Assembly: GCA_045123975.1 (NCBI GenBank) | Contig: JBGVKV010000063.1 | Coordinates: 15,070 to 79,069, forward strand | Direction: 5' to 3' | DNA length: 64,000 nucleotides | From: Eubacteriales bacterium | GTDB lineage: Bacteria; Bacillota; Clostridia; Oscillospirales; CAG-272 | Part shown: in pieces, positions 1-64,000 of the stretch | Position numbering within the stretch: the first letter of the stretch is position 1 | Layout of the letters: each line of letters opens with the position of its first letter | The notes under the pieces: model-generated | What the model was told of the DNA's origin: nothing | What the model saw: only the letters and a program-made list of their open reading frames with translations | Databases searched by the model: none | Translations under genes and position numbers: made by a program

Positions 1-272
1 TCGGCGGTGACGGTGATGGTTCGGTCCGGCGTATCGCCCAAGGCCTCCAGTGCCAGAATACCGGTCATAAGCTTGACGGTGGAGGCGGGATAGATCCGCT
101 CGTCGGGGTTCAATTCGTACAGAACGGTATCGTTTTCAAAATTATACAAATACGCCCCGGCGGCCTCGTGGATTTCGGGTACTTCGGCGGCAAGGGCGGG
201 GGTGATCAGCCAGGGAAGAAGTGTGAGGGCCGCCATTGCACAAAAAGCAAGGGCAAGCAGTCGTTTTTTCAT
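1..272 (-). CDS. D-alanyl-D-alanine carboxypeptidase (serine-type, PBP5/DacB-like), N-terminal part; gene runs off the window start
   Basis: Hand translation of the minus strand from the ATG at 272-270 gives MKKRLLALAFCAMAALTLLPWLITPALAAEVPEIHEAAGAYLYNFENDTVLYELNPDERIYPASTVKLMTGILALE. It has a signal peptide and an SxxK motif (STVK). The start overlaps the ribF stop (ATGA). Confidence 0.7.
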   Translation of the reverse strand, partial: MKKRLLALAFCAMAALTLLPWLITPALAAEVPEIHEAAGAYLYNFENDTVLYELNPDERIYPASTVKLMTGILALEALGDTPDRTITVTA

Positions 273-1219
273 AGGGATGTCCTTTCGTGAAAAGGATGGG
301 CGGAAAAATAATCCTTAGCAAAGCGGATGTCGTTTCCAATGGCTTCCCGAAGTGCGTCCAGGGAGTCAAAGCGCATCTCATCCCGCACGCGGGTAAGAAA
401 ATGCACACACACCGTCTCGCCGTACAGATCTCCGTCATAATCCAGCAGATGAGTCTCGCAGTTGACGTGACCGTCACTGTCCACACTGGGACGGATGCCC
501 ACGCTGGCAACAGCGGGATAACGGGCATCACCTACGGTGCAAAGACAGACGTAGATGCCGTGGCGGGGAATGATATGCCCTGTGGGGAAATCCTGATTGA
601 TGGTGGGGATGCCGATGGTTCTGCCCAGTTTTTTTCCGTGGCGCACAGGCAGACAAACGGAAAAAGGCCGACCCAGAAGGGCGGCAGCGGTTTCCATATC
701 GCCCTCGGCTACGGCTTCGCGGATGCGGGTAGAGGATACGGGTGCATCCCTGTGGGTAACGGGATCGATGACGGTGAGGGGGATATTCGCTTCGGCCAAA
801 AGTCGGCTGAGATCGGCGGCGGTGCCGCATCCCCGGTATCCGAATCGGAAATTGAAGCCACATACCACGGCGGCACAGTGCAGCGCAGCGATCAGGTGCT
901 CCCGCACAAACTGCTCCGGGGACAGATTCCGCACCGCGGAAAAATCCACCAGAATGGCGAAATCCAGGCCCGCCTCGGCAAACTGCCGCAGCTTTTCCTC
1001 TGTGGTGGTAAGGGCGGGCGTGTCGGCCTCGGCCTTTGCCAGAGAGGTAAAGGTCCAGGCGCCGCAAAGACATCCGGGAATGGCCTGAGCCGCCGCACGG
1101 GCGGCGCAAAGCAATCGGCGGTGTCCTTCGTGCACGCCGTCGAAATTACCCAAAGCCAGAGCGATGGGGCCCTCAGGCAGTGCCATGGGCACAGCCTGCG
1201 GCAAGCGGTATATCGTCAT
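269..1219 (-). CDS. ribF: bifunctional riboflavin kinase / FAD synthetase
   Basis: 316-aa ORF. The N-terminal nucleotidyltransferase motif is GNFDGVHEGHRRLL. The C-terminal riboflavin kinase region contains GIPTINQ and GIYVC. Confidence 0.9.
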   Translation of the reverse strand: MTIYRLPQAVPMALPEGPIALALGNFDGVHEGHRRLLCAARAAAQAIPGCLCGAWTFTSLAKAEADTPALTTTEEKLRQFAEAGLDFAILVDFSAVRNLSPEQFVREHLIAALHCAAVVCGFNFRFGYRGCGTAADLSRLLAEANIPLTVIDPVTHRDAPVSSTRIREAVAEGDMETAAALLGRPFSVCLPVRHGKKLGRTIGIPTINQDFPTGHIIPRHGIYVCLCTVGDARYPAVASVGIRPSVDSDGHVNCETHLLDYDGDLYGETVCVHFLTRVRDEMRFDSLDALREAIGNDIRFAKDYFSAHPFHERTSL

Positions 1220-1237
1220 ACAGACCTCGCGAGAGAA

Positions 1238-1495
1238 TCAAATTCCCAGATAGTTGCGCACCAATGCGCCCATCAGCTCATCCCGGTCGATACGGCGGAT
1301 CAGGCTGCGGGCGTTTTTGTGGTTGGTGATGTACGTCGGATCCTCGGAGAGTATGTATCCGACCAGCTGATTGAAGGGATTGTATCCCTTTTCGCTCAGC
1401 GCTTCGTATACGGTGGACAGAATCATTCTCAACTCGCGGTCTTTTTCGTCGCGGATCGAGAACGTCAAGGTTTTTTCGTTATCGTTTTTCGGCAT
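1238..1495 (-). CDS. ireB: IreB-family regulatory phosphoprotein (UPF0297)
   Basis: Internal ATG at 1495 of the 179-aa ORF gives an 85-aa product, [12 protein letters not shown]...[55 protein letters not shown]. It is near-collinear with Enterococcus IreB and Bacillus YrzL as I remember them. The upstream extension is AT-rich promoter DNA. Confidence 0.85.
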
Positions 1496-1532
1496 GGTTC
1501 TGTCGCCTTTCTGCAAAAGTATATTCAATAGT

Positions 1533-1561
1533 ATTATACCTTGCCGGGTGAAAAAATGCAA
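1533..1561 (-). promoter_or_regulatory. sigma-A type promoter for ireB (TTGCAT-17-TATAAT on minus strand)
   Basis: The reverse complement reads ttgcat-tttttcacccggcaagg-tataat, about 40 nt upstream of the ireB ATG. Confidence 0.5.
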
Positions 1562-1651
1562 GAGCCCCGCCGCTCTTATGCAATATTTTTTAAGAAGAGG
1601 AAAAATCCGGGATATATTTTTCGCAAAACACAAAAAATGCGCGGCGCGCCA

Positions 1652-1681
1652 TTGACAAAATACACAGAATCGTGGTATAAT
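1652..1681 (+). promoter_or_regulatory. sigma-A type promoter (TTGACA-18-TGgTATAAT)
   Basis: ttgaca at 1652-1657 and tataat at 1676-1681, preceded by tgg (extended -10). It lies upstream of the ParA-like gene. Confidence 0.6.
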
Positions 1682-1790
1682 TACCGTGTCGGTTTGGACA
1701 TTTGCCATATTTTTTGGGCTGAAGATAACCGGAATGAGGGAAATCGGTGTGGTTGACACCGTTTTTTGATTCTGCAAGCAGGAGGGAACG

Positions 1791-2567
1791 ATGGAACTTT
1801 TTCATAAAATTCTCGTCACATCCTCCAAAGGCGGTATCGGTAAATCCACCGTGGCCTTAGGTGTTGCCGCCGCTCTGTCCCGGGAGGGACGGCGGGTCCT
1901 TCTTGTGGACTGCGACGCGGGCAACCGATGCCTGGATCTTATGCTGGGCGTGGAAAATGCGGTTCTGTACGATCTGTCCGACGTATACGAGGACAGATGC
2001 GTACCGCAGCAGGCTTTTCTTTCCTGCCCGGATTTACCCAACCTGGTGTTCTGTGCCGCGCCGGCCGATCCTTTTTCCGATCTGGATGAGGAACGCTTCT
2101 GCCGCGTCCTTACGGCGCTGGCGGAGGAATCCCACGCAGAGTTCGTGATCTGCGATACCGCAGGCTTGGGCGATACGGTTCGTGCCGTCGCCGCCGGCTT
2201 CGCGGACGGTGCACTGATCGTGGCTACCCAGCAGCCCGCCTCCATCCGATCCGCCGATCGGACGGCTATGTTCGTGGAGGAGATGGGCGGTATCCCTGCC
2301 CGGCTGGTTATTTCCTGCTTTGAGGAAAGGGCGGCGGAGGACGGTGTCCGTGCCGGACTGATCGCGATCATTGACGGCGCTCACGTGCGCACGCTGGGCG
2401 TGGTGCCCAAGGACCGTACCTTGCTTCTGTCCCAGGAGACGGGAAGGATGCCCGGGGAGAAATCCCGTGCGGGAGCTGCCTTTGCCAATATCGCAAAGCG
2501 AATCCTCGGAGAGGATGTGCGGCTGTTTTCCGGTATGCGGAAGATACGCACGAAACGAGTTTTATAA
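1791..2567 (+). CDS. ParA/MinD-family P-loop ATPase
   Basis: The deviant Walker A is [10 protein letters not shown], followed by LLVDCD. Length is 258 aa. The RBS aggaggga sits 5 nt upstream of the ATG. Confidence 0.75.
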
Positions 2568-2619
2568 TAACGAAAACACATACGCTTATACATAATCGAT
2601 GAATAAGGAGTGAAGCGGA

Positions 2620-3057
2620 ATGGAAATCGCATTGATTGCCGACGATACCAAAAAAGAATTGATGACGCAGTTTTGTATTGCTTACTGCGGCATTTTGAGC
2701 AAGCACAATTTGTGCGCTACCGGCACTACCGGTAAGTACATAGAAGAAGCTACCGGCCTGAAAGTGGAAAAGATGCTGTCCGGTGAGCACGGCGGCGAGC
2801 AGCAGATCTCCTCCCGCGTTTCCTATAACGAGATCGACGTGCTTCTGTATTTCCGCAGCACTCAGCCCCGCAACACCTTCAGCGAGGAAGAATACGGCCT
2901 TCTGCGCCTGTGCGATATCCACAACGTCCCCGTTGCTACCAATATCGCTACCGCGGAGGTGCTGATCTGCGCCCTCGACCACGGCGATCTGGATTGGCGT
3001 GAGATCGTGAATCCCAAGTCCGATTACAACCGCCGCCGCCGCGGAGTAGGCGTCTGA
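2620..3057 (+). CDS. methylglyoxal synthase-like (MGS-like) domain protein with substituted catalytic residues
   Basis: Near-gapless similarity to Bacillus and E. coli MgsA (ATGTTG, GGEQQ, LLRLCDIHNVPVATN). The remembered catalytic positions differ, however (see finding). Confidence 0.7.
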   Translation: MEIALIADDTKKELMTQFCIAYCGILSKHNLCATGTTGKYIEEATGLKVEKMLSGEHGGEQQISSRVSYNEIDVLLYFRSTQPRNTFSEEEYGLLRLCDIHNVPVATNIATAEVLICALDHGDLDWREIVNPKSDYNRRRRGVGV

Positions 3058-3070
3058 TACGAATTTGCCG

Positions 3071-3100
3071 CCGCCGAGGGAGTTTTCCTCGGCGGTTTTT
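3071..3100 (+). terminator. rho-independent terminator
   Basis: Stem ccgccgagg / cctcggcgg with a 7-nt loop, followed by ttttt. Confidence 0.7.
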
Positions 3101-3121
3101 GTGTGATAAGGAGATAAACAT

Positions 3122-3769
3122 ATGAAAGATACAGAAAGGCTGGTCGCCAAAGGCGCGTCCGCCGTGGAGATCCTGAGACGGCTGTATCCCGATGCGGAAT
3201 GCTCCCTGGAATCCGGCGGCGATCCCTGGCGGCTGCTGGTGATGGCGCGACTGTCCGCCCAGTGTACCGACGAGCGGGTGAACATTGTTTGCCGGGATCT
3301 GTTCCGGGAGATTCCCGACGCACAGGCTATGGCCGATGCGCCCCTCACGAAAATTGAGGAATTGATCCGCCCCTGCGGGCTGTTCCGTACCAAGGCCAAA
3401 AGCCTGAAGGAATCCGCCGCTATGCTGCTCACCACCTATGAGGGGCGTGTGCCGGATACGATGGAGGAGCTTTTATCCCTGCCAGGCGTGGGGCGGAAGA
3501 TCGCCAATCTCCTCCTTGGTGATATCTATAAAAAAGGCGGCATCGTGGCGGACACCCACTGTATCCGCATCTGCGGCCGATTGGGGTTTTATGACGAGGA
3601 ATTGAAGGATCCCCTTCGGGTGGAGAGGATCCTCACGCCTGTGATTCCCGTTTCGGAGCAGTCGGATTTCTGCCATCGCATCGTCCATTTCGGGCGGGAG
3701 ATCTGCACCGCCCGCTCCCCGAAATGCGGGGATTGCCCCATGCGGGAGATATGCGATCATAACGGGTGA
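3122..3769 (+). CDS. nth: endonuclease III (DNA-(apurinic/apyrimidinic site) lyase)
   Basis: The HhH motif is LPGVGRKIANLLLGD. The C-terminal 4Fe-4S cluster is C-x6-C-x2-C-x5-C (CTARSPKCGDCPMREIC). Confidence 0.9.
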   Translation: MKDTERLVAKGASAVEILRRLYPDAECSLESGGDPWRLLVMARLSAQCTDERVNIVCRDLFREIPDAQAMADAPLTKIEELIRPCGLFRTKAKSLKESAAMLLTTYEGRVPDTMEELLSLPGVGRKIANLLLGDIYKKGGIVADTHCIRICGRLGFYDEELKDPLRVERILTPVIPVSEQSDFCHRIVHFGREICTARSPKCGDCPMREICDHNG

Positions 3770-3780
3770 AAAAGAATAAC

Positions 3781-3808
3781 AAAAGCCTCCCGGTAAGGGA
3801 GGCTTTTT
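3781..3808. terminator. bidirectional rho-independent terminator
   Basis: aaaa-gcctccc-ggtaa-gggaggc-ttttt, located between the convergent nth and lipoprotein genes. Confidence 0.75.
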
Positions 3809-3809
3809 A

Positions 3810-4211
3810 TTAGTTTGGATGAACCGAAATCTTCACCGGAATATCCGCTGCAGCAGTCGGAACAAGGCTCACACCAATTTCGTATCGCTTATTCGGCTCC
3901 AGCTTCCACTCTACGGTGGCGCCGGGCAGAATATCCACGTTCGTGTAGGGATTGCCATCGGCCGCGCTTTGGATGGTGGTGTCCCTCAGCCATACCACAA
4001 GGGTGCTGATGCCGCTGTCTTCGTAGTGTGCTGTGATGGTGAATTTTCCGGTGGGAGAGGTGATTTTCTCCCCGAGGAAGAGAACGTCATTGCTTTCTGC
4101 CGGAATGGTGCAGTGGATCTGATAGCCCACAAAGTCCGAAGGCTTGGGCTTACATCCCACCAGGCCAAACAGACACACTATGGTGATAAGAATTGCCGTA
4201 AGCTTTTTCAT
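3810..4211 (-). CDS. small lipoprotein, function unknown
   Basis: The signal peptide with lipobox is MKKLTAILITIVCLFGLVGC. The mature part is beta-rich. It is the last gene of the luxS-mtnN transcription unit. Confidence 0.6.
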   Translation of the reverse strand: MKKLTAILITIVCLFGLVGCKPKPSDFVGYQIHCTIPAESNDVLFLGEKITSPTGKFTITAHYEDSGISTLVVWLRDTTIQSAADGNPYTNVDILPGATVEWKLEPNKRYEIGVSLVPTAAADIPVKISVHPN

Positions 4212-4218
4212 ATACTTC

Positions 4219-4917
4219 TCACATATCCCGGAGCAGACACTGGACTACGTCCGCCGAGCGTGCGGCGGCGATCTTTACGAAGGTGGGATAATCCATGGGG
4301 GAGTCCTCGTTTCCTCCGTCGGAAATGGCACGTACCACCACGAAGGGAACGTGATTCACCGTGCAGACGTGACCGATGGCGGCGCCTTCCATCTCGCAGG
4401 CGATAGCACCAAAATTGTCACGGATGTAGGTCTTTTTCGCCGCATCCGCCACAAAGACGTCACCGGAGGCGATGGTGCCCCGCAGCCAGTTGCCGCCGGT
4501 CTTCTCGATGGCGGCACAAACCGCATCCGCCAGGGCAGCATCGGAGGGCATATGTACGATGTTCAACCCGGAGATCAGTCCCACGGGATCGCCCAGGGGG
4601 GAGGTGTCCATATCGTGCTGGACCACATCATCCGACACGGCGATGTCACAGACGGACAGCTTGTCCGAGAGGGTTCCCGCCACGCCGGTGTTGATGATCT
4701 TCGTGGCGCCGAAGCGCAGAATCATGGTCTGGGCGCACATAGCCGCAAACACCTTGCCAACGCCGCACACCGCCAGCACCACGTCGTGTCCGTTCAGGGA
4801 GCCGGTGTGAAATTCAATATCGGAGACAACCTCTGTTTTCTTATTTTCGAGGGCGGCGGCCAGGGCCTCCATCTCCACCCGCATGGCACCGATAATGCCG
4901 ATGATTTCATTCTTCAT
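4219..4917 (-). CDS. mtnN: 5'-methylthioadenosine/S-adenosylhomocysteine nucleosidase
   Basis: MKNEIIGIIGAM...ACEMEGAAIGHVC is typical of Pfs/MTAN. The start was chosen at the internal ATG (4917) by homolog N-termini. The alternative ATG at 4944 has no RBS. Confidence 0.85.
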   Translation of the reverse strand: MKNEIIGIIGAMRVEMEALAAALENKKTEVVSDIEFHTGSLNGHDVVLAVCGVGKVFAAMCAQTMILRFGATKIINTGVAGTLSDKLSVCDIAVSDDVVQHDMDTSPLGDPVGLISGLNIVHMPSDAALADAVCAAIEKTGGNWLRGTIASGDVFVADAAKKTYIRDNFGAIACEMEGAAIGHVCTVNHVPFVVVRAISDGGNEDSPMDYPTFVKIAAARSADVVQCLLRDM

Positions 4918-5374
4918 AACGGAACGTGATCTCCTTTTTCTCATTCAGTACGGACAGATAGGCGGCACATTCCCGCTTGGCATCGGAGAGATCCAGATCC
5001 AGATAGTTGCCGCACTCCTTGCGGGTGGCACCGAACACCTCCCCTTCGTGGGCGAGGATCTTTTCCAAAGTGGCCTTCACCACTGAAAGCACGGTTTCGG
5101 GGGTGTGATTCCGTACCAGAAGATAAAACCCGGTGCGGCAGCCCATGGGGCCGAAATAAATTACGTCGCCCGCTATCTCGCTGTTGCGGACGTAGGTGGC
5201 AAACATATGCTCCACGGAATGCATGGTGCGGGAGTCCATGTACTCTCCGCCGTTGGGAACCCGTGTGCGCAGATCGTAGGTGGTGATGTCCCCATCCACC
5301 CGGGAGATGTAGATGCCGGGGGTGAGAAGATCGTGATCCACCGTAAAGCTGGTGATGCGCTGAATGTCTTTCAT
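4907..5374 (-). CDS. luxS: S-ribosylhomocysteine lyase (AI-2 synthase)
   Basis: Contains the HSVEHMFATY metal-binding HxxEH motif and the GPMGCRTGFY catalytic Cys. Length is 155 aa. Confidence 0.92.
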   Translation of the reverse strand: MKDIQRITSFTVDHDLLTPGIYISRVDGDITTYDLRTRVPNGGEYMDSRTMHSVEHMFATYVRNSEIAGDVIYFGPMGCRTGFYLLVRNHTPETVLSVVKATLEKILAHEGEVFGATRKECGNYLDLDLSDAKRECAAYLSVLNEKKEITFRYEE

Positions 5375-5808
5375 ATTTGACTCCTTTTACAATCCTTTGT
5401 TCTTGGCTTGCGGAAGATGTTTATAATCGCGACGATGAGTGCCAAAACCGCACAGACACCGCCTTCTATCAGTGTAACAAAGACACCGTATACCATACAA
5501 TCCCTCCGTGTTGCGTGATGACTCATCCACACATCCGGAGCTTGGAATACATATCTGTACATAAAGAGTCCCTGCCCCAGGAGGATCACCGTGATGGAGA
5601 CGACGGCAAAAACATATCGGCCCCGCCGTGCCAGGGTATACCATCCCACGTTTACGAGGGCAAATACAGGCAAAATCAGCGGGTAGTAATGGTCATTGAG
5701 AAAGTCGTCCGTTCCCGCCAGACGCAGTATGGCCGGGAGAATGTATACAGCGAGGAGGGCGAGCAACACGTAGACTGTCTCATACGTGTATTTGCGAAAA
5801 GTGCGCAT
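5371..5808 (-). CDS. integral membrane protein (about 4 TM), function unknown
   Basis: Hydrophobic 145-aa ORF. Its stop overlaps the luxS start (ATGA). A tggtataat -10 element lies upstream. Confidence 0.55.
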   Translation of the reverse strand: MRTFRKYTYETVYVLLALLAVYILPAILRLAGTDDFLNDHYYPLILPVFALVNVGWYTLARRGRYVFAVVSITVILLGQGLFMYRYVFQAPDVWMSHHATRRDCMVYGVFVTLIEGGVCAVLALIVAIINIFRKPRTKDCKRSQI

Positions 5809-5920
5809 GGGGACACCTCAGGCGTTTTTTTTCATTATACCATATTTTTTCGTGGAATGGAAGAGTTAAAAAGATTTCCCGTGGGTGGAGAGCACTGTTT
5901 TAGACAGGGACTTCCTTGGG

Positions 5921-6811
5921 CTATCGGAGGAGGGATGCTGCGTACCCCTTATCCCGGGCAGAACGGTTCAGGATCTTGTTCACCTCGGCTCCGCAGAGAA
6001 GGATGATCATACAAAAGTACACCCACAGCATCATAACGAGAAGGAGCGCCAGACCGCCGTACAGATAGGATGCCCGGGGAAAATACCGGATATATAAAGA
6101 ATAAATGAAGGAAAACAGCATCCATCCCCCGGCGGAAAGGGCAGCGCCGGGGAGAACCCGCATTTGTCTTTCCCCCTCCCGGACGCGGCGGAGGATCAGT
6201 CGGTGGAACAGAGTAAAGAACAGAGTGAGAATGGCGAAGATGAACAGTCCTCGTGCGTTCATCAGCCGGGTCAGCGGCACTTCCAGGGCGGGGAAATAAT
6301 GCATCAGTGTGTCGGCAGTCTGAACGCCGAACACCAGAAGCAGCTGGGTTGTGAGGATCAGCGCGATGAATCCCACGGTGTACAGAAAGGAGCGGAGGGC
6401 ATCCCGAACAAATCCCTGCCGCACGGGAATCTCGTAGACCCCGGCTATCCCCCTCTCCAGGGAAGCGATCCCCCGCGACGCACTCCACAGTGCTGTCGCC
6501 GCCGTTACGGAGAGCAGGGGAATACTGCCGCTCCGGGAGAGCTGCTCGGCCACGGCTCCGATAAGCGGCAGAAAATCCTCGGGGATCACGCTTTGCAGGG
6601 TGAGAAGGATCTCCTCCCAGGTGACGGGGAGAAACACCTGGGAGATGCTCAAAAGAAGCATAAGAAAGGGCACGGCGGACAAGAGCAGAAAAAAGGAGGA
6701 GCCGGCGGAAAAAAGTAGGATCTGATCCCGCCGGAGAAGGTCAGACACGTTGTGGGCAAGGCGAACGCAGGCGCGCAGATGGATGATGGAGGAGCGTTTT
6801 TTCGTGGGCAT
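5921..6811 (-). CDS. YihY/BrkB-family membrane protein
   Basis: 296 aa with about 6 TM segments. The sequence style (LLSAVPFLMLLLSI, YGGLALLLVMMLWVYF) matches the YihY family as I remember it. Confidence 0.65.
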   Translation of the reverse strand: MPTKKRSSIIHLRACVRLAHNVSDLLRRDQILLFSAGSSFFLLLSAVPFLMLLLSISQVFLPVTWEEILLTLQSVIPEDFLPLIGAVAEQLSRSGSIPLLSVTAATALWSASRGIASLERGIAGVYEIPVRQGFVRDALRSFLYTVGFIALILTTQLLLVFGVQTADTLMHYFPALEVPLTRLMNARGLFIFAILTLFFTLFHRLILRRVREGERQMRVLPGAALSAGGWMLFSFIYSLYIRYFPRASYLYGGLALLLVMMLWVYFCMIILLCGAEVNKILNRSARDKGYAASLLR

Positions 6812-6898
6812 TTTTCTGTGGGATTACCTTTCCGTGGCGATTTGAAATAGTGTATGGAGATGCGGGGAAAAATATGAATTCCGCCCGGTGGGTGGTGC

Positions 6899-6927
6899 TT
6901 GACATCGCTTTTGGGAGTTGGTACAAT
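6899..6927 (+). promoter_or_regulatory. sigma-A type promoter (TTGACA-17-TACAAT) for nfo-gatCAB
   Basis: ttgaca at 6899-6904 and tacaat at 6922-6927, with a 17-nt spacer. Confidence 0.6.
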
Positions 6928-6973
6928 ATACGTAGTATATTTTGTGAAAAATCCAGTGAATCGGGGAAATAGT

Positions 6974-7822
6974 ATGTTTAAGATCGGATGTCACGTGTCC
7001 GTTTCCGGCGGATACGAAATGATGGGAAAGACCACTCTGGCTATCGGCGGAAATACGTTCCAGTATTTTACAAGAAATCCCAGAGGCAGCCGGGGTACCA
7101 AGGCCCCTTCGCCCTCGGACGTGGAAGCTTTGCGGATTTTGATGGAGGAGAACGGATTCGCTCCTGCTTTGGCCCACGCCCCCTACACCTACAACCCCGC
7201 CTCCAAGGATGAAAACATCCGCCAGTATACGAAAGAGGCTATGGCGGAGGAGTTGCGCTTTCTGGAAGCGCTGCCCGGCTCGCTGTACAATTTCCATCCC
7301 GGATGCCACGTGGGGCAGGGAATGGAAACGGGCATCGTTCTGATTGCGGATCTTTTGAATGAAATCGTTCTGCCCGGTCAGTCCACCACGGTGCTGCTCG
7401 AAACCATGGCCGGCAAGGGCACGGAGATCGGCGGCAAGTTTGAGGAAATCCGCGCCATCATCGATCTGGTGCGCCCGGAGATCCGTCATAAGATCGGCGT
7501 GTGCCTGGACACCTGCCATATCAGCGACGGCGGATACGATATCGCCGGCGATACGGACGGCGTTATCGAAGAGTTTGATCGGGTGATCGGTCTGGATCGG
7601 CTGTGCGCCATTCATCTGAACGATTCCAAGAACCCCCTGGGCGCGCACAAGGACCGCCACGAGAAGATCGGCGAGGGATTTTTGGGTCTGGAGGGTATCG
7701 GACGGATCATCAACCACCCGAAGATCCGGCATTTGCCGTTTTATTTGGAAACGCCCAACGAGCTGGACGGATACGAAAGAGAGATCGCCCAACTGAAGGG
7801 CATGCGAGAGGATATGCAGTGA
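6974..7822 (+). CDS. nfo: deoxyribonuclease IV (endonuclease IV)
   Basis: MFKIGCHVSVSGG...LDTCHISDGGYD...IHLNDSKNPLGAHKDRHEKIGEG. The start was moved to the ATG at 6974, downstream of the promoter. Confidence 0.9.
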   Translation: MFKIGCHVSVSGGYEMMGKTTLAIGGNTFQYFTRNPRGSRGTKAPSPSDVEALRILMEENGFAPALAHAPYTYNPASKDENIRQYTKEAMAEELRFLEALPGSLYNFHPGCHVGQGMETGIVLIADLLNEIVLPGQSTTVLLETMAGKGTEIGGKFEEIRAIIDLVRPEIRHKIGVCLDTCHISDGGYDIAGDTDGVIEEFDRVIGLDRLCAIHLNDSKNPLGAHKDRHEKIGEGFLGLEGIGRIINHPKIRHLPFYLETPNELDGYEREIAQLKGMREDMQ

Positions 7823-8091
7823 AAACGAACGTAGATAAGATTGCGTCCTTGTCCAAGATCGGCCTGGACGCACAGCAGAGGGAACGGCTGGAAAAGGACG
7901 TTCCCCTGATTCTGTCGATGGCAGAGCTTCTTCGGGACGGCGGGGATACGATGTACACGCCCCGTGCGGTGACTGTGCGGGAATTGCGTAAGGATACACC
8001 CGGTGCCGATACGCCGCCGGATCTGTCCGCCATCTCCGAGAGAGAGAAGGAGGGCTACGTGCGCGTAGTCCGCACGGTGGAATCATGCTGA
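7819..8091 (+). CDS. gatC: Asp-tRNA(Asn)/Glu-tRNA(Gln) amidotransferase subunit C
   Basis: The GTG start overlaps the nfo stop (GTGA). The 90-aa product VKTNVDKIASLSKIGLD...YVRVVRTVE lies directly upstream of gatA. Confidence 0.8.
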   Translation: MKTNVDKIASLSKIGLDAQQRERLEKDVPLILSMAELLRDGGDTMYTPRAVTVRELRKDTPGADTPPDLSAISEREKEGYVRVVRTVESC

Positions 8092-9491
8092 GAGAATATG
8101 CAAGAAAGCTCCGCGCGGGGGAGATCACGTCCCGCGCTCTGACGGAGGCGGCCCTTGCCCGCATTGCGGAAACAGAGCCGTCTTTTCGTGCGTTTATTAC
8201 CGTTTGCGCCGACACGGCGCTGGCCGCCGCCGATGCGGCAGACCGACGGATCGCCGCAGGGGATGCGCCCCTTTTGTGCGGTATCCCGATGGCCTTGAAG
8301 GACAATATCTGCACTGCCGGGATTCTCACCACCTGCGCATCCCGTATGCTGGATAATTTCGTGCCGCCCTACGATGCGTACGCCTGGGAGCGTCTGCGGG
8401 AAGAGGGAGCAGTGCTGCTCGGCAAGACCAATCTGGACGAGTTCGCCATGGGTTCCGGTAACGAGACCTCTGCTTTCGGCGTTTGTCGAAATCCGGCGAA
8501 TCCGGATTACGTGGCGGGCGGAAGCTCCGGCGGCAGTGCCGCCGCCGTGGCCGCCGGGGAAGCGGTCTATGCCCTTGGCTCTGACACGGGCGGAAGCGTC
8601 CGTGTTCCCGCATCCTACTGCGGTGTGGTGGGTGTAAAGCCTACCTACGGCCGGATCTCCCGCCGGGGAATGATCGCCATGGCATCCTCTCTGGACCAGG
8701 CGGGTATAATGACGAAAACGGTGACGGACAGCGCCCTGGTACTGGCCGCCGTCTGCGGACGGGATCCGGGAGATGCTACCAGCGCGGACCGGCCGGTGGA
8801 CTTTTTGGATGTTCTTCCCGACGTGCGGGGAATGCGTGTGGGGATCTGTGATCTTCCTGCCGGCAGCGTGAGTGCGGCGGTACGGGATATGTATACCCGT
8901 ATCGCGCATTTGATGCAGTCCCTGGGGGCGGAGCTTGTGCCCGTTCCCATGCCCTCCGCCGATGAGGCATACGCTACCTATTATCTCATTTCCGCCTGCG
9001 AGGCATCCTCCAATTTGGCCCGCTACGACGGTATCCGTTACGGACGTGCCGGGGAGGGCGGCACCCTGGATGAGATGTTCGCCTCCGCCCGCTCCCATTT
9101 CGGGGATGAGGTGAAGCGGCGTTTGTTGGCGGGAACCTATGCTCTGGCCGCGCAAGGGCGGGCGGAAACCTACGACCGGGCTCGCTTGATGCGGACAAGG
9201 ATCCGCACTCACATGAAGGAGCAGTTCCGGGTGGTGGACGTGATCCTGACGCCTACGGCGGCGGATACGGCCTATCCTGTGGGCGGCCACGCCGGCGATG
9301 CCGTTGCGTACCGTACCTGCGATATGTTTACCACCGTGCCTTCCCTGGCGGGCTTGCCTGCCATCTCCGTTCCCGCCGGGCGGGATCGGGGATTGCCTTT
9401 GGGCATACAGATCGTGGCGCCCCATTTCCGCGAGGATATCCTGTACCGGGTAGCGCTGGCTATGGAGGAGGCTGTGGGCTATGAAATATGA
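8085..9491 (+). CDS. gatA: Asp-tRNA(Asn)/Glu-tRNA(Gln) amidotransferase subunit A
   Basis: Contains the amidase signature GGSSGGSAAAVAAG. Length is 468 aa. It overlaps both gatC and gatB. Confidence 0.92.
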   Translation: MLREYARKLRAGEITSRALTEAALARIAETEPSFRAFITVCADTALAAADAADRRIAAGDAPLLCGIPMALKDNICTAGILTTCASRMLDNFVPPYDAYAWERLREEGAVLLGKTNLDEFAMGSGNETSAFGVCRNPANPDYVAGGSSGGSAAAVAAGEAVYALGSDTGGSVRVPASYCGVVGVKPTYGRISRRGMIAMASSLDQAGIMTKTVTDSALVLAAVCGRDPGDATSADRPVDFLDVLPDVRGMRVGICDLPAGSVSAAVRDMYTRIAHLMQSLGAELVPVPMPSADEAYATYYLISACEASSNLARYDGIRYGRAGEGGTLDEMFASARSHFGDEVKRRLLAGTYALAAQGRAETYDRARLMRTRIRTHMKEQFRVVDVILTPTAADTAYPVGGHAGDAVAYRTCDMFTTVPSLAGLPAISVPAGRDRGLPLGIQIVAPHFREDILYRVALAMEEAVGYEI

Positions 9492-10887
9492 AATGATCGT
9501 GGGCCTGGAGGTCCACGTGGAACTGAAAACGCGCACCAAGATCTTCTGTTCCTGCCGAACCGATTACGGTGCGGCACCCAATACGCAGGTGTGCCCCATC
9601 TGTCTCGGTATGCCGGGCACCTTGCCGGTGTTGAACCGCCGCGCGGTGGAATTGGGCGTGATCGCCGGCACGGTCACCCATTGCGATATTGCCATGGTGT
9701 CCCGATTTGACAGAAAAAATTACTTCTATCCCGATCTGCCCAAGGGGTATCAGATCACCCAGCACGATGAGCCCTTGTGCCGAAACGGATACGTGAAGAT
9801 ACAAACGGAGGCGGGAGTGAAGAAAATCGGCATCCACCAGATCCATCTGGAGGAGGACGCCGGCAAATCCCTTCACGGAGAAGACGGCACCCGCATCGAT
9901 TACAACCGGGCGGGGGTGCCGCTGATCGAGATCGTGTCGGAGCCGGATATCCGTTCCCCCGAGGAGGCGAAGGCCTATCTGACGGCGCTGCGGGAACGGC
10001 TTGTGTACGCGGACGTGTCCGATTGCAAAATGAACGAAGGATCCATGCGGTGTGACGTGAATCTGTCCGTGCGCCCGGTGGGCGCAGAGGCGTTCGGTAC
10101 CCGCACCGAGATCAAGAATATCAATTCCATTGCCTTTGTGGGGCGCGCCATCGCTTACGAATTTGCCCGTCAGGTGCAGATTCTGGAGGCGGGCGGTCAG
10201 GTGCATCCTCAGACCCGTCGGTACGACGAGGACAACGATTGCACCGTTTTGATGCGGGAAAAGGAAAGCGAAGCGGATTATCGCTATTTCCCCGAGCCGG
10301 ATCTGCCGCCCCTTGCCCTCAGCCGGGCGGACGTTGCCCGCGCGGCGGAGAATTTGCCTTTGATGCCCGACAAGCGTCGGGTGGCATACCGGGGCCTTGG
10401 CCTCAGCGAGGATTACGCCCGTATTCTGACGGAAACGAGAGAGCGCTCCGATTATTTCGAGGCGGCTCTGTCCCATACCCATCACCCGCGGGTGGCCGCC
10501 AATCTGCTGATCGGCGAGATTCTGCCCCGCACCGGGGTTGCCCCCATTCTTCTGCCGCCAAAGTCCTTGGGTGAGATCGCCGATATGGCGGGAGAAAAGC
10601 AGATCAGCACCGCCTCGGCCCGTCGGCTGATTCCTCTTTGTGAGGACGGCGGGTCCGTTGCCGATACGGCGCGGGCGGAGAATATGATGCTGATCACCGA
10701 TGCGGCGGAAATCGAAGCGATGGTGGAGCAGGCGCTATCTGAGAATCCCGACGTGGCAGAGCAGCTGGCGGAAGGCAATACGAAGGTGCTTTCCATGCTG
10801 ATGGGCGCCGTGATGCGGATCAGCTGCGGCCGTGCGGAGCCCCGTCTTACTCAGACACTTATCGACCGTCTGGCGGAAAAATACTGA
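9481..10887 (+). CDS. gatB: Asp-tRNA(Asn)/Glu-tRNA(Gln) amidotransferase subunit B
   Basis: MKYEMIVGLEVHVELKTRTKIFCSC is the characteristic GatB N-terminus. Length is 468 aa. Confidence 0.92.
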   Translation: MKYEMIVGLEVHVELKTRTKIFCSCRTDYGAAPNTQVCPICLGMPGTLPVLNRRAVELGVIAGTVTHCDIAMVSRFDRKNYFYPDLPKGYQITQHDEPLCRNGYVKIQTEAGVKKIGIHQIHLEEDAGKSLHGEDGTRIDYNRAGVPLIEIVSEPDIRSPEEAKAYLTALRERLVYADVSDCKMNEGSMRCDVNLSVRPVGAEAFGTRTEIKNINSIAFVGRAIAYEFARQVQILEAGGQVHPQTRRYDEDNDCTVLMREKESEADYRYFPEPDLPPLALSRADVARAAENLPLMPDKRRVAYRGLGLSEDYARILTETRERSDYFEAALSHTHHPRVAANLLIGEILPRTGVAPILLPPKSLGEIADMAGEKQISTASARRLIPLCEDGGSVADTARAENMMLITDAAEIEAMVEQALSENPDVAEQLAEGNTKVLSMLMGAVMRISCGRAEPRLTQTLIDRLAEKY

Positions 10888-10894
10888 ATCCGCC

Positions 10895-10923
10895 TTGCAT
10901 ACGTCGGCAAAATGTGGTATAAT
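10895..10923 (+). promoter_or_regulatory. sigma-A type promoter (TTGCAT-17-TATAAT, TGTGg extended -10)
   Basis: ttgcat at 10895-10900 and tataat at 10918-10923. Confidence 0.6.
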
Positions 10924-10986
10924 TTTTGATGTATTTTTATTTCTCCCATTTTCCCTCGGCGATGGGCGCCGGAAAGGACAGTAACT

Positions 10987-12213
10987 ATGAAGGAAATTGC
11001 AGTAATCGGCTTCGGCGTGGTAGGCGGCGGTGTCGTTTCTTTGATCGATGAGTGCGCACCCCACATAAGCAAAGCGGTGGGTGAGGACGTTCACGTAAAA
11101 TATATTCTGGATCTGCGGGATTTTCCCGATTCTCCCTACGGTGACCGGGTAATCCACGATGCGGAGGTAATCTTTGCCGATCCGGATGTTTCCCTCGTTG
11201 TGGAGACTATGGGCGGCGTTCATCCGGCTCTGGAATTTTCTTCCCGTGCGCTGGCCTGCGGTAAGCACGTAGTCACCTCCAATAAGGAATTGGTGGCCAA
11301 GCACGGTGCCGAGCTGATGGCTCTTGCCAAGGAAAACGGCGCGGCCTATCTGTATGAGGCCAGCGTGGGCGGCGGTGTTCCTCTGATCCGCTCCATGCGT
11401 ACCAGCCTGGCCGGCGACCGCATCGATTCTGTTAACGGTATTCTGAACGGTACCACCAACTACATCCTGACCCGTATGCGGGACGGCGGCATCTCCTTTG
11501 AGGAGGCTCTCTGTGAAGCCCAGCAGCTGGGTTATGCGGAAAAGGATCCCTCGGCGGATATCCACGGCTTTGATGCACAGCGAAAGATCATGATCCTGTG
11601 CGCCGTGGCCACAGGCTATATCGTGGATGAAAGCAAGGTATATACGGAAACCATGTCCAAGGTGACGGTGGAGGATATCGAGGCGGCACGCCGCCTGGGC
11701 GGTGCTGTCCGCCTGATCGGTTCCTTCCGTCGGGAAGAGGGCGGTGTGGCCATCTCGGTCTGCCCCCGTATCGTTCCCGGCGAGAATCCTCTTTCGAATA
11801 TCAACGACGTCTACAACGGAATGTCCGTTACCAGCCGTCTTACCGGCGACGTGATGTACTACGGCCGCGGTGCCGGCCGGTATCCTACGGCAGGTGCCGT
11901 GATCTCTGACGTGATCGCCGCGCTGAGCGGCGCCTACACGAAGGAATCCCATCCCACCTGGGAGGAAGCGCCGGCGGGCTTCGTGTGCGATTTTGCGGAT
12001 AGCCACAGCCGTGTGTACGTTCGTGTGTCCGGTGCCGCCCGCGGAGAGGTTCTGGACAGCGCAGGCTTGCTTCTCGGCGACGTGGAGATTCCCGACGGCA
12101 TGCCGGAGGGTAAGACGGAGTTCGTGACCGGCCTGCTTTCCGAAAAGCAGATCGCCGAAGCCATCGGCAGTTTGCCGGGCAAGGTGGAATCCGTTCTTCG
12201 TTTCCTGATCTGA
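10987..12213 (+). CDS. hom: homoserine dehydrogenase
   Basis: The N-terminal Rossmann motif is VIGFGVVGGGV. The catalytic region contains GILNGTTNYILTRM. The C-terminal region is ACT-like. Confidence 0.88.
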   Translation: MKEIAVIGFGVVGGGVVSLIDECAPHISKAVGEDVHVKYILDLRDFPDSPYGDRVIHDAEVIFADPDVSLVVETMGGVHPALEFSSRALACGKHVVTSNKELVAKHGAELMALAKENGAAYLYEASVGGGVPLIRSMRTSLAGDRIDSVNGILNGTTNYILTRMRDGGISFEEALCEAQQLGYAEKDPSADIHGFDAQRKIMILCAVATGYIVDESKVYTETMSKVTVEDIEAARRLGGAVRLIGSFRREEGGVAISVCPRIVPGENPLSNINDVYNGMSVTSRLTGDVMYYGRGAGRYPTAGAVISDVIAALSGAYTKESHPTWEEAPAGFVCDFADSHSRVYVRVSGAARGEVLDSAGLLLGDVEIPDGMPEGKTEFVTGLLSEKQIAEAIGSLPGKVESVLRFLI

Positions 12214-12267
12214 CGGATACTGTCAAATGACGTCCTTTTGCGTATGATAGTAGCGGAGGGATGCGGA

Positions 12268-12678
12268 ATGACAAAAATCGTATATCCCCATCGGCTGCGG
12301 GCGATCCGTGTCCGTGAGGATATGGTTCTGATTACAGCAAAAAAAGCCCCTGTCGGGGCGTGGGAAGATATTTTACTCTGTGGGGACAAAGGGCTTCTTT
12401 TGGGCAGTCCGCAAAACGGATGGCTCCGCCTGGCCGTTCCCGCACCACCGGCGAAGGAAATCTTTCCCGGTGAAACGGCAGTGATCACTCCCGTGCGGGT
12501 GATCGACGTCTACGGCATGGAGATGCGGGGCATGTGTATCCCCCTTCTTCAGACACTGGAGGATATGAAGCAAAGAGTGTTGGGCGTGTCCCTCAGCACC
12601 CAGCGCCTGAGCGCGGCGGTGCAGGGAGAGTATCCCGACCTGTCCGTCCTGTGCAGCCGATTTCCTATGGAAATATGA
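12268..12678 (+). CDS. hypothetical protein
   Basis: 136-aa ORF from the ATG with RBS ggaggg 7 nt upstream. I recognise no motif. Confidence 0.45.
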   Translation: MTKIVYPHRLRAIRVREDMVLITAKKAPVGAWEDILLCGDKGLLLGSPQNGWLRLAVPAPPAKEIFPGETAVITPVRVIDVYGMEMRGMCIPLLQTLEDMKQRVLGVSLSTQRLSAAVQGEYPDLSVLCSRFPMEI

Positions 12679-12703
12679 AGGGACTGCCCGGGGCAGTCCC
12701 TTT
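12679..12703. terminator. bidirectional terminator hairpin
   Basis: gggactgcc-cgg-ggcagtccc-tttg, located between convergent genes. Confidence 0.65.
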
Positions 12704-12712
12704 GTGTGATAT

Positions 12713-13558
12713 TCAGTCTGTGCATCCCGACAGTGCGGCGCCGATCACCGTGCCGAACTGGGAACGCTTCGGAATGATAAAGCTCATATCGAACATCTTA
12801 TTCAAGGTGCCGAATACCTCCGGCGCCCGCTCCACGGTAGTCAGATTACCTGTGAGGACCACGTCCCGCAAATCGTGATTCCGCGCGGCGAATACGGAGA
12901 CCATACCGATGGTCTCAAAGACCAGGTTGATTACGCCGAGAGCGATGTCCGCCTTGGTGGCAATGTCGCTGACGTTGCCGAAGTTGGAGGCGGTCATGGT
13001 GTCGGAGAAGCCGGGAACGATGTCCGCTTTGGTCAGATCGTTGATCTTCAGATCAATGTGGGACAAGTCTCCGTCCTTGGCCAGATTCTCAATGTGCTCG
13101 ATGTTGTCCATGCCCAGCATCTTTTTGGACAAGCCGAGAAGCGTGCCGCCGCCTACGCCGGTGCCGCCCAGATATTCGGGCTCATGTCCGCGGCGGGCGT
13201 GTACCAGAGCGGTGCCCGTACCCAGGCTGGCCACGATAGCACGGTCCAAGCCGGACAGATAGAGGCCGCCCAGGCCGATGCAGCGGAACTCCTCCGTTAC
13301 TTCGCAGGGCAGGGAATAGATAGGCTTTGTTACGTAGGACGAGCCTACGCCGGTGATCATCACCTTTTCAATGTCGGACAGCGCCAGATTGTTCTGATCG
13401 GTGAATTTACCGAAGGCGCCGTATATGGATGTAATGGGATCGGTGGCGCGGACAAAAAGGGGCTCGATCAGCTTTCTTTTGCCGTCCGTCAGATCGAATC
13501 CGCCGATTTTCGTGGTGCTTCCGCCCACGTCAATACCGAAAATAACACGGGAACTCAT
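12713..13558 (-). CDS. coaW: type II pantothenate kinase-like (ASKHA/BadF-BcrA superfamily ATPase)
   Basis: The N-terminal phosphate-1 motif is FGIDVGGSTTKIGGF. Length is about 281 aa from the ATG at 13558, which has RBS gggagga. The family call is from memory of CoaW. Confidence 0.55.
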   Translation of the reverse strand: MSSRVIFGIDVGGSTTKIGGFDLTDGKRKLIEPLFVRATDPITSIYGAFGKFTDQNNLALSDIEKVMITGVGSSYVTKPIYSLPCEVTEEFRCIGLGGLYLSGLDRAIVASLGTGTALVHARRGHEPEYLGGTGVGGGTLLGLSKKMLGMDNIEHIENLAKDGDLSHIDLKINDLTKADIVPGFSDTMTASNFGNVSDIATKADIALGVINLVFETIGMVSVFAARNHDLRDVVLTGNLTTVERAPEVFGTLNKMFDMSFIIPKRSQFGTVIGAALSGCTD

Positions 13559-13655
13559 AGTATCCTCCCATAGCTTTACATGTTTCCCGTTTATTGTATC
13601 ATATTTTTCATTCAATTACAATAGTATTAAAAAATACGTATTTTGTGAGGTTATT

Positions 13656-14492
13656 ATGGAGAATCAAATGAAGGACACTCTGCTGTCCAAAAAGCTGTTC
13701 GTTTTCGATATGGACGGAACGATCTATCTGGGCGGCATTCCCTTTGACTTTGCGATTCGCTGTATCCGCCATCTGCGGGAAAGCGGCCGCCGCGTTTTGT
13801 TCTTCACCAACAACGCGTCCCATTCCCAGGAATTCTATTACGCTAAGCTGGCCCGTCTGGGCTTCGATCCCCAGCCCGGGGAGATCATGTCTTCCGGCGA
13901 CGTGACGGCGGCATTTTTGACCCGCAACCGCCCCGGCAAGAAGGTATACCTTGTGGGTACGCCCGAATTGTGGGACGAGTTTCAGCGTGCCGGCGTTCCT
14001 ATGATCTGCGACCGGGACGGAATCCTCACCGATCCCGACGCTAAGCCTGACATCGTGGTTACCAGCTTCGATACCACTCTCACCTACGAGAAACTGACCA
14101 ATGCCTGCACCTTCATCCGTGAGGGCGCAGAGTATCTCTCCACCCACCCGGACTACAATTGCCCCACCGAGACCGGCTTCATTCCCGACAGCGGTGCTAT
14201 CGCCGCGGCGGTTACCGCTTCCACCGGTGTAACGCCCACCTATTTCGGCAAGCCTTATAAGGAAACGGTGGAAATGATCTCCGAGATCACCGGCGTGGCA
14301 AGAGAGGATATGTGCATCTTCGGCGACCGTCTGTACACGGATATTGCCACCGGCAAAAAGCACGGCATCACGGCGGTGCTGGTGCTGTCCGGTGAAACCA
14401 AGCAGGCCGACGTGGATGCGGCACAGCCTGAGGAGCGGCCCGATATGATCTTCGACGACTTGGGCGACGTGGATGCCCTGATGTTCGGCTGA
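13656..14492 (+). CDS. HAD-IIA family hydrolase (NagD-like sugar/nucleotide phosphatase)
   Basis: Motif I is FVFDMDGTIY, motif II is FFTNN, and the late motif is GDRLYTDI. Confidence 0.8.
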   Translation: MENQMKDTLLSKKLFVFDMDGTIYLGGIPFDFAIRCIRHLRESGRRVLFFTNNASHSQEFYYAKLARLGFDPQPGEIMSSGDVTAAFLTRNRPGKKVYLVGTPELWDEFQRAGVPMICDRDGILTDPDAKPDIVVTSFDTTLTYEKLTNACTFIREGAEYLSTHPDYNCPTETGFIPDSGAIAAAVTASTGVTPTYFGKPYKETVEMISEITGVAREDMCIFGDRLYTDIATGKKHGITAVLVLSGETKQADVDAAQPEERPDMIFDDLGDVDALMFG

Positions 14493-14493
14493 A

Positions 14494-15678
14494 TCAGGTA
14501 AGAATATCCTCCGGGGTGATCCCGCAGGGAATGGCCGACACCACGTCCGCGATGGCGGCCGCGGCCCATACTGCCGTGCGCTTGGCCTCCGTCAGAGAAT
14601 TGCCGCAGGAGCCGATCTCCAGAAGCAGGGATCCGCTGACGTACTGCTGGTTGAAGCCTGCTCCTCTGAGATTGACGGCGCGGCACAGACTGTCGGAAAC
14701 CCCCGTCAATTCCTTTTGAATTTTCAAGGCGAAATTCAGATTATCACGCCAGTCGGGATGATTGGCGCCTTTGAAATCCGTTCCCGCGACGATCATGAAT
14801 TGGGCGGTATCTGCTCCGTTCACCTTCGTTACGGGGCGGATTTTCGTTTTGTCCGAACGAATGATGGAATCCCGATGCACGTCCAAAACGATACGGATGG
14901 AGGGATGCTCCGTCAGGTATTTCCGTACCGCTGCTGCTGAGCGGACGTAGGCATCGGAATAAGATTCTCTATCAAACATTTCTGTGCAGTGTAAAGTGGG
15001 AATGCCCGCGGCGGCGAAGGTGTCCGCCATCACTGCCCCTACCGCTACCACGTTGCCGCCAATATCCGTTGTGCGAAAGGATTCCGCCGATGAATAATGG
15101 GCTTGTCCCTCTTCCGCATACGCTTCCGTGCCGTGGGTGTGTATGATCAGTATGTAGGGTTCCTCCGTCCCCCCGTATATCCTTTGCCATTCGGCAAAAT
15201 CTTCAAAGGGTAAGGGGGCGGCTATCAGGGCCGCCCCGTCGGGAAAATAGGACGTTTCATTGGAGAAGGTGAAAAGATCCTCACAACTCAGATCCATCGC
15301 GGTTATGGGATAGCTGCCTGCCGTGTCCTCCGAGGGCGGGGAATCCCAGGAAACGGGCGGGGGCGTGGGTGCGGCAATTTCCTCCTCCGCGGGAAAGGGA
15401 AAGCGTTCATCGGAGAGGGTGCGCGGCGTGTCCCACACAAAATATGCCTGTCCCAGCATGGCCCGATTGGCCATAGAGAGTATCTGCTCCCGCCAGGAAA
15501 ACCGACTGCACCACTCCAGGGCGGTGAGAAAGATTACCGTAACGGACACGATGCATGCTATAGCACAGAGAAAGGTGAAGAAGCCCCGAAAGCCCCGTCG
15601 CTTCTTCGCAGTCGAGGCAGGCGGTGCCGCGGGAGGCACGTATACCACCGGGAGGAGATCGTTTTTGAATTCGGTCAT
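14494..15678 (-). CDS. spoIIP: stage II sporulation protein P
   Basis: An N-terminal TM anchor is followed by the ILIIHTHGTEAY motif and an amidase-like C-terminal domain. It lies adjacent to gpr, as in Bacillus. Confidence 0.85.
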   Translation of the reverse strand: MTEFKNDLLPVVYVPPAAPPASTAKKRRGFRGFFTFLCAIACIVSVTVIFLTALEWCSRFSWREQILSMANRAMLGQAYFVWDTPRTLSDERFPFPAEEEIAAPTPPPVSWDSPPSEDTAGSYPITAMDLSCEDLFTFSNETSYFPDGAALIAAPLPFEDFAEWQRIYGGTEEPYILIIHTHGTEAYAEEGQAHYSSAESFRTTDIGGNVVAVGAVMADTFAAAGIPTLHCTEMFDRESYSDAYVRSAAAVRKYLTEHPSIRIVLDVHRDSIIRSDKTKIRPVTKVNGADTAQFMIVAGTDFKGANHPDWRDNLNFALKIQKELTGVSDSLCRAVNLRGAGFNQQYVSGSLLLEIGSCGNSLTEAKRTAVWAAAAIADVVSAIPCGITPEDILT

Positions 15679-15743
15679 GGATGAACTCCTTTTGTATTCC
15701 TTTTTACATTGCCATATATATGCTTTTTGACAGCGGGATATGC

Positions 15744-16631
15744 TTACAGCAGGATGGGCGTCAGTGCCCGGTTGATAGCTCCGCTGAGCAGCTCAGCCAC
15801 TGAGGCGGCGATCACGTCGCTTTCCTTGGGAGATACGATGAAGCTGCGGCCGTTGTCCAGCACCTGCCGCAATTCCTCGGAGGCATCCTCAATCCCGGCC
15901 TGCTGCAGTGCATCCCATACAAGAGTGGCGGAATCCACTACGGTGGGCACGCCCAAAGCGATGACAGGGATGCCCATTTCCCCCTTGGTGATGGGAGTGC
16001 GGCAGTTGCCGATGCCCGATCCCGGGCGAATGCCCGTGTCGGATATCTGAACGGTGGTCCCCAGCCGGGCGGTGGACCGTGCCGCCAGAGCGTCTACAGC
16101 CACGATGGCGTCCGCCCCGGCGGACCGTGCGGCTTCCGCAATCAGTGCGGCGGCCTCAAAGCCGGTTTGTCCCAACACTCCCGGCGAAAAGGCGGAAACC
16201 CGCACGCAGTCCAAAAGGGAAAAGAGATACTTCTCTTTCCTTGCGTGGTTGGTGACCGTTACCAGATCCGCCGTGCGGGGGCCGATGGAATCGGGGGTGA
16301 TAAACCGATTTCCCAGTCCGGCCACCAGAATGCCCGTTTCCTTACCCGGTGCCCGTCCCAGTGTGTCTGTCAGAAACTGGCGGAGCAGTTCTGCCGCCGC
16401 CCTTTGGACCCGCTGGGATTCCTTTCCGTCAAACAGCCAGATCTTGCCGCAGTGCAGCGTGGCGTACCGCCCCGGCGCGCGGCCGCTGATTTCTTCTTCC
16501 GCCCCCGGGCGGATTTCCATCTCCTCAACGGTGACACCATGAAGGGTGCGGGAGCGGACAGGGATGGCGCCGGCCCCGGGGGGCGGTGTGGATTCACAGG
16601 CCAGATCGGTGCGGCGAAGGAATGGATTCAT
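15744..16631 (-). CDS. gpr: GPR endopeptidase (spore germination protease)
   Basis: Internal ATG at 16631 gives MNPFLRRTDLACES...VAGLGNRFITPDSIGP...ALGVPTVV, the hallmark of peptidase A25. The upstream 123 codons of the ORF are intergenic read-through. Confidence 0.88.
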   Translation of the reverse strand: MNPFLRRTDLACESTPPPGAGAIPVRSRTLHGVTVEEMEIRPGAEEEISGRAPGRYATLHCGKIWLFDGKESQRVQRAAAELLRQFLTDTLGRAPGKETGILVAGLGNRFITPDSIGPRTADLVTVTNHARKEKYLFSLLDCVRVSAFSPGVLGQTGFEAAALIAEAARSAGADAIVAVDALAARSTARLGTTVQISDTGIRPGSGIGNCRTPITKGEMGIPVIALGVPTVVDSATLVWDALQQAGIEDASEELRQVLDNGRSFIVSPKESDVIAASVAELLSGAINRALTPILL

Positions 16632-16794
16632 AGAGGATTCCTCTGCTTTCGTATAAAAATAGGTATAGCGTGAAACGGTATTTCCCACCCGGAGCCGGGG
16701 AAGGCGTTTACACGGTGTACTGTCTAAAATGCCCAAAATCCGCAAAAATAATTGTGCATCTGTCCAAAAGTCATTTGGGGGATGCAATAGGTCA

Positions 16795-16823
16795 TTGATT
16801 CCCGTGTGTAAAAGTGGTATAAT
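16795..16823 (+). promoter_or_regulatory. sigma-A type promoter (TTGATT-17-TATAAT, extended -10)
   Basis: ttgatt at 16795-16800 and gtggtataat at 16814-16823. Confidence 0.55.
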
Positions 16824-16899
16824 AAAATGAATTATGGGCGCGTGTTTCCATTTGGCTGTGCCCGTGTGCAAACTACACGAGGAGGATGTTTCTACTATT

Positions 16900-18630
16900 A
16901 TGAAAAGAATGATATCTCTGATGCTCTGCGCCGTAATGCTTTTGGGCGTGCTTTCCGCGTGCACCACGCTGGAAAAGGGCGATAAGGGCATGGTGATCAA
17001 TGTGTATATTGCTACCGAGCTGTTCGACTTTGACCCGGCCCGTCATTTTAACGATGACGCGATGGTTAAGATCTATGACCTGATTTATGAGGGCCTGACC
17101 GATCTGGACGAGAATGGCAAATGGAAAAAGGCTCTGATGAAGGAATATGAGATCATCGGCAACGCCGAGGACGGATATTCCATGCTCATCACCTTGAACA
17201 ATACCCGCTGGAGTGACGGCCGTACCGTACAGGCTGCCGACTTCGTATATGCCTGGAAGCGCATTCTCTCCGTGGACTATCACAGCGAGGCAGCTACCCT
17301 TCTGTATGACGTGAAGAACGCGTACGAGGTTAAGCAGGGCGACGTTTCCATCGACGACGTGGGCATTGCAGCCGTTGATACGTACGTAATTCAGGTGGAT
17401 TTCGTTTCCGAAATCAACGTGGATAACTTCTTCCAGAAGCTGGCCAGCCCCGCACTGGTTCCCCTTCGTGAGGACATCGTGGACCGCGATACCTACTGGG
17501 CAACCCAGACCGCGACCATCGCGACCAACGGTCCCTTCGCCATCAAGGAGATCAACAAGGGCGGCGTGCTTCGTCTGGAGCGTTCCGTACAGTACTACCT
17601 GAATCCCGAAGCAGAGAATCAGGCGCTGGATACTTACGTTATCCCCTATAAGATGCTGAACGATTATTCCGTTACCGACGTAATCGCCGAGTTTGAGGCA
17701 GGCAAGCTGTTCTACGTGGCAGAGATTCCGCTGGCTTCCCGCGCAGAGTACAAAAAGGAAGCGAAAGTTACCGATCTGCTGGCAACGCATACCTACTGCT
17801 TCAACACCAACAACGAACTGTTCAAGGATGCCCGTGTGCGCCGTGCTCTTTCCATGGCTCTGGACAGAAACGAGATCGTAAACATCGTTACCTTCGCTAA
17901 GCCCGCAACCGGTCTTATCCCCGAGAAGGTATTCAATACTACCGCCAAGACCAGCTTCCGCAAGGAAGGTGAGAATCTGATCGCATCCACCGCCGATGTG
18001 GCCGGTGCAAAGGCACTGCTGCAGCAGGCAGGCGTAACGAGCGGCTCCTTCAGCATCGCTATCCGCCAGAATGAGGTGGACCGTGCCGTTGCCGATTACG
18101 TTAAGGGCGTTTGGGAATCCCTGGGCTTCAAGGTGACCGTTGAGGAAATCAAGCCCAAGAAGCTGATCGACTACGATCGCGCATACGCGGATACCTTCGC
18201 CGTTAAATACGAAACGGGCAACTTCGATGTAATTGCCATCGATGCCCAGATGCTTTCTACCGATCCCTTCACCGCACTGGCTCCCTTTGCGGCCGCATTC
18301 TCCGGCAACGGTGTGGATATGAATTCCGCTAACTACGATCTGTATCCTCACGTTACCGGCTACAACAGCGAGGCTTACAACAGCCTGATCGCCTCTGCTT
18401 ACGCAGAGAAGGATGCCTCTGCCAGAGCCGCCATTCTCCACGAGGCTGAGAAGCTTCTGATGGAGGATATGCCCATCGCTCCCTTGTTCTTCATGCAGGA
18501 TGCATACCTGATCCACGACGATCTGTCCGGCTATAAGTCCTCTTACTTCGGCAGCCGTGACTTCAAGGGTATGAAGCTGAAGAACTATATGGATTACCTG
18601 CCTAAGGAAACCGCGGCACCTCAGGAATAA
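16900..18630 (+). CDS. ABC transporter substrate-binding lipoprotein, family 5 (peptide/nickel type)
   Basis: The lipoprotein signal is MKRMISLMLCAVMLLGVLSAC. The body is SBP_bac_5-like (YDLIYEGLTDLDENGKW...). The RBS gaggagga lies upstream of the ATG at 16900. Confidence 0.8.
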   Translation: MKRMISLMLCAVMLLGVLSACTTLEKGDKGMVINVYIATELFDFDPARHFNDDAMVKIYDLIYEGLTDLDENGKWKKALMKEYEIIGNAEDGYSMLITLNNTRWSDGRTVQAADFVYAWKRILSVDYHSEAATLLYDVKNAYEVKQGDVSIDDVGIAAVDTYVIQVDFVSEINVDNFFQKLASPALVPLREDIVDRDTYWATQTATIATNGPFAIKEINKGGVLRLERSVQYYLNPEAENQALDTYVIPYKMLNDYSVTDVIAEFEAGKLFYVAEIPLASRAEYKKEAKVTDLLATHTYCFNTNNELFKDARVRRALSMALDRNEIVNIVTFAKPATGLIPEKVFNTTAKTSFRKEGENLIASTADVAGAKALLQQAGVTSGSFSIAIRQNEVDRAVADYVKGVWESLGFKVTVEEIKPKKLIDYDRAYADTFAVKYETGNFDVIAIDAQMLSTDPFTALAPFAAAFSGNGVDMNSANYDLYPHVTGYNSEAYNSLIASAYAEKDASARAAILHEAEKLLMEDMPIAPLFFMQDAYLIHDDLSGYKSSYFGSRDFKGMKLKNYMDYLPKETAAPQE

Positions 18631-18651
18631 TTCCGTTTCTTGATTGTATTT

Positions 18652-18680
18652 ATCGGGAGGCACTGCGCCTCCCGATTTTC
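18652..18680 (+). terminator. rho-independent terminator
   Basis: atcgggaggc-actgc-gcctcccgat-ttt. Confidence 0.7.
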
Positions 18681-18710
18681 ATCGCTTTGATGTGACAGGA
18701 GGAGTACAGC

Positions 18711-19292
18711 ATGCCGGCACCGCTCCATGATAAAAATGAAATAAAGATCTTTACTCTGTTTCTTTTGGACAAGATTGGCTACCCGCTGGATTACAATAAT
18801 ATTGCCTCCATCGTTGTGCAGGACGGCGTCGTGCGGTACTTCGATTTCGCCGACTGCTTCTTTCAGCTTCTGGATGCGGGCCATATCTGCCGCGCAGAGG
18901 ATGCGGATACACAGCTGAGCTTGGACGGGTCGGTGGACTCGGAGCAGGAGGAGAAGTACGTAATCACCGACACCGGTCGGCAGGTTGCCCGCGTGTTGGG
19001 GGATAAGCTGATGATCCGCGTGCGGGAACAGGGCATCCGCAGTGCGCTGCGCCACCTCTCCCTGCAAAAGCTGGGCGCCGTTATTGATCAGAATTATGAG
19101 CCCGACGGAGACGGCTATGCCTACCGCTGCTCCATTAAAGATCCCCAGGGCCAGGTTTTGTCCGTTCACGTCCGCTTGGATAACAAGTGGCAGCTGGATC
19201 GGGTTCTGAAGAATTTCGCAGACCGTCCCGACGTGATCTATCGGGGAATTCTGGCGCTCCTCAACGGAGATGTAAACTATATTTTTGAATAA
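18711..19292 (+). CDS. hypothetical protein (possibly DUF4364-like)
   Basis: 193 aa. The N-terminus KNEIKIFTLFLLDKIGYPLDYNNIASIV resembles the DUF4364 family as I recall it. This assignment is weak. Confidence 0.45.
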   Translation: MPAPLHDKNEIKIFTLFLLDKIGYPLDYNNIASIVVQDGVVRYFDFADCFFQLLDAGHICRAEDADTQLSLDGSVDSEQEEKYVITDTGRQVARVLGDKLMIRVREQGIRSALRHLSLQKLGAVIDQNYEPDGDGYAYRCSIKDPQGQVLSVHVRLDNKWQLDRVLKNFADRPDVIYRGILALLNGDVNYIFE

Positions 19293-19380
19293 TTTAATTC
19301 ATTCGACAGGGATGTGCGTTTGTCGTCAGAAATATTTTTCACAAATTGTACAAAGTTAGGAAAAAATTTTTCGTTGACTA

Positions 19381-19408
19381 TTGACAAAGCCATATTTCGT
19401 GTTATAAT
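19381..19408 (+). promoter_or_regulatory. sigma-A type promoter (TTGACA-16-TATAAT with TGt extended -10)
   Basis: ttgaca at 19381-19386 and tataat at 19403-19408. Confidence 0.6.
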
Positions 19409-19433
19409 GGATTCATAAATCAGTAAAGAATTT

Positions 19434-20015
19434 GTGGTGGATTTCTTGCGGGAACAGTTACGTAACCTGCTTGATGCAGTCGTACAGGGCGATCAAGGCG
19501 CTTTTGAGCGCTTGTCCGAATTGTATACCCCGCTGATCCGTTCCATGAGTGCCCGTTTCATTGAGTCTTTGTCTGCGCAAAACGATGCCGGTTTGATCGA
19601 TGTACAGGATTTGGAGCAAGAGGCACGTCTTGCGCTTTTTCGCGCTGTAAATTCCTACAACCGTAAGCAGCAGGATGTCAGCTTTGGCTTGTATGCCAAA
19701 ATATGCATACGAAACGCATTCATTTCACAGCTGAGAAAAGCAAAAACATCCCGCGCCCGCAAGGAAAAAGCGAACCGACACGTCCCCCGCCAGGCGGAGG
19801 ATCCGCTTCTGTCCGTTATATCGGAGGAGGAAGCCGTGTCGCTGAAGGGCAAGATCCGTCAGGTCCTGTCTTCCTACGAGAACGAGATTTTCGAGCAATA
19901 TATAAGTGGCAGGCCCGTGAGGGACATTGCTGACAGCGTCGGCCGACCGGAGAAATCTGTAAGTAATGCTGTTTACAGAATCCGTGTAAAAATCCGGGGC
20001 TTGCTGAAGCAATAA
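19434..20015 (+). CDS. sigma-70 family RNA polymerase sigma factor (SigH-like by architecture and neighbourhood)
   Basis: Region 2 contains DLEQEARLALFRAVNSYN...FGLYAKICIRNAFISQLRKA. Region 4 HTH is PVRDIADSVGRPEKSVSNAVYRIRVKI. The start codon is GTG. It lies two genes upstream of rlmB. Confidence 0.75.
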   Translation: MVDFLREQLRNLLDAVVQGDQGAFERLSELYTPLIRSMSARFIESLSAQNDAGLIDVQDLEQEARLALFRAVNSYNRKQQDVSFGLYAKICIRNAFISQLRKAKTSRARKEKANRHVPRQAEDPLLSVISEEEAVSLKGKIRQVLSSYENEIFEQYISGRPVRDIADSVGRPEKSVSNAVYRIRVKIRGLLKQ

Positions 20016-20152
20016 TTCGATATTATAATGCCGAAGGCATTTTTAATAGGTAAGCCCGTATAGCTTAATACAGAGCGTTGGCGACAAAGGTGACGGTTGA
20101 AGTCCGTCGAGGGCAAAATTATTTATCCATATTTTTAAGCGAGGTTATTGAA

Positions 20153-20431
20153 ATGTTTCAGGACAAGACACTGACGTGCAAAGAGTGCGGCAACGAGTTC
20201 GTATTCACCGCAGGCGAGCAGGAATTCTACGCAGAGAAGGGCTTCCAGAACGAGCCCCAGAGATGCAAGGCATGCCGTGATGCACGCAAGAACGCAACCA
20301 AGACTCAGCGTGAGATGTTCACCACCGTTTGCGCTAGATGCGGCAAGGAAGCTAAGGTTCCTTTCCAGCCCACCAGCGACAGACCTGTATACTGCAGCGA
20401 GTGCTTCGCAGCTATCAAAGAACAGCAGTAA
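20153..20431 (+). CDS. zinc-ribbon protein with CxxC-x17-CxxC domain
   Basis: 92 aa. It contains CKEC...CKAC and then CARC-17 residues-CSEC. The ATG at 20153 follows AT-rich leader sequence. Confidence 0.7.
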   Translation: MFQDKTLTCKECGNEFVFTAGEQEFYAEKGFQNEPQRCKACRDARKNATKTQREMFTTVCARCGKEAKVPFQPTSDRPVYCSECFAAIKEQQ

Positions 20432-20459
20432 TTTCTTTGTACGCGTAGTATAAATAACA

Positions 20460-20493
20460 GAAGATGCGATCTTTCGCATCTTCTTTATTTTTT
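20460..20493 (+). terminator. rho-independent terminator
   Basis: gaagatgcga-tctt-tcgcatcttc, followed by tttatttttt. Confidence 0.85.
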
Positions 20494-20669
20494 GCCGAAA
20501 AACGGGATTTATCCAGGGATTTCCGTATAAAAATCAGAAATAATATGTACAAAGAGATAATTTTGTGGTATAATGGGCATAACCAAAACTGTTTTTTCAC
20601 GCAGGTAACAGCAAATCGTCGAAAAAAACGGAAATTATAGGGAAAGATTGCGCTTGCAACAGTCAGTGT

Positions 20670-21524
20670 ATGGATAACTATTCAAATAAAAAATTCAATA
20701 AGAACAAAAGAGGTCCTCAGGGAGGCAATCGCCGTCCCGGATACGGGGCCAAGCAGGATCGCCGTCCCGGTGTGGACGTGCCCGCCGCCGCACCGGAGAA
20801 CATCGTCTCCGGACGGAATTCCGTGAGAGAGCTTCTCAAATCCGGTCGGTCTGTGGATAAGCTTTTCGTCCGTACCGGCGACAGAGAAGGCTCCATTACG
20901 GTGATTGTGGCGGAGGCTATCCGTATGGGAATCCCCGTGATCGAGGTGGATGGCTCCAAGTTGGACGCTATGACCTGCGGTGCCCATCATCAGGGTGTGG
21001 CGGCCATGGCTGCGGAAAAGCAGTACGTGGATCTGGAAACCATTGTGAACATTGCCCACGAAAGAGGCGAAAGACCTCTGGTGGTAGTTTGCGACGGTAT
21101 TGAGGATCCCCACAATCTGGGTGCGGTAATCCGCTGTGCGGAATGTGCCGGTGCCCACGGTATCGTGTTGCCCAAGCGGCACGCGGTGGGCCTTACCCCC
21201 GTGGTAACGTCCGCATCTGCCGGTGCTCTGGAGCATATGGCGGTAGCCAAGGTGCAGAACATCGCCGCCGCTATTGAAAAGCTGAAGGAGCTGGGCCTGT
21301 GGATCTTCACCGCCGAGGCCGGCGGCACCCCCTACTACGAAACGGACTGGAAGTGCGGCGCTGCTGTCGTGATGGGCAGTGAGGGCCAGGGCGTCAGCCG
21401 TTTGGTAAAGGAAAAGAGCGATTTCATCGTGTCCATCCCCATGTACGGAAAAGTCAATTCTCTGAATGTTTCCACCGCCGCGTCGGTGATTCTTTGCCAT
21501 GCTGCCCGCATGCAGCGAACCTAA
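20670..21524 (+). CDS. rlmB: 23S rRNA (guanosine-2'-O-)-methyltransferase, SpoU/TrmH family
   Basis: A basic N-terminal tail is followed by a SpoU substrate-binding region and a methylase domain (VVCDGIEDPHNLGAVIR, GSEGQGVSRL, IPMYGKVNSLNVS). Confidence 0.85.
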   Translation: MDNYSNKKFNKNKRGPQGGNRRPGYGAKQDRRPGVDVPAAAPENIVSGRNSVRELLKSGRSVDKLFVRTGDREGSITVIVAEAIRMGIPVIEVDGSKLDAMTCGAHHQGVAAMAAEKQYVDLETIVNIAHERGERPLVVVCDGIEDPHNLGAVIRCAECAGAHGIVLPKRHAVGLTPVVTSASAGALEHMAVAKVQNIAAAIEKLKELGLWIFTAEAGGTPYYETDWKCGAAVVMGSEGQGVSRLVKEKSDFIVSIPMYGKVNSLNVSTAASVILCHAARMQRT

Positions 21525-21544
21525 AAACGTTGATGAATGGGTGA

Positions 21545-23893
21545 ATGATTATGAGTGAAAAATTCAGATCCGCATCGAAGGAGCCGGGCAATACTGAATC
21601 TGCCGGTTCCCTGAAGGAAAAACTGAGTGGTACCTCTGCTCCCGACGCCGGTGTCGACGGAGATCTGGATATCCAGGATCTTCTGAAAAAGTACCTTCCC
21701 GAATTTGCCGAGGAAGAAAAAGCCGAGGAGACTCCCGCAAAAGAGGCTGTCGAGACGGTTCCTGCCGCTGCAACGGAAACGGAGATTGTGGAGGATTCCG
21801 AAGAGGAAAGTGAAGAGGAGGAAGCCAAAAGCGGCTTCTTTGCCCGCCTGCGCGCCTCCGTTGCCAAAGAGGAAGAGGAGCCGGTGATTCCCGATATGTC
21901 CTTGTATGAGGAGATTTCGGCGGAAAACGGCAACGATTCCCGTGCCGAGGATGAGTTGGACCAGAAGCAAGATGAGAACATCCCGGAGGAGGAGACTCCC
22001 GTTCTCGATGAGGAGGAAGATGCTCCCGCCGAAATGGATGAGACCGATCTCAATCTCCTGATGGGCCTGGGCCTGGAGGATCAGATTGATAAAACCGTCG
22101 GTGAGGGAACGGCCGATATGATGGCCGCACAGAACGACGAGGATATCCGCCGTCTGGAGGAAGAGAAGCGCCGTGCCGGCGAGTACGAATATACCGAGCG
22201 GGAGCAGACTCCCCAGATCGCTCAGGCATATAAGACCTCCTTCCGCTTTACCAAGATCAAGATGATCGTCGGACTGTTTTTGACGGCAATCCTCTTCTTC
22301 TATGAGAATATTACGCTGTTCGGTATTCAGTTTGCCGGTGCTTTGGATCCGGCCATCTATCCGGTAGTGTATATTATGATGAGCTTGCAGATCATGCTGC
22401 TGGTGTGTGCCGTGGCGTATGAGCAGATCTTTATCGGCTTCCGCAATCTGTTTACCGGACATCCCACACCGGAGAGCGTTGTGTCTCTGCTGACGGTGTT
22501 CGGCACGCTGTATTCCTTCTACGCCTCAATCGTTGCTACCCAGGGCGTGGAGCCGATTATGTACAACTTTGCCGTGGCCGCCTGCGCCGTTATGTCGCTG
22601 ATCTTCTCTTATTTCAATACGAAACGCGAGATCTTCAGCTTCAATATCGTTTCTTCCAAGAAACCCAAATACGTGTTCCACCGGGTTACCCCGGAGATGG
22701 GCGTGCCTGAGAGCGAGGCCTTTGCGGCTACCGATGAGGACAGCCCCGACGTGCTGCAGATCCGTAAGAGCGGCTTTGTGGACGGTTACTTCGAGAGAAG
22801 CACCGCACCGCTCCATTCCACCCGCATCTACGTGGCTGCTATGCTTACCCTTGTTACCGTGGCCGCCATTCTTCTGGCAGTGCTGGGCTCTCTGGGTGGT
22901 GCCAGTGCCTATGAGGCCGTATCCATCGCCTATATCGCCGTACTTGCCGCCGTTCCCATGTCTATGTTCTTTACATACAGCTATCCCTTCTACAAAGCCA
23001 ACAAGGAAGCGTATGAAAACGACAGCACCATCGTGGGTGAGGCGTCCCTGGAGGAGTATTCCGGCTCTTCCATCATCTCCTTTGAGGATAACAACGTGTT
23101 CCCCTCCTACGGCGTAAAGGTGCAGAATATCAAGATCTACAACAACAACCGTATCGACCGGGTGCTGTACGCCGCTACCAGCGTCTTCTCCGCCGCCGGC
23201 GGTCCCTTGAAGGACGTATTTGAGCTTGCTACCATCGAGATGGGACATTCCGAGGACGTGGAGATTCTGCGTGCCGGTGTGGGCTATCTGGAATGCACCG
23301 TGGACGGCCACAAGTACACCTTCGGCCGTTACGACGTGCTGACGGAGCTGGGTATGGAGTTGCCTGAGGAAAGCATGGAAGAGGATTCCTATATTGAAGG
23401 GGATCTGAGCATTATGTACATGCTCCGTGAGGGTGATCTTATTGCCAAGATGTTCATCAAGTACGTGATGGATGCGGACTTCGAGTTCATTCTCCGCCAG
23501 TTTGCTCAGAACGGCAGCTGCGTGTGCATCAAGACATACGATCCCAACATCGACGAGGCCATGATCTTCAGAAAGATCCACAGCAAAAAGTACCCCATGA
23601 AGGTCATCAAGAACTACGAATCCACCGAGGGTGTGGATCGGCTGAACAGCGGTATCGTGACCCGTGGTACCACCAAGTCTCTGTTGCAGACGGTTTCCTT
23701 CTGTGATATGGTGCTCAGCGTAAAGCGCACCAATATGGTGATCAGCGTGGCATCTGCCCTCGTTACCTTGGTCATTCTGTTTATTGTATCCCTGTCGGAT
23801 AATTTGGGCGCCATCGGTTCCTGGCTGATCGTTTTGAATCAGCTGTTCTGGATGCTCCCCGCTATGCTGACAACAAAACTGTATATCCGATAA
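21545..23893 (+). CDS. polytopic membrane protein, degenerate P-type (P1B-like) ATPase homolog with acidic N-terminal tail
   Basis: 782 aa. Residues 1 to about 230 are Glu/Asp-rich low complexity. Multiple TM helices follow. The cytoplasmic loop aligns by eye to the P/N domains but reads SIISFEDNNVF where DKTGT is expected, and IKTYDPNI where TGDN is expected. Confidence 0.6.
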   Translation: MIMSEKFRSASKEPGNTESAGSLKEKLSGTSAPDAGVDGDLDIQDLLKKYLPEFAEEEKAEETPAKEAVETVPAAATETEIVEDSEEESEEEEAKSGFFARLRASVAKEEEEPVIPDMSLYEEISAENGNDSRAEDELDQKQDENIPEEETPVLDEEEDAPAEMDETDLNLLMGLGLEDQIDKTVGEGTADMMAAQNDEDIRRLEEEKRRAGEYEYTEREQTPQIAQAYKTSFRFTKIKMIVGLFLTAILFFYENITLFGIQFAGALDPAIYPVVYIMMSLQIMLLVCAVAYEQIFIGFRNLFTGHPTPESVVSLLTVFGTLYSFYASIVATQGVEPIMYNFAVAACAVMSLIFSYFNTKREIFSFNIVSSKKPKYVFHRVTPEMGVPESEAFAATDEDSPDVLQIRKSGFVDGYFERSTAPLHSTRIYVAAMLTLVTVAAILLAVLGSLGGASAYEAVSIAYIAVLAAVPMSMFFTYSYPFYKANKEAYENDSTIVGEASLEEYSGSSIISFEDNNVFPSYGVKVQNIKIYNNNRIDRVLYAATSVFSAAGGPLKDVFELATIEMGHSEDVEILRAGVGYLECTVDGHKYTFGRYDVLTELGMELPEESMEEDSYIEGDLSIMYMLREGDLIAKMFIKYVMDADFEFILRQFAQNGSCVCIKTYDPNIDEAMIFRKIHSKKYPMKVIKNYESTEGVDRLNSGIVTRGTTKSLLQTVSFCDMVLSVKRTNMVISVASALVTLVILFIVSLSDNLGAIGSWLIVLNQLFWMLPAMLTTKLYIR

Positions 23894-23943
23894 TATAACG
23901 GAAGGGGAGGGAGGATTCCTTCCCCTTTTCCACAGGAGTTTTT

Positions 23944-26571
23944 ATGAGAGAAGATATTCGTTCTTTTTTGAGTCGGGTGGAGAAGCCCGGCCGCTATACC
24001 GGCGGTGAGCCGGGATCGGTGTACAAGGATTTGCAAAACGTTCGCCTCCGTGTGGCATTTTGCTTCCCCGATACCTACGAGATCGGTATGTCCAATCTGG
24101 GTATGCGGATATTGTGCCAGGCATTCAACGAGTTGGATGCGGTCTGGTGCGAGCGGGTGTACGCTCCCTGGGTGGATATGGAAAAGGAAATGCGCGAGCG
24201 GCATATCCCCCTGTTTACCCACGAGAGCGGCGATCCCGTAGGGGAGTTTGATATCGTAGCCTTCACCCTGCAGTACGAGATGTGCTACACCACCGTTCTC
24301 AATATGATGGATCTGGCGGGTATTCCCCTCCGGTCGGCGGATCGTGGCGAGGATTCTCCCGTTATCCTGGCCGGCGGCCCCTGTGCCTACAATCCCGAGC
24401 CCCTGGCTCCCTTTGTGGATATTTTCTCCATCGGTGAGGGGGAGGAGGCTCTGCCCGAGCTGGCCAAACTGTATCTGTCCATGAAGGAAAACGGTACCTA
24501 TACGAAATCCGCCTTCCTCCGTGAAGCCTCCCATCTGGAGGGCTTTTACGTGCCTTCGCTGTACGATGTGGCTTACCGTTCCGATAACACCGTCGAATCC
24601 ATCACACCGCAGTATCCCGACGTGCCTGCAAAGGTGCGCCGCCGCGTGGTGGCGGACGTGGACCATACCGTGGTGCCTACCGCTCCCGTGATGCCCTATA
24701 TCGAAACGGTGCAGGACCGTGTGACGCTGGAGGTGTTCCGCGGCTGCGTGCGCGGCTGCCGCTTCTGCCAGGCCGGATTCATTACCCGTCCCGTGCGGGA
24801 GAAATCCGTGCCCGTGCTGTGCGATATTGCCCGCACTACAGCGGAGAATACGGGATATGACGAGATCTCCCTGATGTCGTTGTCCATCAGCGACTATACG
24901 GAGATCGGCCATTTGACGGATGAGCTTTTGGAATGGACCGACGAGAAGAAGATCAATCTGGCCCTGCCGTCTTTGCGTGCGGACAGCTTCAGCCGGGAAT
25001 TGATGGATAAGATCTCCGGCGTCCGTACCTCCACCTTGACCTTTGCCCCCGAGGCAGGCACCCAGCGTCTGCGTGACGTGATCAACAAAAACGTTACCGA
25101 GGAAGAAATCCTCAACGCCTGCCGTATCGCTTTCGAGGCAGGCAAGACCCAGGTGAAGCTGTACTTTATGATAGGTCTGCCCGGGGAAACCTATGAGGAT
25201 ATCGCCGGTATTGCCGAGATTGCCAAACACGTTCTCGACACCTTCTACGCTACGCCCAACCGGAACCGTGCCCGTGCACCTCAGGTGACCTTGAGTGTGG
25301 CCTGCTTTATCCCCAAGCCCCAGACTCCCTTCCAGTGGGAAGGGCAGGACACCATGGAGTCTCTGTCGGAGAAGCAGAAGTTTTTGATGAGCAAGATCAC
25401 CGATCGGAAGATCCGTTACAATTACCACGATGCCCGCACCTCTCATCTGGAGGCGGTGTTCGCCCGTGGTGACCGCCGTCTGGGCGATGCTCTGGAATTG
25501 GCCCAAAAGGAAGGCATGCGCTTTGATGCGTGGGAGGAATTTTTCGATTACGATAAATGGATGGACGTGATCCGCCGCTGCGGTCTGGATCCGGATTTTT
25601 ACGCCAACCGCGCTATCCCCGACGGGGAAATCCTTCCGTGGGATATGATCGAATGCGGCGTCAGCCGGGAATTTTTGCTTCGTGAGCGCCACAAATCCCA
25701 GGCGGGTACGCCCACGCCCGGCTGTCATGAGAAATGCTCCGCCTGCGGTGCCAACGGCGGTATCGATCCGTCGGCCTGCACCTGGTGTCCCGGCGGAAAG
25801 GCCTCCGAAAAGAAGACGGATGCTCCCCGCGAGGAAAAGGCATACCGGGCTCCAGCCCCCCGGCCTACTCCCGGATTCTCCGATCCGGGTACACAGAAGG
25901 TTCCGTACCGCAACGTGCGCGTTCGCTTTGTGAAAGAGGATCCCGCTTTGTATATCGGCCATCTGGACGTGGCCCGGGTGATGTCCCGTGTGGTTACGAA
26001 ATCCGGTTTGCCCGTGTATTATACCGAAGGATTCAATCCTCGACCTAAGCTGGTGTTTGCTTCTCCCTTGTCTGTGGGATGCGGCAGTACCTGCGAGATT
26101 ATGGATATCCGCGTTCTGCCCGAGGTGACCGATGGGGAAATCCTCGCCGCGCTGAAAACAGCGGAGATCAAGGGACTTACGGTGACGGACGTGTACGAGG
26201 CAAAAACCAAATTGACGGAGATCACGGACGCGGCGTACCGCCTGCGCATCCATTCTCCCAAGGCCGATGCGGCGTATGCCGGGCAGATTGAGGAACGCTT
26301 CAAGACTCCCGTTGTTATGATGAAAAAGTCCAAGAGCGGTGAAAAAGAGGTGGATATCACCTCCCTGATCCGTTCGCTGACGGCAGCCTATGATGAAACA
26401 AGCGGCACCGTGGTGGTGGACTGCACTCTGGCGTGCAGCAGCAGTGAGTATCTGAATCCCTCCTACGTGGCGGATGCCATCGCAAGGGAAACGGATCTCA
26501 TCACCGAGGATACATGGCATGAGACAGTGCGGTGCGCAATGCTTCGTGCCGACGGCACAGAATTCCAATAA
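23944..26571 (+). CDS. radical SAM protein of the TIGR03960 type fused to a DUF2344/TIGR03936-type C-terminal domain
   Basis: 875 aa. The radical SAM cluster motif is CVRGCRFCQAG. The N-terminal MREDIRSFLSRVEKPGRYTGGE is typical of this family. The C-terminal 250 aa (RVRFVKEDPALYIGHLD...) matches the radical-SAM-linked protein. Confidence 0.8.
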   Translation: MREDIRSFLSRVEKPGRYTGGEPGSVYKDLQNVRLRVAFCFPDTYEIGMSNLGMRILCQAFNELDAVWCERVYAPWVDMEKEMRERHIPLFTHESGDPVGEFDIVAFTLQYEMCYTTVLNMMDLAGIPLRSADRGEDSPVILAGGPCAYNPEPLAPFVDIFSIGEGEEALPELAKLYLSMKENGTYTKSAFLREASHLEGFYVPSLYDVAYRSDNTVESITPQYPDVPAKVRRRVVADVDHTVVPTAPVMPYIETVQDRVTLEVFRGCVRGCRFCQAGFITRPVREKSVPVLCDIARTTAENTGYDEISLMSLSISDYTEIGHLTDELLEWTDEKKINLALPSLRADSFSRELMDKISGVRTSTLTFAPEAGTQRLRDVINKNVTEEEILNACRIAFEAGKTQVKLYFMIGLPGETYEDIAGIAEIAKHVLDTFYATPNRNRARAPQVTLSVACFIPKPQTPFQWEGQDTMESLSEKQKFLMSKITDRKIRYNYHDARTSHLEAVFARGDRRLGDALELAQKEGMRFDAWEEFFDYDKWMDVIRRCGLDPDFYANRAIPDGEILPWDMIECGVSREFLLRERHKSQAGTPTPGCHEKCSACGANGGIDPSACTWCPGGKASEKKTDAPREEKAYRAPAPRPTPGFSDPGTQKVPYRNVRVRFVKEDPALYIGHLDVARVMSRVVTKSGLPVYYTEGFNPRPKLVFASPLSVGCGSTCEIMDIRVLPEVTDGEILAALKTAEIKGLTVTDVYEAKTKLTEITDAAYRLRIHSPKADAAYAGQIEERFKTPVVMMKKSKSGEKEVDITSLIRSLTAAYDETSGTVVVDCTLACSSSEYLNPSYVADAIARETDLITEDTWHETVRCAMLRADGTEFQ

Positions 26572-26578
26572 TACGATG

Positions 26579-26606
26579 GGGCGTGCGACAGCACGCCCTG
26601 CTTTTT
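26579..26606 (+). terminator. rho-independent terminator
   Basis: gggcgtgc-gaca-gcacgccc-tgcttttt. Confidence 0.7.
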
Positions 26607-26648
26607 CAAAAAAATAAGATATTTTATCAAAAAGTTGTAAAAAACCTA

Positions 26649-26677
26649 TTGACAAACAGGAGTAAAGTCAGTATAAT
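26649..26677 (+). promoter_or_regulatory. consensus sigma-A promoter (TTGACA-17-TATAAT) for rplJ-rplL
   Basis: ttgaca at 26649-26654 and tataat at 26672-26677, with a spacer of exactly 17 nt. Confidence 0.8.
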
Positions 26678-26683
26678 ACTTGT

Positions 26684-26839
26684 GTTGATCCAAAGACAGC
26701 AGGTTCCGGTAAAAGCGTTTGCTTTCCTGCCGAGGAGAGATTTAATATGTATATATTATGTCTTTTTTCGGTTTGCCGGAAAAAGACATTTTTTGTTGCC
26801 TGCGGTCCGTGAGCAAACTTTTACAAGGAGGAGATCCAA
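26684..26839 (+). ncRNA. ribosomal protein L10 leader (autoregulatory 5' UTR with terminator/attenuator hairpin at 26758-26795)
   Basis: A ~155-nt leader lies between the promoter and rplJ. It ends in the hairpin atgtcttttttcgg...ccggaaaaagacat followed by tttttt, about 45 nt before the rplJ ATG. This is the position and architecture of the Firmicute L10 leader. No covariance model was run. Confidence 0.6.
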
Positions 26840-27373
26840 ATGCCTAACGCAAAAGTACTGGAGCAGAAAAAACTCGCTGTTGAAACTCTCGCTGATAAGA
26901 TGGGTCGCGCTGCTTCCGGTGTTCTCGTAAAGTATGAGGGTATCACCGTTGAGGACGATACTAAGATGCGTGCAGCTCTTCGTAAGGCCGGTGTAGAATA
27001 CACCGTACTGAAGAACTCCATCATCGGCCGTGCATGCGACAATGCAGGTTTCACCGCTCTGAAGAGCGAGCTGACCGGCATGAACGCAGTAGCGATCAGT
27101 TTTGACGACCAGGTTGCACCCGCAAAGATCCTGAAGGAGTATGCGGATAAGATCGAGTCTTTCCAGCTTCGCGGCGGTTTCGTTGACGGTGAAGTTCTGG
27201 ACGCAGCCGGTGTAAACGAGCTGGCAACCATTCCGTCCAAGGACGTACTCGTCGGCAAGATTCTTGGAAGCATCCAGGGACCTCTGTACAGCCTGGCATT
27301 CGCCCTGCAGGCTATTATCGACAAGAACGGCGAAGGTGCTGCCGAAGAAGCAGCTCCCGCAGCAGAAGCGTAA
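26840..27373 (+). CDS. rplJ: 50S ribosomal protein L10
   Basis: MPNAKVLEQKKLAVETLADKM..., 177 aa. The RBS aaggagga lies upstream. Confidence 0.93.
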   Translation: MPNAKVLEQKKLAVETLADKMGRAASGVLVKYEGITVEDDTKMRAALRKAGVEYTVLKNSIIGRACDNAGFTALKSELTGMNAVAISFDDQVAPAKILKEYADKIESFQLRGGFVDGEVLDAAGVNELATIPSKDVLVGKILGSIQGPLYSLAFALQAIIDKNGEGAAEEAAPAAEA

Positions 27374-27423
27374 TTTCTGCATAATTAATTTTTGAAAAAC
27401 GACAAATTTGGAGGATAATGAAA

Positions 27424-27798
27424 ATGGCAAACGAAAAGTCCACTCAGATCATTGAGCAGATCAAAGCTCTCACTATTCTTGAACTGGCCGACCTCGTAAA
27501 GGCAATCGAAGAGGAATTCGGCGTATCCGCAGCTCCCGTAGCAGTAGCTGGCGCAGCAGTTGCAGCAGCTCCCGCAGCAGAGGAGAAGACCGAGTTCGAC
27601 GTAATCCTGAAGAACTTCGGCGGCAACAAGCTCGGCGTTATCAAGGCTGTTCGCGAGATCACCGGTCTCGGCCTGAAGGAAGCAAAAGAGCTGGTTGAAG
27701 GCGCTCCCAAGACCCTGAAGGAAGCTGTATCCAAGGCTGACGCTGAGGCTATCCAGAAGACCCTCACCGAGGCTGGCGCAGAAGTAGAAATCAAGTAA
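27424..27798 (+). CDS. rplL: 50S ribosomal protein L7/L12
   Basis: Contains an Ala-rich hinge and the C-terminal [28 protein letters not shown]. The second ATG was chosen for 8-nt spacing from ggagga. An alternative ATG is at 27418. Confidence 0.93.
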
Positions 27799-27813
27799 TT
27801 TCCGCTTTCATGC

Positions 27814-27846
27814 AAAAAAACCGTTGGAGTAATCCAACGGTTTTTT
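27814..27846. terminator. bidirectional rho-independent terminator
   Basis: aaaaaaa-ccgttgga-gtaa-tccaacgg-tttttt, located between the convergent rplL and fusion genes. Confidence 0.85.
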
Positions 27847-27853
27847 GTTTTTC

Positions 27854-29143
27854 TTACGGATTTATTTTTTTCGGGGGGTGTTTTTTCTTGCGGCCAGGCC
27901 GTCCTCCCCGGATGAAGGCCTCGGCGGCTTCTACTACCTTGCCCATATTCCGTCCGCCCAGTCGGCGGATAGCGGCGGCCTTGTCCGCCCATATGTAATC
28001 GGAGATTTCGTTTTCCCCGAGGGAAAGCTCTCCCTTGGCCTGCGCCAGGAAGAATACCACGTGCTTCAGGGCCTTGGCGGATACGGTGTAGGACATTTCC
28101 CGACGGAATCCCTCCCGCAGGGTTACGTGCAGACCTGTTTCCTCCCAAACCTCGCGAAGGGCGGTTTCTTGTTCCGTTTCGCCTGCGGCGATGTGCCCCT
28201 TGGGCAAACTCCACGTGCCGGATCGGTGCTGATACAGCACCAGATATTCGATGACACCGTCCGCTCGGGTGCGATAGACGATGGCACCGCAGGATTTTTC
28301 GTAAATGCATACGAGTGCCGTGTCGAAATACTGCTCCGCAAAGTGGACTGCCTCGGCAATCTGGGGCTCGTAGGCCATCATGCCCGTGGGAGCCACCACC
28401 AGCTTGTCCTCTTTATCGTCCCGCCGATGGACGGCGGCGATCACCGTGCCGGTGAACCGGCCCAGAGGCTTATTTATACCGTAAATATAGGCATCCATTT
28501 CCTCCCCGTCGGGGGACAGAATGCCGGGAACGTATCCGTAATTGATGGGATAGCGGATGTCCGGGTGCTCCGGATGGATGGAACCGGCGGGACGGTCGAC
28601 TACGATAGTCAGCCGTTTTCCCAGCAGCCGATCGGTGGCACTCAGGCGGAGAGTCTTCTGAATAAACTCGGATTTTGCGTGGGAGTATCCGATGGGATCG
28701 TTTTGGTACAGAGGCTGCAGACGGATCTTAAGCTGCTCATACTCGTTGGCCATGAATACGTGATTGTACAGGTAATTGCGGAAGCCCACCAGATCACACC
28801 AGGGCTGGCTGCCGTTCAGGGTGATCCAAAGGCGGTGCGAATCGGCACCGGAGCTCTTTTTCTGCTTGGCCATGCGGATGCATCCGGTGGCATCGGTGGG
28901 GATACGGCGGTATCCCATTTCCGTAAGGAGCTTGATAGCCGTGGGGGCGGCGGCACCGTCTGCCAGTCCCACGGCGATATCGATAACGGGCACGGCCAAA
29001 ATGCCGCGCACCGCGGTGGAGCCGATGTGCTGAATGGCGGGAGCCAGATCCCCCAGCTTTTTCCGAAGGGCAAGAATAGCCAGCTTGGCATCGTTCTCCC
29101 AGTAAACGGCGTGACGACTCAATATAATTTTCTGACGGGCCAT
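27854..29143 (-). CDS. three-domain fusion: GrpB (UPF0157, nucleotidyltransferase fold) + small inorganic-diphosphatase-like domain + NUDIX hydrolase
   Basis: 429 aa from the ATG at 29143 (RBS aaggaggtga). The GrpB motif is IQHIGSTAVRGILAVPVIDI. The middle domain reads VVDRPAGSIHPEHPDIRYPINYGYVPG...DGEEMDAYI. A perfect Nudix box follows: GHIAAGETEQETALREVWEETGL. Confidence 0.8.
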   Translation of the reverse strand: MARQKIILSRHAVYWENDAKLAILALRKKLGDLAPAIQHIGSTAVRGILAVPVIDIAVGLADGAAAPTAIKLLTEMGYRRIPTDATGCIRMAKQKKSSGADSHRLWITLNGSQPWCDLVGFRNYLYNHVFMANEYEQLKIRLQPLYQNDPIGYSHAKSEFIQKTLRLSATDRLLGKRLTIVVDRPAGSIHPEHPDIRYPINYGYVPGILSPDGEEMDAYIYGINKPLGRFTGTVIAAVHRRDDKEDKLVVAPTGMMAYEPQIAEAVHFAEQYFDTALVCIYEKSCGAIVYRTRADGVIEYLVLYQHRSGTWSLPKGHIAAGETEQETALREVWEETGLHVTLREGFRREMSYTVSAKALKHVVFFLAQAKGELSLGENEISDYIWADKAAAIRRLGGRNMGKVVEAAEAFIRGGRPGRKKKHPPKKINP

Positions 29144-29298
29144 CCGACGCTCACCTCCTTTGCCGATACCCGCAAAAATACGCACAAAAAGACAATAATA
29201 CACGTATTTTAATCTATACAGATAATTATACCGCAGACAGAGATATCCCGTCAAGGGATTGTGGGAATATTGTTACGAATCTGTGGCGAAAAAGCAAA

Positions 29299-30069
29299 TT
29301 ATTTGCCGGGGACGGTGCGGAGAATGTGCCGGAGCACTGCCAGCCGGGCATATTTTTTATCCTCAGCGGGGATGATAGTCCAGGGCGCGGCGGTGGTATC
29401 GGTGAGAGAAAACATATCTTCGGCGGCCGCCAAATATTCCTCCCGTTTGCTGCGGTTCCGCCAATCCTCCCCTGTCAGCTTCCACCGTTTTTGCGGATCG
29501 CTTAAACGGGCTTCAAATCGTCGCAGCTGTTCCTCCGGGGAGATTTCCAGCCAGAATTTGCATAGAATTGCCCCCTCTCTTGTGAGGGATTCCTCCATTT
29601 CGCAGATTTCCCCGTACGCACGCGACCACTGCTCCTCCGTGGCGAAGCCTTCCACCCGTTCTACGAGCACCCGCCCGTACCAGCTGCGATCGTAGATGGC
29701 AATGGAACCCACGGGCGGAAACGTGCGCCAGAATCGCCAAAGGTAATGGCGGGCTTTTTCTTCTTCGTTTGGTGCAGCCGTGGCAAACACCTGAAACCGA
29801 TCCTCCCGCAAGGCGTCCGTCAGTCGGCGGATGCATCCCCCTTTGCCGGATGCGTCCCAACCCTCAAAGACCACAATCAGCGATTGTCCCGCCGCCTTCA
29901 GCCGTCGGGGAATATCCCCGATTTGCTCCTGCAATTCTCGGAGGGATTTTTTATAGGTGGCCGGATCTGCCCGCAAACGCAGATCGGCTTCCGCCAGCCG
30001 TGGCGGCGGCAGGGTCAGATTTATCTCCTCGGCGTGTTCCGTGCGCATTTCGTCAATCATAGACGGCAC
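29299..30069 (-). CDS. ppk2: polyphosphate kinase 2 family (polyphosphate:nucleotide phosphotransferase)
   Basis: The Walker A is VFEGWDASGKGG, followed by DRSWYGRVLVERV. The length of 256 aa fits a single-domain PPK2. Confidence 0.85.
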   Translation of the reverse strand: MPSMIDEMRTEHAEEINLTLPPPRLAEADLRLRADPATYKKSLRELQEQIGDIPRRLKAAGQSLIVVFEGWDASGKGGCIRRLTDALREDRFQVFATAAPNEEEKARHYLWRFWRTFPPVGSIAIYDRSWYGRVLVERVEGFATEEQWSRAYGEICEMEESLTREGAILCKFWLEISPEEQLRRFEARLSDPQKRWKLTGEDWRNRSKREEYLAAAEDMFSLTDTTAAPWTIIPAEDKKYARLAVLRHILRTVPGK

Positions 30070-30191
30070 CTCTTTCGTTTTTTGTTAGTATGCCTGTTTT
30101 ATATTGCCTTATGGCAGACAAAATGCGGAATCCTTGCAATGGGCAAAAAGATAGTGTATAATATTGGTAAATGATGATAGGAGGTGAGGAT

Positions 30192-32342
30192 ATGCTGACG
30201 TGGAAATCCCCCGTATCCGTTATGCGCGGCGTAGGCAGTGCCAGAGAGAAGGCTTTGGCAACGATGGGAATACGTTCCGTGGGAGATCTTTTGTATCACG
30301 TTCCAAGAGGCTATCAGTGCCGAGGAAACGTGAAGACTCTGGCCGAGGCGGCGGAGATGGCGCGACGCGGGGAGGATCTGCCGGTGTCGCTGCTTTTGAG
30401 CGTGGCGGCGGAACCGAAGTATCGGATGATACGGCGGGGTATGTCCATTTTGCGCTTCCGTGCCTTCGATGAAACGGGCACCTGCGAAATCACCTACTTT
30501 AATCAGAATTATCTGCGGGACATATTCCACACCGGTGGCGAGTTCCGCTTTTTCGGCCGCATCAGTGTGGAGGGACGCACCCTCAAGATGTCCTCCCCCA
30601 TTTGGGAAGCCTGTGCCCCCGGTACAGTCTTGCCGGGCATTGTACCTGTTTACTCCCTTAGCGCAGGCTTGTCCCAGAAGATCCTGTCGGGGCTGGTTCG
30701 GGATGCGCTGGCGGGTGTGGGCAATCGTCTGCCGGAGATCATTCCCGCGGAGGTGGTACGGAATCAATCCCTTTGTACGCTTTCCTACGCCATAAAGAAT
30801 ATCCATTTTCCCGAGGATGGGGAAGCGCTGGCCCGTGCCCGCCGTCGGCTGATCTTTGAGGAGTATTTCACCTTTGGCCTGGCGGTGGCTTCCGCCACCC
30901 AGCCGGAGATGTCCGGTGTGCGGATTCCCCGATCGGATCTCACGCCCTTCACAGCGGAATTGCCTTATGCCCTGACCGGTGCCCAGATGCGCTCCGTTGA
31001 GGAAATCGCGTCGGATATGGCCGGTGGCAAGCGAATGAACCGAATCCTTATCGGTGACGTGGGATCGGGTAAGACCGCCGTAGCGGCGGCCGCCGCGTAT
31101 CTGGCCGCCCGCGGCGGCTATCAGACGGCGCTGATGGCCCCTACGGAAATCCTGGCTGTGCAGCATTACAGAGAGCTGTCCGACTTGCTGGGCCGATTGG
31201 GGATCGAGTGCGTGCTCCTTACGGGAGCCGTGACCGGGGCACGCCGCCGTGCGGTGTGTGAATCCCTCGCCCGTGAGGGCGGGGCCACGGTGGTGGTAGG
31301 AACCCACGCCCTTCTCAACGAGAGTGTGCAGTTTGCCCGATTGGGATTGGTCATCGAGGACGAACAGCACCGATTCGGTGTGCGTCAACGGGCCGCCTTG
31401 GCGGAGAAAAACGAGTCTGCCCACGTTCTGGTCATGAGTGCTACGCCCATTCCCCGTACATTGTCGCTGGTTACCTACGGCGGTATCCGCGTGTCCCGCC
31501 TGGACGAAATGCCGCCGGGCAGGCAGGTAGTGGATACCTTCGTGGTGGACGAAGGCTATCGGGCAAGACTCAACGCTTTTATCCGCCGTCAAACGGATGA
31601 AGGCCATCAGGTGTATATTGTCTGTCCCTCCGTGGAGGAGAATCCGGATAAGAAAATAAAGATCCCCGACGACCCGGAGGAGTTGGCGGATCTGATCTTC
31701 GGTACGGACGGCGATGCCGTCGAAAAGCCGCCTTTGAAGGCGGCGGTGGAATTTGCCGAAACGGTTGCGGCTGCGTTCCCCGATTTGTCCGTGGCCTTTG
31801 TCCACGGAAAGATGAAGAACGCCGAAAAGGATCGAGTGATGCAATCCTTCACCCAAGGCGATATCCATATACTCGTGTCTACTACGGTGATCGAGGTGGG
31901 CGTGAACGTACCCAACGCCACTCTGATGATCATCGAAAATGCGGAGCGGTTCGGTCTGTCTCAGCTGCACCAGCTGCGGGGCCGTGTTGGTCGCGGCAAG
32001 GCGAAATCCTATTGCGTGCTGGTGTCCGACGCCAAGGGAGAGGATGCCCGTGCACGGCTGAGCGTGCTCAAAAAGAATCACGACGGCAACGCCATCGCGG
32101 AGGAGGATCTGCGGCTTCGCGGCCCCGGCGATTTCCTCAAAACGGGCGGTGAGATCCGCCAGCACGGCGACGTGCGCTTGCCGGTGACGGCCGGCCCGGG
32201 GGATGTGGAGATCCTGGCGGCGGCAATGGAGGAGGCACGGGGAATTTTGGAAAGTGATCCCACGCTGTCCCATCCTGAGCACGCGGCTCTCCGCCAGGCG
32301 GCGGAATCGGCCCTTCGGGATACAGCCAATACGATGAATTGA
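30192..32342 (+). CDS. recG: ATP-dependent DNA helicase RecG
   Basis: A wedge domain N-terminus is followed by Walker A GDVGSGKTAVA, the DEQH box VIEDEQHRFGV, and motif VI QLHQLRGRVGRG. The start is at the ATG after RBS ggaggtgagga. Confidence 0.92.
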   Translation: MLTWKSPVSVMRGVGSAREKALATMGIRSVGDLLYHVPRGYQCRGNVKTLAEAAEMARRGEDLPVSLLLSVAAEPKYRMIRRGMSILRFRAFDETGTCEITYFNQNYLRDIFHTGGEFRFFGRISVEGRTLKMSSPIWEACAPGTVLPGIVPVYSLSAGLSQKILSGLVRDALAGVGNRLPEIIPAEVVRNQSLCTLSYAIKNIHFPEDGEALARARRRLIFEEYFTFGLAVASATQPEMSGVRIPRSDLTPFTAELPYALTGAQMRSVEEIASDMAGGKRMNRILIGDVGSGKTAVAAAAAYLAARGGYQTALMAPTEILAVQHYRELSDLLGRLGIECVLLTGAVTGARRRAVCESLAREGGATVVVGTHALLNESVQFARLGLVIEDEQHRFGVRQRAALAEKNESAHVLVMSATPIPRTLSLVTYGGIRVSRLDEMPPGRQVVDTFVVDEGYRARLNAFIRRQTDEGHQVYIVCPSVEENPDKKIKIPDDPEELADLIFGTDGDAVEKPPLKAAVEFAETVAAAFPDLSVAFVHGKMKNAEKDRVMQSFTQGDIHILVSTTVIEVGVNVPNATLMIIENAERFGLSQLHQLRGRVGRGKAKSYCVLVSDAKGEDARARLSVLKKNHDGNAIAEEDLRLRGPGDFLKTGGEIRQHGDVRLPVTAGPGDVEILAAAMEEARGILESDPTLSHPEHAALRQAAESALRDTANTMN

Positions 32343-32375
32343 AAAAAGGCTATCGCCTCACGCGATAGCCTTTTT
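32342..32375. terminator. bidirectional rho-independent terminator
   Basis: aaaaaa-ggctatcgc-ctcac-gcgatagcc-ttttt. Confidence 0.85.
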
Positions 32376-32377
32376 GT

Positions 32378-32746
32378 TTATTTCAAGTTTTCCACATAGG
32401 TTTTGATGGCGCGGAAGGTTTCGTCGCTGAGATCGTGCTCCACCTTACAGGCGTCCTCCGATGCGGTGGTGGGATCTACGCCGAGACGGACGAACAATTC
32501 CGTCAGGATGGTATGCCGCTCGTAGGTTTTGGCGGCGGCCTCCCGACCGGATTCCGTCAGAAGCAGATGTCCCTCATCGTTCGTTACCACGTATCCGCCC
32601 TGCTTCAGAAGGCCGATGGCACGGCTGACGCTTGGCTTGGAGAAGCCCATATGCTCTCCTACGTCCACGGCGCGAACCGGTTTTCCCGTTTTCGACAACA
32701 CGTATATGGTTTCCAGATACATTTCGCCCGATTCCTGCAGGTGCAT
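32378..32746 (-). CDS. DtxR/MntR-family metal-dependent transcriptional regulator (short form)
   Basis: ESGEMYLETIYVL...VRAVDVGEHMGFSKPSVSRAIGLLKQGGYV is a winged HTH. The dimerisation/metal region is HTILTELF...ACKVEH. Confidence 0.8.
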   Translation of the reverse strand: MHLQESGEMYLETIYVLSKTGKPVRAVDVGEHMGFSKPSVSRAIGLLKQGGYVVTNDEGHLLLTESGREAAAKTYERHTILTELFVRLGVDPTTASEDACKVEHDLSDETFRAIKTYVENLK

Positions 32747-32800
32747 ACGATCCCTCCTTTTTGCTTTCTGTATTTAGGATACCACAGATTTATGAATATT

Positions 32801-33853
32801 TCAAGAGTTCTTTCCGTATAAAAGAGGCTTGTAGGCCTTGAACGCGCCGGGAATGGCGTGATTCTCCATATCCTCCGTGCCTGCCCAGGCATATCCGTCG
32901 GGCAATTCGGGCGGATCTCCCGCAAGAGATACCATAAAACCGCTCATCTGCCACTCAATGTGGGAAAACAGATGACGGGAGGGGGAGAGAGGTGTCGGGA
33001 CTCCAGGGGATACCCCGGGAAGAAATTCCCGCAGGCGGGCGAGGGCCTCTTTTTCCGACAACTCTTCCTCAAAGAGAAAGGGCTGCCACAATCCGGACAG
33101 AAGTCCTCCCTCCGGGCGACGGGCCAGAAGCCACTTGTTGTCCCACTGGGTTAGGAGAATGGTGATCTTTTGTATCCGTCGGGGCTTCTTTTCACCCCGT
33201 ACGGGAAGATAGGATGCGCTGCCGGCGCCGTATGCCGCGCACCGATCGGACAGCGGGCAATCCGCACACCGGGGCTCACCGGGTACGCAGACCAGCGCTC
33301 CCAATTCCATCAGTGCCTGGTTGAAATCGCCCGGTGTTTCCTTCGGCAATTCCTCTGTCACGCGGGCGGTGTAGCGCTTCTTCGTTGCACCCATCATAAT
33401 ATCGGCACGGTCGTTGTAGAGGCGGGAAAATACCCGCATCACGTTTCCGTCCACGGCGGGGACGGGGATGCCGTAGCTGATGGATGCAATGGCGCCGGCG
33501 GTGTACTCTCCAATGCCGGGCAGAGCCAGCAGTTCTTCATAGGTGGTGGGTAACTCCCCTCCGTATTGTTCCAGAAGTACAGCGGCAGCACGGCGCAGAT
33601 TATCCGCCCGGCTGTAATAGCCCAGGCCCTCCCACAGCTTGTGCAGCCGATCGGTGGGGCACTGTGCCAGATCTGCGGGCGTAGGCAGTGCTTCCATAAA
33701 ACGGGCGTAGTAGGGAAGCACCGCACTCATGCGGGTCTGCTGGAGCATGATCTCGCTGACCCAGATATGATACGGTGTGGGATCCTCCCGGAAGGGGAGG
33801 GACCGTCGGTTTTTATAAAACCACGTCAAAAGCGGCGTTGCAATATGCAGCAT
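32801..33853 (-). CDS. mutY: A/G-specific adenine DNA glycosylase
   Basis: An HhH-GPD core (LPGIGEYTAGAIASI), 4Fe-4S Cys ligands (CVPGEPRCADCPLSDRC), and a C-terminal NUDIX-like 8-oxoG recognition domain. Confidence 0.9.
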   Translation of the reverse strand: MLHIATPLLTWFYKNRRSLPFREDPTPYHIWVSEIMLQQTRMSAVLPYYARFMEALPTPADLAQCPTDRLHKLWEGLGYYSRADNLRRAAAVLLEQYGGELPTTYEELLALPGIGEYTAGAIASISYGIPVPAVDGNVMRVFSRLYNDRADIMMGATKKRYTARVTEELPKETPGDFNQALMELGALVCVPGEPRCADCPLSDRCAAYGAGSASYLPVRGEKKPRRIQKITILLTQWDNKWLLARRPEGGLLSGLWQPFLFEEELSEKEALARLREFLPGVSPGVPTPLSPSRHLFSHIEWQMSGFMVSLAGDPPELPDGYAWAGTEDMENHAIPGAFKAYKPLLYGKNS

Positions 33854-33863
33854 AGTCTATCCT

Positions 33864-35438
33864 TTACGGTATGATTTCGGTGCGGTGATTTTGACGGTCG
33901 ATAAGGACGCTTGTCCCGTCACTCAGACAGATCACCTGAATGGTGGAGGGGTGTGCTTCCTTATGGGAGGCACAGTATACCCGCCGCAATTCGCCTTCAC
34001 GGGGATCCCTTGGGGGATCCAGCTCGTCCGGCAGAGAGCCTGCCTCATGGGTCAGCCAATCCAGCATTAGACAATCGTCTACCTCAGATAACTTGTCCGA
34101 CGGCACCCGATTCGCGGCAAATCGGCGGAAAGCGGAGAAGGCGTTCCTTTGGGATAATGCCCGCACGGCGGGAATGGCATCCGCCAGATCGGCGAAAAAG
34201 GCGAAGGGAGACTGTTCATCCGCCAAAAGAAAGGCGAGGGTGCGTGGGAAATTGCCGCCGCCCGCAAAGCGGTCCAGCACCTCGTCGATCCGGTGCAGAC
34301 GGTAAAGTTCCTCGTAGGTAAGACAGTCGCTGACGAGCACCTCGTAAGGCGGGGCAGGGGAATATCGGTACCCCATTTCGTCACAGGTTGCCCGCAGGCT
34401 TGTCCCGGGCAAAAGCTTCAGAAATCCCAGCTGCAAAAGATCGCATACGGGGAAGGTCTCGTCAAAAGAGCGGGCGAATCGCTCAAAATTCTCGCAGGGC
34501 AATCCGGCGATCAAATCCGCGTGGACGTGGATATTGCCTGTTTTGCGGATGCGGTCCAAAGCGGAGAGAATCTTTGCGGGATCGGCGTGCCGATCGATGG
34601 TGCGGAGGGTATCCGGATTGGTGGACTGCACGCCGCATTCCAGCTGAATACGCCCCTTGGGCATGGCAGCCAGCGTGCGGAAGTTTTCCTCGTCCAAAAG
34701 ATCGGCGCATACCTCGAAATGGTAGGTCTTCGAGAATGAATCTCCGGCCAAAGCCCGCCAGATAGCATCCGCCCGACGGCGGTCGAAATTGAAGGTGCGG
34801 TCCACGAATTTGATGACGGCTACGCCGTCCATGGATTCAAATCGGGCCAGCTCCGCAATGGTTGCCTCAGCGGATTTTGCCCGTACCCCATGGGTGGCGG
34901 AGGACAGGCAGTAGGAGCAGCGGAAGGGGCATCCTCTTGCGGATTCGTAATACAGAATTCCGCCGGTTTTTGTGTGGGGAGGGTACAGATCGTACAGGAT
35001 TCCCGCCTGTTCAAATCCGCCATAGGGGGTGCCGCAGAGGATGGTGTGCTTGGGCGGCGGATTGTCTAAATAATCTGGGAAGGCGTCCTCGCCCTCACCG
35101 GCGATAATGTTGTCCACAAAAGGATGGCGCGCAAAAAAAGACACGTCCTCATAGGAGATTTCCGGCCCGCCCAACACGATCTTTGCCTCCGGGCGGAGCT
35201 GCCGCAGATCGGCGGCCAAAGAGAGAACGGTGTCCCGATTCCAGATGTACACAGAGAACCCGTACACGTCCGCATTCGCTTCATACAGCGCCGTAAGAAA
35301 TTCCCGCCGCCGATCCTTAAGAGAGCGCTCAATCAGGACCGCTTCGTGTCCCCGCAGAGTGAGCGCGCGGGCGATACAGCGAACGGCCAGATTGGTATGT
35401 ACGTAGGATGCGTTGCAGGCAACGAGAGCGACTTTCAT
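33864..35438 (-). CDS. B12-binding-domain radical SAM protein with DUF4080-type C-terminus
   Basis: The N-terminal B12-binding-like region is MKVALVACNASYVHTNLAVRCIA. The radical SAM motif is CPFRCSYC. Length is 524 aa. Confidence 0.8.
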   Translation of the reverse strand: MKVALVACNASYVHTNLAVRCIARALTLRGHEAVLIERSLKDRRREFLTALYEANADVYGFSVYIWNRDTVLSLAADLRQLRPEAKIVLGGPEISYEDVSFFARHPFVDNIIAGEGEDAFPDYLDNPPPKHTILCGTPYGGFEQAGILYDLYPPHTKTGGILYYESARGCPFRCSYCLSSATHGVRAKSAEATIAELARFESMDGVAVIKFVDRTFNFDRRRADAIWRALAGDSFSKTYHFEVCADLLDEENFRTLAAMPKGRIQLECGVQSTNPDTLRTIDRHADPAKILSALDRIRKTGNIHVHADLIAGLPCENFERFARSFDETFPVCDLLQLGFLKLLPGTSLRATCDEMGYRYSPAPPYEVLVSDCLTYEELYRLHRIDEVLDRFAGGGNFPRTLAFLLADEQSPFAFFADLADAIPAVRALSQRNAFSAFRRFAANRVPSDKLSEVDDCLMLDWLTHEAGSLPDELDPPRDPREGELRRVYCASHKEAHPSTIQVICLSDGTSVLIDRQNHRTEIIP

Positions 35439-35463
35439 TTCGAAACTTCCTTTATCGTGATAC

Positions 35464-35853
35464 CTATATTATATCTTTTTTCCCCCGTTGCTTCAAGCGG
35501 ATTTTCCGTTTTTGTCCCTTCTTTTTCTCCGGCGGGATCAGGTATCCGTTCTGCCAGCGATGGGTCAGCTCTTTCCGTGCCTCGGTGCGTCCCCGGTGGC
35601 GGAGAAGCAGCAGGTATTCCACCACCAGGACATCACCCTCCCGGCGAAGCGTGTAATCTGCCGTGTAGGTACGGGATATCCCCTCCGTATTGTGGACGAT
35701 TTCTTCTATATATGCAGCGGCCCCATCCCGCAGTGCGCGGTAGAAGCCGTTGAGGGTGTCCGCGGCTCTGCGTTCGTTTTCGGCGTCTGCCTCAAATTGG
35801 GGATAGGCGATCCGTCCGCGCGCAAAGGCTTCGGTGATTCTGTTCTCTTTCAT
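35464..35853 (-). CDS. hypothetical protein
   Basis: 129 aa from the ATG at 35853 (RBS gggagga). It has a basic C-terminal tail and no motif I recognise. Confidence 0.45.
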   Translation of the reverse strand: MKENRITEAFARGRIAYPQFEADAENERRAADTLNGFYRALRDGAAAYIEEIVHNTEGISRTYTADYTLRREGDVLVVEYLLLLRHRGRTEARKELTHRWQNGYLIPPEKKKGQKRKIRLKQRGKKDII

Positions 35854-35965
35854 ATATATCCTCCCTGCCTGCTTCAGTATATGTGGGCAGAATAGGGAAG
35901 ATGTGTTGCAATCGGCCGTTTTTTCCTTTATAATGTATGTATACCGATCATTTGGAGTGAACATT

Positions 35966-37240
35966 ATGGCAGATTATATGCGTACCGCCCCGGCGGCGGA
36001 TCGCCTTCGCCCCACCACCTTCGACGATATGTCAGGGCAAAAGCACCTGGTGGGTGAGCGGGGAGTGCTGAGACGCCTGGCGTCCTCGGGACGGATTCCC
36101 AGTATGATATTTTTTGGCCCGCCCGGTACGGGCAAGACCACGGCGGCTTCCATCATCGCCGCATCGTCTGGGATGACCTTGCGCCATCTCAACGCCACCA
36201 CCGCATCTCTTGCCGACGTGCGTGCTGTAGCGGCGGAGACGGAAGGGCTGCTTGGTGCGGGAGGCATCCTTCTGTATCTGGACGAGATCCAGTATTTCAA
36301 CCGCAAGCAGCAGCAGTCTCTTTTGGAGTACGTGGAGGACGGACGGATCACCCTGATTGCCGCCACCACGGAAAATCCCTATTACTACGTATACGATGCG
36401 CTTCTGTCCCGCTGTTCCGTCTTCGAGTTCAAGCCGGTGACGGCGGCGGACATGCTGCCCCGGCTCCGCCGTGCGGCCGAGATGCTCTCGGAGGAATCCT
36501 CCCATCCTGTGATTTGCGAGGAGGAGGCTCTCTCCTATATTGCTTCCGTGTCCGGCGGCGACGTACGCCGCGGTGTGACCATGCTGGAGCAGGCTATCGC
36601 CTACGTGGCGGCGGGAGATGAGAGTGAGAATGTTCTCACCCGGGATGTTGCCAGACAGTTCGTGCCGTCCATCTCCGCCGGCAATTTCGACGGGGACAGC
36701 GACGTGCATTACGATCTGCTCTCCTGTTTGCAAAAGTCTATCCGGGGATCGGATCCCTCGGCGGCGGTGTTCTATCTGGCGCGCCTGCTGGAGGGCGGCG
36801 ATCTGATCTCTCCCTGCCGGCGGCTGATGGTCATCGCCAGCGAGGATATCGGCGCAGCCTATCCCATGGCGGCGGTGATCACCCGTGCCTGCGTGGAGAG
36901 CGCCAAGGAACTGGGTTTGCCGGAGGCACGGATCCCTTTGGCCAATGCGGCGGTGATGCTGGCCACGGCTCCCAAATCCAACACGGCCTACGAGGCGCTG
37001 GATCGGGCGGCGGCAGACATCCGCGCAGGGAAGGGGTTGGTGATTCCCACCCATCTGCGATCCCCCCAGTTTAAGGGATACGTGTACCCCCACGATTACA
37101 CCTACGATTACGTTCCCCAGCAGTATCTGCCCGATGACGTGGCGGGTGTGAAATATTATGAGTTTGGCGATAACAAAACCGAGGCGGCGGCCGCCGCCTA
37201 TTGGGAAAAGGCCAAACGCGAGGGCGGAAAAAAGAAGTAA
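35966..37240 (+). CDS. rarA: replication-associated recombination protein A (AAA+ ATPase)
   Basis: Walker A is FFGPPGTGKTT and Walker B is LYLDEIQYF. The C-terminal MgsA helical domain contains HYDLLSCLQKSIRGSDPSAAVFYLARLLEGGD. Confidence 0.9.
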   Translation: MADYMRTAPAADRLRPTTFDDMSGQKHLVGERGVLRRLASSGRIPSMIFFGPPGTGKTTAASIIAASSGMTLRHLNATTASLADVRAVAAETEGLLGAGGILLYLDEIQYFNRKQQQSLLEYVEDGRITLIAATTENPYYYVYDALLSRCSVFEFKPVTAADMLPRLRRAAEMLSEESSHPVICEEEALSYIASVSGGDVRRGVTMLEQAIAYVAAGDESENVLTRDVARQFVPSISAGNFDGDSDVHYDLLSCLQKSIRGSDPSAAVFYLARLLEGGDLISPCRRLMVIASEDIGAAYPMAAVITRACVESAKELGLPEARIPLANAAVMLATAPKSNTAYEALDRAAADIRAGKGLVIPTHLRSPQFKGYVYPHDYTYDYVPQQYLPDDVAGVKYYEFGDNKTEAAAAAYWEKAKREGGKKK

Positions 37241-37289
37241 TTTCTCCCCGTAGGAAGAGTTTTGTGTGTCTGACGGAGGTTGTGAGACT

Positions 37290-38057
37290 ATGGAAAGAAT
37301 CAAAAGCTTGAGTATCTATCAAAAAGGACTCCTTCTGTTTATGGCCGGCATAACACTGGTATTTACCGTGCTTTATCCGGTGACAATCGCAAGAGTTGGT
37401 TACAGATACAATGATGCCATTCTCGTTCCTTCACAAGAAAACGGAAATACACTGTATTCCGGAAAAATCAAAGGACAAAAGGCTTGTTTCAACGTATCGG
37501 ATGACACGGTTGTGTTTCGATACGGGGATAAAACCTATGGACCGTACACCGTGAAGGAGGATCCTTCTGCCGTTCCCGAAGATCACGTAATGAAAGGAAG
37601 TATGACCGGAATCGAAGTGCGGGAAGGGGAGAGTATTCTGTTCCGCGGCGGTGTCATGGATGCGGGGGATTTTTATCGGTTTTGGAGTGAAGACGGAACA
37701 GGGGATAATGTTCACGGAATCTTTTATGTAACCAGCGACGGAATCGCAAGGGACGGAAACGGCAATCCGGTGGATAGAATGAAGCCGTCAGTCTCTACTA
37801 TCTATGATTTGCTCCATGATCCCGAATTGACGCACAAAGGGAACGGGCTTGCCTGGTTAGGCGCTGTGTTTTTCTGTGTTCTTAACGCACTGTCCATTCT
37901 GTTTGCAGATGAGTTCTTCCGTTGGCATCTGATGTTTCGGATTCGTAATGTATGGGATGCAGAGCCGACGGATTGGGCAATTGCAGGCAGATATATCGGC
38001 TGGACTACTGTGACGGCAGCGATCACGGTTCTGTTTGCTGTGGGACTGTTATGCTGA
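37290..38057 (+). CDS. membrane protein, function unknown
   Basis: 255 aa. An N-terminal TM helix is followed by a soluble beta-rich middle and two C-terminal TM helices. The gene is visibly AT-richer than rarA. Confidence 0.55.
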   Translation: MERIKSLSIYQKGLLLFMAGITLVFTVLYPVTIARVGYRYNDAILVPSQENGNTLYSGKIKGQKACFNVSDDTVVFRYGDKTYGPYTVKEDPSAVPEDHVMKGSMTGIEVREGESILFRGGVMDAGDFYRFWSEDGTGDNVHGIFYVTSDGIARDGNGNPVDRMKPSVSTIYDLLHDPELTHKGNGLAWLGAVFFCVLNALSILFADEFFRWHLMFRIRNVWDAEPTDWAIAGRYIGWTTVTAAITVLFAVGLLC

Positions 38058-38089
38058 CAGAATAAGGATTTTATAAAGGAGGTTGCCTT

Positions 38090-38500
38090 GTGAAAAGGAG
38101 ATTGCTTTATTTGATACTACCGATCGTGACGCTTGTTTTGGAAATCCTGCCCTACGGAGCCGTATGCAATTTTGCCAATCCGGAGGGTGCCCCCTGGAGA
38201 AAGACCTTTTCTTATTTTGATTTGACTCCCTTCGGATATGCCAATTTCGCTCCGCTGATTACCGCTGTCATCACTTGTATCGTTTTTCTTTTGGCCGTTG
38301 TCTTTTGCATAACGGGCAATCCTACGTGGGCGCTTAGGGCGAGAAACATTCTTTACGTCGGTGCCGCCTTCTCTCTTTGTCCGCTGCTTCTCGGTGTCCA
38401 TTACTTTTCTGCCGTTGGCGCACTGATTACGGCATCTTTGATTGCCGAATTGCTTGTGATTCACCTCAGCATAAAACCGAATAAAAAAGCCATCGGATGA
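38090..38500 (+). CDS. small integral membrane protein (4 TM), function unknown
   Basis: 136 aa with a GTG start. It is hydrophobic throughout. Its 3' end is embedded in a terminator hairpin. Confidence 0.5.
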   Translation: MKRRLLYLILPIVTLVLEILPYGAVCNFANPEGAPWRKTFSYFDLTPFGYANFAPLITAVITCIVFLLAVVFCITGNPTWALRARNILYVGAAFSLCPLLLGVHYFSAVGALITASLIAELLVIHLSIKPNKKAIG

Positions 38501-38514
38501 TCCGATGGCTTTTT
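38488..38514. terminator. bidirectional rho-independent terminator
   Basis: aaaa-agccatcgga-tga-tccgatggct-tttt. The loop tga is the stop codon of the upstream gene. Confidence 0.8.
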
Positions 38515-38533
38515 GAGTTGGATAAATAATATA

Positions 38534-39067
38534 TTAGTAATTCTCTTTACGTACTTCGAAGAAGCTCTGGGGATGTACGCATACGGGGCATACGCCGGGA
38601 GCCTTCTTGCCGATTACCAGATGTCCGCAGTTGCGGCATTCCCACATGGTCTCCTCAGCCTTCTCGAATACCTTCTGCATCTCTACGTTGTTCAGAAGGG
38701 CGCGGTATCTTTCCTCGTGAGACTTCTCGATAGCGGCAACCATACGGAAACGGGCAGCGATAGCCTTGAAGCCCTCTTCCTCTGCTTCCTTAGCGAAGGT
38801 GTCGTACATATCGGTCCACTCGTAGTTCTCGCCCTCAGCGGCAGCCTTCAGGTTGGCAGCGGTGTCGCCCAGCTCGCCCAGTTCCTTGAACCACAGCTTT
38901 GCGTGCTCTTTTTCGTTGTTAGCGGTGGATTCGAAGATAGCGGCGATCTGCTCAAAGCCTTCTTTTCTTGCTACGGATGCGAAGTAGGTGTACTTATTTC
39001 TTGCCTGAGATTCGCCTGCAAAAGCGGTCTGAAGATTTTTTTCGGTCTTGCTTCCCTTGAGTTCCAT
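38534..39067 (-). CDS. rbr: rubrerythrin
   Basis: An N-terminal diiron four-helix bundle ([21 protein letters not shown]) is followed by a C-terminal rubredoxin-like CRNCGH...CPVC. Confidence 0.92.
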
Positions 39068-39098
39068 GTGTGTTTCTCCTTTAAGTAAAGTAATTATT

Positions 39099-39473
39099 TT
39101 ATTTATTTGCTGCCGCTTGACGGCATTTTGAACATTGATAGTGAAGAGTCAGATCATACGATGTAATGTCCTTGTCTGCGTGATCCTGAAGGAAGGTATC
39201 GATTCCCTCGATGCGGATGTCCCGGATCTTACCGCAAGTGGAGCATACCATATGATCGTGGGGAACGAACATCTTGTCGTACCGATCGGGCTGATCCGCA
39301 AAGGTAAGACGGACGATGTGTCCCGACTCGCTGAGATATTTCAGACTGTTGTACACGGTAGCGAGTGCAATGGTGGGCATCTGCTCACGGGCGGCCAGGT
39401 ATATTTCCTCGGCGCTCAGATGGGCTTCGCTTCCGCGGACAATGGATAAAATCAGTTCGCGCTGCTTTGTCAT
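39099..39473 (-). CDS. Fur-family transcriptional repressor, PerR-like
   Basis: 124 aa from the ATG at 39473. The DNA-binding helix is [10 protein letters not shown], the metal site is [11 protein letters not shown], and there is a C-terminal CSKC. It is probably co-transcribed with rubrerythrin 31 nt downstream. Confidence 0.8.
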
Positions 39474-39485
39474 CACGCACTCCTT

Positions 39486-39500
39486 TTGGAATGATTCTAA
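39486..39500 (-). promoter_or_regulatory. Fur/PerR-type 7-1-7 operator (box 2, over the transcription start region)
   Basis: The minus strand reads TTAGAATCATTCCAA, with one mismatch from perfect dyad symmetry. It lies 4 nt downstream of the -10 hexamer. Confidence 0.55.
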
Positions 39501-39504
39501 ATAT

Positions 39505-39533
39505 ATTATACACAGCACCATGGCGCTTGTCAA
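39505..39533 (-). promoter_or_regulatory. sigma-A promoter of the perR-like/rbr operon (TTGACA-17-TATAAT, TGTG extended -10)
   Basis: The minus strand reads ttgaca-agcgccatggtgctgtg-tataat. Confidence 0.7.
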
Positions 39534-39539
39534 TAGTTT

Positions 39540-39554
39540 TTAGAATAATTCTAA
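39540..39554 (-). promoter_or_regulatory. Fur/PerR-type 7-1-7 operator (box 1, just upstream of -35)
   Basis: TTAGAAT-A-ATTCTAA is a perfect 7-1-7 inverted repeat, located 6 nt upstream of the -35 hexamer. Confidence 0.6.
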
Positions 39555-39718
39555 AAAATTTTTTAAGAAGCTATCCGGAGGGAGTTTCATAATCCGGGCA
39601 CTGTCCCGCAATTTTTCCGCCGGGATTCTTGCAATGCGATAGCGGATGTGATATAATCTTCATATATTGTGCCCTTGGGCAGGATTTGATGCGGATTCTC
39701 CGCAGGGAAGAGGTTAGT

Positions 39719-41344
39719 ATGGCTGAAATGATCGACGTGTCGGATATCAGTCTGTTGTATCCGGACGGGGAAAGTATGCGCCGTGCCGGTCTGGGAGAGG
39801 GCGGTGGGCGCCTCAGCGACGTGACGGCGGAGCAGCTGGAACTGTATTATCTGATCGATTTGAAGAGCAGCGATATTGGTAGCTTTTTCACCTGCGACGT
39901 GGAAACGATCCGCTACCGACAAAAAACCTTTGCCGACATGGCAGAGAATCCGGAGCTTTCAAGAGTCCTCTTGAAAATGCTGCCTTTGCTTAATGATATC
40001 ACCGAATTGCGCCGTATGGGCGAAGGGAACGGAGATTCCACCGAGTCCTATCTGTACAGCATCACGGAAGTGGAATTGTACACTTCCTTGATGGAGCATC
40101 TGAAAAACGGTCTTTTGCCCATTGCGGATACATTCAAAAGTCCTGCGTTCCGCCGCTTTGCGGATCGGATCCGCCATCTGACGGAGAGTGAGTATTACAG
40201 AGAGCTGAACGAAAAGCTGAATGAGCTGACCAAGCGTGTGCGGGAGATCAAGAGCATCACCGTGGGCGTAAATCTGGATTCCCAGCTTCGCCCCGAGCAC
40301 GCCGGCGTGCTTTCCATCAATAATGAATATTTCAAGTCCGGCGAGATTTTGGATAAGATTCTCCGCCTGGATTTCAAAAACGATGAGATGACCTGTATTG
40401 CGTCTCTGGTGCCCTTCCGTCGGAATCAGAGCGAGAATCAGCAGATGGCATTGTCCTTTGCATTCAATTCCGCCATCAACGAGGTGTTCAAGACCTCCAT
40501 CCGCTCCTGGCGGAAGGTGGTGCAGATGTACGTGCTGGAAAACACGGATTTCCTCATTCGTATGATGCCGGAGATCGAGTTCGTCGTGAAGGCGGCGGAA
40601 TTGATGGCGCGCCTCAAGGCGCAGGGATGCACTCTCTGCTGTCCTGAGATCCGTCCCATGGAGGAAAAGCAATTTACCGCCCGCAGCCTGCAGAATCCTG
40701 TTGTGGCCTTGAAGATCGGCGGGGAAACGGTTCCCAACGACTTCTCCTTTGATGAGGACGGCATGATCTTCGTAATCACCGGCCCTAACCGAGGCGGCAA
40801 GTCTGTGACCACCTGTGCCGTGGGTCTGGCATTCGTGATGGCCCAGCTGGGCCTGTACGTCTGCGCCGAGAGCGCAGTCATCAGCCCCTGCGACTGCATC
40901 TATACCCATTTCCCCACGGGATCCGAGGATACCATCGACAAGGGACGTCTTGGCGAGGAGTGCGCCCGTCTGAACAGCATCTTTGAAACCCTGACGGAAT
41001 ACGGTCTGGTACTGCTGGACGAATCCCTTTCCTCCACCGGCTCCTACGAGGCATCCTACATTGCCGGCGAGGTGCTCCAGGGCTTCTCCATGGCCCGCTG
41101 CCGCTGTATATTCTCCACCCATCTTCACGATCTGGCCGCATCCGTGGATCGGATCAACGGTGAGTGTGTACCCCGCGGCGGCGTGAAGATCGACAATATG
41201 GTGGCCGCCATCAACGAGGGCGAGCGATCCTTCAAGGTCCGGCGAGCCCGCCCCGACGGAAAGAGCTACGCCCGGGACATCGCCGAGAAGTACGGCTTGT
41301 CCTTCGACAAGATCCTGTCCCGTATTGAAGAAAACCGGAAATAA
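39719..41344 (+). CDS. MutS-related ATPase (MutS domain III/V only; no mismatch-binding or Smr domain)
   Basis: 541 aa. Walker A is ITGPNRGGKSV, Walker B is LVLLDESLSSTG, and the STH motif is FSTHLHDL. The start is at the ATG at 39719, downstream of a TTGCAA-16-TATAAT promoter (39629-39656). Confidence 0.8.
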   Translation: MAEMIDVSDISLLYPDGESMRRAGLGEGGGRLSDVTAEQLELYYLIDLKSSDIGSFFTCDVETIRYRQKTFADMAENPELSRVLLKMLPLLNDITELRRMGEGNGDSTESYLYSITEVELYTSLMEHLKNGLLPIADTFKSPAFRRFADRIRHLTESEYYRELNEKLNELTKRVREIKSITVGVNLDSQLRPEHAGVLSINNEYFKSGEILDKILRLDFKNDEMTCIASLVPFRRNQSENQQMALSFAFNSAINEVFKTSIRSWRKVVQMYVLENTDFLIRMMPEIEFVVKAAELMARLKAQGCTLCCPEIRPMEEKQFTARSLQNPVVALKIGGETVPNDFSFDEDGMIFVITGPNRGGKSVTTCAVGLAFVMAQLGLYVCAESAVISPCDCIYTHFPTGSEDTIDKGRLGEECARLNSIFETLTEYGLVLLDESLSSTGSYEASYIAGEVLQGFSMARCRCIFSTHLHDLAASVDRINGECVPRGGVKIDNMVAAINEGERSFKVRRARPDGKSYARDIAEKYGLSFDKILSRIEENRK

Positions 41345-41374
41345 GACAACTCTATATATAAGAGGTAAGAAACG

Positions 41375-41851
41375 ATGAATGAAGTATTGAAACTGTTGGA
41401 AGATAACGCCCGCCTCAGCGCGGAGCAGCTCTCCATGATGCTGGACAAGGAATCCGGCGATATCCGCGCTATGATCGATAAGTACGAGCAGGAACGCGTA
41501 ATCCTGGGCTACAAGGCCATCATCGACTGGGATAAGACGGACCGTGAGTCCGTGAGCGCCCTGATCGAGGTGAAGATCACTCCCCAAAGAGATCGCGGCT
41601 TCGACCGTGTGGCGGAGAAGATCTACAACTATCCCGAGGTGGAGAGCTTGTATCTGATGTCCGGCGGCTTTGATCTGGCCGTGATGATCGAGGGTAAGAC
41701 CATGAAAGAGGTAGCCTACTTCGTGGCAATGAAGCTGGCGCCCATCGAGGACGTCATCTCCACCGCCACCCACTTCGTTTTGCGGAAATACAAGGACAAG
41801 GGCGTTGTGTACGGCGCCGCTCCCGTGGATGAGAGAGGACAGGTTCTCTGA
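41375..41851 (+). CDS. Lrp/AsnC-family transcriptional regulator
   Basis: An N-terminal HTH (LKLLEDNARLSAEQLSMML) is followed by a C-terminal RAM/AsnC_trans_reg domain. Its stop overlaps the aminotransferase start. The pairing resembles Bacillus alaR-alaT. Confidence 0.8.
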   Translation: MNEVLKLLEDNARLSAEQLSMMLDKESGDIRAMIDKYEQERVILGYKAIIDWDKTDRESVSALIEVKITPQRDRGFDRVAEKIYNYPEVESLYLMSGGFDLAVMIEGKTMKEVAYFVAMKLAPIEDVISTATHFVLRKYKDKGVVYGAAPVDERGQVL

Positions 41852-43023
41852 TGATCGACTACGCATCTCTCATTCCCTCCCACGTACAGGATATCAAACC
41901 CTCGGGTATCCGTAAGTTTTTTGATCTGGTCTCCAGCAATCCCCAGGCAATCTCCCTGACCGTAGGTGAGCCGGACTTTGTTACTCCCTGGCACATTCGT
42001 ATGGCAGGCATCGACAGCCTGGAAAAGGGTAAGACCTACTATACCGCCAACGCCGGCCTGGCGGAGCTCCGTCAGGAGATCGCCGCCTATCTGGATCGCC
42101 GCTTCGGCGTGAAGTACGATCCCGTGAAGGAGATCATCGTTACCGTCGGCGGAAGTGAAGCGATTGACGTCACCTTCCGCTCCCTCCTTGCGCCGGGAGA
42201 TGAAGTGATCATTCCTCAGCCCGCCTTCGTTTGCTACGAGCCTTTGGCCCGTATGGCAGGCGGCGTGCCCGTGATCATCGAAACCAAAGAGGAAAACAAT
42301 TTTAAGCTCACCGCCGAGGAATTGCGTGCGGCCCTGACTCCCAAGACCAAATTGCTGGTTCTGCCGTATCCCAACAATCCCACCGGTGCCATTATGACAA
42401 AAGAGGATCTTGTTGCCCTGGAGGAGGTGCTCCGCGGCACGAACGTCCTTATTCTGTCCGACGAGATCTATGCCGAGCTGACCTACGGTCGGGAGCATTG
42501 CTCCTGCGCCGCTGTGCCCGGTCTTGCCGAGCGCACTGTTCTGGCCAGCGGATTCTCCAAGGCGTATGCTATGACCGGCTGGCGTATGGGCTATCTGTGC
42601 GCACCGGCCCCTTTGGCCGCCCAGATGCTGAAGCTTCACCAGTTCGGCATTATGAGCGCACCTACCACCGCCCAGTTCGCCGCTATTGAAGCCATGCGAA
42701 ACGGGGATGAGGACGTGCAGATGATGCGCGCGGAATACAACCGCCGCCGTCGGTACCTTACGTCCGGCTTGCGTGCTTTGGGTATGCCTTGCTTTGAGCC
42801 GGAGGGCGCATTCTATGCGTTCCCCAATATTTCCGGCTTCGGTCTCACCAGTGAGCAGTTCTGCGAGAGGCTTCTCAAAGAGTTCGACGTGGCCATCGTG
42901 CCCGGCGGTGCCTTCGGCGCATGCGGTGAGGGATTTGCCCGCATCTCCTACGCCTATTCCGTGGAGCATATTTCCAAGGCATTGGACAGAATGGAAGCAT
43001 TTGTAAAAACTTTGCGCAAATAA
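41851..43023 (+). CDS. pyridoxal-phosphate-dependent aminotransferase, class I/II (AlaT/AspC-like)
   Basis: The PLP-lysine motif is SGFSKAYAMTGWRMGY. The sequence PNNPTG is also present. Length is 390 aa. Confidence 0.88.
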   Translation: MIDYASLIPSHVQDIKPSGIRKFFDLVSSNPQAISLTVGEPDFVTPWHIRMAGIDSLEKGKTYYTANAGLAELRQEIAAYLDRRFGVKYDPVKEIIVTVGGSEAIDVTFRSLLAPGDEVIIPQPAFVCYEPLARMAGGVPVIIETKEENNFKLTAEELRAALTPKTKLLVLPYPNNPTGAIMTKEDLVALEEVLRGTNVLILSDEIYAELTYGREHCSCAAVPGLAERTVLASGFSKAYAMTGWRMGYLCAPAPLAAQMLKLHQFGIMSAPTTAQFAAIEAMRNGDEDVQMMRAEYNRRRRYLTSGLRALGMPCFEPEGAFYAFPNISGFGLTSEQFCERLLKEFDVAIVPGGAFGACGEGFARISYAYSVEHISKALDRMEAFVKTLRK

Positions 43024-43047
43024 TTGCGAACAAAAATGAAAAAAGGC

Positions 43048-43076
43048 TTGCATTCCGCATTTTAATGTGGTATAAT
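43048..43076 (+). promoter_or_regulatory. sigma-A promoter (TTGCAT-17-TATAAT, TGTGg extended -10) for rpmB
   Basis: ttgcat at 43048-43053 and tataat at 43071-43076. Confidence 0.65.
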
Positions 43077-43124
43077 AGGCAATGCTGATTGAATAATGAT
43101 CCTTAAAGACGGAGGTAATGATAA

Positions 43125-43310
43125 ATGGCTAAGTGCAGCATTTGCGGAAAAGGCGTTGTTTTCGGCGCTCAGGTTTCCCATTCTCATCGCTCTACCAACA
43201 GAATGTGGAAGCCCAACATCAGAAAAGTCAAGGTAAATGACAACGGCACGCACAAGACGGTTGCTGTATGCACCCGCTGCCTGCGTTCCGGTAAGGTTAA
43301 CCGCGCTTAA
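43125..43310 (+). CDS. rpmB: 50S ribosomal protein L28
   Basis: MAKCSICGKGVVFGAQVSHSHRSTNRMWKPNIRKVKV..., 61 aa. Confidence 0.92.
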   Translation: MAKCSICGKGVVFGAQVSHSHRSTNRMWKPNIRKVKVNDNGTHKTVAVCTRCLRSGKVNRA

Positions 43311-43348
43311 TCTGATTTTAGCCTGTGTTTTTCACAGCGGCAGAGATA

Positions 43349-43373
43349 ATCCCACCCATCGGTGGGATTTTTT
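43349..43373 (+). terminator. rho-independent terminator
   Basis: atcccacc-catc-ggtgggat-ttttt. Confidence 0.8.
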
Positions 43374-43403
43374 GCTTTATATCCGGAAAGGGGGAGAGGC
43401 ATC

Positions 43404-44132
43404 TTGAAAAACTACGTTGCCGTCATCGGGCAGGGCGGTGCAGCCTATCGGAATGCGTTGGCCGCTTTGTGCGCAGACGTTCTTTTGCTGCCCCCTGCTG
43501 AGGGGATGGATCCCCGCGTGGCTTCCCATCCCGATATGCTGATGACGGTGTGGGGACAGGACGTGGTGATGCCCGCATCCTATGCGGCCCGGGCCGACGT
43601 GCGGCCGATTCTGGACACGCTTTGCCGCCGGTGCGGCGTTCGGGTGATTACCACCGAAATATCCCCCGGGAGTGTGTATCCTCACGACGTGGTGTGCAAC
43701 AGCCTTCTGTTCGGGGGGGATTTGTACGGGAAGTTGACTGCCCTTGCCCCGGAGATACGGCAGCTGGCCGTCCGCGACGGACGGAAGGCAGTGGACGTGG
43801 CGCAGGGATATGCGGGCTGTTCCGCTCTCGCGTGCGGAGATGTTTTGCTCACCGCCGATCCGTCTATAAGAGATGCGGTGTGTGCCTGCGGCGGGGACGT
43901 GCTGTTTCTCTCCCCGGGCGGTATCCGTTTACCCGGGTACGATACGGGATTCATCGGCGGTGCCGGCGGATACGCGGAGGGGCACGCCGTTTTCTTCGGG
44001 GACGTGCGCCGTCATCCCGATGGGGATCGGATCGCACAGACGCTTGCGGCGCGGGGCATCGTTTGTCACTGCCTTGGAGAGAGGGAGTTAAAGGACTTCG
44101 GCGGAATAAAATTCTTTTCTTTGCCGGGCTGA
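43404..44132 (+). CDS. conserved hypothetical protein
   Basis: About 242 aa from the TTG at 43404 (RBS gggggagagg 4 nt upstream). The ORF-track start at 43362 lies inside the rpmB terminator hairpin. I can assign no motif confidently. Confidence 0.5.
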   Translation: MKNYVAVIGQGGAAYRNALAALCADVLLLPPAEGMDPRVASHPDMLMTVWGQDVVMPASYAARADVRPILDTLCRRCGVRVITTEISPGSVYPHDVVCNSLLFGGDLYGKLTALAPEIRQLAVRDGRKAVDVAQGYAGCSALACGDVLLTADPSIRDAVCACGGDVLFLSPGGIRLPGYDTGFIGGAGGYAEGHAVFFGDVRRHPDGDRIAQTLAARGIVCHCLGERELKDFGGIKFFSLPG

Positions 44133-44192
44133 CTTGCGCTTGAGTGAAAAATGTGGTATAATGCGGATAGATTCGCAGAGAGAGGTCATTTT

Positions 44193-45005
44193 ATGAAGCA
44201 TGAAGTAATCTACCTTCGCCCGGGTGAGAGCGACGGTACTTTGACTACGTATATCTCCGAGGGGGAGACGGTGGATAAAATGCCGCCCCGTCCCGCGATC
44301 GTGATCTGTCCCGGCGGTGGATACCGCTTCACCTCAGACAGAGAGGCTGAGCCCGTTGCTATGAGATTTCTTGCGGCAGGCTTCCAGGCGTTTATTCTCC
44401 GTTATTCCGTTAAGGAGAAGGCACTCTTCCCCCGTCCTTTGGTGGAAGCATCCCGTGCCATCGTTCACGTTCGCGAAAATGCCGAGGCGTATCACGTGGA
44501 TCCGAGTCGCGTATTCATCATCGGATTTTCCGCCGGCGGTCATCTGGCGGGATCCCTTGGTACGATGTGGCACGAGGAGTTTGCGAAAGCATCCCCCGAT
44601 ATGGCACCGGGTGCCAACCGCCCTACGGGTATGATCCTTTCCTATCCCGTGATCAGCGCCGGAGAGTTTGCTCACAGGGGCTCCTTTGCGGAGATATTGG
44701 GTGAGAATGTGGATAACGAGGAAGCACGTCGTGCCTATTCACTGGAATTGCACGTGGACGAGAATACGGTTCCCACCTACATCTGGCATACATGCACCGA
44801 CGGCACTGTTCCCGTGGAAAACACGCTGTTGTTTATGTCCGCCCTGGCGAAAAGCAAGGTTCGTTTTGAGGCACATATTTTCCCCGAGGGACGGCACGGA
44901 TCGTCTTTGGCAAATGATCAGACGTGTTCCGGTATTCCGGAGTTGATCATTCCTGAGGCAATGCAGTGGATCGATGAGGCCATTGACTGGACAAAGAGAG
45001 TCTGA
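44193..45005 (+). CDS. alpha/beta hydrolase (esterase/lipase family)
   Basis: The oxyanion region is ICPGGGY and the nucleophile elbow is GFSAGGHLAG. A late His is present (GRHGSS). A tgtggtataat -10 lies upstream. Confidence 0.8.
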   Translation: MKHEVIYLRPGESDGTLTTYISEGETVDKMPPRPAIVICPGGGYRFTSDREAEPVAMRFLAAGFQAFILRYSVKEKALFPRPLVEASRAIVHVRENAEAYHVDPSRVFIIGFSAGGHLAGSLGTMWHEEFAKASPDMAPGANRPTGMILSYPVISAGEFAHRGSFAEILGENVDNEEARRAYSLELHVDENTVPTYIWHTCTDGTVPVENTLLFMSALAKSKVRFEAHIFPEGRHGSSLANDQTCSGIPELIIPEAMQWIDEAIDWTKRV

Positions 45006-45007
45006 TG

Positions 45008-45041
45008 AAAAAGCCGGGCAGAGGATATCTGCCCGGCTTTA
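45008..45041. terminator. bidirectional rho-independent terminator
   Basis: aaaa-agccgggcag-aggatat-ctgcccggct-ttatt. Confidence 0.8.
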
Positions 45042-45308
45042 TTATTCTGTTGTGGTGGTGGATTTTTGGCGGCGCGCGCCGATAAACCGCAGAACTGCCC
45101 ATACCGCCGCCGCTGCGGCGAAGGTAATCAAAAATGCGGCGGTCTGTATTCGGGGAGGATATCCCATTCCGTACATAACGAAAGCGGCAGTAGCGGCAGG
45201 CAACGTGCGCGCCGGTGCGCCGAAGGAGCGAAAGTACAAAAGAAGCAGTGCCGCCGCGGCACACATGGCCCAGACCAGGGGCATCAGATCCAGCATGGCA
45301 ATACGCAT
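45042..45308 (-). CDS. small hydrophobic protein, function unknown
   Basis: 88-aa ORF with 3 predicted TM helices, lying downstream of and in the same orientation as 45344-45973. Confidence 0.35.
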   Translation of the reverse strand: MRIAMLDLMPLVWAMCAAAALLLLYFRSFGAPARTLPAATAAFVMYGMGYPPRIQTAAFLITFAAAAAVWAVLRFIGARRQKSTTTTE

Positions 45309-45343
45309 ACCGACCTCCCAAAGGATGTATGCAGTCCGCCGTA

Positions 45344-45973
45344 TCAGTATCCTATGGAGTCGATCTTTAAGGTGCCGCCCTCGCTGGCCAGCGTGAAGAT
45401 CAGTACACGGGATGCGTCGCTGGCCACGTCCCGACGGAACGTGCCGTCGTTATCGTAGATGGCGTAGGACACGTAATACACGTAACTGTCCTCCTCCGCG
45501 TCGTATTCTGCCTCCTGCAGAACGATGTCGTAGATCTTCTGCGGGGAGAAATACGCAAAGGGAAGAGTTCTTTTATAGTATGTGTCCGTGAAGAGGGAAT
45601 TATACGCTGATGCATCCCCTGCCGTTACAATTTCAAAATAACGGGCGAAGAAGGCGATGGCCTCCCCTTCCAGCCTGGCGTCTTCCGCCGTTTCCACCGG
45701 AACGGTTTCGGCACCGCGACGGATGTGGATCCGCCGATCCAATTCCATATAGGCGGCGTCGGTTGTCACGTCCTCATCGGGATGGGGATGCTTGAACTGA
45801 TCTGCGCGGAGGTGTCCCGTATAGGTGGGGATGGGGCCGTCCTTTGCTATGGCCGGAAGATTGCCGGAGGAGAAGGATACGGCAGCGCTGACGATGCCGA
45901 TCAGAAGCGCGATGCCGGCACCCCAAAGGAGGCGGCGTTGTTTTTGACTCAGAGATTTTGTTTCGTTGGCCAT
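45344..45973 (-). CDS. membrane-anchored hypothetical protein
   Basis: 209 aa from the ATG at 45973. There is a single N-terminal TM helix (LLWGAGIALLIGIVSAAVSF) and a soluble C-terminal domain. Confidence 0.5.
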   Translation of the reverse strand: MANETKSLSQKQRRLLWGAGIALLIGIVSAAVSFSSGNLPAIAKDGPIPTYTGHLRADQFKHPHPDEDVTTDAAYMELDRRIHIRRGAETVPVETAEDARLEGEAIAFFARYFEIVTAGDASAYNSLFTDTYYKRTLPFAYFSPQKIYDIVLQEAEYDAEEDSYVYYVSYAIYDNDGTFRRDVASDASRVLIFTLASEGGTLKIDSIGY

Positions 45974-46153
45974 AAATAAACCCTTTCTTTCAGGACTTCT
46001 CCCCGAAAATCCGCTGCCTCCGTATATTGAGAAACCTAACTGCATAGAGTATAGCGGAAGTCACTTATACTGTTATTATACAGCCCGGTGTGCGGTATTG
46101 CAAGGGAAAGTAGCGGTTTTTTGTCCCTTGTGTCGGGGAATGTAAAAAAGTCC

Positions 46154-46182
46154 TTGACAAATCAACAACGGCACCTTATAAT
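46154..46182 (+). promoter_or_regulatory. consensus sigma-A promoter (TTGACA-17-TATAAT)
   Basis: ttgaca at 46154-46159 and tataat at 46177-46182. It lies about 90 nt upstream of the ACP gene. Confidence 0.7.
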
Positions 46183-46272
46183 GATACTGTATTGGCAGAA
46201 AGTAGTCTGCATAGGAACTTACATTATTATAATGATAGGAAAGGGAACATCCCGTTCCCCGGAGGAAACGAA

Positions 46273-46503
46273 ATGTTTGAAAAGATTAAGAATCTTCTGG
46301 TAGAAGAGTTGTCCGTTAAAGAAGAGGATATCACCATGTCTGCGGAGCTGGTAAACGATCTGGGCATCAATTCTCTGGAGCTGGCGGATCTGGTTCTTCT
46401 GTGCGAGGAGAAGTTTGACATCGAGATCGGTGACGACGATATCCATAAGTTCGTAACCGTAGGCGACGTGGTGGATTATCTCAGCACTAAGGCAGAAGAC
46501 TGA
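46273..46503 (+). CDS. acyl carrier protein (stand-alone, not in a fab cluster)
   Basis: 76 aa. The phosphopantetheine attachment motif is DLGINSLELADLV (Ser in an N-S-L context). The RBS ggagga is 6 nt upstream. Confidence 0.8.
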   Translation: MFEKIKNLLVEELSVKEEDITMSAELVNDLGINSLELADLVLLCEEKFDIEIGDDDIHKFVTVGDVVDYLSTKAED

Positions 46504-46506
46504 TTC

Positions 46507-47256
46507 ATGATTCAAAACAGAATCTGTGTGCGGGGCGTTTTCTTTGATAACGTCACGCTGGACGAGGCGGCGCAACTGCTCCGCGCAGCAGCGCGGGAAA
46601 ACAGAAGCGGCGTCTCTGTTTTTACTCCCAATTCCGAAATTGTACAGCTTTGCATCGAAGATGCGTCCCTCAGGGATAGGATCAACGACGGCGGTCTGAT
46701 CGTTCCCGACGGTATCGGCGTGATCAAGGCGGCGCGGATCCTGGGCACTCCCCTGAAGGGAAAAGTGGCCGGCGTGGATCTGGGTCGGCGTGTGATGGCC
46801 TTTGCGGCAGAGGAGGGATTCCCCGTGGCGCTGGTGGGCGGTAAGCCCGGCGTGGCAGAGGATGCGGCGGCCGCTATGCAGGCAGAGTATCCCGATTTGA
46901 ATGTCTGCCTGACGGCAGACGGCTATTTCAAAAAAGAGGGCGAGGAGAACGAGGCGGTTCTTTCCCGTATCCGGGAAAGCGGCGCGCGGATCGTGTTCAT
47001 CTGCTTTGGTGCCCCGGCACAGGAGAAATGGATTGCTGCCAATCGGGACAAGCTGCCCGGAGTAAATCTGCTTCTCGGCCTGGGCGGATCGCTGGACGTG
47101 TATTCCGGCCGCGTGAAGCGGGCCCCCGATGTGTTTGTAAGGCTGGGCCTGGAGTGGCTGTACCGCCTGCTTAAGGAGCCGAAGCGGATCGGCCGTATGA
47201 TGAATCTGCCCAAATTCTATTTCGGTACGTGGAAGTACAAGCTGTTTCATAAATAA
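46507..47256 (+). CDS. WecB/TagA/CpsF-family glycosyltransferase
   Basis: VFTPNSEIV...LIVPDGIGVIKAARILG...ICFGAPAQEKW...EWLYRLLKEPKR are typical of glycosyl transferase family 26. Confidence 0.85.
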   Translation: MIQNRICVRGVFFDNVTLDEAAQLLRAAARENRSGVSVFTPNSEIVQLCIEDASLRDRINDGGLIVPDGIGVIKAARILGTPLKGKVAGVDLGRRVMAFAAEEGFPVALVGGKPGVAEDAAAAMQAEYPDLNVCLTADGYFKKEGEENEAVLSRIRESGARIVFICFGAPAQEKWIAANRDKLPGVNLLLGLGGSLDVYSGRVKRAPDVFVRLGLEWLYRLLKEPKRIGRMMNLPKFYFGTWKYKLFHK

Positions 47257-47287
47257 AAGGAGATGCACCTGTGGCATCTCCTTGTTA
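47257..47287. terminator. bidirectional terminator hairpin
   Basis: aa-ggagatgc-acctgtg-gcatctcc-tt. Confidence 0.6.
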
Positions 47288-47294
47288 TTCTGAT

Positions 47295-47912
47295 TTAATC
47301 CGGATAGGCGATCTTTGCGTAGTCCGCGATGAAGCGGGCCGCGGCATCGATGCCGATCTTGTCGGTGGCCAGAGCCAGATCGTAATTATCCACCTTGCCC
47401 CATTTGCGGGAGGTGTAGTAGTTGTAGTAGTTGGCGCGGCGCTTGTCGGTCTTCACGATCTTATCCCGGGCCTCGGCCTCGGGGATGGAATGCTCCGCAC
47501 AGATGCGTTTCACCCGCTCCTCGAAATCCGCGTAGAGGAAGACCTTGACCAGCTTCGTGTGTTCCGACAGCACGTAGTCCGCACAGCGGCCCACGATGAC
47601 ACAGCTTTCCTTTTCCGCGATCTCGCGGATGATTTCCGACTGTGCGCAGAACAGCTTGTCGTTGATCGGCACGTTGAAGTGATCCACACTGCTGTGGTAC
47701 ATGTTGGAGCTCATAACCAGGGTGTAAAGCAGGCTGCTGGCCGCTTTTTCCTCGGCGTGCTGCAGCGCTTCCACGCTCAGTCCGCTTTTTTCGGCGGCAA
47801 GGGAGAGCAGACTCCGGTCGTAGCATTTTACTCCCAGGATCTGCGCAAGCTTTTGGCCGACTTCACGTCCTCCGCTTCCATATTGTCTGGCAATGGTGAT
47901 GATGGTGTTCAT
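47295..47912 (-). CDS. cytidylate kinase-like family protein (Cytidylate_kin2 type P-loop protein)
   Basis: The N-terminus is MNTIITIARQYGSGGREVGQKLAQILG. Length is 205 aa. Confidence 0.7.
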   Translation of the reverse strand: MNTIITIARQYGSGGREVGQKLAQILGVKCYDRSLLSLAAEKSGLSVEALQHAEEKAASSLLYTLVMSSNMYHSSVDHFNVPINDKLFCAQSEIIREIAEKESCVIVGRCADYVLSEHTKLVKVFLYADFEERVKRICAEHSIPEAEARDKIVKTDKRRANYYNYYTSRKWGKVDNYDLALATDKIGIDAAARFIADYAKIAYPD

Positions 47913-48040
47913 CCCTCGACCCCCTGTGTTTTTGAGATGTATATTATTATACAGATAAAGTTGGTTTTTGTAAATACTTTTGCACAGATTTTTTCGAAAA
48001 TCGGTGGAATAATTATGCCATTTGTACGAAAGGGGAGCCT

Positions 48041-48601
48041 ATGATCTGCTTGCAGTGTGCCGAAATTCGCCCCGGGGAAACCCAGCACGAGGCGGGAATC
48101 CGTCTGCGGGACGATATGCTGCGCCGCTTTTGCGGCATTGAATCTCCTTCCGTTATAGCCCCGCCGGGGGAAAAGCCCCGTTTGTCCGATCGCGAGGATA
48201 TTTCCTTTTCCGTATCCCACAGCGAGTCGGCGGTGATCTGTGCGCTCAGCTTTCCCGGTACAGTAGAAACGGATGACGTTACCGTAATCTACGGCGGAGC
48301 CGATGCCCCGGAGGTGGGGGCTGACGTGGAGGCGGTGCGGGATGGGGAGGAAATACCCCGCCGGCGGCGGTTGGCCGACCGGTTCTTCCCCGAGGAGGAA
48401 GCGGTGCGGCTGCGGGCCATTCCCGATGAGGCGTATTCTGTCGCCTTCTGCGAGACGTGGACGGCCCTCGAGAGCTTCGTCAAGCGAACGGGGGAGGGAT
48501 TCCGTCACGGATTTTCCCATATTGATTGGAGAGATGTCCGCCGTGTTACCAAGACGTGGGAGATCGGTGGGAAAACGTACGTCGTATCCGTTGTATTTTA
48601 G
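48041..48601 (+). CDS. 4'-phosphopantetheinyl transferase, Sfp type
   Basis: Contains the motifs GEKPRL, FSVSHS, GADVEAV and WTALESFVKRTGEG. Confidence 0.75.
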   Translation: MICLQCAEIRPGETQHEAGIRLRDDMLRRFCGIESPSVIAPPGEKPRLSDREDISFSVSHSESAVICALSFPGTVETDDVTVIYGGADAPEVGADVEAVRDGEEIPRRRRLADRFFPEEEAVRLRAIPDEAYSVAFCETWTALESFVKRTGEGFRHGFSHIDWRDVRRVTKTWEIGGKTYVVSVVF

Positions 48602-48612
48602 AACAGAAAGAA

Positions 48613-48646
48613 AGGGCTGCTGCCGATTGGCAACAGCCCTGTTTTT
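48613..48646. terminator. bidirectional terminator hairpin
   Basis: gggctgctgcc-gatt-ggcaacagccc, followed by tgtttttgttttt. Confidence 0.7.
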
Positions 48647-48650
48647 GTTT

Positions 48651-50240
48651 TTAGTCCTCTACGCTTCCGTATTCTTCCAGTGTCAGGCCTTCGTTGTGCT
48701 CCAGGGTGTAGTTGATGTGCCACTGGGTGGGGAAGAGCAGATAATTTCCGTCGCGGAAATCCTGTACCCACTTTACCTCGTACAGCTTCAGATCGGCGGG
48801 GTTTACGCCCTCCGGCACCCGCTTGATGAACTGATAGGGCTGCGGATATTTCCGGTAATCCACGTTGTATTCGTTCTTCATACGGGATTCCAGAACGTCC
48901 AGCTGCAATTCGCCGACCACGCCCACGTATACCCGCTCCAGACCGGAGCCGGGCTCGCAGAAGATACGGATCGCGCCCTCCTGGGCGATCTGGTTCATAC
49001 CCTTGGCAAACTGCTTACGCTTCATGGAGTCGATCTGCTCTACCTCCACGAAGATTTCCGGCGCGAAGGTGGGGATTCCCTCGAATTCTACCCGCATGGA
49101 GCGGTCGCATACCGTGTCGCCGATGGAGAAAATGCCCGGATCGAATACGCCGATGATGTCGCCGGCATACGCCTCGTCGATAATGGATCTCTCCTGCGCC
49201 ATCATCTGCTGGGGCTGGGACAGCTTCAGCTCCCGTCCGCCCTGGACGTGATAATAGGTCTCACCCCGCTCAAAGCGGCCGGAGCAGATACGCATGAAAG
49301 CAATGCGGTCCCGGTGGGCCTTGTTCATGTTGGCCTGGATCTTGAATACGAAGGCGGAGAACTTATCGTCGGAGGGATATACCACTTCCCCTGCGGTTTT
49401 GCGGGGCAGGGGGGCTGTGGTCATGCGGAGGAAGCATTCCAGAAACGTCTCAATACCAAAGTTGTTGAGCGCAGAGCCGAAGAATACGGGGGACAGCTTA
49501 CCGTGGCGTACCGCCTCCAGATCGAAATCCACACCGGCGCCGTCCAGAAGCTCTACCTGCTCTACCAACTCAGCCCGCTCTTCCTCGCCGATCAGCTGAT
49601 CCAGCTTGTCCGTGTCGGTGATATCGCAGTCGATGGAGGAAAGGCGCTCGCGGCCGCGGTGGGCGTCCGCATAGGAGATGATCTTTTTCTGTTCCCGGTG
49701 GTATACGCCCTTGAAGCGCAGACCGCAACCGATGGGCCATGTGATGGGATAGGTGGCGATGCCGAACTCGGTTTCCAACTCGTCCAGAAGATCAAAGGGA
49801 TCTCTTGCTTCCCGGTCCATCTTGTTGATGAAGGTGAAGATCGGGATGTCCCGCATAGCGCAGACCTTGAACAGTTTTCTCGTCTGGGGCTCAATACCCT
49901 TGGCCGCGTCGATGACCATAACGGCGCTGTCCGCCGCCATCAGGGTACGGTAGGTATCCTCGGAGAAGTCCTGATGTCCGGGGGTATCCAGAATGTTGAT
50001 GCAATAGCCGTCGTATTCGAACTGCATAACGGAGGAGGTGATGGAAATACCGCGCTTTTTCTCGATTTCCATCCAGTCGGATACGGCGTGGCGGTCGGAG
50101 GCCTTGCCCTTTACGGAGCCGGCGGACTGGATCGCACCGCCGTACAGAAGAAATTTCTCCGTCAGGGTGGTTTTACCTGCGTCGGGATGGGAGATGATGG
50201 CAAAGGTCCTGCGCCGATTGATCTGCTCTTGATTTGTCAT
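48651..50240 (-). CDS. prfC: peptide chain release factor 3
   Basis: The GTPase motifs are ISHPDAGKTT, DTPGHQDF and NKMD. Length is 529 aa. Confidence 0.93.
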   Translation of the reverse strand: MTNQEQINRRRTFAIISHPDAGKTTLTEKFLLYGGAIQSAGSVKGKASDRHAVSDWMEIEKKRGISITSSVMQFEYDGYCINILDTPGHQDFSEDTYRTLMAADSAVMVIDAAKGIEPQTRKLFKVCAMRDIPIFTFINKMDREARDPFDLLDELETEFGIATYPITWPIGCGLRFKGVYHREQKKIISYADAHRGRERLSSIDCDITDTDKLDQLIGEEERAELVEQVELLDGAGVDFDLEAVRHGKLSPVFFGSALNNFGIETFLECFLRMTTAPLPRKTAGEVVYPSDDKFSAFVFKIQANMNKAHRDRIAFMRICSGRFERGETYYHVQGGRELKLSQPQQMMAQERSIIDEAYAGDIIGVFDPGIFSIGDTVCDRSMRVEFEGIPTFAPEIFVEVEQIDSMKRKQFAKGMNQIAQEGAIRIFCEPGSGLERVYVGVVGELQLDVLESRMKNEYNVDYRKYPQPYQFIKRVPEGVNPADLKLYEVKWVQDFRDGNYLLFPTQWHINYTLEHNEGLTLEEYGSVED

Positions 50241-50436
50241 AATCCTGTCTCCAAAAATAACGAATATATCACTTTGGGGGGCATCCCCCGTTCATTAACT
50301 TGTGGAAAATTCCATACCTTATTATTCTATCACATTCTGTTTCTTTTTACAAGGGGGAAATTCGGGGGCGGCGGTATTGAATTTGGTCTGTGCGGATGGT
50401 ATAATGTATACATACAATCATTCCCGGAGGTGCGTG

Positions 50437-50619
50437 ATGGGAAACTACGTGGTATACTGCGGCATTATGTGCATAATCGGCGTATTGTGCCTGGGGGCCG
50501 GATTTATGCTCCGCGAAAGACTGAACCCCAAGGTGGCGGCCATTCTGATCGTCATCGGCCTGGCACTGTCCATGATCTTTATGAACACATTGCTTATTGC
50601 ACAGCTGCAGAATATGTGA
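50437..50619 (+). CDS. small membrane protein (2 TM), hypothetical
   Basis: 60 aa from the ATG with RBS ggaggtg 6 nt upstream. A tggtataat -10 lies about 35 nt upstream. The longer ORF-track start lacks both. Confidence 0.4.
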   Translation: MGNYVVYCGIMCIIGVLCLGAGFMLRERLNPKVAAILIVIGLALSMIFMNTLLIAQLQNM

Positions 50620-50686
50620 GATAATAAAAAGCAGCCCGCTTGGGCTGGTTCTCATAAGGCTGTTTGATTTATCCCTGCAGGGACCG

Positions 50687-50704
50687 GCGTCCCCGACGGT
50701 CCGT
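50687..50704 (+). repeat. left arm of 16/18 inverted repeat bracketing the AT-rich XRE cassette
   Basis: gcgtccccgacggtccgt. The reverse complement of 51713-51730 is gcgtccttgacggtccgt. Confidence 0.5.
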
Positions 50705-50736
50705 CAAGGCATAATTGCGCCGAAGTAAACAAACAG

Positions 50737-50775
50737 AAAACCCCGACAGATTTTTGTCTGTCGGGGATGTTTTTA
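50737..50775. terminator. bidirectional rho-independent terminator
   Basis: aaaa-ccccgacaga-tttttg-tctgtcgggg-atgttttt. Confidence 0.85.
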
Positions 50776-50800
50776 TTCTGTTCGATAAACTGCAATTTGG

Positions 50801-51565
50801 TTATCTTTTTTTATATATTACAAGCTCGGGATTCTCTCCGTTTTCCTCATAAGTACATACAAGTAAAAAGTCCATATTGCCGGCAATACCAAAGCAACGG
50901 TTGCTGCCGAATTCGCATTCAAGCTGATTCCCAAGATAGGTGGCATCGTCATCAAGAAGTTTCACTTTTTGTCCGTTAGGAAGCGAGTATTCCATATTGA
51001 TATAACCACCTATAAGGAAATGGAGCGTTTTGACTTCGGGCATTCCTTCAATATGTAAATCGTTAAATTCTTGGATCATTTGCTCTTTGAATTTTGTGAG
51101 ATTCTCCTCGCCTCCAAGCTCCGCGTAGCGTTTCCAATAATTGAGCTTTGGAAGATGCTCGTCAAAATAAGCTCTTGCCTGATCGGCAGGCCAATTCTCA
51201 TTTGACATATGATCCACCAGGAAATCGGTCAGTTCTTCAAGACTTGTATAGCAGAATTTTCCGTCTGCGTAACACCACTTGCAATATTCCTCGTTGAAAA
51301 ATCCGTCGGGTTCTTTGCTGATATTACCGTCTTCAAGGGGCATACCGCAGCATTGACAAATCAGATTTTGAGGTGAGCCGAGAAGCGTATTGATCGAAAC
51401 GTCAAACTCCTTTGACAGAAGTTTCAGCGTTTCTGTATTCGGGGTTGTTTCTCCGTTCTCCCAACGGGAAACGGCCTGTCTTGTCACATACATTCTTTCC
51501 GCAAGCTCCTCCTGCGAAAGCCCTTTTTTCAATCTGAGTTCACGGATGATATCTTTTGTTTCCAT
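50801..51565 (-). CDS. XRE-family HTH transcriptional regulator with zinc-ribbon and uncharacterised C-terminal domain
   Basis: The HTH_3 region is LRLKKGLSQEELAERMYVTRQAVSRWENGETTP. The zinc ribbon is CQCCGMPL...CKWC. Length is 254 aa. The gene is AT-rich relative to its flanks. Confidence 0.8.
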   Translation of the reverse strand: METKDIIRELRLKKGLSQEELAERMYVTRQAVSRWENGETTPNTETLKLLSKEFDVSINTLLGSPQNLICQCCGMPLEDGNISKEPDGFFNEEYCKWCYADGKFCYTSLEELTDFLVDHMSNENWPADQARAYFDEHLPKLNYWKRYAELGGEENLTKFKEQMIQEFNDLHIEGMPEVKTLHFLIGGYINMEYSLPNGQKVKLLDDDATYLGNQLECEFGSNRCFGIAGNMDFLLVCTYEENGENPELVIYKKR

Positions 51566-51595
51566 AACATTGCTCCTCTGTAAGTTTGTGATTAT

Positions 51596-51623
51596 ATTAT
51601 ACCACGTCTATACAGGTTGACAA
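51596..51623 (-). promoter_or_regulatory. sigma-A promoter of the XRE gene (TTGTCA-16-TATAAT, TGg extended -10)
   Basis: The minus strand reads ttgtca-acctgtatagacgtgg-tataat. Confidence 0.6.
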
Positions 51624-51664
51624 GAAACTCTCTGTTGCTCTTTGTTAATCCTGTTATGCCACAA

Positions 51665-51700
51665 ACAACAAATCGGCAGAGAAAACAAGTTCTCTGCCGA
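51665..51700 (-). terminator. rho-independent terminator of the beta-helix lipoprotein gene
   Basis: The minus strand reads cggcagagaa-cttgtt-ttctctgccg-atttgttgttt. Confidence 0.7.
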
Positions 51701-51712
51701 AATTTATGTGTC

Positions 51713-51730
51713 ACGGACCGTCAAGGACGC
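51713..51730 (+). repeat. right arm of 16/18 inverted repeat bracketing the AT-rich XRE cassette
   Basis: acggaccgtcaaggacgc, which is the reverse complement of gcgtccttgacggtccgt. Confidence 0.5.
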
Positions 51731-51784
51731 TGCCCCTACATTTGCAGGCTTCCTTGCAAGAAGGGGGCCACAGGGGCTGCTTTA

Positions 51785-53617
51785 TTACCAGCCGCCGCCG
51801 GGGTGCGGTCTTCCGCCACCCGGTCCGCCCGGGCCGCCGCCCATACCGCCGAATCCGCCGCGGACACCATAGATGATAGACGTCATCTCGATTTCCGCCA
51901 GGGTTTTCTCGGGCGTCACGGGAATGCTCTGAGCAAAGCCGAAATCATCGGTTTCCTCTACCGTACAGGTGACGAGGGCGTACGTTTCCCCTTCCAGAAT
52001 GCCGGGGGCACTGATTACCACATTGTTGAATGTCTTGGGGGAGGTGAACGCAACGATGGCTGTGCCGCTCTCATCGCAAAGGGCGATGGTGGTACCGGCG
52101 GGTTGTGCCGTCGTATTGGTCATAAGAGCACCTTGGGTGGCCTCGCTGACGTTCTGGGCCATGCCGGCCGCACCGCAGACTACCAGCACACCGCCGGTGA
52201 CGGAGCATTTGCTGTCGTAGTCCAGCGCACCGTTTCCGTTGTTGGTGGGACCGCTGATCAGGGTGATACCGCCGGAGATTTCAATAGTGCCGTTGGCATC
52301 AATGCCGTCACCCGAGGCGTTGACGAACAGATATCCGCCGAGGATCTCGATTTTCGCCGTGGAGGTGGAGAAGGGATTTCCGCCGGGGCGTCCGTTCCAG
52401 GAGGAATCGCCGTCGTTTCCGCCGGCAGCGTTGATGCCGTCGTCGGATGCCACAACGGAGATGACGCCGCCGGTGATGCGGATATCGGTGGCTTCCAGTC
52501 CCTCGTAGCTTTTCGCAATATCGAGGATGCTGCCGGAGATCTCCAGCATCGCATCGGCGTGAATAGCGTCGTCCCCGGTTTTGACGGAAAGCGCACCGCC
52601 GTGGAGATACACGTTCCCGCCGGCGTGGATGGCATCATCTGCGGAATCCAGTACGAGGGTGCCGCCGCTTACGAGGATATCCCCGTCGCACTTCAGTCCC
52701 TTGGCGCTGGAGGAGTTTGAGGATAACTTCCGGCCGCTGCCGCCGCCGGTTTTGATCGTAAGAGTACCGCCGTCCACCTTCAGGCCAGTGATAGCCTCGA
52801 AGCCGTCGTTGCCCGCTTCAACGGATATATTGCCGCCGCTGATCCAGATGTAACCCAGTGCGGAATCCTTATCGTTGGTGGCGCGGAGGCCGTTTTTCTT
52901 TGCGTTTACGGTGAGTGTGCCGCCCGCGATCTTCACGCAGTCCTTGCCGTCTATACCGGTAGAAGCGGCATTCACGGTGATGATGCCGCCGGCGATCACC
53001 AGATCATCCTTGGACACGATGCCGTGCTTATAATTTCCGTTGACCTGCAAAGTGCCGCTTCCGTTGATCGTGAGATCTTCCTTGGAGAAGATGGCGGCAT
53101 CCACAGACGAATCGGAGGAGGCGCTGGCGTCGGAGAGGGCGTTGATCGATCCTTCCGCTAACGTGAGGAATGCCTTATCCGCCTGCTGAATATGGAGCGG
53201 TGCACCGCTTTTTGCACTCAGCATCAGTCCGTTCAGTACCAGCTGTATCTTGTGATCTTTGGGGGCGTTGACCACGATAGCGCCGTTCTTGCATTCGCCT
53301 GCCAGCACATAGGTGCCCTCGGCGGTGATCGTGACGGTAGTGCCGCTCGCCTGAATGCCCTCACCGGTGACGGTGGCGCCGTTGTCCGTGAAGGCGGCTG
53401 TGCCCGACACGGTTTCATAGGAGGGATCCATGTCCCGGGAGGACAGGGAATACTCCAGCACCGGCGCGGTGGAGATGCCTGTTTCCGGAGTGGTTTCGAC
53501 ACGGGGAGGCAGGATCACGGGCGGTGTGGTTTCCGCCGGAGGGGTATCGGGAGTGCATCCCGCCACAGACAAAAGCAGTGCCGTCAGGCAGGACAGCACG
53601 CAAATAGTGCGTTTCAT
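51785..53617 (-). CDS. secreted lipoprotein with parallel beta-helix repeats (Cthe_2159-like carbohydrate-binding family)
   Basis: The start at 53617 gives the lipoprotein signal MKRTICVLSCLTALLLSVAGC. Recurrent motifs GDDAIHA, SDDGINA and GDGIDANG are spaced about 22-25 aa apart. The C-terminal tail is Gly/Pro-rich: GGFGGMGGGPGGPGGGRPHPGGGW. Confidence 0.7.
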   Translation of the reverse strand: MKRTICVLSCLTALLLSVAGCTPDTPPAETTPPVILPPRVETTPETGISTAPVLEYSLSSRDMDPSYETVSGTAAFTDNGATVTGEGIQASGTTVTITAEGTYVLAGECKNGAIVVNAPKDHKIQLVLNGLMLSAKSGAPLHIQQADKAFLTLAEGSINALSDASASSDSSVDAAIFSKEDLTINGSGTLQVNGNYKHGIVSKDDLVIAGGIITVNAASTGIDGKDCVKIAGGTLTVNAKKNGLRATNDKDSALGYIWISGGNISVEAGNDGFEAITGLKVDGGTLTIKTGGGSGRKLSSNSSSAKGLKCDGDILVSGGTLVLDSADDAIHAGGNVYLHGGALSVKTGDDAIHADAMLEISGSILDIAKSYEGLEATDIRITGGVISVVASDDGINAAGGNDGDSSWNGRPGGNPFSTSTAKIEILGGYLFVNASGDGIDANGTIEISGGITLISGPTNNGNGALDYDSKCSVTGGVLVVCGAAGMAQNVSEATQGALMTNTTAQPAGTTIALCDESGTAIVAFTSPKTFNNVVISAPGILEGETYALVTCTVEETDDFGFAQSIPVTPEKTLAEIEMTSIIYGVRGGFGGMGGGPGGPGGGRPHPGGGW

Positions 53618-53808
53618 AATGATTCCTCGGCAATTACGGAAGATTTTCTTCATCATACTATATGTTGCGCTTGATTTCAAGTGAGAAATTGTTAGTATTT
53701 CGTAAAATCCGAAAAATTGGAAAAGGGAAATCTGCCGCCGAGCCTTTCCTTTTTCACAAAAATGTATTATAATGGAGGCAGAATCAAAATCCGTCAGGAG
53801 GTATCGCT

Positions 53809-54384
53809 GTGTATAACTGGGATACGTTGGAGGAGCAGTGCAAGGGATGTACCCGCTGTGCGCTGCACAAGGAAAGAACGAACTGTGTATTCGGGACAGG
53901 CTCCCGTGAGGCAAAGTTGATGTTCGTGGGGGAAGCGCCCGGCGCGAAAGAGGATGAAACCGGTATCCCCTTCGTAGGCGCTGCCGGAAAGCTTTTGGAC
54001 AAGTATCTGTGCGCCGTGGGAATCTCCCGGGAGGAGGTCTACATAGCCAATATACTGAAATGCCGTCCGCCGGCCAACCGGGATCCTCTGCCCGAGGAGC
54101 AGGACGCCTGCATTGAATACCTGCGGGAGCAGGTGCGGCTGATCCAGCCGAAGGTGATTGTCTGTCTGGGACGGATCTCCGCCATGCGGCTGATCAAGCC
54201 CGACTTCAAGATCACGAAAGAGCACGGCGTATTTTTCAGAAAAAACGACTATACCCTGTGCGCTGTATACCATCCGGCCGCGCTTTTGCGGGATCCTCGG
54301 AAGAAAGAGGATATGTACACCGACATGAAGAACATCGCCGCCTTTTTGCAACAGGGGGCGCCTGCCGGGGAAAATGAGGACTAA
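53809..54384 (+). CDS. uracil-DNA glycosylase, family 4
   Basis: Cys ligands CKGCTRCALH, motif A GEAPGAKED, and motif B HPAALLR. The start codon is GTG. Confidence 0.88.
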   Translation: MYNWDTLEEQCKGCTRCALHKERTNCVFGTGSREAKLMFVGEAPGAKEDETGIPFVGAAGKLLDKYLCAVGISREEVYIANILKCRPPANRDPLPEEQDACIEYLREQVRLIQPKVIVCLGRISAMRLIKPDFKITKEHGVFFRKNDYTLCAVYHPAALLRDPRKKEDMYTDMKNIAAFLQQGAPAGENED

Positions 54385-54429
54385 ATTGTAAATTTATGTG
54401 GAATTTGCGACTTTGTTGCAATTTATCCA

Positions 54430-54457
54430 TTGACATATTGAAATCCTTTGCTATACT
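54430..54457 (+). promoter_or_regulatory. sigma-A promoter (TTGACA-16-TATACT) of the SLH protein gene
   Basis: ttgaca at 54430-54435 and tatact at 54452-54457. An AT-rich leader of about 85 nt follows. Confidence 0.6.
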
Positions 54458-54543
54458 ATTAGTTAGAGATTTTATGCAGTTGTATTATGATTTCTTATGC
54501 AATTGCAAAATGTTTCCAATCAATCTTTATATGGAGAATGAGT

Positions 54544-57500
54544 ATGAAGAAACTTTTATCCGCAATTCTCACGATTTGCCTGGTTCTGTCCTGTGCGGCA
54601 CCGGCACTCGCTGCCTCCTTCCCCGATCTGGAGGCTCGCCATGCCTGGGCGGTTCCCGCTATCGATTATATGATGAGCAAGGGCATCGTTAACGGCTATG
54701 AGGACGACACTTTCCGTCCCGACCGTACCGTTACCCGTGTTGAGTTCATCAAGATGCTCAATATGACCTTCGGTCTGACGGCTACTGCCGCCATTCCCTA
54801 TACCGACGTACCCGCGGATCAGTGGTACGCTCCTTACGTAAAGCAGGCCGTTGCGCAGGGATATCTTTTGAACTACGGTTCTCTCCTCAATCCCAACGGT
54901 GCTCTGAGCCGTCAGGAAGCGGCTGCACTTCTGGTTCGCTATCTGAATCCGGATGAGAGCCTGAAAGCGTCCTCTACCACCTTTACGGACTATTCCTCCG
55001 TTAAGGCGGCTTACCGTGACTACGTGCTGCTGGCTGCCGGTATCGGTCTGATCAACGGCTACGAGGATGATACCTTCAAGCCCGATAAGACGCTGAACCG
55101 TGCCGAGGCACTGACCATTCTGTACCGCGCTGCCGGTATGATCTGCAACGATAACGTGGTAGAGACCGAAGCAGGTGCCGGTGACAAGAATGCCGTTATT
55201 ATCAAGAACAACATCACCGTGACCGGTGCGTATCTGCCGGGCCGTGTGATCATTACCGAGGGTGTCAGCGGCGGTACCGTTACTCTCAGCGAGTGCCAGA
55301 TCGGCGAGTTGATCGTTCGCGGAACTCCCACCGTGATCCTCTCCGGATGTACTGTGGACTCCCTGATCGTGGATTGCTCCAGCAAGGGCAAGACCGCTCC
55401 CCTCTCTCTGCTGGCCGGCACCGTTGTGAAGGATATGACCCTTCGCACGCCTGCGGACATCAGCACCGCATCCCGTACTACCCTGACCAAGCTGACCGTA
55501 GAATCGGGCGCATCCCGTTCCACCCTCGGCGGCAACGGTACCTTCACCAATGCAGTGATCAACGCAAGCGGATTCGTTTCCGATAAGATGCCTACCAACT
55601 ATACTCTGGGCCTCGGCATCAGCGCAACCTTTGCTGGCTCCGTATATACCTCCAGCTCCACTCCTTCCGCCAGCGACACCGGCTTTACTGCCCAGCCCAG
55701 TCTGTATACGTCTTCTTCCTATACGTATCTGACGCTGACGGCTGCCAAGGCCGGTACGGTACATTATTACTACACCAATAGCGCTACAATTCCTACGGCA
55801 GAGCTGTTTGATAACTATTATGCCGTGGCTGCCGTGCGTTCCAACTTTATGGTTTCCGCCAACCGCTCTCTGGATACTCAGATCGGCTCCACCGCCGCTG
55901 TGGGAAGCTACTCTCACGTGGTTGTGAAGTTTACGGATACCCTGGGCGTTGACTACCAGCCCGTCGTTCTCAGCAACCAGTCCTCCAGCGGATTTACCGT
56001 AGCACCTACCGTATCCACCAACGGCAGCTATCAGTATCTGTCCTTTACGCCTGCCATTGACGGTACGCTGTACTACTTCTACACCAACAGTTCCACTCCT
56101 CTGACCGCCTCTTCCTTTGCATCGGCTCTTACCTCCGGTACGGCTATGCATAGGGGTGATATCGACGTGACCACGGGTAAGGCTGTGAGCACCGCGCTTG
56201 CCGTTGCCTCCACCGTAAGCAATTACGCCTACGTGGCTGTGATGCTGGAAGACAATATGGCCAAGACGTACCAGCCCGTGCTGATCCCCACCGGCGGTAC
56301 CGGTGTAAACTCTGCTACCGGATTTACCGATAGCCCTTACTGCAACACCCTGAACAACGGTGTGGCTCTCGGATTTACGCCTACCTATTCCGGTGTGGTT
56401 GAGTATTACTTCACCACCGGCTCTACAGTACCTACCACGTCCGAATTTGAGTACTATAAGTCCATCTCCCAGGTAACTCTCACCGGTTCTGTGCAGGTTA
56501 CCGCCGGTACGGCAAGCTACTCTCCTCTTTTGAATACGGTGAATCCCACTATGTATCCGTATATCGTTATCCGCCTGAAATCCACCAGCGGTACCGCATA
56601 TACTCCCGTAGTGATCCGTATTAGCACAACCTCCGGCAGCGGTTCCACTACCCCCGGTACCTCCGGCAGCGGCTTTGTTACTATGCCTACCGTTACCTAC
56701 GCAGCCGGTAAGCTCGTTCTGAACTTCCAGGCAAGCATGAGCGGCACCGTATACTATTATCTGACTACCAGCCCCAATTCCCCCGGCTCCGCCTTCATGG
56801 GTAACTACAATTCTTCCACCAGCACAATGGTTTCCACCAAGCTGGGCGGAATTTTCACCGCAACCGGTATGGCACAGTCTCAGCAGACCGTCCTTTCCAC
56901 CGGCCTCAGTGAAGATTACAATTATATGGCAATTATGCTTCAGTCCGGCAATACCGCGTACACCCCCGTGGTAGTACCCGTACCGGACGTGGAAGCCGTT
57001 GTGATTCAGGATACCGGCTTCGTTGTCGGACCGATCTACAATGAATACACAGCATCCAGACATCAGATCGAGTTTGCCACCAGTGTAAAGGGTACCGTAT
57101 GGTACTACTTCACTGATTCTGCCGATGTTCCTACGACCAAAGCAGTTATCGAGACGGTTCTCTATGGCGGCGACAACATTTATGATCGCGGCAGACAGCC
57201 GGCCAATAAGATGACCTCCACGCTGATGCCCTTGAGCGTCGACGGAAATCTCCCCGGATACGTGGTAATGATGTTGGTGGACGAGAATGATAATCATTAC
57301 AAGCCCATCGTTCTTACTACCAGCGGTATGTACGGTGCGTCTTCCGTTACCAGCGGCTTCGTTGAGAGAGATAATGCACTTTCCGTTACCGTGAACGGAA
57401 CAACTCCCATTTTGAACTACACCTGCACGGAAACCGGTAAGCTGTATTACTTCTTTACCAACAATGCGTCTTCCATCAATACGATGTGGGACTTCTTCAT

Positions 57501-58392
57501 GGATGGCTTCGGCCGCGGATATCTGGCCACCTCTTCGGACGGTGTAAGAGGCACGATCGACCTCTCCGTCGGTAAGGGCAGTGTAGCGCTTCCCGTAAGC
57601 AAGTCCATCTCCTCCTATACGCACGTTGTCATCATGCTGCAGAACAGCGCATATGCGCCCGGTGGATACCGCAAGCCCCTTGTTATCGCATTGAACGCAA
57701 CTGGCAGCAGCGGTACCTCCTCCGGCTACAGCGGTTTCTCTACCTCTCCGTATCTGTCCGGTACCAGCGTATACTTCACGCCCAAAACCACCGGTACCGT
57801 TTATTACGGCTTTACTCAGACCAATGATACCTCTGCACTGTATGCGAACTGGGGTCTGGGAAGCCTCGGTGCTCTTGGCGGCACCATCGGTACGGCAAAC
57901 GTCTCCGCTTACCTGGCATCCTCCAACTATGGCGGCAGCATGCCCATCTCCTGGGCGGGCTACACCCAGTCCATTGCGATTCCTTCTACCAACCTTATAA
58001 ACTATAAGTATATGGCAATCTGGACCGTGGACACCTCCGACACTATGTCGAAGATTGAATTCGTTCCGCTGAGCAATACCTCCATCGGCGGCACGACCAC
58101 ATCCGGTACCGGATTCCTGGTGGCTCCTTCTTATAATTCGTACACCCGTCAGCTTTCCTTCACTCCTTCTGCAGCGGGTACGGTAGCGTACGTGTGCTCC
58201 GATTCCACCAGCATCACTACCTACGAACAGTTTGTGACCGCATTCAACAATGCTACCGTCAGAAACACGATGACCGTCAGTGCCCTGCAGCCCACCACGA
58301 TGACCGTTAGCGCATCCCTGAACAAGTACGTGTGGGTAATGCTGATCACTGTAGACGGCAACTACACTCCCGTTCGTATTCAGTTGTACTGA
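54544..58392 (+). CDS. large cell-surface protein: signal peptide, three SLH domains, beta-helix-like spacer, eight tandem uncharacterised modules
   Basis: The signal peptide is MKKLLSAILTICLVLSCAAPALA. SLH motifs are FPDL...GIVNGYEDDTFRPD, YTDV...WYAPYV and FTDY...GLINGYEDDTFKPD. Total length is 1282 aa from the ATG at 54544. Confidence 0.9.
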   Translation: MKKLLSAILTICLVLSCAAPALAASFPDLEARHAWAVPAIDYMMSKGIVNGYEDDTFRPDRTVTRVEFIKMLNMTFGLTATAAIPYTDVPADQWYAPYVKQAVAQGYLLNYGSLLNPNGALSRQEAAALLVRYLNPDESLKASSTTFTDYSSVKAAYRDYVLLAAGIGLINGYEDDTFKPDKTLNRAEALTILYRAAGMICNDNVVETEAGAGDKNAVIIKNNITVTGAYLPGRVIITEGVSGGTVTLSECQIGELIVRGTPTVILSGCTVDSLIVDCSSKGKTAPLSLLAGTVVKDMTLRTPADISTASRTTLTKLTVESGASRSTLGGNGTFTNAVINASGFVSDKMPTNYTLGLGISATFAGSVYTSSSTPSASDTGFTAQPSLYTSSSYTYLTLTAAKAGTVHYYYTNSATIPTAELFDNYYAVAAVRSNFMVSANRSLDTQIGSTAAVGSYSHVVVKFTDTLGVDYQPVVLSNQSSSGFTVAPTVSTNGSYQYLSFTPAIDGTLYYFYTNSSTPLTASSFASALTSGTAMHRGDIDVTTGKAVSTALAVASTVSNYAYVAVMLEDNMAKTYQPVLIPTGGTGVNSATGFTDSPYCNTLNNGVALGFTPTYSGVVEYYFTTGSTVPTTSEFEYYKSISQVTLTGSVQVTAGTASYSPLLNTVNPTMYPYIVIRLKSTSGTAYTPVVIRISTTSGSGSTTPGTSGSGFVTMPTVTYAAGKLVLNFQASMSGTVYYYLTTSPNSPGSAFMGNYNSSTSTMVSTKLGGIFTATGMAQSQQTVLSTGLSEDYNYMAIMLQSGNTAYTPVVVPVPDVEAVVIQDTGFVVGPIYNEYTASRHQIEFATSVKGTVWYYFTDSADVPTTKAVIETVLYGGDNIYDRGRQPANKMTSTLMPLSVDGNLPGYVVMMLVDENDNHYKPIVLTTSGMYGASSVTSGFVERDNALSVTVNGTTPILNYTCTETGKLYYFFTNNASSINTMWDFFMDGFGRGYLATSSDGVRGTIDLSVGKGSVALPVSKSISSYTHVVIMLQNSAYAPGGYRKPLVIALNATGSSGTSSGYSGFSTSPYLSGTSVYFTPKTTGTVYYGFTQTNDTSALYANWGLGSLGALGGTIGTANVSAYLASSNYGGSMPISWAGYTQSIAIPSTNLINYKYMAIWTVDTSDTMSKIEFVPLSNTSIGGTTTSGTGFLVAPSYNSYTRQLSFTPSAAGTVAYVCSDSTSITTYEQFVTAFNNATVRNTMTVSALQPTTMTVSASLNKYVWVMLITVDGNYTPVRIQLY
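55681..58389 (+). repeat. eight divergent tandem protein-coding modules (93-126 aa each) inside the SLH protein gene
   Basis: Modules begin at nt 55681, 55990, 56320, 56671, 57016, 57355, 57733 and 58111. Each opens with GF(T/V/S/L) and carries a GT(V/L)xYY(Y/F)T-like strand and a terminal Y-x-P-(V/I)-V motif. Confidence 0.8.
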
Positions 58393-58403
58393 TAAGATCT
58401 ATA

Positions 58404-58435
58404 AAAACGGCTGCCTTCGGGCAGCCGTTTTGTTT
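58404..58435 (+). terminator. rho-independent terminator
   Basis: aaaa-acggctgcc-ttcg-ggcagccgt-tttgttt. Confidence 0.85.
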
Positions 58436-58460
58436 ATGCTTGTTTTGTTTATCACAAACA

Positions 58461-58500
58461 AAAAGGGCTGTCGCATCGAAATGCAACAGCCCCTTTTTTT
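58461..58500 (-). terminator. terminator hairpin for the minus-strand phosphoesterase gene
   Basis: aaaa-gggctgtcgcat-cgaa-atgcaacagccc-cttttttt, with one mismatch in the stem. Confidence 0.6.
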
Positions 58501-59017
58501 ATCCGATGGCACTGCCGTGTCCGGCAGAGATCTGTCCGTTTACAATGTGGATCACGCCGTAGGAGTGGTTCTGGCTCCTTCCCACCGAGCCGGGATTGAA
58601 CAGGAATACGTTCTTCTCGGGATCCCAGGGCGAGGAAACGGATCGGCTTTCCGGCACGTGGGTGTGGCCGAATAAGATTCCGTCCACGCCGTGCTTTTGC
58701 GCCAAAAGGAGCATCTGTCCGTATCCGGATTTGGCACCGGCCGTGTGGCCGTGGAGGATCAGAAACCGAAGCCCGCCCAACGTGATTACCTCTTCCTCCG
58801 GCGCGTCAATGCCGCCGGCCGCAAGACGCAAGGGGGAATCGCAGTTGCCCCGCACGGTATAGGAGAGAATGTCGGGATACTCGCTGAATACGGTGACCGC
58901 GTCCAGCACGCCGTCACCGAGAAAGAGCAGCGCATCTGCCTGCCCACCGTGCTGCCGGAGTGCGGTGCGGATATAAGACGGTGATCCGTGGGAATCGGAA
59001 AAAACGAGAATTTTCAT
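58499..59017 (-). CDS. YfcE/MJ0936-family metallophosphoesterase
   Basis: The start at 59017 gives MKILVFSDSHG...LGDG...RGNCD...LHGH...FGHTH, which is the full calcineurin-like motif set. Length is 172 aa. Confidence 0.85.
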   Translation of the reverse strand: MKILVFSDSHGSPSYIRTALRQHGGQADALLFLGDGVLDAVTVFSEYPDILSYTVRGNCDSPLRLAAGGIDAPEEEVITLGGLRFLILHGHTAGAKSGYGQMLLLAQKHGVDGILFGHTHVPESRSVSSPWDPEKNVFLFNPGSVGRSQNHSYGVIHIVNGQISAGHGSAIG

Positions 59018-59095
59018 AAAGATCTCCCTTGCCGTAGGATAAGAATGGCAAAATTTGCTTTGGTGCATATAGTGGAAATAAAGGGGGTGTTTGAG

Positions 59096-59335
59096 ATGAA
59101 ACTGGATCGAAAGACGATCACCATGCTGTCCGGAATGCCCAACGACCGGCTGTGGAGTACGCTGAAGCTGTTTGCCTCGGGGATGGGGATGGAGCTGTCG
59201 GAGCGCAAGCGGCACCGCATCGATTACGATGCGCTTCGCTATACGCTGTCCCGGATTACGGACGAGGATATTTGTCGGGTGAACGAGATCAGCGAAACCT
59301 ATAAAGATTATTCGCGGGGAGGTATGCGGCGGTGA
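59096..59335 (+). CDS. hypothetical protein (79 aa)
   Basis: ATG at 59096 with RBS aaggggg upstream. Its stop overlaps the next start (GTGA). Confidence 0.45.
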   Translation: MKLDRKTITMLSGMPNDRLWSTLKLFASGMGMELSERKRHRIDYDALRYTLSRITDEDICRVNEISETYKDYSRGGMRR

Positions 59336-59730
59336 GTGCAGATATTCCGAACATGTCGGGGGAGGAATTGCAGGGGGCGGTACAGAGTATCCTGTCCAAC
59401 CCCGCCTTTTCCCAGATTCTGGGCCAGTTGCAGGGAAAGAGCGGCGGGGAGGAAGCGCCGGCACCTGCTGTGCCTGCCATTACCCCGGAGATGATGCAGA
59501 AGCTGCCGCAGATGATGTCCGCCCTGGCGCCGCTGGTGGGCGGCAAAGGGGAGGAAAAATCCTCCGGCGGCAAGAAAGAACCGAATGAAGGAGAAAAGCG
59601 CAAGCGGCTTCTATCGGCCCTGCGGCCTTATCTGAGCGATAATCGCCGTGAGGCGTTGGATCAGGTCCTGAAGGTGACGGAGATGACGGATCTTCTCGGC
59701 ACCTTGGGGGATATGAAGGGGAAATCCTAA
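59332..59730 (+). CDS. hypothetical protein (132 aa), Gly/Glu/Lys-rich centre
   Basis: GTG start coupled to the upstream stop. The C-terminal helix reads KRKRLLSALRPYLSDNRREALDQVLKVTEMTDLL. Its stop overlaps the next ATG (TAATG). Confidence 0.45.
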   Translation: MSADIPNMSGEELQGAVQSILSNPAFSQILGQLQGKSGGEEAPAPAVPAITPEMMQKLPQMMSALAPLVGGKGEEKSSGGKKEPNEGEKRKRLLSALRPYLSDNRREALDQVLKVTEMTDLLGTLGDMKGKS

Positions 59731-60101
59731 TGTACAGCCGGAGCCGAATGGGGGGCGGGGAAGAGCGGTATACGGAGAATCTTCCCCCCGTGTACAACGG
59801 AAACCGTTTTTCGTATGCGAGACGGGAGCACTCAAGCGATTCGTTTTCGATCACTCCGCCACCGCAGGAACCTATCGTGATCGGGGCGGAGGAAATCCGG
59901 GACGAAGATGGCCCGTGCGAGGATGTGATCGGGGAAGATAAGGAATGCGCAACTCCGCCGTCCTCGCCGACAGGCGGAATCCTATCGGGAATCGGACAGG
60001 AGGAAATCATTCTGCTGGCACTACTGCTTCTCCTCAGTGCCGAGCACGAGCGTTCGATGGACGTTATCGTAATTCTGCTCCTTCTCATCGGTATCCATTA
60101 A
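59730..60101 (+). CDS. hypothetical protein (123 aa) with C-terminal hydrophobic Leu-rich segment
   Basis: Translationally coupled ATG. Third-position G+C is similar to neighbouring genes. The last 27 codons overlap the convergent 391-aa gene. Confidence 0.4.
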   Translation: MYSRSRMGGGEERYTENLPPVYNGNRFSYARREHSSDSFSITPPPQEPIVIGAEEIRDEDGPCEDVIGEDKECATPPSSPTGGILSGIGQEEIILLALLLLLSAEHERSMDVIVILLLLIGIH

Positions 60102-61196
60102 GCCGAAGAGGCGGCAGATAGCGCGGAGCGTATTTTCCAGATGGGAATCGGCCGACAGCGGTGCCTTGAAATCCGTCTGTGCGGGATGGGCGGGCATATA
60201 CAGCTGAAGTGTCAGCGTTCCGCTGTCTTCCTCGCCGAATATATGGATTTCGTATCCGCAATAACCGCATAGGTACTCCGCCATTGTCAAGTACATTTCC
60301 TTGTCAGGCGCACACACAACCAGTGCCTGCACGTCCGTGGTGTGATGGAGGATGGGGCAGAGTCGGCGGCACCCCGTGCGGATGTAAATACTCCGATCCT
60401 CTCCCTCTTCGTTTAGGGAAACGGCGGCGGTGTGGGTGTCGGACAGATCGCTGAGGGCACTGAGCAGAGCGGACAGTATGAGATACAGGCATTCCGGATC
60501 CAGGGGCGTGTACAGCTCGGCCTTGTAAGGCGGGAGGGAGATATCCAGATGGATGGAGAGCGCCGCGGAATAGTGCTGCAGTGCCTGCAGATATTCCTCC
60601 ACCAGCCGATGGAGGCTGTAAAGCCGCTTTCCACCCGTATAGACTGTGTCGGGATAAAAGCATTGGATAGTCATCATAGTTACGGTCAGCATTTCCTCCA
60701 CCGTGTCCGGCGTGACGACGAGAGCATCGGGGGAAGAGATAGCCTGTCGGCATTCCTCCCGCAGGGTGCTCAGCGCACCTCTCAGCAGCAATCCGTACCG
60801 ACGGGGACCGCGCTCCAGCGCGGCGGCGAAGGCAAGATATTCCCGCCGTGTGCGGAACAGCACCGCAATGGCATTGCATTGGTGGAAAGTATAGGTGTAT
60901 TCCACGTAGGCCAAGCGGAAGCCGCCGACGGACCTTATCTCGTACAACGCCGCGTTCTGCGGGGTGTCCAGCGGTGCGTAGCGGGTTAGCGGAGATCCGT
61001 GGAAGGCGGCTTCGTGCCGAAGCCGTTCTCCGGCACCGTAGGTGAGATCGAGAATATCCCCGGGCTTCAGACCTGCCATCCGGGCGGCGGGATTGGCGTA
61101 CAGAATCCGCATGGCTCCGTCAATCCGCACGGCGGGAGAGAATACGATCTGTTCCTGCGGGACGGGATTCACGTTGGGATTTGCGATGATTTTCAT
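60021..61196 (-). CDS. hypothetical protein, possibly PAS-like N-terminus plus degenerate histidine-kinase-like C-terminus
   Basis: 391-aa ORF. MRILYANPAARMAGLKPGDILDL is reminiscent of PAS domains. LDPECLYLILSALLSALSDLSD and GTLTLQLYMP are reminiscent of the GHKL N-box and the C-terminal strand. I see no H-box. Confidence 0.5.
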   Translation of the reverse strand: MKIIANPNVNPVPQEQIVFSPAVRIDGAMRILYANPAARMAGLKPGDILDLTYGAGERLRHEAAFHGSPLTRYAPLDTPQNAALYEIRSVGGFRLAYVEYTYTFHQCNAIAVLFRTRREYLAFAAALERGPRRYGLLLRGALSTLREECRQAISSPDALVVTPDTVEEMLTVTMMTIQCFYPDTVYTGGKRLYSLHRLVEEYLQALQHYSAALSIHLDISLPPYKAELYTPLDPECLYLILSALLSALSDLSDTHTAAVSLNEEGEDRSIYIRTGCRRLCPILHHTTDVQALVVCAPDKEMYLTMAEYLCGYCGYEIHIFGEEDSGTLTLQLYMPAHPAQTDFKAPLSADSHLENTLRAICRLFGLMDTDEKEQNYDNVHRTLVLGTEEKQ

Positions 61197-61261
61197 AATA
61201 CGATCCTTTTGTAAAGGGCTGTCCTGGCGATACGTTCACGCCGGGACAGCCCGATATGTTT

Positions 61262-62146
61262 TTAATCCGATACGGACTGCAGGGATACGTATCCCTCATT
61301 CCGCAAAGCGGATTCGGTGGCGGCACGGGTAGATGCCTCTCCGCGGATCAGGATCCGCATGGAGAAGTAGCCGATGCTTCCCCGATGGAGGAAGGCGTTT
61401 TGCACCGCGTCTTCCGTGCCGGTGATGCTTGCCGGATCCAGCGCCATAAAGTCCGATGCCTCCGCGATTATCTCCAGAGCGGGTGCAAAGGATCCGCTTT
61501 CCAGTGCCTCGGCGGTGACGCCGAAGCCGATCCGGATACCGGGCGTGGACTCCCGGATGCTGCCGGGAATTTCTGCCAGGGCAACGGCAGATTCCTCACC
61601 GGTAATGCCGGTGATCAGCATTTCCGTGAATCCCATTCCGGACAGATTCTGTGCCAGGGCACAGGCGTTGGCCAGGGACGTGTCCACGTCCTCGGTAACT
61701 ACCTCGCGGACGGAGATCACGGCACAGCTCTGAATGCCCCGCAACGAAGCGCCGGAGGCAACGCGGCGCAGGGAAGCCGTTTCGGCATCCGTGCAGTGTA
61801 AGCGGACGGGGAGGGAAATGCCGGTGTATACGTCTGTCAGCGTATCCAGATCCTCTGCTTTGGTTACGGAGGGATCTACGGCCGCGTAGGTCAGGGATAC
61901 GGTGATCTTCGGGTTGTGCAGAAGAAGCTCTGAGGGGGAGCGGGCCGTATTGTCCTGCTCAGGAAAGGAGAATACGTGCAGAGCCAGAAAGGGCTCTGCG
62001 GCATCCAGCCGGTCCTTGAGAAGATTACCCAGCATCAAAGTCGCGGTTACGATAAAAACAACCAGGATAAGGGGGATCAGGATCCGTTTCCATTTTTGTT
62101 TTCGGCGTTCGCCGAAATACCGTGAAGAAGGCGATCGTTTCATCAT
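61262..62146 (-). CDS. membrane-anchored hypothetical protein
   Basis: 294 aa. A basic N-terminus and one TM helix (ILIPLILVVFIVTATLMLG) are followed by an extracytoplasmic domain with no motif I recognise. Confidence 0.5.
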   Translation of the reverse strand: MMKRSPSSRYFGERRKQKWKRILIPLILVVFIVTATLMLGNLLKDRLDAAEPFLALHVFSFPEQDNTARSPSELLLHNPKITVSLTYAAVDPSVTKAEDLDTLTDVYTGISLPVRLHCTDAETASLRRVASGASLRGIQSCAVISVREVVTEDVDTSLANACALAQNLSGMGFTEMLITGITGEESAVALAEIPGSIRESTPGIRIGFGVTAEALESGSFAPALEIIAEASDFMALDPASITGTEDAVQNAFLHRGSIGYFSMRILIRGEASTRAATESALRNEGYVSLQSVSD

Positions 62147-62152
62147 GGCACC

Positions 62153-63172
62153 TTACTTATCAAAATCGTCGCGGATGGTCAGCAGCGTGTAATCGTACAG
62201 AGGGGCCCGCGGCACGGGGGTAAGGGATTCGGCCTTCCGTTCCAGCATCAAACTGAAGCAGGCGTCCCGGTAGTCGTCACACAGCTCCGCCCGGTTTTTC
62301 TCAATATAGGCGGGATCCTTTTCACAGCGGAGAAGAATGCTGTAGCCGGCGGGGGTCTTGATTACGTTGCTGATCTCACCCACGTCCAGAGAAAAGGCCG
62401 CATCCTCGAATTCCTTATAGCGCACACCGCGGCAGATGTAGTAGCCGTCCGTGTTTTGGAACATATACAGATCCTCGCCGTACTTGCCTACCAGAGTATC
62501 GAAATCCTCACCGGCCACGGCACGGGCCTGGATATCCTCGGCTTTCTTGCGGTTTGCTTCGGGATCCTCACCGGGATCGTTCTGGATCAAAATCTGCTTT
62601 ACGCGGATAAAGGTATCATCCTCCAACAGAGGATACAGTTTTTCGTCCTCCGCTTCAATGTCGCCGGATTTCAAAACGGCGTAGTACAGCTCCTGCTGGC
62701 ATACGCTGACGGTGGTGAAGAACCGGTATACGCTGTCGTTCAGATAGCTTTCCCGCAGGGCAGCCGCATAGGCCTCCTCGCTTGCGTACTGTGCCACGTA
62801 GCCGGACATCAGGGTTTCCACCAGCTCGTCAATGGCACCGCTTGCGGTGTCCACGCCGTATTCCCGGCAGAGGGACAAGGTGGCGTACTGGGAGCACAGC
62901 GTGTCAAAGCACTGCTCGAAAATCTCATTCTGGGCAAGGGCAGCGGTTTCCATGTTCCAGTAATCCGCATCGCCGCCCGCATAGGTATCCATGTAGTTGC
63001 ACACAAGATAGCGGAATTGCTCGTAGGGAACCTCAAAGCCGTCGATGGACAAAACGGTCTGCCGCTCCGCTTTGGTGCTCTTTTTGATATCGCCGCAGGC
63101 GGAAAGAGTCAGGAGCATGCATACAGTCAGGCCGGCGGCACAGCCGCGGCGCAGTATATTTTTCAAAGACAT
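62153..63172 (-). CDS. peptidylprolyl isomerase, PrsA/SurA-like lipoprotein (PPIC-type rotamase)
   Basis: The lipobox is LLTLSAC. The parvulin domain reads IRVKQILIQ...GEDFDTLVGKYGED...FSLDVGEISNVIKTPAGYSILLR. The ATG at 63172 is preferred over the GTG at 63184. Confidence 0.8.
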   Translation of the reverse strand: MSLKNILRRGCAAGLTVCMLLTLSACGDIKKSTKAERQTVLSIDGFEVPYEQFRYLVCNYMDTYAGGDADYWNMETAALAQNEIFEQCFDTLCSQYATLSLCREYGVDTASGAIDELVETLMSGYVAQYASEEAYAAALRESYLNDSVYRFFTTVSVCQQELYYAVLKSGDIEAEDEKLYPLLEDDTFIRVKQILIQNDPGEDPEANRKKAEDIQARAVAGEDFDTLVGKYGEDLYMFQNTDGYYICRGVRYKEFEDAAFSLDVGEISNVIKTPAGYSILLRCEKDPAYIEKNRAELCDDYRDACFSLMLERKAESLTPVPRAPLYDYTLLTIRDDFDK

Positions 63173-63341
63173 AACAAGCCTCACGGAGTGTATGTAGTAT
63201 AATTATCTACATTATAGCAAAGCATTATGAACATACGGTGAACGGAGAAGAAAAAAGGCGGATAATCCTATTGCGTTGCCGGTGGGTGTGTGATATAATG
63301 TACACATCATAAGGATAACATTGGATACAGTGAGGTGCACT

Positions 63342-64000
63342 ATGTTTGATTCCAACCGTTCGACCGATCTGAAGAGCATCATCAAGGAGATGAAGCTGGA
63401 GGTGGACTACATGCCCCGTCCCGCGGAGGAGATTCAGATTCACCTGGCGGACGTGGGACGTCCCGGCCTGCCTCTTATGGGATATTTCGAGCACTTTGAG
63501 CCTGAACGTATCCAGATCATCGGCAACGCGGAGTATGCCTTTCTGGAGCAGAAATCCGCACAGAATGAAACGGAGTGCATAACGGCGCTTCTGTCTCACC
63601 ATCCCGTGGCCATCGTATTTACCCACGGAAATATGCCCACTCCTCATTTTCTGGAGTTGGCGGAGTATTTTGAGGTGCCTGTTCTTCACACCGGTGAGTC
63701 CTCCGGTAACTTTATGGCACAGACCATCGCCTACCTGACCCTGACACTGGCTCCCTGCATTACCCGGCACGGCGTGCTGGTGGAGGTGTACGGTGAGGGC
63801 GTTCTGATGCTGGGCGACAGCGGTGTGGGTAAGAGCGAAACCGCCATTGAACTGATCAAGCGCGGTCACCGTCTGATCGCCGACGACGCGGTGGAATTGC
63901 GCCGCGTATCCGCCAAGACCATCGTGGGCTCCGCACCCGAGATCATCCGCCACTATATTGAATTGCGCGGTATCGGCATCGTGGACGTGCGCCGTTTGTT
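63342..64000 (+). CDS. hprK: HPr kinase/phosphorylase, N-terminal about 219 codons; gene runs off the window end
   Basis: Hand translation gives MFDSNRSTDLKSIIKEMKLEVDY...GVLVEVYGEGVLMLGDSGVGKSETAIELIKRGHRLIADDAVEL...IELRGIGIVDVRRL. Walker A is GDSGVGKSE and the LIADD motif is present. The promoter is TTGCGT-17-TATAAT, with tgtgatataat at 63290-63300. Confidence 0.88.
   Translation, partial: MFDSNRSTDLKSIIKEMKLEVDYMPRPAEEIQIHLADVGRPGLPLMGYFEHFEPERIQIIGNAEYAFLEQKSAQNETECITALLSHHPVAIVFTHGNMPTPHFLELAEYFEVPVLHTGESSGNFMAQTIAYLTLTLAPCITRHGVLVEVYGEGVLMLGDSGVGKSETAIELIKRGHRLIADDAVELRRVSAKTIVGSAPEIIRHYIELRGIGIVDVRRL

Follow-up and report, generated by a model that had tools for sequence, protein, structure and literature searches.

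Among described surface-layer proteins, Sap combines a signal peptide and SLH motifs with six Ig-like domains on short linkers, a layout reported as 'equivalent in EA1, SbsB, SbsC' (PMC11665858). A second relevant system is SlpA of Clostridioides difficile, whose cassette types (SLCTs) pair a conserved anchor with a variable surface and are subject to recombination, a pattern also described for other S-layer proteins (PMC8881574; bioRxiv 10.1101/2025.04.02.646754). S-layer genes also carry efficient promoters and stabilising 5' UTR structures (PMC3666127). SLH-bearing Firmicutes average ~12 SLH proteins each (bioRxiv 10.1101/2025.04.02.646754), so an SLH anchor alone is no mark of a lattice subunit.

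For most of the abundant gut Clostridia, the envelope is undescribed because they are uncultured. Here, we describe a locus in a 64-kb window (the whole stretch of DNA that was analysed) from a lineage named Oscillospiraceae at NCBI, whose product is a specific candidate for the outermost protein in one such clade. Like Sap and EA1 of Bacillus anthracis and SbsB and SbsC of Geobacillus, the encoded protein has a signal peptide, three SLH motifs and then a string of several distinct domains predicted to be beta-sandwich, Ig-like folds, and its gene is monocistronic and strongly promoted. It differs from Sap in having eight modules instead of six, all from one domain family, and from all four proteins in that an additional neck of 180 aa, predicted to be all-beta, separates the SLH motifs from the modules. 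By analogy with these systems, the chances appear about even that the gene encodes the main SLH-anchored S-layer protein of this lineage of uncultured gut and rumen Clostridia.

An SLH-anchored protein with a predicted all-beta neck

The stretch 54487-58392 (plus strand, as for all features below) is a single open reading frame whose likely start is the ATG at 54544; the start chosen gives MKKLLSAILTICLVLSCAAPALA|ASFPD downstream of a GGAG ribosome-binding site at 54533-54536. The resulting coding sequence (54544..58392) spans 1282 aa plus stop, and the mature protein of ~133 kDa is acidic (pI 5.1), with 25% Ser+Thr, 6.8% Tyr and seven Cys. At this size, the term "giant" used in the preliminary description was overstated, whereas the layout given there (signal peptide, three SLH motifs, spacer and eight modules) was re-derived with coordinates that agree to the codon.

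As read from the sequence, a Sec signal peptide occupies aa 1-23 (54544..54612) and would be cut after ALA; the AxA site is kept in orthologs, and the Cys of 'LSC' is not. The three SLH motifs (aa 24-199; 54613..55140) form the predicted cell-wall anchor and match Pfam PF00395 in three stretches (E 7.6e-32; 109.5 bits, cutoff 20.8), and a Pfam scan of the whole protein found no family besides SLH. TRVE, SRQE and NRAE stand where the TRAE-type motifs are expected. In published SLH structures, such motifs contact pyruvylated secondary cell-wall polymer (SCWP). The SLH block is homologous to the solved SLH domains of Sap and SpaA, Sap being the nearest (E 3e-18); the phmmer match to Sap spans query residues 2-311, which takes in the SLH motifs and the first part of the neck but none of the modules. 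These results support the earlier assignment as an SLH-anchored envelope protein. No pyruvyl-transferase or SCWP genes (csaB, tagA-type) appear in a list of the 25 top Pfam families from open reading frames of the 64-kb window, a result that carries no weight for the genome as a whole.

The neck (aa 200-379; 55141..55680) is predicted by AlphaFold to be all-beta and solenoid-like, with ~17 short regular strands in its 180 aa (pLDDT ~90). It had been described as beta-helix-like, and its all-beta, regular character is borne out by the model; however, it matched no Pfam family and no PDB fold, solved beta-helices included.

Eight modules from an undescribed domain family

Eight modules fully take up the C-terminal 903 aa. 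When the eight proposed modules were turned into a profile and this was run back on the protein, every start was re-found at the position first given, at aa 380, 483, 593, 710, 825, 938, 1064 and 1190. Modules 1 (aa 380-482; 55681..55989) and 2 (aa 483-592; 55990..56319), the latter being the one modelled, are followed by module 3 (aa 593-709; 56320..56670), which includes a Ser/Thr/Gly linker, and by modules 4 (aa 710-824; 56671..57015), 5 (aa 825-937; 57016..57354) and 6 (aa 938-1063; 57355..57732). Module 7 (aa 1064-1189; 57733..58110) is the most aberrant, with a Gly-rich insertion in its central segment, and module 8 (aa 1190-1282; 58111..58389) ends the protein at a conserved ...YTPVRIQLY.

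The shared motif skeleton is real, as the consensus of 112 modules agrees with it: GF...P....L.FTP...GTVYYYYTN...PT..F...Y...G...VtAG...Y.YVVvML.d.G..YqPVVi. The eight modules are 19-34% identical in pairs. BLASTP alone finds 8 of the 28 pairs significant, with module 2 as the hub, and module 7 is detected by the profile only. Given the significant BLASTP pairs and a profile score of 588 bits for the real sequence versus at most -20 bits for 200 composition-matched shuffles, the array is not a product of chance. The suggestion that variability is concentrated in one segment per module stood in part: profile positions 41-78 take the insertions and are more variable, differing at 0.58 versus 0.42 elsewhere among mid-range orthologs, but this is a gradient and the variation is not confined to them.

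Module 2 was modelled confidently by AlphaFold (pLDDT 91.3, pTM 0.82) as a seven-strand FN3/Ig-like sandwich with one inserted helix, predicted to lie between strands C and C'. Pfam searches gave no match for the eight modules (E<=10) and no recurrent match for the 112 modules (E<=1), and NCBIfam and PDB sequence searches with the modules gave none either. Foldseek with the module model returned no match at E<=1e-3; the best matches were Ig-like or FN3-like (TM 0.45-0.59), and no chain of Sap, EA1 or SbsB was among the top 50. Membership of the FN3 (PF00041) or Big families was rejected, as no Pfam model matches and hhalign of a module against 10Fn3 gave a probability of 0.3%. With FN3 and the Big_x families, which belong to the E-set fold class, the module shares a predicted seven-strand sandwich of ~100 aa that occurs in tandem on surface proteins; it differs in the helix between C and C' and in its own motifs (GF..P, GTxYYYxT, YxYVxxML and YxPVxx). 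The sequence searches and the model thus support the idea, raised in the preliminary description, that the modules form an undescribed beta-sandwich domain family.

Distribution and genomic setting

Searching 1.84 billion proteins with the module profile returned no more than 107 clusters, most of which hold SLH proteins from uncultured Clostridia of gut and rumen. The locus occurs in 53 species-level genomes, which come from the guts of humans, ruminants and other animals, and all carrier genomes are uncultured MAGs. In all 53 species, it is a single conserved core-genome locus. At the loci examined, the gene order is Cthe_2159, UDG, SLH-module gene, metallophosphoesterase. There is no second SLH or module copy within the window, and its remaining genes are housekeeping genes.

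Across orthologs, module i pairs with module i, down to ~35% identity, and the module count is fixed at eight in 15 species-level genomes of this clade, while arrays across the wider family have between 5 and 13 modules. The low identity among modules and this position-specific orthology across species support an ancient array, fixed at eight in the clade, as proposed earlier, and not a recent duplication.

Expression signals

A sigma-70-type promoter with a TG-extended -10 lies upstream of the gene (54430..54457). It comprises a -35 TTGACA (54430-35), a 16-nt spacer and the -10 TATACT (54452-57), and its match to consensus at 11/12 positions agrees with the strong promoter noted before. The promoter is identical in L056, L001, L058 and L003, and TTGACA-N17-TATACT is retained in orthologs at 36-38% amino-acid identity. 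From the inferred transcription start, the 5' leader runs from 54464 to 54543; it is AT-rich as first described, and at ~80 nt it is long only in a relative sense. The leader contains an 11-bp hairpin (54475-54507; dG -19.5 kcal/mol, z -2.46), whose stem is preserved through one-sided changes while the loop is variable, and it matches no Rfam family. Promoter and leader are 97-100% conserved where the flanking genes are 75-85% identical. Downstream, a strong intrinsic terminator with a 12-bp stem (7 GC pairs) and a T run is present at 58404..58431, again as noted earlier. Codon bias is moderate (Nc 42; CAI 0.52 versus 0.36-0.61 for the other genes of the window).

Lactobacillus slpA-type genes likewise combine a strong promoter with a stabilising 5' UTR structure (PMC3666127), for which the consensus promoter and the conserved hairpin predicted here would be the counterparts; there is no sequence relationship, and only one promoter is seen here.

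Exchange of module alleles

The SLH anchor, promoter and leader hairpin are conserved beyond the flanking genes, and the module block is far more diverged. In comparison with L056, pN is 0.018 in the anchor, 0.053 in the flanks and 0.319 in the modules; with the conspecific strain L057, dS is 0.03 in the flanks, 0.20 in the modules and 0.64 in module 5. This module shows the highest divergence among conspecific strains, with 81-84% nucleotide identity where the flanks are 98-100% identical. Variation is spread across the eight-module block and differs module by module among conspecific strains.

The module block of L056 is closer to that of L001 (pN 0.126) than to that of the window (0.319), whereas its flanks and anchor are closer to the window than to L001. 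Because the phylogeny of the module block disagrees with that of the flanks, allele or cassette exchange is indicated, and it spans lineages only ~80-85% identical in flanking DNA. Judged from these sequence comparisons, the predicted exposed module block evolves through the exchange of alleles, in contrast to an anchor, promoter and leader that have hardly changed. This pattern was absent from the preliminary description.

A conserved anchor, a hypervariable, putatively exposed region and recombination between backgrounds are thus all found, as in SlpA cassette types. The SlpA SLCTs likewise have a conserved wall-binding part, a highly variable exposed part and divergent allele classes recombined between genomic backgrounds, which here correspond to the pN contrast between anchor and modules and the tree incongruence. 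In contrast to SlpA, the anchor here is of the SLH and not the CWB2 type, the H/L cleavage architecture is lacking and the folds are not related; variation extends over an eight-domain block, module by module, across lineages that differ in their flanks. A near-invariant anchor and expression signal next to a block replaced between strains and related species is what would be expected of a phage or immune target, and the contrast between them may help to type strains and to predict which phages pair with which hosts.

Candidate function

Several features count for an S-layer subunit: the Sap/EA1/SbsB-like layout and SLH homology to Sap; the positional fixity of the modules and their count fixed at eight; one gene at a conserved core locus, with no other SLH or module copy in the window; a monocistronic unit with a consensus promoter, conserved hairpin leader and terminator; the acidic pI and Ser/Thr-rich composition; and a conserved anchor with a variable, recombining surface, as in SlpA cassettes. 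Counting against it are the moderate codon bias, the seven Cys, which are unusual among classic S-layer proteins, and modules that resemble the assembly domains of Sap, EA1 and SbsB neither in sequence nor closely in structure.

As an S-layer subunit, the protein would be exported by Sec, and its three SLH motifs would form the usual pseudo-trimer and bind a secondary cell-wall polymer non-covalently. The neck may hold the remainder of the protein away from the wall, and the eight non-identical FN3/Ig-like modules would be the outward-facing, presumably lattice-forming assembly region, each remaining distinct and in its own place, comparable to the 'beads on a string' assembly domains in Sap, EA1 and SbsB. 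The consensus promoter and conserved 5' hairpin leader would give high, stable expression and probably an abundant product. We propose that divergent module alleles are maintained because the block is exposed to phages, antibodies and neighbours, that recombination close to the neck/module-1 junction and inside the block exchanges them, and that the anchor stays unchanged because it has to match the cell wall.

The fuller proposal is more tentative: a new FN3-like family may build the S-layer of this uncultured Oscillospiraceae clade, the eight-module block being a serotype-like cassette whose deeply divergent allele classes are retained, undergo recombination where neck and modules meet, and pass between species, with anchor, promoter and leader kept frozen. 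If the S-layer cassette reading is true, phage host range and recognition by antibodies (IgA) in these commensals would depend mainly on this single locus, which could also be used directly to type strains in metagenomes. Since SLH-anchored multi-Ig proteins and S-layer allele switching are already established, the finding extends current knowledge and overturns nothing.

Alternatively, though this appears unlikely, the protein may be a non-lattice, SLH-anchored fibrillar protein (an adhesin, spacer or 'stalk') whose modules form a flexible rod from the wall; such a rod would attach the cell to mucus, plant fibre or neighbouring cells, or only present variable epitopes. The fibrillar adhesin is the reading of the preliminary description. 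Many of the SLH proteins that a genome encodes do not serve as lattice subunits (bioRxiv 10.1101/2025.04.02.646754), and tandem repeats of one domain family are found in adhesin stalks; however, the repeats here are dissimilar, with each position conserved across species, unlike typical stalk repeats. The Ser/Thr/Gly linkers of 10-16 residues between the Ig/FN3-like domains would suit a flexible rod, and, being longer than the 3-7 residues of Sap, they count against an S-layer subunit. The variable module number in the wider family also fits a rod, as do the accessory binding or spacer contexts in which the module occurs elsewhere, namely single copies in the dockerin-bearing secreted proteins P0109 and P0113, at least 10 copies in the Bacteroidota T9SS giant protein P0072, and the T9SS protein P0099. 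On the other hand, neither Pfam nor the module profile found a distinct tip, adhesive or ligand-binding domain anywhere in the protein, and module 8 ends it. The extreme conservation of promoter and leader and the single core-genome locus in every species found also argue against a fibril. With no tip domain and with repeats conserved by position and not homogenised, the label "S-layer-associated adhesin-like" is not borne out, and an S-layer subunit fits the evidence at least as well as an adhesin-like role.

A polysaccharide-binding or cellulosome-like scaffold, whose modules would bind carbohydrates or dock proteins and so hold substrates or enzymes at the cell surface, and which would be functionally linked to the neighbouring Cthe_2159 carbohydrate-binding protein, is improbable: although a Cthe_2159-family lipoprotein gene is syntenic at every locus examined, the module occurs in dockerin proteins and Foldseek shows a weak likeness to CBM-like and glycosidase accessory sandwiches (E 0.06-0.2, TM 0.42-0.54), these matches are non-significant and generic to the fold, Pfam detects no CBM, cohesin or dockerin family in the protein, Cthe_2159 is transcribed divergently from its own region, and a conserved binding site is hard to reconcile with alleles that turn over rapidly across the whole block.

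Apart from its function, the module defines a small domain family that has no entry in Pfam, NCBIfam or PDB and could now be catalogued. One distant profile match, P0108, overlaps a weak Pfam fn3 signal.

Divergence along the SLH gene

Our main new finding is that the gene of the SLH protein (window 54544-58392, +) appears, from sequence comparison, to have evolved as a mosaic. Its product of 1282 aa consists of a signal peptide, three SLH motifs, a neck (aa 200-379) and eight tandem modules of about 100 aa (m1-m8). Among homologous proteins, P0006 is 97% identical in the SLH part and 95% in the neck, falling to 71% in m1 and 41-59% in m2-m8; P0005 shows 96% and 94%, with 58% in m5 and 60% in m6; and P0003 shows 100% and 97%, with 78% in m5. 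At the DNA level, the conspecific contig L057 is 98-100% identical to the window in the flanks, down to 81-84% across module 5. By the Nei-Gojobori method, dS in this pair is 0.02-0.045 in the flanks and 0.014 in the SLH part, compared with 0.20 over the modules and 0.64 in module 5. Synonymous and non-synonymous divergence climb together in the modules, and the segment-wise dN/dS of 0.2-0.4, never above 1, does not show gene-wide positive selection. Because dS rises along with dN, we infer that old alleles were imported or have persisted, and not merely that amino acids changed fast.

The sister lineage L056 displays the same contrast. Relative to the window, its flanks have pS 0.34 and pN 0.053, its anchor pS 0.20 and pN 0.018, and its modules pS 0.65 and pN 0.319. 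Its module block is nearer that of a further relative, L001 (pN 0.126), than that of the window, although the flanks of L001 are more distant (pN 0.112). The switch falls at the border of the neck and module 1, at about window 55700 (55650-55750; L056 3900-4200): sequence 5' of it is nearest the window, and sequence 3' of it is nearest L001 and L058. This junction looks like a recombination breakpoint, and segment-by-segment nearest-neighbour tables gave the same incongruence. The preliminary description, made from the sequence alone, had proposed comparing strains for hypervariability in a central segment of each module; strains do differ strongly in the modules, module 5 above all, and the bias within a module is a gradient.

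Two other sources of variation were considered. Silent local cassettes were rejected, as the 64-kb window holds no second module or SLH copy, and a diversity-generating retroelement (DGR) or mutagenic retrohoming was rejected because dS is raised as well as dN. Together, these observations favour allele exchange over a cassette store or mutagenic retrohoming, a pattern worth following in gut metagenomes.

The array itself is old, as had been proposed. For all orthologs with eight modules, to as low as about 35% identity, the module at a given position is the best match of the window module at that position, often with a two-fold margin in bits over the second best. These position-specific matches show that the array is older than these species and that each position has its own identity.

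Gene signals and upstream conservation

The gene occupies a single ORF (54487-58392, +), in which the ATG at 54544 is the sensible start, with GGAG 5' of it at 54533-36; the N-terminus of the product is MKKLLSAILTICLVLSCAAPALA/ASFPD. The mature protein has a mass of 133 kDa, a pI of 5.1, 25% Ser+Thr and 6.8% Tyr. Pfam detected the three SLH motifs (E 7.6e-32) and, at E<=1, no other family in the full protein, while the sole NCBIfam match was an SLH-driven 'exception' model far under its cutoff. The promoter and terminator that had been described for the gene were both found, the former as TTGACA-16-TG-TATACT at 54430-54457 and the latter at 58404-58431.

The 160 nt 5' of the start codon (54385-54543) are 97-100% identical across lineages, against 75-85% for flanking coding DNA, and TTGACA-N17-TATACT is kept even in orthologs of 36-38% identity. 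The 83-nt leader (dG -19.5 kcal/mol, z -2.46) folds with a 5'-proximal hairpin of 11 bp (54475-54507), whose stem is kept via one-sided changes (GU-to-GC, UG-to-UA) while the loop varies. Rfam assigned the leader to no family; the conserved hairpin probably stabilises the mRNA or has a part in regulation.

An antisense ORF of 1022 aa without stops (54556-57624, -) overlaps the gene and coincides with strongly negative GC skew (-0.07 to -0.15). We do not read it as a gene: the Thr/Ser/Ala/Val/Gly-rich codon usage of the SLH gene explains it best.

The module domain

A profile built from the modules recovered the starts given earlier codon-exactly (aa 380, 483, 593, 710, 825, 938, 1064 and 1190), and alignment of the eight, 19-34% identical to module 1, bore out their common skeleton. 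The repeat is not compositional: 8 of 28 module pairs are significant with BLASTP alone, and the real repeat region scores 588 bits, compared with -20 bits or less for 200 shuffles. Conservation within a module centres on the anchors GF..P, L.FTP, GTVYYYYTN, Y.YVVvML and YqPVVi. Profile positions 41-78, comprising the helix, two middle strands and their loops, are more variable and receive the insertions. The notion of one variable segment per module thus holds in that differences are higher there (0.58 vs 0.42), but as a gradient and not as a sharp hypervariable loop.

No known repeat family could be assigned to the modules by Pfam, NCBIfam or PDB profile searches. Pfam matched none of the eight window modules at E<=10, and in a non-redundant set of 112 homolog modules no family recurred at E<=1. 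Nothing significant came from profile searches against the entire set of PDB sequences, with Geopilin domain 2 at E 0.08 only, which we dismissed as compositional; hhalign against the tenth FN3 domain of fibronectin (10Fn3) was likewise not significant, giving no FN3 membership. AlphaFold, run on module 2 with the 112-module alignment, confidently predicted a domain of seven strands, in which a single helix (residues 40-48) comes after the third strand and before the fourth, at pLDDT 91.3 and pTM 0.82, with a disordered linker in the C-terminal 7-10 residues. On this model, GF..P starts strand 1, and the other four anchors lie on strands 2, 3, 6 and 7. Foldseek found no PDB match at E<=1e-3; its best-scoring hit was an Ig-like domain of DUF3823 (E 5.7e-3, TM 0.53), and FN3-type domains led among viral models (TM 0.45-0.59). 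The earlier suggestion of an undescribed beta-sandwich family is hence supported, and the module is, as modelled, a not yet catalogued domain whose fold belongs to the FN3/Ig-like class; it merits its own family entry. For the neck, about 17 short regular strands are predicted (pLDDT ~90), in agreement with the impression of a beta-helix, but structure comparison with the neck model matched no solved solenoid.

Distribution of the module

A word-index search with the eight-module profile returned two fragments only, and single-sequence and exhaustive profile searches were required. The former gave 22 homologs of 28-92% identity, every one SLH-bearing, and database records name relatives of the protein nothing past 'hypothetical protein'. 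Clusters at 90% contain 5-34 members. The exhaustive search of 1.84 billion representatives located the module in no more than 107 clusters, of which 68 scored E<=1e-30; the majority are SLH proteins with 5-13 modules. Two secreted dockerin proteins, P0109 (285 aa) and P0113 (690 aa), carry a single module apiece, which indicates that use of the domain extends past SLH proteins to putative cellulosome-type contexts. Some module-bearing proteins are Bacteroidota T9SS cargo. One Bacteroidota-type T9SS protein, P0072 (4988 aa), has at least 10 near-identical tandem module-like repeats at residues ~130-1500, matching the module profile at E 7e-47 and also unrecognised by Pfam. This suggests that the family reaches beyond Clostridia and forms a homogenised, recent array in P0072.

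In a GTDB survey of one genome per species, relatives of the gene occupied 53 loci, all in metagenome-assembled genomes that came from human faeces, rumen and animal guts and bore the label Clostridia, Eubacteriales, Oscillospiraceae or 'Ruminococcus'. Module number, a survey of which the preliminary description had recommended, ranges from 5 to 13 in complete genes: 5 modules (9 genomes), 6 (21), 7 (3), 8 (15), 9 (2) and 13 (1). At locus L033, one ORF scores two modules and a second module-bearing ORF follows immediately.

Possible function

SLH-anchored multi-domain surface or S-layer proteins are an already known kind. We favour the reading that this one is the main S-layer subunit of its clade, to which we give about an even chance, because of its Sap-like plan, its expression signals and its conserved anchor with variable cassettes. 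In the S-layer proteins Sap, EA1, SbsB and SbsC, a signal peptide and three SLH motifs are followed by several beta-sandwich domains in a row, each distinct (PMC11665858); the window protein has the same overall plan, and its SLH part is homologous to that of Sap. An efficient promoter and a 5' UTR that folds into a stabilising structure are marks of S-layer genes (PMC3666127). C. difficile SlpA, and S-layer proteins generally, join a conserved wall-binding part to exposed, divergent, recombining cassettes (PMC8881574; bioRxiv 10.1101/2025.04.02.646754), which parallels the contrast of SLH part and modules here.

A non-lattice adhesin or fibril ranks second and is rather unlikely. Several caveats attach to the S-layer subunit: genomes with SLH proteins carry many of them (bioRxiv 10.1101/2025.04.02.646754), codon bias of the gene, taken as a proxy for expression, is unremarkable (judged against rplJ and rplL, as the window offers no other reference genes), the inter-module linkers are longish, and the modules resemble no known assembly domains by sequence search or Foldseek against the PDB. 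The modules are distinct by position, like the domains of S-layer assembly regions and unlike the homogenised repeats of adhesin stalks, and the earlier label 'adhesin-like, S-layer-associated' found no specific support. A carbohydrate or enzyme scaffold is improbable and ranks last, behind both.

Genomic neighbourhood

The gene lies within a housekeeping region with RF3, GatA/B, HPr kinase, SpoIIP, and L7/L12 with its L10 leader, and related contigs share the syntenic order Cthe_2159 lipoprotein, UDG, SLH gene, metallophosphoesterase. The Cthe_2159-family carbohydrate-binding beta-helix protein (51785-53500, -; Pfam E 2.7e-91) carries a signal of the lipoprotein type (…LSVAGC) and, at the C-terminus, a tail rich in Gly and Pro; its gene is transcribed divergently and stays in synteny with the SLH gene in all related contigs examined. 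An HTH_3 plus Zn_ribbon_2 regulator gene (50801-51565, -), present also in L057, sits inside a low-GC stretch (50001-52000, GC 0.475). As L001 has an ORF of 60 aa plus a gene with an ASCH domain at this position instead, the regulator gene appears to be a small variable insertion beside the locus. Between the SLH and metallophosphoesterase genes, L001 (10017-10562) and L058 (5223-5765) carry an extra ORF of ~180 aa with no Pfam family; the same interval of the window has only two back-to-back terminators (58404-58431, +; 58460-58497, -).

More widely, the window consists of ordinary core chromosome; among its genes are those of GatA/B, homoserine dehydrogenase, SpoIIP, LuxS and HPr kinase. The leader of ribosomal protein L10 (26672-26803, +; Rfam RF00557, 57.5 bits) lies 5' of rplJ (26840-27373) and rplL (27418-27798). 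A second low-GC stretch spans 38001-40000 (GC 0.485, AT skew -0.16); outside the two stretches, GC is 0.51-0.62.
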